A stretch of DNA of 32,000 bases. It comes from Vibrio vulnificus CMCP6. Lineage in GTDB: Bacteria; Pseudomonadota; Gammaproteobacteria; Enterobacterales; Vibrionaceae. The stretch spans positions 180,001 through 212,000 of the forward strand of contig NC_004460.2 in assembly GCF_000039765.1 (NCBI RefSeq), read 5' to 3'. The position numbers were made by a program, and so were the translations under genes. This document shows, piece after piece, positions 1-32,000 of the stretch (positions are counted from its first letter, which is position 1; every line of letters starts with the position of its first letter). The notes under the pieces are model-generated. The model did no database searches. It was given only the letters and a program-made list of their open reading frames with translations, and was not told the origin of the DNA.

Positions 1-970
1 TGTTAGGACCGTACATGTGAATCACATAATCGTTTGACGAAAAACTCACCGCAAGATAATCGGTGGTGTCGCCCTTACCTAATTGCTCTTTCTCCAACAC
101 TCGTTGTGCGAAGTTGGCCGTGATCTCATCACCCGCCGGGCTCAAGGTCAGCATGGTGGAAAAATACTTAAAGCTGGCTGGGCCATAAGGGTGGGGGAAA
201 GTGCGGGCAAAACCAGCAAGGTCCACCTTATGTTCTTGGCTGATTTCTTGGAGTGTGTAGCGTTCTTGCGGCAGAGTGAGTGACCATTTTTGACCTGAGT
301 ATTGTGCGGGAATTTTCTCGGCATTCCAGTGAGTCACCCATTGTGGTGTCTGGTCATAATAATAGTTGCTGGTGACAAATTCTGAGGTTGCTTTGGAAAA
401 CCAAAACGCTTTGCCAGCATGGCCACCCAATGAAATTGCGCCTCTGTCTTTGACGGAGACCGAAAACACCTTAGCTTTGCCGTTGGAAGAGAGCGCCAGT
501 TCATCACTAAACGTCGTCGTCAAAATGGGTTGTGGTGAGCGGCCATCTTTCAGCGCGGTTTTTTGAGTTGGGTCGATTTCGGTCGCTTTGTTGACACCAG
601 CATGGCTATTGAGCATGGCGTAGTTTTCATCTTCGACATTGTAAACAAGGCGCTCTTTCTGTCTGTCGTACCATACATTGCCAACCATACCGTGAACCGA
701 CGGCGGCGCGCCAGTTGCTAGCGACACATGACCGACGATGGTTTCGGTATTGCCGTGCTGATAGTGCGCATTGGTGTAATAGACCCCTTCATCCATCAAA
801 TAGCGAAAGCCTTTTTCCGCGAAGTTATGCTTGTATCGGTCGAGTAAATCGCCACGCAATCCATCAACGGTAATTTGCAATACTAAGGCTGGCTTTTCGG
901 TTGCTGCCGCGATTGCATTGGGGGTGAAAGCGCAAAGTAGCGATGCGCCAGTGAGCCAAACTGCTTTCAT
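1..970 (-). CDS. Alkaline phosphatase superfamily protein, NPP/PafA-like (partial; the C-terminal part runs off the window start)
   Basis: My reverse-complement translation from ATG (CAT at 968-970) stays open to position 1. It begins MKAVWLTGASLLCAFTPNAIAAAT (signal peptide), followed by ITVDGLRGD, GNTETIVGHVSLATGAPPSVHGMVGNVWYD and DYLAVSFSSNDYVIHMYGPN. These resemble the metal-ligand and Thr-nucleophile motifs of nucleotide pyrophosphatase/phosphodiesterase-type enzymes. No C/S-x-P-x-R sulfatase motif is present. It is absent from the ORF track, which appears to omit ORFs that run off the window (the partial gcvT at the far end is also missing). Confidence 0.75.
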   Translation of the reverse strand, partial: MKAVWLTGASLLCAFTPNAIAAATEKPALVLQITVDGLRGDLLDRYKHNFAEKGFRYLMDEGVYYTNAHYQHGNTETIVGHVSLATGAPPSVHGMVGNVWYDRQKERLVYNVEDENYAMLNSHAGVNKATEIDPTQKTALKDGRSPQPILTTTFSDELALSSNGKAKVFSVSVKDRGAISLGGHAGKAFWFSKATSEFVTSNYYYDQTPQWVTHWNAEKIPAQYSGQKWSLTLPQERYTLQEISQEHKVDLAGFARTFPHPYGPASFKYFSTMLTLSPAGDEITANFAQRVLEKEQLGKGDTTDYLAVSFSSNDYVIHMYGPN

Positions 971-994
971 TGTCGTCCTCTTTGATGTTGTCGA

Positions 995-1780
995 TCAATC
1001 AATGTCTTTTGCCAGTCTTAGGCCCATATCGGCCATGCGTATCGATTGACTGGCGAAATCACGTCGGAAGTTTTCCGATTCGTCTGCGGCGTAAGAGAAG
1101 CTGCCGCCGCGAACGGATTTATGCGCCAAGCCCGCCGTTTCTTCTTTGGCATTACTTGGGTTGTGGCTTGGGGCGTATGTGTAGTAACCCGCGTCAAAAG
1201 CATCGATGACAAATTCCCCCACGTTGCCCGTCATGTCATAGAGTCCGAGCTCATTGGGTTGCTTTAATCCCACCGGATGAGCTTGGTTATTGGCATTACT
1301 CGCATACCAAGCCACCTCATCAATGTTGTTCGAGCCTGCGTACGTGAACCCTTGACTATGCACGCCACCGCGAGCGGCGAACTCCCATTCAGCTTCCGTC
1401 GGTAAGCGGTAGTGCTCGCCTGTCAGGGTGTTCAAGCGTTCAATAAAGTAGTTCGCTTGCTGCCAACTTAAGTTGTTGACGGGAACGTTTGGATTTGGGA
1501 AATAGCTCAGTGAAGAACCCATCACCGATTCAAATAGCGCTTGAGTGACTTCGAATTTGGCAAGGTAAAAACTATCCACTGTCACTGGATGCGCAGGGGT
1601 TTCAGAGTTCTTTGCACTGGGATGTTCAGAACCCATCTCAAAAGTGCCGCCTTCGACCAACACCATATCTTGGTTAATGGCCATGGCGACGGGATGGGGC
1701 GTTGAGCTACAGCCGTTGGCCAGCAAAGCCACCGTGAGAGGAAATAGGGGAAAAAGCCAGTGACGAGGCGATAAAGTCAT
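995..1780 (-). CDS. FGE-sulfatase fold (SUMF1/EgtB/PvdO family) lipoprotein
   Basis: 261-aa ORF. It has a lipobox (LLANGC|SS) and family-typical motifs: FEMG, RLPTEAEWEFAARGG, GLYDMTGNVGEF, VRGGSF and a RLAKD tail. The only Cys in the protein is the lipobox Cys. Confidence 0.8.
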   Translation of the reverse strand: MTLSPRHWLFPLFPLTVALLANGCSSTPHPVAMAINQDMVLVEGGTFEMGSEHPSAKNSETPAHPVTVDSFYLAKFEVTQALFESVMGSSLSYFPNPNVPVNNLSWQQANYFIERLNTLTGEHYRLPTEAEWEFAARGGVHSQGFTYAGSNNIDEVAWYASNANNQAHPVGLKQPNELGLYDMTGNVGEFVIDAFDAGYYTYAPSHNPSNAKEETAGLAHKSVRGGSFSYAADESENFRRDFASQSIRMADMGLRLAKDID

Positions 1781-1946
1781 CCGAAATGCTCCTTAAGTCA
1801 GCGAGCTTCCAGCTTACGCATTGTTGCCATGAAAAAAGGTTATAACGGGTATAACAAGCCCTTGTTCGGAAAGCCTTTTAAGATGCATTTATCGATATTT
1901 TCTTCAAACAAGACTTGGCGCTCAGCGCGAAGAAATAAGGTGAATT

Positions 1947-3269
1947 ATGCAGATTACTCAGGGCCCACAGTTTAATGGTAAAGCATCAAAGCGTTTACAC
2001 GTGATGGCAAAACCGATTGGTGCTGCCTGCAACATCGACTGCACGTACTGCTATTACCTAAGTAAACAGGACTTACTTGAGTATAAGAAGGGCTGTACGC
2101 CCGTGATGGATGAGGCGACGCTCGAAACCTATATTCGTCAGTACATTGAAGGGCAAAATACGCCTGAAATCATCTTCTCATGGCAAGGGGGAGAGCCGAC
2201 GATGCTTGGCTTGGATTACTTCCGAAAAATCGTTGAATTCCAAGCCAAATACCAGCCAGAAGGGGTAACCATCGCCAACGATCTGCAAACCAATGGTACC
2301 TTACTGAATGACGACTGGTGTGCATTTCTTAAAGCGCACAATTTCTTGGTGGGGCTGAGTATTGACGGTCCTGAAATGATGCATAACGCCTACCGCACCA
2401 ACCGTGCGGGACGAGGCACGTTTAAACAAGTGATGAACGCGGTGGAGCTGTTGCACAAACATCAAGTGCCGTTCGCCACACTAACTTGTGTGAACAATTT
2501 GACCAGCCGTAACCCGTTAGAAGTGTATCGCTTTCTACGAGATGAGGTGCGTTCGCCACAAATGCAATTTATCCCAATTGTCGAGCAGAAAAGCTTTCGG
2601 ACAACCGCCCCACAAACATGGCAACCGCAAGCGCAGCTCAAGCAAGGAGATAAGCGTCTCATTCCCGGCCACAAAGATTCAGTAATGGAGCCATGGTGTG
2701 TCGCAGACGAGGCGTGGGGCAATTTTCTCATTGCCATCTTCGATGAGTGGATTCAACACGATATCGGTAAGGTCTTTGTGCAATATTTTGAAGCCAGTGT
2801 CGAAACGTGGATGGGGCGAAAGAACCCGCTGTGCACACTAGGAGAAATTTGCGGCAAAGGCTTAGCCATGGAACCGAATGGCGATGTGTTTGCGTGTGAC
2901 CACTATGTTTATCCCGAATATAAAATAGGCAACATTCATCAGCAGTCATTAGAGCGCTTGGCCTATGGCGATGAGCAACAAAAATTTGGTTACGCCAAGG
3001 TGCGTTCGTTAACCAGCCAATGCCAACAATGTGAGTATCAGTTTGCTTGCTTTGGTGAATGTCCGAAAAACCGTTTTATCCGCACGAAACAGGGTGAACC
3101 GGGGCTTAACTATCTTTGTGCGGGTTGGAAAAAGTTTTTCGCTCACGCAGACAAAGCTCTGGCGTATGTTTTACGCGCCACGGGCCATCCGGTGGTTCAC
3201 GGTCAATACAGTGATCAAGCGATGCGCCAGTTGGCAAGCCGCACACCGCGTTTTGAGACTAAGTTTTGA
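1947..3269 (+). CDS. Radical SAM anaerobic sulfatase-maturating enzyme-like protein (AslB/anSME type with SPASM domain)
   Basis: 440 aa. It has a CNIDCTYC radical-SAM CxxxCxxC motif, GGEPT, and C-terminal Cys clusters (CTLGEICGKG...ACDHY; CQQCEYQFACFGEC). AAGGTG RBS precedes the ATG. Confidence 0.85.
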   Translation: MQITQGPQFNGKASKRLHVMAKPIGAACNIDCTYCYYLSKQDLLEYKKGCTPVMDEATLETYIRQYIEGQNTPEIIFSWQGGEPTMLGLDYFRKIVEFQAKYQPEGVTIANDLQTNGTLLNDDWCAFLKAHNFLVGLSIDGPEMMHNAYRTNRAGRGTFKQVMNAVELLHKHQVPFATLTCVNNLTSRNPLEVYRFLRDEVRSPQMQFIPIVEQKSFRTTAPQTWQPQAQLKQGDKRLIPGHKDSVMEPWCVADEAWGNFLIAIFDEWIQHDIGKVFVQYFEASVETWMGRKNPLCTLGEICGKGLAMEPNGDVFACDHYVYPEYKIGNIHQQSLERLAYGDEQQKFGYAKVRSLTSQCQQCEYQFACFGECPKNRFIRTKQGEPGLNYLCAGWKKFFAHADKALAYVLRATGHPVVHGQYSDQAMRQLASRTPRFETKF

Positions 3270-3289
3270 GATCCAGCGTTGAGGTAAAA

Positions 3290-4360
3290 ATGACGACACG
3301 TTCCCACACTCTTTTACTCGCGGCCTTGGGCCTCACCGCGCAAGTAAGCGCGCATGACGTCTCTTTTATGCAGTCGCCTAGTGCAGGTGAAAGCGCAGGT
3401 AAAAGTGCAACTCATGAGCTCACTCACGCCACTTCTCCTCAGGAAATGGTGTCGAAACTCTCCTACCAAGCGCAAGACAAAAGCTTGCCGACCGAGCTGC
3501 GTGTAGGCGCGCTAAGAAATTTGGCCAACTACCCAAGCCAAAACGCGCTGGTGGCGGTCAGTCGTAACCTGCAAGAAAGTGACCCAGCATTACGTGAAGC
3601 GGCCATTGTTGGTGCTGGCCCATACAATATTGTTCACCGTTGGCGCATGGTTTCGCCATTGCTCACCGATGACACCGAAATGGTGAGATTGGCGGCTACG
3701 GCGAATTTGCTGCGTGACTATGGCAATCTCAGTGAGAGCCAACAGCAAGCGTTAAATGCCCCGACAAAGGTGCTTATTCGTTATTTGGCGCAGAAAAAAG
3801 ACACCGATTCTCAATTGCTGCTGGCGGACGTTTATCGTTGGTATAAGCAGTGGGACAAAGCGCAGCCACTCTATCAGCAACTGACTGAGCAAACGCCAGA
3901 TAACCCGCAAGTTTGGCTCAGCTTGGCAGATAACTATCGTGCACAGAAAAACGATGGTGAGGCGATAGAAACGCTAGACGACGCTATTCAACGACATCCA
4001 AGCAATGCGGCGTTGCATTATTCCAAAGCGCTGACGTTGGTTCGTTTGGATGACAAAAATGCGGCGGCGCAAGAGATGGAATTGGCTGCCAACATGGCCG
4101 AAAACAACAGCTACTACTGGTATCTCAATGGTGTGTTGCAAGAGCCGTTTGATTTGCAGAAATCGGTTGGTGCTTTCGAACAAGCCTACTTAATATCAGG
4201 AGCGCCAGAGCAACTCTATGCGGTGTGCGATATCTACGCACGGTACGACAATCCCAAGACAGAACTCTGTTTGACAGAGCTGCAAAAAGTCGCACCAGAG
4301 TACGTGATTGACCAGATCAAACAGAAAAAAGACGAGCGAAAAATGTCGGCGCGCGGCTAG
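3290..4360 (+). CDS. Secreted HEAT/TPR-repeat protein
   Basis: Preferred start is the ATG at 3290 (MTTRSHTLLLAALGLTAQVSA signal peptide, GAGG RBS) inside track ORF 3266..4360. HEAT-like repeats lie N-terminally (LRVGALRNLANYPSQNA, DPALREAAI). TPR-like repeats lie C-terminally (WLSLADNYRAQKNDGEAIETLDDAIQRHP). It sits 20 nt downstream of the anSME-like gene. Confidence 0.6.
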   Translation: MTTRSHTLLLAALGLTAQVSAHDVSFMQSPSAGESAGKSATHELTHATSPQEMVSKLSYQAQDKSLPTELRVGALRNLANYPSQNALVAVSRNLQESDPALREAAIVGAGPYNIVHRWRMVSPLLTDDTEMVRLAATANLLRDYGNLSESQQQALNAPTKVLIRYLAQKKDTDSQLLLADVYRWYKQWDKAQPLYQQLTEQTPDNPQVWLSLADNYRAQKNDGEAIETLDDAIQRHPSNAALHYSKALTLVRLDDKNAAAQEMELAANMAENNSYYWYLNGVLQEPFDLQKSVGAFEQAYLISGAPEQLYAVCDIYARYDNPKTELCLTELQKVAPEYVIDQIKQKKDERKMSARG

Positions 4361-5985
4361 TCTGCCTCACCAGCTTGATGCTCTACGTAACACACAGCGA
4401 AAGGAATCGCTAATTGCTTGAAATGGTGTATCCAACGCCACTGATTATCTTGCAGTTTGTCACCGGGCCCTTTGACTTCAATCCATTGATACTCACCATC
4501 TTTGAAAGCGATCAAATCGGGCATGCCATTGCGGTAGAGTTTTAAATCACTGAGCTGGATCTTAAATAACGCCACCAAACTTTCACGCGGTATGCTTTCT
4601 AAGGCATGCAAAAGTAGGCTTTCTGAGAGTGCTGACCACTGCACCAGTGGGTTCGCAATTCCCTGTTTCTCGCGAAAACGCTGCAAAATAAACGCATTAT
4701 CACCGGTTAATAACTGAGTAAACGCCTGTTCGATTTCGGCGGCACGCTTGTGCGCAAAATCGTCATGATACAAATCAAGAGGGCGATGTTGGTAGGCATT
4801 GATGAATGCGCCTTCGACGGGAGCAAAGAAGGCAGGCCAGAAAGTGAGCCCGAGCAAACCGTTGAGCAGCGCATTTTCGCTGTAGAACACTTGCCAACCT
4901 AAACGCTCAAAATGCGTCAACGCTGCGAGTTCGACGCGTTGTTGCGACAGATCGAGCGAGAGGCGGTATTCGTCGCATTGAGGCTTGCTGGCTCGCGGCA
5001 GTTTTTCGCCCAACTTGCGTTTTAGTCTCTGTTCTAGCTTCTGGGCTACTTCAAATTCAGAGACGTCAATTGGCTGGGTGAGCATTTCGGTGACAATGTC
5101 ACTAAATGGCTGGTTCTGTTCCAGTTTATCGTAGATACGCGCACGGCGTTCTCGGCTCGGCGCCAGTGTGGTTTGTTCAAACAGTGTGAGCGCCGTGGTG
5201 AACTCACCAAGCCGTTCAAAATCTCGGGCAATGTCATTAAGCAGGTGTTCGCGTTTACGGTCGACATAGGGATGTGCCACAGGGCCAGGAAGTGCTGCCA
5301 GCAGTTGATCCAGATTCTCCTTTTGTTTTCTATCACAAAGCCAGTAACGGTTCGAAAGTTCGCTAAGGTCGATTAAGCGGTCAATCTGTTCTCGGCTATC
5401 GAAGAATCGCCGCTCTTTACTTAACTGGTAAGCTTCGAATTGATGCAGACCAAGATCATCCAAAACGAATTGGCTCAGATCTTGATGGGTGTTTGCAAAA
5501 AACAACGTTAGTAACAGGTCGATCATGTGAGCGGAGTTAAGCTTGATGACGGTGAATGCTAATTCCTCAAACTGAGTGAAGGCGTCGTCGCTTAGACAAC
5601 TGACTAGTGCCTCTTTCTTTTGCGTTTTGGCGAGGTGAGGGTAGAGCGAAAGCAACTCTGGTTTTGTCAGTAAGTAGAGAGCGAGCTCTTGATGAGAAAG
5701 TACGGGAGAGAGTTCGACAAACTCGCCTTGGTTGAGCATGTCTAGGGTGTGATCAAGTTGGGGAATTTCAGCGTAATGCAGTTTATCACTGCGAAACCAA
5801 CAGCCTTTGCGACTGTACAAACGCACCAACAGGCATTGCGCACGCTTATCAAGCTCAGTGAACGCCAAAAGCCATTGCTGTTCGTCTGTTGTCAGCAAAT
5901 CTTGGTACCACTGCAGTGCGTGGCGCGTAAGCTTAAAAAAGTTATCGAGATAGTAATCCGGGGCGAGTTCAACGCTGTTTTCCAT
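4357..5985 (-). CDS. VRR-NUC domain nuclease, FAN1-like
   Basis: 542 aa. The C-terminus PDLIAFKDGEYQWIEVKGPGDKLQDNQWRWIHHF matches the PD-(D/E)xK VRR-NUC core (D...E-V-K). The long helical N-terminal region resembles bacterial FAN1 homologues. Confidence 0.7.
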   Translation of the reverse strand: MENSVELAPDYYLDNFFKLTRHALQWYQDLLTTDEQQWLLAFTELDKRAQCLLVRLYSRKGCWFRSDKLHYAEIPQLDHTLDMLNQGEFVELSPVLSHQELALYLLTKPELLSLYPHLAKTQKKEALVSCLSDDAFTQFEELAFTVIKLNSAHMIDLLLTLFFANTHQDLSQFVLDDLGLHQFEAYQLSKERRFFDSREQIDRLIDLSELSNRYWLCDRKQKENLDQLLAALPGPVAHPYVDRKREHLLNDIARDFERLGEFTTALTLFEQTTLAPSRERRARIYDKLEQNQPFSDIVTEMLTQPIDVSEFEVAQKLEQRLKRKLGEKLPRASKPQCDEYRLSLDLSQQRVELAALTHFERLGWQVFYSENALLNGLLGLTFWPAFFAPVEGAFINAYQHRPLDLYHDDFAHKRAAEIEQAFTQLLTGDNAFILQRFREKQGIANPLVQWSALSESLLLHALESIPRESLVALFKIQLSDLKLYRNGMPDLIAFKDGEYQWIEVKGPGDKLQDNQWRWIHHFKQLAIPFAVCYVEHQAGEAD

Positions 5986-6000
5986 AAACGACCGACAATA

Positions 6001-6031
6001 AAAAAGGCTTAACCCGTAGGTTAAGCCTTTT
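6001..6031 (-). terminator. Rho-independent terminator of the MFS gene (hairpin flanked by A and T runs)
   Basis: AAAAAGGCTTAACC-CGTA-GGTTAAGCCTTTT: a 9-bp GC-containing stem. On the minus strand it is followed by a T5 run, about 20 nt after the MFS stop. Confidence 0.7.
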
Positions 6032-6052
6032 CATGTTCAAATCAACGCGTAA

Positions 6053-7285
6053 TTACGCCTTTTTCAGCTCTGCGACTTTCGCTTCTGAAAGTGGTTTCGT
6101 TACCAGTGCAAGCACAATACAAACGCCCATCATCACGGCTGAAATTGTGTAAGCCAAGGTGTAGCCTGTGCCGTTGGTCATAGAGAAACCAACCACTGCT
6201 GCACCAATCGCACCACCAATACCCCATGCTGTGTAAAGTACGCCATAGTTAGTGCCGTAGTTTTTCAGACCGTAGAATTCTGCGGTTAGAGTAGGGAAGA
6301 CCGCAAGAAGCGTACCGTAACCTACTGCTGCGATAGCCGTACCAATGATCAGAGTGAACTCAGATTGGAACGTTGCGAACAGAACCATGTTGATGCCCTG
6401 TAGAACGAACGCGAGAAGAAGCGTACGCACGCCGCCGATCTTGTCTGCAAGCATACCTGCTGCAACACGGCCGCCTGAGTTAAATACCGCAAGAATAGAC
6501 GCAAGGTAAACCGCGTTAGGCAGGTTTGCTTGAACGCTTGCGATGGTGGTGATGTTACCGATGATCATCAGGCCAACAGACGCTGCAAATGCGTACATGA
6601 TCCATAGTGCGTAGAACTGTGGCGTTTTAAGCATCGCTTTCCACGTCAGATCGTCAGATTTCTTCACCGCTTTAGGTGCTTGGCCTTTTTTTACTTTCGG
6701 CTCTGCTGGGGTGTAGTCTGCTGGTGGGTTATTGATGGTTGCCGCTAGAGGCACCGCGATAGCAAGAACACCAACACCAAGAATCATAAAACTGGTCTGA
6801 ATACCCATGTTCGTGATCAGAGCTGAAGTCAGTGGCGCTAGGTAGATCGTTGCAAGACCAAAACCTGCTGCGATGATGCCGTTAACCATGCCTTTCTTCG
6901 ATGCGTGGAACCACTTCATCGCCGATGGAGATAGACAAGCATAACCAAAACCGATACCCGCACCGGTGATCACACCAAACGTGATGTTGAGCATCAGTGG
7001 AGAGTCAACAAAACCAGATGCAATCATACTTAGACCTGTAAGAACAGTACTTAGGATAAGAATCATACGTGGACCCATGCGGTCTTGAAGAATACCAGCA
7101 ACAAGAAGACAAATAGAGAACGTGATCGTTGCGGTTGCGTAAGGGGCAGACGCTTCTGCAGCGCTCCAGCCTGACTCAGTCACTAGTGCTTTGTTGAATA
7201 CACTCCAAGCATACAGGATGCCAAGACAAAGGTTGATACAGAATCCTGCAAGCAGGATGCGCATAGCTTTATCAATCTTGCTCAT
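6053..7285 (-). CDS. MFS transporter, oxalate/formate antiporter (OFA)-like family
   Basis: Track ORF 6053..7318; probable start is MSKIDKAM (CAT at 7283-7285). Multiple hydrophobic helices; the N-terminus ILLAGFCINLCLGILYAWSVF is typical of OFA/L-lactate-type MFS. A central charged loop is present. Confidence 0.75.
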   Translation of the reverse strand: MSKIDKAMRILLAGFCINLCLGILYAWSVFNKALVTESGWSAAEASAPYATATITFSICLLVAGILQDRMGPRMILILSTVLTGLSMIASGFVDSPLMLNITFGVITGAGIGFGYACLSPSAMKWFHASKKGMVNGIIAAGFGLATIYLAPLTSALITNMGIQTSFMILGVGVLAIAVPLAATINNPPADYTPAEPKVKKGQAPKAVKKSDDLTWKAMLKTPQFYALWIMYAFAASVGLMIIGNITTIASVQANLPNAVYLASILAVFNSGGRVAAGMLADKIGGVRTLLLAFVLQGINMVLFATFQSEFTLIIGTAIAAVGYGTLLAVFPTLTAEFYGLKNYGTNYGVLYTAWGIGGAIGAAVVGFSMTNGTGYTLAYTISAVMMGVCIVLALVTKPLSEAKVAELKKA

Positions 7286-7860
7286 TTTTGTTCTCAGTGT
7301 TGCTTCTGGTAATACCAAAAGGGGGCGAATAAAAAGGTGGTTAAACTCAAAATTAGTTTGCGTTTTTCAACAGATAACGCAATGAGCGCGGATTATAACC
7401 AATCCTTTTGTGATTGGAATCTCTTTTTAAGGCCAGATCTGAAAATATTTTGATACGTTAAAAAAGTGTTGTTACAGAGTTTTCTGAATTAACGCTTGTT
7501 TGTGAAAATCTTGTGATCTTTGGATGTTGAGCGCTTATCTGGCGGGGCTTAGATATGCGGAAGAGAGTCGATATGGTACTGAGTTCACATTGCTAAAAAA
7601 AAGACAAAATATTTTCTGCTGTTAAATGAATGTAACAATCCTTTTCTAAATTTACACTTTTCTCTCGAAATGCCGTAGACAAAGGATTCTTAAAAATCAT
7701 TGTGTTAATCATATGTAAAATCAGTTGGTTTGATTAATGTTTGTACACATTTTGTACAGGTTTGGCCTCTTGATCTCTGAAACTAGTTTGGCAAAATATA
7801 GCGGAAACTGAGATTGCAATATTGAAAGGATGCTTTTTAGGCTTTTATAGCGAGGTGTAT

Positions 7861-8217
7861 ATGAAGATTTTCCTTATTCTACTGATATCTGTTACGGCGG
7901 GTTATGCCTCTGCTGACCACATCCACTCTTTCTTGTTTGGTCTCTATATTTCATCTCTGGCGGTAGGCAGTTGTTACTGGTTTGCATTCCGCAGCTCGCG
8001 TTTCCCTCAACTGGCGGTTTTCCTGTTGCTTTGCGGCATGCTGTCTAAGTTAGCAGTGACGGTTATCGGCGTATTTTGGGGACTATCGCAAGATTTGATT
8101 GGCTCGCCATTCATCTTCTCGCTTTCGTACTTGTTCTTCTCAATTGTGGTGACGTACCTATGGTTCAGTTACCGCCAGAAAAAAACCAAAGCGCCAGGGC
8201 AACGTCTTCCAGCCTAA
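7861..8217 (+). CDS. Small integral membrane protein (about 4 TM), function unknown
   Basis: Internal ATG (MKIFLILLISV...) of track ORF 7822..8217. The sequence is strongly hydrophobic with a basic tail (YRQKKTKAPGQR). A strong terminator follows. Confidence 0.45.
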   Translation: MKIFLILLISVTAGYASADHIHSFLFGLYISSLAVGSCYWFAFRSSRFPQLAVFLLLCGMLSKLAVTVIGVFWGLSQDLIGSPFIFSLSYLFFSIVVTYLWFSYRQKKTKAPGQRLPA

Positions 8218-8229
8218 TTGAACGAATTT

Positions 8230-8262
8230 AAAAAACGCCAGCAAGATTGCTGGCGTTTTTTT
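8230..8262 (+). terminator. Rho-independent terminator
   Basis: ACGCCAGCA-AGAT-TGCTGGCGT followed by T7. Confidence 0.75.
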
Positions 8263-8769
8263 AGGTTGCCATTTCAGCGTCATGCCATTTTTTGGCCAAG
8301 CTACTTGTCGTTTCAGCTAGGCAGTGGCGAGTTCATAGACTTTTAAACTCTTTAAAAAGGAAAAGCAGCAGAAATTTAATCAGAGAAATTTCTATCATTT
8401 TCGAATGATCGGAGTATAGTGCACATGGTTTTCAAACATGTGTTATTTATGAAATATATAGTTCAAGTCTATTCTTAGTTTTCTTTCGATTCCTTTCGTT
8501 ATATTACATCTGTAGTTACTTCTTCTTTATCTTCCATTAAATAGCCTCAGTTTTTATATCATAATAATTGATGGTTTATTGATATTAAACGATCGGTATA
8601 TTGCTGATTGTTATCATGTATTTTCATCTGGGCGTTTTGCGACTCACGATTTTGTGTTCTCTCGTTTTTATACGGTAGGGCGCTAGTTAGAGTTGAGTTT
8701 ATAAACAGTCTGTAGACGAAAATATATTTAAATTATGAGTTATTATGATGTTCGATGAAGGAAAAATAA

Positions 8770-8967
8770 ATGAGTAAAAAACGCGTAAAACATCATAATA
8801 AAAAAAGCGGTTATGAAACCAAGTTTGAACAAATGGTTAAAGAATACCATGAAGCTAAAGCGCTATTAGAATCCATGTCCAAGGGAAGTGAAGAATATAG
8901 CCAGCAAGAAAAACACTGTAATGCATTGTTTGCTTCTGCAGAGCGCTTTTTTAAACAAAATCAATAA
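8770..8967 (+). CDS. Small basic hypothetical protein (65 aa)
   Basis: ORF with AAGGAAAAA upstream of the ATG. Helical, Lys-rich sequence with no recognisable motif. It follows about 500 bp of AT-rich non-coding DNA. Confidence 0.35.
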   Translation: MSKKRVKHHNKKSGYETKFEQMVKEYHEAKALLESMSKGSEEYSQQEKHCNALFASAERFFKQNQ

Positions 8968-9047
8968 GCTTTCTTGCATCTTTGAGGTCATGATTGGCGG
9001 ATGTGCTGACAATCCTGTGACGCATTGACAGCACGCGATAAAAAACG

Positions 9048-9059
9048 AACCCAGCGGTT
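9048..9059. repeat. Left copy of the 12-bp target-site duplication (AACCCAGCGGTT) of the IS4-like element
   Basis: An identical 12-mer lies at 10488-10499, each immediately outside a terminal inverted repeat. Confidence 0.8.
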
Positions 9060-10487
9060 AATGCCGATCAGTTAAGAGATAAATGATCGGTTGAACGATC
9101 CTGCAGATGGCTTATAAAGGCTCTAAGTTTCTAAAACTTTGAGCCTTTTATTTTGCAATTAACTACAGCCCTAACACTCGCCAATCGTTATGCCCCCAAT
9201 ACTGAACAACTTGGAAAACTCAGTGACATTCTTTGCCCTGATTTCATCAACCAATGCTTAGAAGCTTCCGGTGTGGCCACTATTCGTAAACGTCGTATCC
9301 CTCTCGACATGGCCGTTTGGGCGGTCGTTGCTATGTCGCTTTACCGACAAGAGCCTTTGTGGTCAATTGTCTCCAAAGCGCAATTAATGTTGCCCGGGAA
9401 GCGAAGTCTGGTTGCCCCTAGTGCTATCGTTCAAGCGAGACAACGGCTCGGGGCTGATGCAATGAAAGAAGTATTTCATCAAAGCCAGAGCTTATGGAAT
9501 GAAACAGCTGACCATCCGACTTGGTGTGGATTAAAACTCCTCGCTGTCGATGGCGTGGTATGGCGAACGCCAGACACTAAGGAAAACCGTGATGCGTTTC
9601 AATCTGCGTCAAATCAGAATGGTGAAGGTAGCTTTCCTCAGGTGCGTATGGTTTGCCAGATGGAGTTGACCAGTCACATGCTGGTCGCCAGTGCTTTCGC
9701 GAGTTACAAAACCAATGAGATGATATTGGCAGAACAGCTGATTGAAACAACACCAGACTACAGCCTCACAATGTTCGACAGAGGTTTTTACTCTCTTAGC
9801 CTTCTTCATCGTTGGGCAAATACAGGTAATGAAAGGCATTGGCTAATGCCAATGCGCAAGAATACCCAATTTACTGAAGTTAGAAAGCTGGGTCGCAATG
9901 ATCGGATTGTCGAACTCAAGACAACGCCTCAAGCGAGAAAGAAGTCCCTGTCACTACCTGAAACCATCGAAGTTCGCCTGATAAAGAAAACTATCAAAGG
10001 GAAAGAAGTGAGTATCTTGACCTCGATGACTGATCATCGTCGTTATCCGCCAGCGGAAATAGCAGAGCTTTACAGTCATAGATGGGAAATCGAAGTGGGA
10101 TATCGTGAAATGAAGTCTTCACTTCTGAACAACGAGTTCACACTGAGAAGTAAGAAGCCAGAGATGGTAAAACAAGAACTATGGGGCTTATTGCTTAGCT
10201 ATAACATTATTAGATATCAGATGGTTAACATGGCTAAAGCTGTGCCTGGCATCTACCCCAACCAACTGAGCTTCACAACGTGTGCTCACTCTATCATTCA
10301 CGTAATTTTGGGGTTCTGGTTGGAGTCAGCGGGAACAATCCCTAAGCGCATTACTCACTTGCAAGAGGAGGCGATACACCATGTCTTGTCCATTAAACGA
10401 GAAGAGCGGATATATCCGAGAGCAATAAAACCAAAGGCAAAGAAATACCCCAATAAAAAAAGCCAGTCAGCTTAACTGACTGGCATT
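9060..10487 (+). mobile_element. IS4-family insertion sequence (IS4-like, 1,428 bp), apparently intact
   Basis: Terminal inverted repeats are AATGCCGATCAGTTAAG (9060-9076) and the reverse complement of 10471-10487, AATGCCAGTCAGTTAAG (15/17 match). It contains a single transposase ORF and is flanked by a 12-bp direct repeat. Confidence 0.85.
9153..10475 (+). CDS. IS4 family DDE transposase
   Basis: 440 aa with a TTG start. As far as I recall the E. coli IS4 transposase, the two are collinear (..[13 protein letters not shown].., ..[13 protein letters not shown].., ..LTSMTD..). The Y-x2-R-x3-E-x6-K signature is visible as [15 protein letters not shown]. The stop codon lies inside the right IR. 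Confidence 0.9.
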
Positions 10488-10499
10488 AACCCAGCGGTT
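10488..10499. repeat. Right copy of the 12-bp target-site duplication (AACCCAGCGGTT)
   Basis: See 9048-9059. Confidence 0.8.
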
Positions 10500-10525
10500 C
10501 GTTTTTTATACGCTCTATTTAAGGA

Positions 10526-12013
10526 TTATTTCGAACGTATCAATATCAGCATTGGCATCATGATAACGAACATGACCCCCACGAGCTGGAAGGTATGAAT
10601 GAAGGCCACCATTTGTGATTGTTGATGCAGCATGGTCTGATACTGCTCAAGCGCGGCAGGATCAGTTATAGAGAGCCCTTGCTGCACCGCCCAATCATGC
10701 AGCACCGGATTATAACGATTGATGCCTTCGCCCAACGCATGCCATTGCTGTTGACTGTCGCGATATTGAAAAGTGGTCGCGATGGAGATTCCAAACGAGC
10801 TGCCAATGGTGCGAAACAAATTATAGATACTGGCGCCCGCGACCGATTGCTCTTTGGGTAGTGTCAGATACGCCAATGTGGATAGGGTAGAGAAGGTTAA
10901 TCCCAAACCCATGCCTTGAATCATGCTGGGCATCACGATCCAGAAGGTATCGATTTCCAACGAGTACAAGGTCATCAAGTAGCTACCAATACCGATGCAA
11001 GTTAAGCCGAAGATGATCTTCAATCTAGGGTCAAACTGCGGATTGAGTTTGATCACTAGGATTAACATGGCTGCTGACGCCAACCCTCGCGGAGCCATCA
11101 ACATGCCCGTAGTCGAAACGGGATAGTGCAACAGACTCTCCAACAGCATGGGTTGCTGTGTGGTCAAGCCGAACATCGCCATCGAGACAACCGCAATCAT
11201 CAACGAGGAGACCATGAGGTTTTTGTCTTTCAGCAACCACAGTGGCGCTATCGGGCTTTTGGTTTTCCAACTGCGATAGACCCACATAATCAAGCCAATA
11301 ACGGCAAGTAACGCCGCGGTTTGAATCATGCGTGAGTTAAACCAATCTTCGTCATTGCCTTTATCCAGCACAAATTGAAGCGCGCCAACGCCGAGCGCCA
11401 TATAGCCGATGATCCACCAATCGAAATTCGGCTTTGTTTTGTTGCTGATGTGAATGTAGCGATAAATCAGCGTCGCACATACCAGCCCAAAGGGAAGGTT
11501 GACGTAGAAAATCCAACGCCAGTTGATGTTATCGGTAATGATTCCGCCCACGACTGGCCCGAGAATCGGCCCCAACAAAATACCGATGGAGAAAATTGCC
11601 ATCGCTTTGCCTTTTTGCTCAGAAGGGTAGATCTGCACCAGCATCGATTGTGCGAGTGGGATGACCGATGCACCAAACGCACCTTGAATGATGCGAAAGA
11701 GCACCATTTCTTCGAGTGAGGTAGCTTGGCCACATAGGGCGCTCGCAATCACAAAGCCAATCACCGCCACCAGCATCACTTTGCGTTCACCAAAGCGAGA
11801 GACCCAGAAACTGGTCATCGGGATGAAGATCGCCTCCGCCATGCTGTAGCCTGTCAGCACCCAAGTGATTTGGTCTGCGGTTGCGCCCAGCGCGCCCATC
11901 ATATGTGAAAGGGAGACGTTGGCCACGGTCATGTCAATCAGCACCATGATGGCAGATAGCATCACGGCGACGGTGGCAATTCCCCGTTTGTCTGCCGTTA
12001 TTTGATTATTCAT
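10526..12013 (-). CDS. MFS multidrug efflux permease, EmrB/QacA (DHA2, 14-TM) family
   Basis: 495 aa with many TM helices and DHA2-like motifs (LDMTVANVSL, GFVIASALCG, FRIIQGAFGA). It sits immediately downstream of the HlyD-family gene, 10 nt apart. Confidence 0.85.
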   Translation of the reverse strand: MNNQITADKRGIATVAVMLSAIMVLIDMTVANVSLSHMMGALGATADQITWVLTGYSMAEAIFIPMTSFWVSRFGERKVMLVAVIGFVIASALCGQATSLEEMVLFRIIQGAFGASVIPLAQSMLVQIYPSEQKGKAMAIFSIGILLGPILGPVVGGIITDNINWRWIFYVNLPFGLVCATLIYRYIHISNKTKPNFDWWIIGYMALGVGALQFVLDKGNDEDWFNSRMIQTAALLAVIGLIMWVYRSWKTKSPIAPLWLLKDKNLMVSSLMIAVVSMAMFGLTTQQPMLLESLLHYPVSTTGMLMAPRGLASAAMLILVIKLNPQFDPRLKIIFGLTCIGIGSYLMTLYSLEIDTFWIVMPSMIQGMGLGLTFSTLSTLAYLTLPKEQSVAGASIYNLFRTIGSSFGISIATTFQYRDSQQQWHALGEGINRYNPVLHDWAVQQGLSITDPAALEQYQTMLHQQSQMVAFIHTFQLVGVMFVIMMPMLILIRSK

Positions 12014-12023
12014 CGCTCAGCAC

Positions 12024-13049
12024 TCAAAGTGGGTGACTTTGCAAATCAACCGTTACTTCAGTACTGGCTCCCACGCGTAATTGAGGGGCGTCTTTTGGCA
12101 CGTCAAGCGCCAAACGAACAGGGAAGCGCTGCTTGATTTTGACCCAGTTACCCGTTGCGTTTTCAGGTGGCATCAAAGAGAAAGAAGTCCCGCTGGCTGG
12201 AGAAAGTTCTTCGACCGTTGCTTTCCAAACCCGATCTGGATACATGTCGATCACCACTTCTGCCTCCATGCCGGGTTTAATATGGGTAAGGTCCGTTTCT
12301 TTGAAGGCGGCGCGTACCCAATAGCTGTCTTTGATGATCACCGGAAACAGCGTTTGACCCACAGCCACCACAGAGCCCACATGCGTGTTGATTTCGCCAG
12401 CGATCCCATCCACAGGCGAGGTGATGTCGGTATAGCTCAGGTTTAACTCGGCTTGAGCCAATTGAGCGGCCGCTTGCTGAACCACTGCGGCTTCAGCCCC
12501 TTCTTCACCACGGTTCGCAATTGCTTTTTCGACCGATGCCCGCGCTTGTTCTAGGCTGGCTTGAGCATTAGCCAGTTTGTTCTTAGCGGTATCGAGATCT
12601 TGAGCAGAAGTCAATTTACGCGTCACGAGAGAATCAATACGTTTGTATTCCAACTGAGCTTCCGTCAAATTGGAGCGCGCTGCGTCTAATCCTGCGACTG
12701 CTTCCGTCACTTGTTTGTCCGCGACATCGTGTTGCTGAACGGCTAACTGATACGCTGCTTTCGCCTGTTTGACGGCCAATAAGTAAGGGCGGGCGTCAAT
12801 TTTTAGCAGCAAATCGCCTTTATTCACGGCTTGGAAATCTTTCGCTTCCACAGCAACCACTTGGCCTTGTACTTGAGGAGCAACCGAGAGGATCTTCGCT
12901 CGAACGTAAGCATCTTCGGTGCTCGGATGGCTATCGGAATATTGCCAAGAAAGGTACATCGCGCCAAAGGCAATGGCGCAAGCAGCAAGAAAAAGGGTTT
13001 TGGTCAATTTGGATTTTGATTTGCTTTTGTTCGCGATAGTGTCGCTCAT
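12024..13049 (-). CDS. HlyD-family membrane fusion protein, EmrA-like
   Basis: Track ORF 12024..13097; the likelier start is MSDTIANK (CAT at 13047-13049). It has a single N-terminal TM, a coiled-coil hairpin (repeated AQ..L..A segments) and a beta-barrel C-terminus (NWVKIKQRFPVRL). Confidence 0.85.
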   Translation of the reverse strand: MSDTIANKSKSKSKLTKTLFLAACAIAFGAMYLSWQYSDSHPSTEDAYVRAKILSVAPQVQGQVVAVEAKDFQAVNKGDLLLKIDARPYLLAVKQAKAAYQLAVQQHDVADKQVTEAVAGLDAARSNLTEAQLEYKRIDSLVTRKLTSAQDLDTAKNKLANAQASLEQARASVEKAIANRGEEGAEAAVVQQAAAQLAQAELNLSYTDITSPVDGIAGEINTHVGSVVAVGQTLFPVIIKDSYWVRAAFKETDLTHIKPGMEAEVVIDMYPDRVWKATVEELSPASGTSFSLMPPENATGNWVKIKQRFPVRLALDVPKDAPQLRVGASTEVTVDLQSHPL

Positions 13050-13295
13050 TATATTGTCCAAGTGGTAAATTTTGTGATCAGTGTAGGATTTTCCCACTCT
13101 CGAACAACCGAATGATCTGCAAGGTTAAGATCCAATTTTGAATGTTGCTAATGTGTTTGAAAGATGCGCAAGAAAAGTAAGCAATCGCAGTGATTAATGG
13201 TGACCCAAAGCATTACTGTTCGTGATAGGTAAAAGTGCGAGGATGTATTTTAACTGATTGAAATAAAGGCGAATATGAGTATCCGCCATACTAAT

Positions 13296-13649
13296 TCAAG
13301 ATTGATACTGATGCTCCCAGCAGATCAACTCGCCGAACTTCTTATCGAGCTCCAGTTCGGTTAGGCGACAATAAAAGGTACTGCCCGGGCGATCTTCGTG
13401 GTGTCGGCAAGTACGGCAAATACCAAAGCTTTGTGTTTCATTTTTGGCCTGCATCTGAGCCAGCATTTTCTTCAAATAACCGACGCTGTCCGGAGAGGCA
13501 GCTTCCAATTCACTAAGTGGCTCCAAGTAACGCGCTGGCGGTGTCAGCTTTTCGATTAAGCGCTTTCCGACAAGCGCAGGGTGGTTGATGTGAATGCAAC
13601 ACTTAATCTCATCACTATATGATTTGAAAAAAAGCATTAATCGAATCAT
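13296..13649 (-). CDS. Hypothetical Cys-rich protein (putative Zn- or Fe-S-binding regulator-like C-terminus)
   Basis: 117-aa ORF. The C-terminal ICRTCRHH...YCRL...ICWEH arrangement (CxxC...C...CxxH) suggests a metal site. No clear HTH is recognisable. The start is uncertain because the annotated ATG lies only 43 bp from the divergent fic ATG. Confidence 0.4.
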   Translation of the reverse strand: MIRLMLFFKSYSDEIKCCIHINHPALVGKRLIEKLTPPARYLEPLSELEAASPDSVGYLKKMLAQMQAKNETQSFGICRTCRHHEDRPGSTFYCRLTELELDKKFGELICWEHQYQS

Positions 13650-13682
13650 AATGTGATTCGAATATGTAGGGTTTTCGAATCA
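13641..13682. promoter_or_regulatory. Candidate operator: three TCGAATCA half-sites
   Basis: TCGAATCA-TAATG-TGATTCGA is a perfect 8-bp inverted repeat (13641-13661). A third direct copy, TTCGAATCA (13674-13682), abuts the fic RBS (AAGGAG). Confidence 0.4.
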
Positions 13683-13692
13683 AGGAGCCGTT

Positions 13693-14811
13693 ATGTGGAT
13701 CTGGCAACAGGCGTCATGGCCTGAATTTGAGTGGGACAGAAGTGTGATTGAGCCGCTTGTGAGAACCACGCGCCTTAATCAAGGTATCTTGTTAGGGAAA
13801 ATGCTTTGTCAGCCACTTGATCAAACCCAAAATATGCTGGATACCTTGCTCGCCAACATTGTGCACTCTAGCGCGATAGAAGGGGAAAAACTCAACGCCT
13901 TTTCTGTGCGCTCTTCACTTGCGAACAAATTGGGCATCAGTGAAGAGAATCCGTTCCCAACAACGAAACAGACCGATGGTCTGGCAGAGATCATGCTCGA
14001 CGCGGTCGATAACCTCGAGGTTCCACTCACTTTAGAGCGCGTCTTGCACTGGCATGCCTTGTTATTCCCCCAAGGATACACGCTGTTCAATCCTGTTATT
14101 GGTGGGCAGTTAAGAAGCGAAACGCCCATGCAAGTGGTATCTGGACGGATAGACAAACCCGTTGTCCATTTTGAAGCGCCAGACAGAGCTTGCTTAGACG
14201 CTGAACTGAGCACGTTTATACAGTGGTTTAACGATTCAAAGACGGATACCTCACTCGATCCTCTATTAAGAGCCGCAATCACCCACCTTTGGTTTGTCAC
14301 ACTACACCCATTGGATGATGGCAATGGTCGTATTACTCGAGTGCTGACTGATCTCGCACTGGCACAAGCAGAGCACCAATCCGTGCGCTTTTACGCCATG
14401 TCGGTAGCGATTCTTGCTAATCGAAAAAGCTATTACGAGATCTTAGAGCAAACGCAAAAAGGGGATTTGGACATCACCGCGTGGCTACGTTGGTTTTTAG
14501 ACACGCTGAATGAAACCTTTGATGTTGCGTTAAAAGAGATTGAACAAACGGTATTTAAAACCAATTACTGGCGACACATAGACCAAACGCGGTTGTTGAG
14601 TGAACAAACCAAAGTGCTTAATCGAATGCTCGATGGTGATTTCCCTGAGGGGATCAACACATCCCAATACCACAAGGTTGCGAAAGTGAGTAAGCCCACC
14701 GCCACAAGGCATTTGGCCGCGCTTGCTGAGCTTGGCTGCCTGATTAAATCTGACGCTGGTGGCCGGAGCACACGTTATCACTTGCCAAAGATTGGCGACC
14801 AAACGGCGTGA
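13693..14811 (+). CDS. Fic family protein (AMPylase-type), class II with an N-terminal inhibitory helix and a C-terminal wHTH-like domain
   Basis: 372 aa. The Fic motif is HPLDDGNGRITR, i.e. HxFx(D/E)GNGRxxR with Leu in place of Phe. The N-terminal SSAIEG matches the (S/T)xxxE(G/N) alpha-inh motif. AAGGAG RBS. Confidence 0.85.
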   Translation: MWIWQQASWPEFEWDRSVIEPLVRTTRLNQGILLGKMLCQPLDQTQNMLDTLLANIVHSSAIEGEKLNAFSVRSSLANKLGISEENPFPTTKQTDGLAEIMLDAVDNLEVPLTLERVLHWHALLFPQGYTLFNPVIGGQLRSETPMQVVSGRIDKPVVHFEAPDRACLDAELSTFIQWFNDSKTDTSLDPLLRAAITHLWFVTLHPLDDGNGRITRVLTDLALAQAEHQSVRFYAMSVAILANRKSYYEILEQTQKGDLDITAWLRWFLDTLNETFDVALKEIEQTVFKTNYWRHIDQTRLLSEQTKVLNRMLDGDFPEGINTSQYHKVAKVSKPTATRHLAALAELGCLIKSDAGGRSTRYHLPKIGDQTA

Positions 14812-14857
14812 TTCACGAAGAGATCGACCATAGCCGAAAAAATCGTTCACACAGCGG

Positions 14858-15775
14858 TTAGCTTGAACTGAATGTTTCTTGCATCGGTTTAAGCTTCTCA
14901 AGCAAAAAGTCCAAAAACACACGCAGGTGAGGTTTGGGGTATTGTGTGTTTTTGTAGATAGCGAAGATCTCACCACTGCCTAGCTCACCGTGTGTTGCCG
15001 TCCAGGACGGCAGCAATTCCACTAACTGCCCACTTTCCAGATAGGGTTTGAGCATCCACTTCGACAACAGAAGTACGCCAGTACCTTGCAGCGCTGCACA
15101 TAAAAGAGGAGAGCCGCCTTTTGAAATTAAATTGCCAGCGACCATGAGTTTTCTAGTGGTCGATTTTTGGCGGAAGTACCAATAATTCCGCTGCCGTTCG
15201 TGACTTATCAATAGACAATTGTGCTGCTGCAAATCTTCTGGTTTTGTTATAGGGGAGTGAGTATTTATATATGCAGGCGAAGCAACCAACGCGGTGTAAT
15301 TGGTTAGCAAGTGCCGAGCTTTCAGTCGGCTGTCTTGTGGGGTGCCAATACGGATCGCCATATCGACATTGTCGCTGTTTAAATCCACAAGTTTGTTATC
15401 CAGCTCAAGTTCAATTTGTATCTTGGGGTAGCGCTCGAGGAACTCTGGAATTAATGGAGTGAGGCATAAATTGCCGAAGCTTTCGAATACCGAGATTCTC
15501 AGTATTCCTTCAGGCACACCATGATTTCCTCTCATTTCCGCCAATAAGTTATCGCTGTCGCGCAGGATCTTGCTCGATTGCTGATAAAAATATTGCCCTT
15601 CCTCGGTCAAAATCAACTGACGCGTGCTGCGTTTAAACAGTGTCGTTTTGATTCTGTTTTCGAGGCTATCAATATTTCTTGCCACCGACGAGGGGGCCAT
15701 ATTTAGCGCTCTTCCTGCCTGAGAAAAACTGCCAGATTCGACCACCTGATCAAACACTTTGAGTAACTCTAGCAC
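14858..15775 (-). CDS. LysR family transcriptional regulator
   Basis: 305 aa. N-terminal HTH (FSQAGRALNMAPSSVARNIDSLENRI) and a LysR substrate-binding domain. It is divergent from the AhpD-like gene. Confidence 0.9.
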   Translation of the reverse strand: MLELLKVFDQVVESGSFSQAGRALNMAPSSVARNIDSLENRIKTTLFKRSTRQLILTEEGQYFYQQSSKILRDSDNLLAEMRGNHGVPEGILRISVFESFGNLCLTPLIPEFLERYPKIQIELELDNKLVDLNSDNVDMAIRIGTPQDSRLKARHLLTNYTALVASPAYINTHSPITKPEDLQQHNCLLISHERQRNYWYFRQKSTTRKLMVAGNLISKGGSPLLCAALQGTGVLLLSKWMLKPYLESGQLVELLPSWTATHGELGSGEIFAIYKNTQYPKPHLRVFLDFLLEKLKPMQETFSSS

Positions 15776-15901
15776 GTGTTTACCTTTGCGTTTTATGCAT
15801 AACTGATTGAGATTTTATACTCATTCCACCGCAATATCGAATTCTGCACAATAACCCCATCGCACTAAGGCGGTATTTATCACTGAAATAAGGATGGGAA
15901 A

Positions 15902-16339
15902 ATGGCCAAACGTATCAATCTTGCTCAAGTACAACCTCAAGCGTTAACGGCAATGTTAGGAATAGAAAACTACCTTGCGGATACCGCATTATCTACTGAG
16001 CTTAAAGAGCTCATCAAAATTCGAGCGTCAATGATCAACGGGTGTGCTTACTGTATTCAGATGCACACCACCGAGGCTCTGAAAAACGGGATCGCTCAGC
16101 AAAAGCTGTTTGCATTGTCTGCATGGAAAGAGTCGCCACTGTTTGATGAGGCAGAGCGAGCAGTGCTTCACCTAACAGATGACATGACAAAAATTGCCGA
16201 TGCTGGCGTATCAGATAGCGTCTATCAGATCTGCCTTGAGTTACTTGGAGAAGAGCGCTTAGCTCAAGCAATGATGCAGATCATCATGATCAACGCGTGG
16301 AATCGATTTGCGCTTGCCACCGCGATGATGCATGAATAA
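15902..16339 (+). CDS. Carboxymuconolactone decarboxylase / AhpD-like family protein
   Basis: 145 aa with CAYCIQMH (the CxxC..H AhpD-core motif). Size and helical pattern are typical of the family. Confidence 0.85.
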   Translation: MAKRINLAQVQPQALTAMLGIENYLADTALSTELKELIKIRASMINGCAYCIQMHTTEALKNGIAQQKLFALSAWKESPLFDEAERAVLHLTDDMTKIADAGVSDSVYQICLELLGEERLAQAMMQIIMINAWNRFALATAMMHE

Positions 16340-16355
16340 CCCGTAAGTGCTTCGT

Positions 16356-16392
16356 GGCCCAATGTATCGGAGGAATTCAGCAACATTGGGCC
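16356..16392 (+). terminator. Hairpin downstream of the AhpD-like gene (possible terminator)
   Basis: GGCCCAATGT ... ACATTGGGCC is a perfect 10-bp stem with a 17-nt loop. The T tract after it is weak. Confidence 0.4.
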
Positions 16393-16558
16393 GCTTTACC
16401 CTGTTACCTGCTGCTCTTATCTTGTACAAACCTACGAGCGATAAATCGAAAAACAACCTTTATTCTGTCGTGCTGCGCTCAATTTTAACGCCGAATAAAA
16501 CCGTGTGTTTTCAGCGCTGATATACTCCTTGCAGGATGAAAAAGAATAGGTGAAAAGC

Positions 16559-16819
16559 ATGTCCAAAACCGCGAAGCTGAATAACGAAGAAAAGTTAGTG
16601 AAAAAGGCCTTAGAGATAGGCGGTAAGATGGCCAAAATGCAGGGCTTCGATTTACCTCAATCACCTCAACCCGTGCGTGTAAAAGCCGTCTACCTATTCT
16701 TGGTGGATGCCAAGCAAATCGCTCCGTTACCCGACAGCAAGCTCGATGGCGCAAACATCAAGCACCGCCTAGCACTCTGGATTCACGCCGCGTTGCCGGA
16801 TAACGATCCGCTGAAGTAA
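16559..16819 (+). CDS. Hypothetical protein (86 aa)
   Basis: Internal ATG (MSKTAKLNNEEK...) of track ORF 16550..16819. No motif recognised. Confidence 0.4.
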   Translation: MSKTAKLNNEEKLVKKALEIGGKMAKMQGFDLPQSPQPVRVKAVYLFLVDAKQIAPLPDSKLDGANIKHRLALWIHAALPDNDPLK

Positions 16820-16941
16820 CTCGTTACTAAAATCGCTGAGTATTGGCCATTTTTGGGGTCAATAGTAATAAACAGTGGTAATTGAAATTTGAGCACTTAG
16901 AATGCGCACACTAAAAGTGATAACTGATGTAGAGTGATTTT

Positions 16942-17400
16942 ATGCTTCGTGATTACACCTTCGATTGTCTTGTCTCCATGCCTCGTCATGAACTGGAAGA
17001 GTTCAGTGTGCGCATGATCAGTAAAATGGTACCTGAAGACGTGATGAGCGAACTGTTTACTTTTGATCAAGAAGAAGTGGATAGTGAAGACCGCATGTTG
17101 TCGGCGCGCCTTGATGCCATGTTGCGTATGACGGCAATCGCACTGAGTGAAATTCAGCAAGCGTTTGATGATTCAGAAAACGCCAAACAAAACAGTGAGC
17201 GTATGACTCGCCTTGTGCTTTGGCATTTCTACGCCATCTCATTTCGTTTGGAAGAAGCGATCACGCTTGAAGCGCACTGCGCACAAGTGGAAAAACTGCT
17301 CGAAAACACCCCCAACGATGTGTTTGCTTGGGTCAAAACACTGACCGAACTGCTGCACACGTATGCGGAAATCAACGCCAAAGAGAACCCAGAAGCGTAA
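16942..17400 (+). CDS. Hypothetical acidic helical protein (152 aa)
   Basis: Clean ORF followed by a strong terminator. No motif recognised. Confidence 0.5.
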   Translation: MLRDYTFDCLVSMPRHELEEFSVRMISKMVPEDVMSELFTFDQEEVDSEDRMLSARLDAMLRMTAIALSEIQQAFDDSENAKQNSERMTRLVLWHFYAISFRLEEAITLEAHCAQVEKLLENTPNDVFAWVKTLTELLHTYAEINAKENPEA

Positions 17401-17427
17401 TAATGATTCGGTGTTAATAGGGTATAA

Positions 17428-17467
17428 AACAAAAGGCGATCCATTGAGTTCGCCTTTTGTTTTTTCG
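17428..17467 (+). terminator. Rho-independent terminator
   Basis: AAAAGGCGA-(loop)-TCGCCTTTT followed by GTTTTTT. Confidence 0.75.
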
Positions 17468-17589
17468 GCTTTTTCGTTTACGTGAATCAGTCTGTTATTT
17501 GTGAATGAACGCATTGATTTGAAATTGTGTTGTGAATGAAAAGTCGGCACCATGGCAAGCTTGTTTTGGGCGTGAAAAAGGGAGAAAAC

Positions 17590-18336
17590 ATGAACGCAGC
17601 GATCACGATAAGTTTGGCGCAAATTCCAGTGGTAAGAGGGGATCTCCCAAGCAACCTTGCACAGCACATTTATATGATTGAACGTTCTGCAGAGCACGAT
17701 GCCGATGTGGTGGTGTTTCCAGAACTTTCCCTCACTGGCTATGAGCTCGATTTAGCCAACGAGTTGGCGCTGTTGCCTGAGGCGGAAAGCATTCAGTCGT
17801 TGTCTCAAGCGAGCGTTGAACATCACGTCATCGTGATTGCCGGTTGCCCATTACGCCATGATGACGCTGCAAAGCCGACAATCGGTGCGGTGATCTGCTT
17901 TCCAGATGGCAGGGTGGAATATTATGACAAGCAATATTTGCACGAAGGTGAGGCGCAGTTTTGCTCGTCAGGCTCGTCGGATTACGTTTTTAACGTCAAA
18001 GAGCAGCAAATCGCCTTGGCAATTTGTGCGGATTTTACTCATGCAGAACACGCCCAAAGAGCAAAAGCACTGGGTGCTGACCTTTACCTCGTCAGTGCGC
18101 TGATCTCTGAAAATGGCTATGAGACGGATGCCAAAATCCTCTCTGATATTGCTTCAGAGCACGCTTTTCCTGTCTTATTGAGCAACCATATTTCACCGAC
18201 CGGCGGCTGGGTAACTTGTGGCAAAAGTTCTATCTGGAATGCCCAAGGCAAGCGCCTGACAGAAGCCGATTCAAAAGAAGCGGGTCTTATTTTATGCACC
18301 ATTTCCGGTGGTGATATTACCGTTAGAAACGCCTAA
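17590..18336 (+). CDS. Carbon-nitrogen hydrolase (nitrilase superfamily) protein
   Basis: Likely start is MNAAITISLAQ (GGAGAAAACATG) within track ORF 17536..18336. Catalytic-triad context: VVVFPELSLTGY (Glu), YDKQYLH (Lys), LAICADF (Cys). Confidence 0.8.
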   Translation: MNAAITISLAQIPVVRGDLPSNLAQHIYMIERSAEHDADVVVFPELSLTGYELDLANELALLPEAESIQSLSQASVEHHVIVIAGCPLRHDDAAKPTIGAVICFPDGRVEYYDKQYLHEGEAQFCSSGSSDYVFNVKEQQIALAICADFTHAEHAQRAKALGADLYLVSALISENGYETDAKILSDIASEHAFPVLLSNHISPTGGWVTCGKSSIWNAQGKRLTEADSKEAGLILCTISGGDITVRNA

Positions 18337-18835
18337 AGAGCGATACCGAAATGTCGATAACGGGTGGCTAAACAGAAGGGAACTCGATACCGTTTGAGCA
18401 ATCGCAAACTGACAGTAGCAACGAAAATGCACTGAAACATCGAGCCACATCGCTTGTCGTCGTTCTCGCGCACGCGGGAATCCATTCATCTGCGCCCACC
18501 GTATGCTGCGTTTGCAAGTGCATCACCCGCAATAGCGCAAATCGACAGCAAGATGTCAACGCAGCGGTAATACAGACCTGTGGCACTTGTTGTACGATGG
18601 TTCCCCGCATTCGCGAGGATGACGAGCGAAGTTAGGAGCGAAATGTTAACGGTACCGAGGAATCATCAATGCAAAGCAATGTGGCAACGTTTAAGACGGG
18701 TTCGATCATTTGTGGATTACATTTCGCCGCTTCCGTTCGGTGGTCATAGGCGACAAAAGGGCTGCATAATTAGGATCAGCGATATCGCTTCAGATTTACA
18801 CTTAATACCTCTCACAACGCAACAAGGGAAATCAC

Positions 18836-19600
18836 ATGCAGGAGCAAGACAGAGGGCTCGATAAACGGGGCTTTATTCTCAATGCCTATTCGCCAACACA
18901 CATCCAGCCTGAATTCAAAACGGTTGTCGATGCGGTGGTGGCAGAATTGTTGTCTCAGATTCCTGATCAAATTGATGGCATCTATATTTATGGCAGTGTC
19001 GCGAGAGGGAATGCCGTAGCGGGACACTCCGATCTCGATATTTCCATCGTGCTTAAAACACCCATTAGTCATGCTCAACGTGCGATCTTCCAAACGATTT
19101 CGGCGGCCATTGCCAAAACGTATTCGCAAGTGAGTAAACTCGATATCGATCCTGGATACCTAAATGACATCCTCACGCCACAAGAAAAGTACCACTGGCA
19201 ATTTTGGTTAAAGCATTGCTGTTGCTGCATTTGGGGGAACGATTTGTCGGTTCAGTTTCCACCCTACAAACCCAGCCTCGAGATTGCGCTCGCGTTAAAT
19301 GGCGACTTACCGCATTTTTTACAACAAATGGCCCCAAGTTTTGCGGATATGAGCGAAGCAAACATCGCAAAAGTGCTCGGTAAGAAATTGGTGCGTGCCG
19401 CGTATTACTTCGTGGCGGAGAACGACGGAAGCTGGTACACCGACTTATCGCTGTGCATACGAGTGGCGAAAGAACATTATCCAAATCAAAGTGACGATCT
19501 AGAGTTGGCCTATCAATTCGCGCTGGGGAATCTGACTTCAAAAAGTGACGCATTCGCGCTCTATCGTCGTCTTAGCCAAGCCATTATGCCTTGCCAATAA
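18836..19600 (+). CDS. Pol-beta-superfamily nucleotidyltransferase, aminoglycoside adenylyltransferase (ANT(3'')/AadA)-like layout
   Basis: 254 aa. IYIYGSVARGNAVAGHSDLDISIVL matches the G-S...D-x-D NTase core and, from memory, aligns with AadA's LYGSAVDGGLKPHSDIDLLVTV. The helical C-terminal half is of similar length to AadA. Confidence 0.65.
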   Translation: MQEQDRGLDKRGFILNAYSPTHIQPEFKTVVDAVVAELLSQIPDQIDGIYIYGSVARGNAVAGHSDLDISIVLKTPISHAQRAIFQTISAAIAKTYSQVSKLDIDPGYLNDILTPQEKYHWQFWLKHCCCCIWGNDLSVQFPPYKPSLEIALALNGDLPHFLQQMAPSFADMSEANIAKVLGKKLVRAAYYFVAENDGSWYTDLSLCIRVAKEHYPNQSDDLELAYQFALGNLTSKSDAFALYRRLSQAIMPCQ

Positions 19601-19603
19601 AAC

Positions 19604-19629
19604 AAAAAGCCCACGAGCTACCGCGGGCT
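19604..19629 (-). terminator. Rho-independent terminator of the ABC exporter gene
   Basis: AGCCCACG-AGCTAC-CGCGGGCT (8-bp stem, 1 mismatch). On the minus strand it is followed by a T5 run. It lies between convergent genes. Confidence 0.6.
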
Positions 19630-19652
19630 AAACAATGTGTTTTAATACGATT

Positions 19653-21413
19653 TTAATTCAGATGCTTAAACTGCAATGCGACCAAGCGCTGGTATAGCTC
19701 ACAGCTTTGCATCAAGGCGTGATGATTACCGATATCGACCAACTCGCCATTGTCCAGCACGGCGATTTTATCGGCGTGTTGAATGGTGGAAAGGCGATGC
19801 GCGATGATCAACGTTGTGCGGCCTTTCATTAACGCTTCAAGTGCTTGCTGAACGTGGTGTTCACTCTCGCTGTCCAGTGCGCTGGTGGCTTCATCCAACA
19901 AAAGAATTTTGGGATCTTTCAAAATCGCGCGAGCAATGGCAATGCGCTGTTTTTGCCCGCCAGAGAGCCTGACCCCGCGCTCACCCAAAAAGCTGTGATA
20001 ACCTTCTGGCAGCTTTTCAATAAATTCGTGCGCGTGCGCTTTTTTCGCCGCCTCAATCACTTGCTCGTCAGTCGCGTCTGGGTTGCCGTAGCGAATGTTA
20101 TGGAACACATCGTGGCTAAATAACGCTGGTTGCTGCGGCACGAGCGCCATTTGTTGGCGCAGCTCGTTAGGATCAAACTGGCGAATATCGATACCACCCA
20201 ACAGCACATGCCCTTGTTGCGGGTCGTAAAAGCGTTGCAGTAGTTCAAACAACGTGGTTTTTCCCGCGCCCGATGGGCCGACCAAGGCCAACACTTTGCC
20301 TTGTTCCGCGGTGAGATTTAAGCCTTTGATCGCAGGCTGATTGGGGCGAGATGGGTAGTTGAAGTTCACCGAATCGAAGCTTACTTCGGCAGGGATGTCT
20401 GCGGGGATGGATTGCTGATGGCTAGGCGCTTTAATGTCGCTTTCCACTTGCAGAATTTCAATCAGTCTTTCGGTTGCGCCCGCCGCTCTTTGCAGCTCGC
20501 CCAGCACTTCAGAAATGGTGGCGGTGGAAGAGGCGACCATAATGGCATAAAAGACAAAAGCGCCGAGATCGCCTGCCGACATCTTTCCGTGGATCACATC
20601 ACTACCACCAACCCAAAGCATGCCTGCAATGGCACCAAAGACAATTACGATCACGCCAGAGATTAAAATCGCCCGCTGTTTTACACGCTGTCTGCCGATT
20701 TCGTACGCCTTTTCAACTTCAACCGCGAAGGCGGCTTTTTCATGTTGCTCAGAACTAAAGCTTTGCACGGTTTTAATGTGTTCTATTGCTTCTCCGGCGT
20801 AGCTGCCCACATCGGCCATTGAATCTTGGCTTTGGCGAGAGAGGGCACGCACGCGTCGGCCATAAACCAAAATTGGCACCAACACAAATGGCACGGAAGC
20901 CAGCACAATCAGCGTGAGTTTAAAGTTGGTGGCAAACAACATGATGATCGCCCCGACGCACATTAGCGCGCTACGCATCGCCATGGAAAACGACGAGCCA
21001 ATAATGCTTTGCAGCAAGGTGGTGTCTGTGGTGAGCCGCGACATAATATCGCCGCTGCTGTTGGTCTCGAAGTAGCTCGGGTGCAAGGTTATCACATGGT
21101 TAAACACCGCAAGGCGAATGTCGGCGCTGACACGCTCCCCAACCGATGAGACCAAATAAAAGCGAAAGAAGGTGCCAATCGCAATGCACAGAGTCACGCC
21201 AACAATAAACTGAATCGCATTGGTGAGCTCATGCAACGATTGCTGGGCAAACCCTTGGTCGATAAGCATACGTACCCCATACCCAACAGAAAGGGTAAGG
21301 CTCGCCGTGGCCACAAGCGCCACCAAAGCGGCAGCAACCCGCCATCTATAAGGTGAAACAAAGGTACTGAGTTTAAGAAGAATACCGAGGTTTTTATTGT
21401 TTTTGCTGCTCAT
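19653..21413 (-). CDS. ABC transporter, fused permease/ATPase (type I exporter, MsbA/ABCB-like)
   Basis: 586 aa. A six-TM N-terminal half is followed by Walker A GPSGAGKTT, signature LSGGQKQR and Walker B ILLLDEATSALD. Confidence 0.9.
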   Translation of the reverse strand: MSSKNNKNLGILLKLSTFVSPYRWRVAAALVALVATASLTLSVGYGVRMLIDQGFAQQSLHELTNAIQFIVGVTLCIAIGTFFRFYLVSSVGERVSADIRLAVFNHVITLHPSYFETNSSGDIMSRLTTDTTLLQSIIGSSFSMAMRSALMCVGAIIMLFATNFKLTLIVLASVPFVLVPILVYGRRVRALSRQSQDSMADVGSYAGEAIEHIKTVQSFSSEQHEKAAFAVEVEKAYEIGRQRVKQRAILISGVIVIVFGAIAGMLWVGGSDVIHGKMSAGDLGAFVFYAIMVASSTATISEVLGELQRAAGATERLIEILQVESDIKAPSHQQSIPADIPAEVSFDSVNFNYPSRPNQPAIKGLNLTAEQGKVLALVGPSGAGKTTLFELLQRFYDPQQGHVLLGGIDIRQFDPNELRQQMALVPQQPALFSHDVFHNIRYGNPDATDEQVIEAAKKAHAHEFIEKLPEGYHSFLGERGVRLSGGQKQRIAIARAILKDPKILLLDEATSALDSESEHHVQQALEALMKGRTTLIIAHRLSTIQHADKIAVLDNGELVDIGNHHALMQSCELYQRLVALQFKHLN

Positions 21414-21745
21414 GAATGACTCACAAAGCTATTGGGTACTTGGCATAGTAAGCGAGTTTGGGAAGATAGGCTAGGGAGGGGCGCTTAGTCTGGCGAATTC
21501 GTACTCGGCTTTAAATCGAAGCTGCATTAAGTATCTCTGAGAGTACCGATTCGTGAAATAGGTCATTCTTTTTAATTATTAAAGGTGAGTTAAAATGAAC
21601 TGCATTGAAATTAAATTAAAAACAGCTAGTTAGATTCAATGTTTGTATCGCATCATGCCGTTTTTTTTCATAGCTTCATGCCGTATCTATTCCTTGAATG
21701 TGCACGGTCAGCTATACTGCGGTTATTGTACGTAAGGAGGTTCAA

Positions 21746-22150
21746 ATGACAGCAGTAGACCGCATTTATCAAAAGATAAAGCGTTCAAGACGTTATGTAT
21801 TTGAACGCAAAGACTTTGACGGATTTGCAAGTTACGACCAAATAGGTCGGGCATTGAGGCAGCTTGTACAGCAAGGGGAGCTAATGAAGCTTGGCTATGG
21901 TTTGTATACCAAAGCAAGAATCAATAGCCTCACTGGTAAGCCTATGCCTACCAATCCAGGTGGTACCGATGCTCTTGTGCGTGAAATTCTTAAAATGAAA
22001 GGCGTTGATTTTGAAATGGATAGTCTATCGCAACAAAGTCTTTCAGGTGCGAGTACCCAAATTCCATCCTCTGTTCACTATTCATGGAACCCAAAACAGT
22101 TTAATCGCAAACTGGTGGTTGGTAGCCGTGTGCTGAACTTGCCAAGTTAG
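21746..22150 (+). CDS. AbiEi-like (type IV TA antitoxin / wHTH, DUF6088-like) protein
   Basis: The ATG at 21746 has a strong AAGGAGG RBS (track ORF 21698..22150). The N-terminus IYQKIKRSRRYVFERKDF...IGRALRQLVQQGELMKLGYGLY resembles AbiEi antitoxin wHTH domains. Its stop is 1 nt from the start of the AbiEii-like ORF. Confidence 0.65.
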   Translation: MTAVDRIYQKIKRSRRYVFERKDFDGFASYDQIGRALRQLVQQGELMKLGYGLYTKARINSLTGKPMPTNPGGTDALVREILKMKGVDFEMDSLSQQSLSGASTQIPSSVHYSWNPKQFNRKLVVGSRVLNLPS

Positions 22151-22151
22151 T

Positions 22152-22550
22152 ATGAACGCACTAAAACAACAATTTCTTGAGGTTTCCGACGCGCTTGAGC
22201 TCGGAAATCCTGCCATCATTGAAAAAGATTTCTGGGTCGTCGCCTTACTTGCCGAGCTAGCAAAAGTTTCTCCTGAATATCATCAAATGGTCTTTTCCGG
22301 CGGCACGGCGTTGGCGAAATCAAACGTTAAAATTCTAAGAATGTCGGAAGATGTGGATATAAAACTCATCCCCAACCAAGCGTTTGATGAACTGAGTCGA
22401 GCAAAAAAGAAAGGCGTTAGAAAGGCATGGGTTAACGAGATTGAACAGGCGATCATTCATTCAGAACGATTTACCGTTGAAACGCGATCTGTGCGAGATG
22501 AGTACCGTTACGTTGAGTTTGAACTCAGATATCCGCAACAGTTTAGTTAA
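22152..22550 (+). pseudogene. AbiEii/AbiGii-family nucleotidyltransferase toxin, truncated
   Basis: FSGGTALAKS...RMSEDVDIKL is the family's NTase motif region. The ORF ends after 132 aa at an in-frame TAA, whereas family members are roughly twice that length by my recollection. The same frame continues past the TAA as APCLRPIIKLELIETIPLL, then stops again at a TGA. Confidence 0.6.
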
Positions 22551-22752
22551 GCGCCCTGTCTTCGGCCCATTATTAAGTTAGAGTTAATCGAAACTATTCC
22601 ATTACTCAATACTAGTGCATGGTCTTCTCAACGCACCTCAACTACATGATTGGCTCGTTGACCGCCACAATGATGCAGTAACTCGCAGAATTTTTATTGC
22701 GGCTTTGATGCCGCAATAAGCTCTACTTGTACTAACTTAAATCATTTCACTG

Positions 22753-22962
22753 TTACGCATATGAAATCGTTCTTGAAAACGGTGGATATTTTTCAGTAGC
22801 GTCTTTGATTGTAAATGTCCGAACCAAATTCCCTTCTAAGTCATACTCTTCGTATGTTTCGTAGTCGGTATCAAGTCTTCCTTTGTCCTTTGATTCAGAC
22901 TTTATGAGCCTGTACTCGTGGTCAGGATTTAGTCGAAGTTCCTTTATGTATTCATCATTCAT
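22753..22962 (-). CDS. Small acidic hypothetical protein (69 aa), apparently co-transcribed with the deaminase gene
   Basis: GAGGA RBS lies about 8 nt upstream of the ATG, and the ORF starts 57 nt downstream of the deaminase stop on the same strand. 16 D/E versus 11 K/R residues. No motif recognised. Confidence 0.5.
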   Translation of the reverse strand: MNDEYIKELRLNPDHEYRLIKSESKDKGRLDTDYETYEEYDLEGNLVRTFTIKDATEKYPPFSRTISYA

Positions 22963-23019
22963 TTTGCAGTCCTCGGATTTAAGAGATCTATGCCTAGTGA
23001 CACGTTAAATACTTGAATG

Positions 23020-24888
23020 TTATTTAGCAGGATCTTGTAATGTTTTCTGATGTGATTTTTGAACTGTACCTAATTGATTTTTAAGTTTCTCCAACTCTTT
23101 TTCTAGGGCTTTAGCCTTGTGTTCTAAGGAATTAGCCTTAAGTATCAGCTCTTTATTTTCTTCTACTAATATCTTTTTCTGGTTTGGGACATTTAGTTGC
23201 AGGCCTATTTCTAGTTCGTCTTTGTAAGGGATGATCGGCTCGAATAATTGCTGATAGGCTCTACCTATAGCCCCTGAGAAAAGCTTCAGTTTAGGCGTAT
23301 CGACACCACAATTAATTATGTGGTCATTTGCCACGCCAGGGTATGGATCTATGAAGATTACACTATCAATTTTCAACTGATACGCTTTTTTTGCGCAGAG
23401 TTCACATGGGCTAGCTGTAGTGTATAAATATCCATGTTTTACTGGCATCCCACCATACTTAGATACTTGAAGAAAAGCGTTCTCTTCGGCATGAAGAGCT
23501 CTTGTATGAACTTGGTTTTTTTCTCCATCGATAGAGTTTTTAATGTCTTTAAAGCAGTAGGACACTGGTTTTCCACGGAATGATTTGTTGATGGATTCGG
23601 TAAATGAATAAATGTTTCCGAGGCTTGTTCTGAACTTAGTGTTTTCTCGTTCAAAAAGGCTAAATGCAGACTCGTCTTCATTAGTCAATAAGTCTTCCGC
23701 TCTTCGTAAATTACATGGGGTTTGACCTTGAGCCACATTGTTCCAACCAACAGCTTTAATTGACTTGTCTGAATCTGTAACTACAGCGCCAACTTGGCGA
23801 GAAAGACAACCTGAGTTTAGTTTTGCATTGTAAGCAATCTGCATGCAGCGCTCATCTTGAGAAGGCGTAACTAGGCCTGGATGCATTATCAGAGATATAT
23901 ACTTAATGAGTTGCCGTTTGAGGGATTTCAACTTGTAGTTGTCATCTGGGTTGTAGAGATGGATGTCTGAAATTTCAATACACCTTTGGAGGTCTAGAGA
24001 CCAAAAACGATCTTCACCTTTCAATGAATCAGGGTTTTCTCTTGAATCAATGGCCTTAATATCTTCCTTGGAAATGCTTGATTCTGATAGTAACCTGTTG
24101 ATTCGCTTGTCATTTTCAGTGGTTACTGAAAGCAAATAGAACGCAGAGTATCTTTCTCTGAAAAAAAATGCTTCGTAAGGGTTTCGGATTGCATCCAAAA
24201 CTACACAGACATTTTCCCCGTCGCTCTTTGACTTATGTCTTAATACCTTGATCAGTTTGTTGACTCTTTGCGAGAACATATAGATTTTACTAGAGTCGTA
24301 ATCATCTGATTCGGCAGTGCCAGACTTTCTGATGTTATTGCCTACTATCTGATAAAACTTGGTAAATGAACCTGGTTGAATTCTATGAAGGATTTTTCTT
24401 AGTTTATCTGTAAATTCGGGTAACTCATTGAAGTAAAAATCATAAATATCTTTGTTATATAGGTTGTCCTTATACTTCTCAGCATGTTTTTTAGCACTGT
24501 CTCTTTTGTTGTAATACTCGGTGTAGCATTGTTCGAGCTTTACATCTAGAGATTTACTATTTGTTCCAAGCTCTTTATCTAGCGTTGCCTTATAAAGCTC
24601 GTCAAAATCTTTAAATGGTAACTCTAATAAAAAGGTCGATACGACGTCACTCATTCTAATGTGGTGGAACTTACACCAATGTTCAGATAGGTAGTTATAT
24701 ACAATTCTATATTTTCTTTCTTCGTCATTAGGAAACGCTGCTTGATGCGGCTTTGGCGGGTTGAGTTCGGAGAAAGTATTGTGTTTCAGTAACTTTGAAA
24801 GAGTTGTACACCCAGAACCAGTTCTTCCAGTAAGCCCTAGTATTATGAACTTGGCGCGCTCTTTGTAGATTGTCTCTAGACCAGTCAT
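23020..24888 (-). CDS. avcD: P-loop nucleotide-kinase-like + dCMP/cytidine deaminase fusion protein (AvcD/DcdV-like, defensive dCTP-deaminase architecture) with a C-terminal coiled coil
   Basis: 622 aa. N-terminal P-loop GLTGRTGSGCTT (aa 18-29). The deaminase domain has SRQVGAVV (aa 363-370), zinc motifs HAEENA (aa 466-471) and PCELC (aa 494-498). Heptad-like KALEKELEKLKNQL lies at aa 590-606. The gene is very AT-rich compared with flanking core genes. Confidence 0.85.
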   Translation of the reverse strand: MTGLETIYKERAKFIILGLTGRTGSGCTTLSKLLKHNTFSELNPPKPHQAAFPNDEERKYRIVYNYLSEHWCKFHHIRMSDVVSTFLLELPFKDFDELYKATLDKELGTNSKSLDVKLEQCYTEYYNKRDSAKKHAEKYKDNLYNKDIYDFYFNELPEFTDKLRKILHRIQPGSFTKFYQIVGNNIRKSGTAESDDYDSSKIYMFSQRVNKLIKVLRHKSKSDGENVCVVLDAIRNPYEAFFFRERYSAFYLLSVTTENDKRINRLLSESSISKEDIKAIDSRENPDSLKGEDRFWSLDLQRCIEISDIHLYNPDDNYKLKSLKRQLIKYISLIMHPGLVTPSQDERCMQIAYNAKLNSGCLSRQVGAVVTDSDKSIKAVGWNNVAQGQTPCNLRRAEDLLTNEDESAFSLFERENTKFRTSLGNIYSFTESINKSFRGKPVSYCFKDIKNSIDGEKNQVHTRALHAEENAFLQVSKYGGMPVKHGYLYTTASPCELCAKKAYQLKIDSVIFIDPYPGVANDHIINCGVDTPKLKLFSGAIGRAYQQLFEPIIPYKDELEIGLQLNVPNQKKILVEENKELILKANSLEHKAKALEKELEKLKNQLGTVQKSHQKTLQDPAK

Positions 24889-24969
24889 TGTTTTAATTAT
24901 CCTATCAGAATCAAACTTCTACACTTTTTCAATATCGGAAAGTGTATCGTATGCAATTAATTGTTTAAC

Positions 24970-24999
24970 ATTATACTGATTAGGGTCTTTACTCAACAA
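24970..24999 (-). promoter_or_regulatory. Putative sigma70 promoter of the deaminase gene
   Basis: On the minus strand, TATAAT lies at 24975-24970, with TTGAGT (24996-24991, 15-nt spacer) or TTGTTG (24999-24994, 18-nt spacer) upstream. This would give a 5' UTR of about 75-80 nt containing the 24920-24946 hairpin. Confidence 0.3.
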
Positions 25000-25195
25000 A
25001 TTGCACTGTATTGGTGATGCAAAGCACAGTGACCAATATATTTGAAGGTATTTTTAAAGAAGGTCGTGATGAGCTAAGTCTGGTGATTGGAAACACGATG
25101 TGTGAATAATTCAGAAAATAACCGATTGTGTAAGCTGTAAGCTAAAAAAGGGCGTCGCGTTTTCGAGTTAACCATCAGAGCTTACTAAACCACAC

Positions 25196-25222
25196 AAAGG
25201 CCAACCAATCGGTTCGCCTTTG
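25196..25222. repeat. Degenerate second copy of the gcvP terminator sequence
   Basis: AAAGGCCAACCAATCGGTTCGCCTTTG here versus AAAGGCGAACCCATCGGTTCGCCTTTG at 25788-25814 (25/27 identical, same orientation). Confidence 0.7.
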
Positions 25223-25247
25223 CTAGTAAGTACATTGTGTCACTAAG

Positions 25248-25433
25248 TTATGCTGCTATCTCATTTAGCTCGTAGTTACCTTCGTAGTTTTTCATTTCTT
25301 CGAGGACTTCATCAGCGGAAACAAAGAAGAACTCTTTCCTACCATTAACAAGGTTGACTCTTTGTTCGGCAAACTTTGTGTGCAAGAATCGTTCAAATGT
25401 TGGTGCATCCTCAGTATGGAACACATCAAGGGG
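25248..25433 (-). pseudogene. 3' fragment of a T5orf172/GIY-YIG-like (MUG113-type) gene, 5'-truncated
   Basis: My minus-strand translation gives PLDVFHTEDAPTFERFLHTKFAEQRVNLVNGRKEFFFVSADEVLEEMKNYEGNYELNEIAA*. It has no start codon and is bounded upstream by an in-frame TAA. The lE..lH..F...R....g..EfF pattern is typical of the C-terminal end of T5orf172 domains. Confidence 0.45.
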
Positions 25434-25729
25434 TTAAAGGCTTAGAGTTTGATCGTGTTATGGCAATTATGGACGATAACAGTGCAAATGGATTCCTGTT
25501 CCTCTATGAAAAACTATTTGGTGCTCAAGAGTTATCCCAGACGGATATACGAAATCAATCAGAAGGCAAAGACTCTGTTCTATCAAGAACTAGAAGGTTG
25601 TTTTATGTGATATGTAGTAGGGCAGAAAAGAGTTTAGCTATCGTTGCATATACCAAAGATCCCAAAGTTGTAAAGAGGAAGAGTTTAGAGTCTGGCTGGT
25701 TTACTCAAGATGAAATTGAAATGATGTAG
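25376..25729 (+). pseudogene. 3' fragment of a UvrD/PcrA-like superfamily-1 helicase (C-terminal domain only)
   Basis: The 117-aa track ORF starts at a TTG. THQGVKGLEFDRVM and RRLFYVICSRAEKSLAIV correspond to late SF1 helicase C-terminal motifs (T.H..KGLEFd.V ; r.LlYVa.TRA...L). No ATPase N-terminal domains are present anywhere upstream. Confidence 0.6.
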
Positions 25730-25785
25730 TGGGGTTCTATCTACTTGTAATTTGGTGACAGTGATTTCTAGGTGATAGTGACGTG

Positions 25786-25814
25786 AAAAAGGCGAACCCA
25801 TCGGTTCGCCTTTG
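25786..25814 (-). terminator. Rho-independent terminator of gcvP
   Basis: AAAGGCGAACC-CATC-GGTTCGCCTTT. On the minus strand it is followed by a T run, about 20 nt after the gcvP stop. Confidence 0.8.
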
Positions 25815-25835
25815 ATATTTCAGTTGCTACAAAAA

Positions 25836-28700
25836 TTACTCTTCGTAGTTCTCAATGCCTGGGCATGAGCAAACTAGGTTACGGTCACCGTAGACGTTGT
25901 CTACACGGTTCACGGTTGGCCAGTATTTAGAACGCTTAGTCGCAGCAGATGGGAAGCACGCGATTTCACGTGGGTATGGGCGATCCCATTGCTCTTCCAT
26001 TAGGTCTACTTGCGTGTGTGGCGCGTTAACCAGAGGGTTGTTCTCTAGTGGCCATTCACCGTTCTTCACTTTGGTCATCTCTTCGCGGATGGCGATCATC
26101 GCGTCACAGAAACGATCTAGCTCTTCCAGATCTTCCGATTCCGTTGGCTCTACCATCAGTGTGCCTGCCACAGGGAACGACATGGTTGGCGCGTGGAAAC
26201 CGTAGTCCATCAAACGTTTTGCAATGTCTTCTTCGCTGATGCCTGTTTCTTCTTTCAGCGGACGAATATCGATAATACATTCGTGCGCCACGCGGCCATT
26301 GGTGCCACGGTAAAGAACAGGGTAGTGCGGGCGTAGACGCTCCATCACGTAGTTCGCGTTCAAAATCGCCACTTTGGTTGCTTCTGTTAGGCCATCTGCG
26401 CCCATCATGGCAATGTAAGCCCAAGAGATTGGCAGAATTGATGCACTGCCGAGATCCGCTGCCGAAACTGCAAACTCTTTACCTTCTACACCGTTTTCGA
26501 TGTGACCAGGTAGGAAAGGTGCTAGGTGCGATTTCACACCGATAGGACCCATACCCGGACCGCCACCACCGTGTGGGATACAGAAGGTTTTGTGTAGGTT
26601 AAGGTGCGAAACGTCTGAACCGATAAAGCCCGGAGACGTTAGGCCAACCTGCGCGTTCATGTTTGCGCCATCAAGATAAACCTGACCGCCAGCCGCGTGA
26701 ACCATTTCGCACACTTCTTTCACTTGCTCTTCGTAAACGCCGTGCGTTGAAGGATACGTGATCATGATACTTGATAGGTTTTCTTGGTGTTTTTCGATTT
26801 TCGCAGCAAGGTCGACAAGGTCGATGTTGCCGTTTTCATCACATTTCACCACCACCACTTTCATTGAAACCATCGCAGCCGTTGCTGGGTTGGTGCCGTG
26901 CGCGGAGCTTGGGATCAAACACACGTTGCGGTGACCTTCGCCACGGCTTTCGTGGTAACGCTGAATCGCGATAAGGCCAGCGTATTCGCCAGAAGCACCC
27001 GAGTTTGGTTGTAGTGAGAACGCATCGTAGCCAGTGATTTCACACAGCTTCGCTTTGAGATCTTCAGCCAGTGCAGTGTAACCCGCAGCTTGCTCGATAG
27101 GCGCGAATGGGTGAAGCGCACCAAACTCAGGCCAAGTTACAGGGATCATCTCTGCGGCGGCGTTGAGCTTCATGGTACAGCTGCCCAGTGGGATCATGCC
27201 GTGAGTAAGCGAGAAGTCTTTGTTTTCTAGCTGTTTTAGGTAACGCATCATCTGTGTTTCACTGTGGTGAGTGTTGAACACAGGGTGAGTGAGGAAACGG
27301 CTAGTACGACGACACGCTTCTGGAATTGCGGCAAACTCGTTGCCTGCGATGTCGGTTGAAAGTGCGTTTACGCTCTCTTTCACATCGAAAATTGCGAATA
27401 GGGCGTCGATGTCTGCCACGGTAGTGGTTTCGTCAAAGCTGATGCCGATTTGGCCGTCAAGCAGACGCAGGTTGATGTCTGCCGCTTGTGCTTTGGCGTA
27501 AAGCGCTTGAGTGTTGTCACCAGTGTTGATGGTGATGGTGTCGAAGAACGCGTTATGCGCAAGCTCGTAACCGGATTTGGTTAGGCCAGCAGCAAGAATA
27601 GCCGTCATGTGGTGAGTGCGGCGCGCGATGGTGCGGATACCTACTTCACCGTGGTACACGGCAAAGAACGATGCCATGTTGGCAAGCAGTGCCTGTGCCG
27701 TACAGATGTTCGAGGTCGCTTTCTCGCGGCGGATATGCTGCTCACGTGTTTGCATTGCCATGCGCAGTGCTTGGTTGCCTTTGGCGTCGATAGAAACACC
27801 GATCACACGGCCTGGCATGGTGCGTTTGTGCTGTTCGCGCGTTGCCATGAATGCTGCGTGTGGGCCACCGTAACCCATAGGTACGCCAAAGCGTTGTGCT
27901 GAGCCAATGACAACATCTGCACCCATTTCGCCGGCTGGCTTCACAAGTGCAGAAGCAAGGAGATCGGTAGCAACTGAAACCAGTGTCTTGTTGGCTTGTG
28001 CTTGCGTGATGACATCGGTGAGATCGCGTACTTCGCCCGTTGTGCTTGGGTATTGAAGTAGGGCACCGAACGCTTCTGTTTGTGGGAGTGAATCAACATT
28101 GCCGATCACTACGTCAAAGCCGAAGTATTTTGCGCGAGTTTTGATCACTTCAATGGTTTGTGGGTGAACATCGTCTGCCACGAAGAAGACTTTGCTCTTG
28201 CTCTTACCAGCGCGCTGGCAAAGCGTCATCGCTTCTGCTGCTGCGGTGGCTTCATCGAGTAGAGAGGCGTTTGCGATGTCCATGCCCGTTAGGTCCATCA
28301 CCATTTGTTGATAGTTCAACAATGATTCCAATCGACCTTGAGAAATTTCTGGTTGGTATGGCGTGTAAGCCGTGTACCAGCCTGGGTTTTCCAGTACGTT
28401 ACGCAAAATAACGTTTGGCGTGAAGGTGTTGTAGTAACCTTGGCCAATGAAAGTGCGCTTAACTTGGTTTAAATCAGCGAACTTTTTGATCGATGCCAGC
28501 ATGTCTGCTTCGCTCTGTGCTTCTGCCAGTTGCATTGGCTTTTCAAGGCGAATTTGTGCTGGAACGGTTTGTGCGATCAAGGCATCTAGGCTTTCTGCGT
28601 TAATGGTAGAAAGCATTTTTTGTTGATCGGCGTGGTTTGGTCCGTTGTGGCGACCAACGAACTCGTGTTGTGTGTTGAGGCTTTGAAGTAATTCAGTCAT
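25836..28700 (-). CDS. gcvP: Glycine dehydrogenase (decarboxylating), glycine cleavage system P protein
   Basis: 954 aa, the single-chain P protein. Hallmark stretches are [14 protein letters not shown] and [17 protein letters not shown] (PLP-Lys region). Confidence 0.95.
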
Positions 28701-28754
28701 GGTCCTTTACCTTCAAGAGAGCTGAGAAAGCGCGAACGCTAAAAACACAGCCTT

Positions 28755-28785
28755 GAAAAAAAGCTGCCCACGGGAGGAGGCAGCT
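28755..28785 (-). terminator. Intra-operon terminator/attenuator hairpin between gcvH and gcvP
   Basis: On the minus strand, AGCTGCC-TCCTCCCGTG-GGCAGCT is followed by T7. It lies in the 104-nt gcvH-gcvP spacer. Confidence 0.55.
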
Positions 28786-28804
28786 TTATATCAAAATTCC
28801 TTTA

Positions 28805-29185
28805 TTAATCTTCTTCGATTGAGTTTAGGTACTCTTCTGCATCTTTCAGATTATCAAGCTCTGAAGGATCAGACAGTTTCACCTTAACAATCCAACCGCC
28901 TTCGTACGGTTCCTCGTTGATTAGCTCTGGGCTATCAGAAAGCTCTTCATTCACTTCAACGACTTCACCGGTTACTGGTGCGTAGATGTCTGACGCCGCT
29001 TTTACGGATTCAACCAGTGAAAAGCTTTCACCTGCTTCGATTTCCGCTTCAAGCTCAGGTAGCTCGACGAATACCACATCACCCAGCATTTCTTGAGCGT
29101 GCTCAGAGATACCGATAGTTACAGTGCCGTCACCGTTGTCGCGAACCCACTCGTGGCTTTCTGTAAACTTCAGTGTTTTGTCCAT
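28805..29185 (-). CDS. gcvH: Glycine cleavage system H protein (lipoyl carrier)
   Basis: 126 aa. [21 protein letters not shown] contains the lipoyl-lysine motif. By eye it is collinear with E. coli GcvH. Confidence 0.95.
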
Positions 29186-29227
29186 TGCATAATCTCCAAA
29201 ATATCGTATTAGGATTTAAATTTGTGG

Positions 29228-30544
29228 TTACTGGTAAAGTGGGAAGCGTGAACAGAGTGCTTTTACTTCTTTACGCACGCGTTGTTCTACTTCTGCGTTG
29301 CCCTCTGGGTTTTCAACTAACCCATCGAGAACATCACCAATCCAGTGACCTATTAATTTGAATTCTTCTGCGCCAAAGCCTCGGCTTGTACCCGCTGGCG
29401 TGCCCAAACGAACACCCGATGTAATCATAGGTTTTTCTGTGTCGAATGGGATGCCATTTTTGTTACATGTGATCCCCGCACGCTCTAGTGCTTCTTCTGC
29501 TTTGTTACCTTTCAATCCCTTAGGACGAAGATCAACCAGCATTAGGTGCGTGTCCGTTCCGCCAGTCACAATGTCACAACCGCGAGTTTGCAACACTTCA
29601 GCAAGAACTTTTGCGTTATCGATCACCGAATCGATATAAGTTTTGAACTCAGGGCCGAGTGCTTCGCCAAACGCCACTGCTTTCGCTGCAATCACGTGCA
29701 TCAGCGGGCCGCCTTGTAGGCCAGGGAATACCGCAGAGTTGATTTTCTTAATGATTTCTTCGTGATTGGTGAGGATCATGCCGCCGCGTGGGCCGCGTAG
29801 CGTTTTGTGTGTGGTGGTGGTCACCACGTGTGCATGAGGCAGTGGGCTAGGGTGTGCGCCTGTGGCGATCAAACCCGCGATGTGCGCCATATCGACCATC
29901 AAAATCGCGCCAACTTCGTCAGCGATTTCACGGAACTTGGCAAAATCAATCACGCGAGGAATCGCGCTGCCACCAGCAATAATCATTTTTGGTTTGTGTT
30001 CTACCGCCAGTGCGCGAACATCATCGTAGTTGATTTCGAGCGTCTCTTTATCAACGCCGTATTGAACGGCGTTAAACCATTTGCCCGAAAGAGCAGGGCG
30101 TGCACCGTGAGTTAAGTGGCCACCTGCATCGAGCGACATGCCCATAATGGTGTCGCCAGGTTGCAATAGCGCCAGTTTCACCGCGCCGTTGGCTTGAGCG
30201 CCAGAGTGCGGTTGAACGTTTGCGTATTCGCAATTAAAAAGTTTTTTCGCGCGTTCGATAGCGATGGCTTCCACGGTATCAACGTGTTCACAACCACCGT
30301 AGTAACGACGACCTGGGTAACCTTCTGCGTATTTATTGGTGAGGCAGGTGCCTTGCGCTTGCATGACCGCTTTAGACACGATGTTCTCAGAAGCGATCAA
30401 TTCGATTTGTTCATTTTGACGTGTAAATTCGGCTTGAATACCAGCAAAAACGGCATCATCCGTTGCAGACAAGTTAGTCGAGAAAAAGTTTTCCAAGCTG
30501 TGATTTTGGTAATGACTATTCATGGTAGATAACCTTTCAATCAT
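29228..30544 (-). CDS. glyA: Serine hydroxymethyltransferase
   Basis: 438-aa track ORF; an alternative start is MNSHYQ at 30523. Motifs [22 protein letters not shown] and [16 protein letters not shown] (PLP-Lys) are present. Confidence 0.9.
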
Positions 30545-30772
30545 CCGTCGAATCGGCGTCTTTGCTTTACGATCCGACCGTCCTTTATAACAACCGTTTG
30601 GCGCTGTTTTTGTGATTTGTTTTCACACACCAAACAGAGTGAATTCCGTCCCAAATGGGTTCAAAAGGCCGCTGAATAGCATCAAATCCATTGTCTATTT
30701 CAAGCGGAAAAAGCATCTCTTCATCTAACAAGTCGGTAACATACCCGTTGTTCAGTGAACAATCAACAAAAA

Positions 30773-30786
30773 TTTCCTATAGGAAA
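30773..30786. promoter_or_regulatory. Perfect 14-bp palindrome TTTCCTATAGGAAA in the glyA / XRE-cupin divergent region (candidate operator)
   Basis: The sequence is self-complementary. The 13-mer AAATTTCCTATAG recurs at 31546-31558, upstream of gcvT. Confidence 0.35.
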
Positions 30787-30906
30787 CAGAGATTCGGATT
30801 TTGTTAACAGGAGCACGCTTTATTTAACTTGGTGGACTTTTCTCCACTTTACGCTTCATGCACAATGTTTTGTAAACAGGAAGCGTATAAGAAACATGAG
30901 GGATTT

Positions 30907-31530
30907 ATGTCGGAAGAATTGTATGACGAGTACCCGTCCCTGACATTAGCGAAAGAATCGCAAGAGCAAAATATCGAGCCATTGAAGCTTGGCCAACGCA
31001 TTAAAGAAGTGCGCTCACGCCTCGGTATTACGCTTGAAGAAGCCAGCCAACGAACCGGTTTGGCGCGTTCAACACTGAGCAAAATCGAGAACGAACAGAT
31101 TTCTCCTACCTTTCAAGCAATGCAGAAACTCGCGCACGGTTTGAAAATTGATATGCCACAACTCTTTGAACCGCCAAGAAAAAAGGTTGCAACTGGACGT
31201 CGTGATATTACGTTGGCAGGGCAAGGAAAACCACACCCAACACAAACTTACGAGCACGAACTGTTGGCCACTCAGCTGTCGAATAAAAAGATGATGCCGT
31301 TCAAAAGTGTGGTGCATGCGCGCACGTTTGAAGAGTATGGCGATTGGGTTCGTCACGATGGCGAAGAGTTCTTGCTGATCTTATCTGGCGCGGTGCAATT
31401 CTATTCTGAGTTCTATGAGCCTGTGGTTCTGAGCGAAGGGGACAGCGTCTATTACGATGCGAACATGGGGCATATGTTGGTCTCCGTTAGTGAGGAAGAT
31501 GCGCACATTTTGTGGGTGACAGCAAAATAG
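30907..31530 (+). CDS. XRE-family HTH + cupin domain transcriptional regulator
   Basis: The ATG at 30907 has a GAGGGA RBS (track ORF 30829..31530). HTH: LGQRIKEVRSRLGITLEEASQRTGLARSTLSKIENEQ. The C-terminal cupin-like region is HDGEEFLLILSGAV...GDSVYYDANMGH. Confidence 0.8.
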   Translation: MSEELYDEYPSLTLAKESQEQNIEPLKLGQRIKEVRSRLGITLEEASQRTGLARSTLSKIENEQISPTFQAMQKLAHGLKIDMPQLFEPPRKKVATGRRDITLAGQGKPHPTQTYEHELLATQLSNKKMMPFKSVVHARTFEEYGDWVRHDGEEFLLILSGAVQFYSEFYEPVVLSEGDSVYYDANMGHMLVSVSEEDAHILWVTAK

Positions 31531-31598
31531 TTTTAAAAAGATGTAAATTTCCTATAGTGAAAGCAAACGTTTGCTTTTGTTTGAAACAAGATTAGAAT

Positions 31599-31641
31599 AG
31601 CGCCGCTCTGATGATAATTCCGTCAATGCGGCGCTTTTTTG
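31599..31641 (+). terminator. Rho-independent terminator-like hairpin
   Basis: AGCGCCGC-(21-nt loop)-GCGGCGCT followed by T6. It is preceded at 31559-31580 by a second palindrome, AAGCAAACGTTTGCTT, plus a T-rich run. Confidence 0.55.
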
Positions 31642-31819
31642 TGGCTGCTTAATGTGATTAAATTGTTAAAAGTCACATTTTGAGCAGGACCCAGTAGGTT
31701 GAACGTGCAAATTAGCACAACACATGTTTATTATTGGAAACACAGTTTCCTTTGAGTGGAAATCTGGACAATTAATTGCTGATAGATCGCTGTGATGGGT
31801 CTAGCTAATGGAGACGAAA

Positions 31820-32000
31820 ATGACTCAAGAACAATCAGACCAAGTACTACTTAAAACACCACTTCACGCATTGCACATTGAAGTGGGTGCGAAAATGGTG
31901 CCATTCGCTGGTTACGACATGCCAGTTCAATACCCGTTAGGTGTGAAGAAAGAACACTTGCACACGCGTGAAGCGGCAGGCCTGTTTGATGTGTCTCACA
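31820..32000 (+). CDS. gcvT: Aminomethyltransferase, glycine cleavage system T protein (partial, N-terminus)
   Basis: My translation gives [60 protein letters not shown], the typical GcvT N-terminus. GGAG RBS. The ORF runs off the window end. Confidence 0.9.

What the first reader, a model, noticed from the sequence alone, without database searches (positions are those of the whole stretch)
22753..24888. AvcD/dCTP-deaminase-type kinase-deaminase fusion with atypical features and an unassigned co-transcribed 69-aa acidic ORF
The 622-aa protein fuses an N-terminal P-loop nucleotide-kinase-like domain to a zinc dCMP/cytidine deaminase (SRQVGAVV, HAE at aa 466-468, PCELC at aa 494-498). This is the architecture of V. 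cholerae AvcD (DcdV) and of the defensive dCTP deaminases, which block phage replication by depleting dC nucleotides. Three things in this copy are not explained by that precedent. (a) The P-loop reads G-R-T-G-S-G-C-T-T, with Cys where the Walker-A Lys is expected. (b) A C-terminal extension of about 55 aa has coiled-coil character (KAKALEKELEKLKNQL). (c) A 69-aa net-acidic ORF with its own GAGGA RBS starts 57 nt downstream on the same strand. AvcD is described as controlled by a small RNA antitoxin (AvcI), not a protein. The small protein could therefore be a protein-type inhibitor or antitoxin, an adaptor or sensor, or a co-effector. That would make this a two-gene variant of nucleotide-depletion defence. 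The pair is the only fully intact unit in a decaying defence islet, which argues that it is under selection.
Basis: partly seen in the sequence, partly recalled or inferred. Interest (0 to 1): 0.9.

Follow-up and report, generated by a model that had tools for sequence, protein, structure and literature searches.

The report
Anti-phage dCTP deaminase with hitchhiker gene
This is an ordinary member of a known family of bacterial anti-virus enzymes that destroy a DNA building block; the small gene after it is real but uncharacterised, and its relatives mostly live in dormant viruses, not beside this enzyme.

Summary
Both ORFs exist exactly as described. The 622-aa protein belongs to the anti-phage dCTP deaminase (AvcD/DcdV) family (PADLOC dCTPase E=2.3e-140).

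Two of the three "atypical" features are normal for the family:
- The Walker-A Cys (G-S-G-C-T) is present in 119 of 120 homologues. It is the C30 that Tal et al. mutated together with G29 in E. coli AW1.7; those mutations abolished defence.
- The coiled-coil tail occurs in 46 of 68 anchored homologues.

The 69-aa ORF is a real gene (dN/dS 0.015-0.05) and is probably co-transcribed. It follows the deaminase only in one Vibrionaceae lineage (deaminases at least 81% identical). It is absent beside relatives 39-74% identical, including AW1.7.

It belongs to an unannotated family of ~70-aa beta-sheet proteins (99 clusters). These mostly sit divergent from terS in temperate prophages. They also occur in P1-like phage-plasmids, an integron cassette and type I R-M operons. 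None of 42 viral contigs had a deaminase nearby, and there was no overlap in 5,426 E. coli genomes.

Its synonymous divergence is 4.5 times that of the adjacent deaminase core, so the cassette is a recombinant mosaic.

Verdict: known defence gene plus a captured phage-type small gene. A two-gene system is not supported, though not excluded for this clade.

The parts
23020..24888 (-). Anti-phage dCTP deaminase (AvcD/DcdV family), 622 aa, long-tail subfamily
   Evidence: PADLOC dCTPase 2.3e-140. NCBIfam NF041025 scores 385.8 bits against a cut-off of 400. Pfam dCMP_cyt_deam_1 1.7e-16. 44% identical to the validated E. coli AW1.7 enzyme. Core dN/dS 0.047.
24802..24828 (-). P-loop G-R-T-G-S-G-C-T-T (aa 21-29), with Cys27 at the Walker-A Lys position
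   Evidence: Present in 119 of 120 homologues and 16 of 16 loci. Corresponds to G29/C30 of AW1.7, whose mutation abolishes defence.
23353..23862 (-). Zinc deaminase domain (aa 343-512) with HAE 466-468 and PCELC 494-498
   Evidence: The E-to-C spacing of 27 residues equals that reported for DcdV (E384 to C411).
23023..23220 (-). Fast-evolving C-terminal coiled-coil tail (aa 557-622)
   Evidence: Heptad pattern 8 of 8. dN/dS 0.44 against 0.047 for the core. The identity change-point is at 23218. A tail is present in 46 of 68 homologues.
22963..23019 (-). 57-nt spacer with a GAGGA ribosome-binding site; no terminator or promoter detected
   Evidence: z=0.00. Only the last 31 nt are conserved with Photobacterium L003.
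22753..22962 (-). 69-aa acidic protein, member of an unannotated family of ~70-aa proteins (short helix plus four beta strands) carried mainly by temperate phages
   Evidence: dN/dS 0.015-0.05. Family of 57 representatives and 99 clusters. AF2 pLDDT 90.4. No hit in Pfam, PADLOC, NCBIfam or PHROGs. No structural neighbour at E<=0.001.
22685..22726 (-). Strong hairpin after the small ORF (10-bp G+C-rich inner stem, no canonical U-tract); likely 3' end of the transcript
   Evidence: -20 kcal/mol, z=-4.08, 0 of 200 shuffles fold as well. It lies inside the imported segment.
24889..25247 (-). 359-nt non-coding region upstream of the deaminase; the position where AvcI/DifV lies in V. cholerae
   Evidence: AvcI position. 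Here no Rfam hit was found, folding z-scores are -0.27 and -1.67, and there is no covariation support.
25004..25031 (-). Conserved 7-bp palindrome CACTGTG...TACAGTG flanking an invariant ATCACCAAT
   Evidence: Conserved in the divergent L003 and L019 loci. Found only in loci that also carry the small ORF: 10 loci, and none of the other 79.
24970..24996 (-). Promoter-like TTGAGT, 15-nt spacer, TATAAT, about 80 nt upstream of the ATG
   Evidence: Read from the sequence. The TTGA is conserved in L003 and L019. The scan tool does not report it because the spacer is 15 nt.
22613..25416 (.). Imported 2.8-kb segment, 92% identical to the cargo of Tn7-like elements in V. parahaemolyticus-type genomes
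   Evidence: Its ends coincide with the truncation points of AbiEii and GajB.
25248..25424 (-). 3' fragment of a SNIPE/T5orf172 (PD-Lambda-1-like) gene, carried in with the segment
   Evidence: PADLOC PD-Lambda-1 1.3e-15, model positions 404-460 of 491. The intact 411-aa gene lies upstream of the deaminase in L026-L028.
25376..25729 (+). C-terminal fragment of GajB (Gabija helicase), remnant of the earlier islet
   Evidence: PADLOC GajB 2e-51, model positions 520-624 of 625.
21698..22550 (+). Intact AbiEi (21698-22150) and truncated AbiEii (22152-22550), remnant of the earlier islet
   Evidence: PADLOC AbiEi 1.8e-54 (full model) and AbiEii 1.5e-55 (model positions 1-130 of 307).

Best explanation
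The 622-aa gene is a standard 'long-tail' member of the anti-phage dCTP deaminase (AvcD/DcdV) family. By analogy with characterised relatives (inferred, not shown here), the enzyme is held inactive in uninfected cells by a labile inhibitor. In V. cholerae that inhibitor is an RNA made from the region immediately 5' of the gene. When a phage shuts off host transcription the inhibitor decays. The enzyme then converts dCTP and dCMP to dUTP and dUMP, which starves phage DNA replication.

The 69-aa gene is a real, strongly constrained gene. It is most likely transcribed on the same mRNA. It is not a dedicated partner of the deaminase. It belongs to an unannotated family of ~70-aa beta-sheet proteins whose usual home is temperate phages, where it lies on the opposite strand immediately upstream of terS. 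One copy was captured behind the deaminase in a single Vibrionaceae cassette lineage carried as Tn7-like cargo, and has been co-inherited since.

My commitment is that the small protein acts autonomously, as a moron-type accessory binding protein serving the mobile element. It is not an antitoxin, adaptor or co-effector of the deaminase.
For: Deaminase membership. The P-loop Cys is family-wide and functionally required in AW1.7. Tails are common in the family. The core is under strong purifying selection (dN/dS 0.047).

The small ORF is a real gene: 21 synonymous against 2 non-synonymous differences between the window and L001. In L003 homology resumes 31 nt upstream of the small ORF and ends at its stop codon.

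Operon layout: RBS, unstructured spacer, hairpin only after the small ORF.

Not a general partner:
- It is absent downstream of deaminases 74%, 69%, 69% and 39-46% identical, including the validated AW1.7, which defends when cloned with only its own promoter region.
- A 67%-identical copy stands alone in Vibrio sp. VNB-15.
- The family has 57 representatives and 99 clusters, found in lambdoid prophages divergent from terS, P1-like phage-plasmids, an integron cassette, type I R-M operons, and Aeromonas and Pseudomonas islets.
- 0 of 42 viral contigs have a deaminase within 5 kb, and only 1 of 26 metagenome loci does; that one belongs to the same clade.
- In E. coli, 16 genomes carry the small gene and 44 carry a deaminase, with no overlap.
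- Its recurrent neighbours are unrelated to each other.
- Its dS is 4.5 times that of the deaminase core in the same genome pair (Fisher p=2e-6). The change-point is at the core/tail boundary. The two genes therefore have separable histories.
Against: Within its clade the pair has stayed adjacent and co-oriented in at least four different flanking contexts: a Wadjet-like operon, SIR2, AbiE remnants and others. This holds at divergences where dS is saturated and the spacer is no longer alignable. No promoter of its own is conserved, so the small gene depends on the deaminase transcript.

The more diverged 3' block contains both the fast-evolving tail and the small ORF. That could mean the two co-evolve.

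The family has a second stable home inside a defence operon, between DUF2188 and hsdM in a type I R-M locus. This hints at a defence-related role.

No physical-interaction test could be run. The function of the small protein remains inferred from context only.
Confidence: 0.66

Rival explanations
1. Two-gene variant of nucleotide-depletion defence. In this Vibrionaceae lineage the 69-aa protein has been recruited as a protein-level regulator of the deaminase: an inhibitor or antitoxin, an adaptor or sensor, or a stabiliser. It might act through the coiled-coil tail.
For: Adjacency and co-orientation persist across at least four flanking contexts and deep divergence. The layout is operon-like, with no promoter of its own conserved. 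Purifying selection is strong. The tail and the small ORF lie together in the more diverged 3' block. In DcdV, mutations that escape the RNA inhibitor include K511E and Q514R near the C-terminus, so the C-terminal region can be regulatory.
Against: Sister deaminases with the same kind of tail (L004, L024, L025; 69-74% identical) lack the small ORF. Validated family members work without it. The family is overwhelmingly unlinked to deaminases. E. coli carriers have no deaminase at all. A 67%-identical Vibrio copy stands alone. The dS discordance shows the two genes can be exchanged independently. The small gene is 57-93 nt from the deaminase, so linkage alone explains the co-inheritance.
Confidence: 0.18
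2. The small protein is a phage-derived counter-defence or exclusion factor that benefits whichever mobile element carries it. It might be a small-ligand or protein 'sponge', or an inhibitor of a host system. Its position behind the deaminase would then be incidental cargo stacking in a Tn7-like element. This is a more specific version of the best explanation.
For: Its main home is temperate phages, in a position and orientation typical of lysogeny-expressed morons. It is small, acidic and has no known domain. It has near-invariant polar residues (D31, D33, H15, S55, S57, Y59) on a curved beta sheet. It is also carried by phage-plasmids, an integron cassette and an R-M operon with a Bro-N gene.
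Against: No homology or fold match to any known anti-defence protein. No expression or phenotype data. The 'sponge' idea rests only on size and conserved polar residues.
Confidence: 0.3
3. The deaminase in this window is itself on the way to decay or is inactive, like its neighbours. The apparent intactness would then reflect only recent arrival.
For: The segment is a recent import flanked by fragments. A relative carries a single nonsense mutation in some samples (L021, L022). The NCBIfam score is just under the curated cut-off.
Against: The ORF is full length and all catalytic and P-loop motifs are intact. Core dN/dS is 0.047 against relatives. The upstream promoter-like region is conserved.
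Confidence: 0.07

Closest known systems
E. coli AW1.7 anti-phage dCTP deaminase (Tal et al.; preprint 10.1101/2021.04.26.441389)
   Same: N-terminal kinase-like domain with GLTGRTGSGCTT. C-terminal zinc deaminase with SRQVGAVV, HAE and PCELC. 44% identity over nearly the full length. Located in a mobile or defence context. The G29A and C30A mutations show the Cys-containing P-loop is required.
   Different: AW1.7 is 576 aa and ends ~7 residues after KDEL, with no coiled-coil tail. It has no family member of the 69-aa protein downstream. The window protein carries extra insertions: 543 residues match a 437-position profile.
V. cholerae AvcID (DcdV-DifV) type III-like toxin-antitoxin defence system (10.1101/2021.03.31.437871; PMC10511110)
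   Same: P-loop kinase-like plus dCMP-deaminase architecture. The spacing of the catalytic Glu and the zinc Cys is identical. A several-hundred-nt non-coding region lies immediately 5' of the gene. Vibrio mobile-island context.
   Different: No AvcI-like RNA could be demonstrated here: no Rfam family, no folding signal, no covariation. AvcI homologues share no sequence, so this is undecided. I did not have the DcdV sequence, so direct identity was not measured. AvcID has no downstream protein gene described.
Unannotated ORF of Cronobacter phage phiES15 (NC_018454, 16773-16988) and equivalent ORFs in E. coli and Enterobacter lambdoid prophages
   Same: Same protein family as the 69-aa ORF (45-49% identity; shared G.D.D.Y...G..V...D.T..YPPF.R pattern) and similar length.
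   Different: These are stand-alone genes on the opposite strand, 22-23 nt from the terS start codon, between the lysis cassette and the terminase genes. No deaminase is nearby or elsewhere in the genome.
Lysogeny-expressed prophage 'morons' at the lysis-terminase junction, such as lambda bor (from my own knowledge, not tested)
   Same: Position and opposite-strand orientation of the phage-borne family members.
   Different: No sequence or structural relationship. The proteins here are soluble and acidic, not lipoproteins.

Membership tests
Anti-phage dCTP deaminase (AvcD/DcdV; PADLOC dCTPase; NCBIfam NF041025) | N-terminal P-loop kinase-like domain with the family motif G-R-T-G-[SA]-G-C-[ST] | tested here: met
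   aa 21-29 GRTGSGCTT. Same motif in 119 of 120 homologues and in AW1.7.
Anti-phage dCTP deaminase (AvcD/DcdV; PADLOC dCTPase; NCBIfam NF041025) | C-terminal zinc-dependent deaminase with HAE and PCxxC | tested here: met
   Pfam PF00383 1.7e-16. HAE 466-468 and PCELC 494-498. Aligns to T4 dCMP deaminase 1vq2.
Anti-phage dCTP deaminase (AvcD/DcdV; PADLOC dCTPase; NCBIfam NF041025) | Full-length match to the curated family profiles | tested here: inconclusive
   PADLOC dCTPase 2.3e-140 over residues 5-606. The NCBIfam equivalog covers its full profile but scores 385.8 bits, just under the 400-bit cut-off. Close relatives are named 'anti-phage dCTP deaminase' by their sources.
Anti-phage dCTP deaminase (AvcD/DcdV; PADLOC dCTPase; NCBIfam NF041025) | Location among defence genes or on a mobile element | tested here: met
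   Flanked by AbiE, Gabija and PD-Lambda-1 remnants. The source cassette is Tn7-like cargo next to SNIPE and Mks/Wadjet-like genes.
Anti-phage dCTP deaminase (AvcD/DcdV; PADLOC dCTPase; NCBIfam NF041025) | Deamination of dCTP/dCMP and protection from phage | not testable with these tools
   Needs expression, nucleotide-pool measurement and plaque assays.
AvcID type III-like toxin-antitoxin system | Inhibitory non-coding RNA encoded immediately 5' of the deaminase and co-transcribed with it | tested here: inconclusive
   A 359-nt non-coding region is present, and its proximal ~160 nt is conserved in divergent loci. No Rfam hit. Folding z-scores are -0.27 and -1.67, and there is no covariation. 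AvcI homologues share no sequence, so absence of similarity says nothing.
   It is present only beside deaminases at least 81% identical. It is absent beside relatives 39-74% identical. 0 of 42 viral loci and 1 of 26 metagenome loci of the small-protein family have a deaminase. The overlap in E. coli genomes is 0.
   dN/dS 0.015-0.05. RBS present, no terminator in the spacer, hairpin after the ORF. Translation itself was not measured.
Protein (type II-like) antitoxin | The antitoxin always accompanies its toxin and has a recognisable neutralising or DNA-binding fold | tested here: not met
   The deaminase occurs widely without it, and it occurs widely without the deaminase. No HTH, RHH or other known domain. 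The fold is unmatched.
Unnamed ~70-aa small-protein family (alignments A2, A3) | Length 67-97 aa; near-invariant D31, D33, P60, P61; pattern G.D.D.Y.Y.E.D..G..V..[YF].[IV].D.T..YPPF.R | tested here: met
   The window protein seeds the family. Profile hits are full length, with E down to 9e-20 for non-clade members. Conservation is shown.

The most novel reading that the evidence does not exclude
A small phage protein has been domesticated by a defence cassette. The ~70-aa family would be a phage-borne binder or inhibitor aimed at nucleotide-depletion or other defences. In the Vibrionaceae Tn7-cargo lineage a captured copy would now act as a protein-level brake or sensor on the dCTP deaminase. 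It might act through the fast-evolving coiled-coil tail that shares the same recombination block, working alongside or replacing the RNA antitoxin.
Probability: 0.12. Interest if true: 0.7.

Novelty: new member of a known kind. Interest (0 to 1): 0.3.

Why it matters
The deaminase adds nothing new. It is one more long-tail member of a characterised defence family, and the features flagged as odd are family norms.

Two things are worth keeping:
- The 69-aa ORF exposes a widespread family that no library annotates (Pfam, NCBIfam, PADLOC, PHROGs). Its members recur at the lysis-terminase junction of temperate phages and inside two different defence operons. That makes it a reasonable candidate for screens of defence-modulating or anti-defence proteins.
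- The C-terminal coiled-coil tail is the fastest-evolving part of these deaminases and marks a recombination boundary. That makes it a candidate regulatory or phage-facing surface.

If the minority reading were true, with the small protein regulating the deaminase, it would be an example of a defence system borrowing a phage protein as its own brake.

Tried and rejected
- Pfam, PADLOC, NCBIfam and PHROGs on the 69-aa protein and eight divergent family members: no hit.
- A word-based homologue search found only 3 relatives. The exhaustive profile search was needed to see the family.
- Long repeat proteins in the profile search (P0147, P0148, P0158, P0171, P0173) match only on 'YD..GN.V'-like repeats. 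I rejected them as spurious.
- Search for an AvcI-like RNA: Rfam at gathering and at E<=1, single-sequence folds, and an alignment fold. All gave no signal.
- The search for related loci with the broad alignments failed on metagenomes because no stretch was conserved enough. A narrower alignment worked.
- I tested whether the small protein's recurrent neighbours (DUF2188, a 77-aa cassette partner, 72- and 82-aa prophage ORFs, a 233-aa Aeromonas protein) form one partner family. They are unrelated.
- I considered that the hairpin after the PD-Lambda-1 fragment and the gcvP terminator mark a target-site duplication. I rejected this because the same palindrome occurs elsewhere in the window and in L019, so it is a dispersed REP-like element.
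- P0009 could not be located on a contig.
Full report
**1. Observation**

A GAGGA lies 7 nt before the second ATG. The motif positions are exact: GRTGSGCTT at aa 21-29, SRQVGAVV at 363-370, HAE at 466-468, PCELC at 494-498, and KAKALEKELEKLKNQL at 591-606.

The small protein has 16 acidic and 11 basic residues, with pI 4.77. The tail shows a perfect a/d heptad pattern over four heptads, matched by only 13 of 2000 shuffles. The spacer is unstructured (z=0.00). A strong hairpin follows the small ORF (-20 kcal/mol, z=-4.08, 0 of 200 shuffles).

The neighbours are gene fragments: AbiEii covers 130 of 307 model positions, GajB is the last 105 residues, and PD-Lambda-1 is the last ~57 residues. AbiEi, however, is intact.

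**2. The large protein is an ordinary family member**

It matches the PADLOC dCTPase model at 2.3e-140. It matches the whole NCBIfam 'anti-phage dCTP deaminase' equivalog at 385.8 bits, just below the 400-bit cut-off. Pfam finds the zinc deaminase domain. The only solved relatives by sequence are phage-type dCMP deaminases, covering the catalytic domain only.

The database holds 4,856 homologues at E<=1e-10. It is 44% identical to the E. coli AW1.7 enzyme, whose anti-phage activity and dCTP depletion were shown experimentally.

**3. Feature (a), the Walker-A Cys**

The motif G-R-T-G-[SA]-G-C-[ST] is present in all 16 related loci that retain an N-terminus, from Vibrio to Bacillota, Nitrospirae and Thermodesulfobacteriota. 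It is also present in 119 of 120 database homologues; the one exception is N-terminally truncated.

AW1.7 reads GLTGRTGSG29C30TT. Tal et al. report that G29A and C30A mutations in this 'predicted nucleotide-binding motif' abolished defence and dCTP depletion. The Cys is therefore a known, tested hallmark of the family, not a peculiarity of this copy.

**4. Feature (b), the tail**

Of the 68 homologues that could be anchored on the conserved G[KR][AGS]Y..L[YF][EDT] motif, 46 carry 40 or more residues after it. These tails have a shared [VI]PN.KK.L motif followed by an E/K/L-rich heptad segment, and occur down to about 46% identity. The other 22, like AW1.7, end within about 30 residues of the anchor. 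A Nitrospirae copy has such a tail, and a Bacillota copy has a different ~250-aa extension.

The tail is a common subfamily trait. It does evolve quickly: dN/dS is 0.44 against 0.047 for the core, and it is no longer alignable between the window and Photobacterium.

**5. Feature (c), the 69-aa ORF is real**

Between the window and L001 it differs at 21 synonymous and 2 non-synonymous sites. dN/dS is 0.015-0.05 for all pairs where dS is not saturated. In Photobacterium L003, nucleotide homology to the window is lost across the tail and most of the spacer. It resumes 31 nt upstream of the small ORF and stops at its stop codon.

There is no conserved promoter of its own and no terminator in the spacer, and a hairpin follows the ORF. 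Co-transcription with the deaminase is therefore the most likely arrangement. This is inferred, not shown.

**6. It is not a general partner of the deaminase**

The ORF follows the deaminase only in one lineage whose deaminases are at least 81% identical. That lineage comprises the window, V. barjaei, Vibrio sp. Of14-4, V. parahaemolyticus-type genomes, Photobacterium chitinilyticum, the L019 group and one metagenome contig.

It is absent after:
- the 74%-identical Agarivorans copy;
- the 69%-identical V. ruber and P. damselae copies;
- all relatives 39-46% identical, including AW1.7.

A 67%-identical copy in Vibrio sp. VNB-15 has no deaminase next to it.

**7. What the small protein is**

A word-based search found three relatives. 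An exhaustive profile search found 57 representatives, mostly full-length matches to 67-97-aa proteins. A second search found 99 clusters in Escherichia, Enterobacter, Klebsiella, Cronobacter, Acinetobacter, Aeromonas, Pseudomonas, Pantoea and Vibrio. All are 'hypothetical' and none has a Pfam domain.

D31, D33, P60 and P61 are near-invariant. With 58 sequences, AF2 gives a confident model (pLDDT 90.4) of a short helix and a four-stranded sheet. It has no significant structural neighbour. No member hits Pfam, PADLOC, NCBIfam or PHROGs.

**8. Where the family lives**

- In E. coli and Enterobacter it is a lone opposite-strand gene between the lysis cassette and terS of lambdoid prophages, starting 22-23 nt from the terS start codon.
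- The same position holds in the isolated Cronobacter phage phiES15, where it is unannotated.
- It occurs on P1-like phage-plasmids of Citrobacter.
- In a V. parahaemolyticus integron array (14-17 attC-like repeats) it shares a cassette with an overlapping 77-aa ORF.
- In Acinetobacter and 18 metagenome contigs it lies in the operon DUF2188, small gene, hsdM, Bro-N, hsdS, hsdR.
- It also sits in small islets in Aeromonas and Pseudomonas.

Of 42 IMG/VR contigs encoding a member, none has a dCTP deaminase within 5 kb. Fifteen have the 22-23-nt divergent terS arrangement, and seven more have terminase-like genes 1-2.7 kb upstream.

Of 26 metagenome loci, one (same Vibrio clade) has the deaminase, six are terS-type, 18 are the R-M type, and one has none of these neighbours.

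In 5,426 complete E. coli genomes, 16 carry the small gene and 44 carry a dCTP deaminase, with no genome in common. Its recurrent neighbours are unrelated to one another.

**9. Origin of the cassette and mosaicism**

Window 22613-25416 is 92% identical to the cargo of Tn7-like elements (TniQ/TnsD). There the deaminase and small ORF are preceded by two intact SNIPE/T5orf172 genes and followed by a convergent Mks/Wadjet-like operon.

The ends of this segment coincide with the truncation of AbiEii and of GajB. The 'decaying islet' is therefore best explained by one replacement event inside an older AbiE-Gabija islet.

Within the segment, identity to L026 drops from 96% to 83% at coordinate ~23218. 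This is the core/tail boundary. The small ORF's dS (0.81) is 4.5 times that of the deaminase core (0.18; Fisher p=2e-6), while its dN/dS stays at 0.015. The two genes therefore have different histories even inside the clade.

**10. The upstream region**

In V. cholerae the RNA antitoxin is 152-174 nt long, lies immediately 5' of the gene in the same orientation, and is co-transcribed. Its homologues share no sequence.

Here the 359-nt upstream region has no Rfam match, no significant folding signal (z=-0.27 and -1.67) and no covariation.

The proximal ~160 nt is nevertheless conserved in otherwise diverged loci. It contains a 7-bp palindrome around an invariant ATCACCAAT and a TTGAGT-N15-TATAAT promoter-like site. 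This element occurs only in the loci that also carry the small ORF, which is as expected for one cassette lineage. Whether it encodes an AvcI equivalent is undecided.

**11. Mechanism and verdict**

Shown:
- family membership with intact motifs and selection on the deaminase;
- reality of, and selection on, the small gene;
- its narrow linkage to the deaminase and its broad, deaminase-free distribution;
- the mosaic structure of the cassette.

Inferred:
- the deaminase works like AW1.7 and AvcD, with activation on transcription shut-off followed by depletion of dC nucleotides;
- the two genes are co-transcribed;
- the small protein acts autonomously as a phage-type accessory protein.

I put 0.66 on this reading and 0.18 on a true regulatory partnership restricted to this clade. 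No paper in the searchable library reports a protein partner for dCTP deaminases.

The finding is a new member of a known kind. Its one useful by-product is the recognition of an unannotated small-protein family shared by temperate phages and defence operons.

Noticed in passing
window 22613-25416: A sharply bounded 2.8-kb segment, 92% identical to Tn7-like transposon cargo in V. parahaemolyticus-type genomes (L026-L028, L001). It has replaced the middle of an older AbiE-Gabija islet, and its two ends coincide with the truncation points of AbiEii and GajB.
   Followed up: yes
window 22613-23218 versus 23219-24888: Recombinant mosaic. Identity to L026 drops from 96% to 83% at the deaminase core/tail boundary. 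The small ORF has dS 0.81 against 0.18 for the deaminase core (p=2e-6). The tail has dN/dS 0.44.
   Followed up: yes
window 25196-25221, 25788-25813, 17439-17457; also L019 9937-9981: A dispersed REP-like palindrome, AAAGGCGAACC(N)GGTTCGCCTTT. It serves as the hairpin after gcvP and after the PD-Lambda-1 fragment. There are 5 matches in the window against 0.02 expected by chance.
   Followed up: partly
window 25004-25031 and 24970-24996: A conserved palindrome around an invariant ATCACCAAT, just upstream of a TTGAGT-N15-TATAAT promoter-like site. It could be an operator or the start of a leader RNA. It occurs only in the cassette lineage that carries the small ORF.
   Followed up: partly
L029-L037, L046, L048-L064 (prophages and phage phiES15): In prophages the small-protein gene starts 22-23 nt from the terS start codon on the opposite strand. 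The first 25 codons of terS are 100% conserved even where the rest of terS is only 62-80% identical. This would fit a promoter or regulatory element for the small gene inside the 5' end of terS.
   Followed up: partly
L038-L040, L097-L114: A highly conserved Acinetobacter-type operon: hsdS fragment, DUF2188 (PADLOC candidate PDC-S16), small-protein family member, hsdM, Bro-N protein, hsdS, hsdR. DUF2188 ends ~10 nt before the small gene.
   Followed up: partly
L041 4860-5597: In a V. parahaemolyticus integron cassette array (14-17 attC-like repeats) one cassette holds a family member (80 aa) and a 77-aa ORF of unknown function that overlaps it by 4 nt.
   Followed up: partly
L021 and L022 (position 1158 of L021): A single C-to-T nonsense mutation at codon 269 of the 609-aa deaminase in two sequencing runs. 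The small ORF downstream is intact and identical.
   Followed up: yes
L024 about 2900-2990: The Agarivorans deaminase (74% identical, no small ORF) is preceded by a long perfect hairpin (AAGAGGAAAAATCCCTTGTTTAAACAAGGAATTTTTCCTCTT) just upstream of its start. This could be a candidate regulatory RNA element.
   Followed up: no
L011 3953-6394: A Bacillota homologue of the deaminase is 813 aa, with a ~250-aa extra C-terminal domain in place of the coiled-coil tail.
   Followed up: no
L025 5124-5993: In Photobacterium damselae the deaminase is followed on the same strand by a 289-aa protein matching the PADLOC candidate defence family PDC-S42 (3e-45).
   Followed up: no
window 23020-24888: The deaminase matches PHROG 8118 (unknown function) at 8.8e-155, so the family is also carried by phages or prophages.
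   Followed up: no
window 7000-10475: A low-GC patch (0.37-0.39) contains a 131-aa ORF with no Pfam hit (7822-8217). Next to it is an IS4-family transposase (9153-10475).
   Followed up: no
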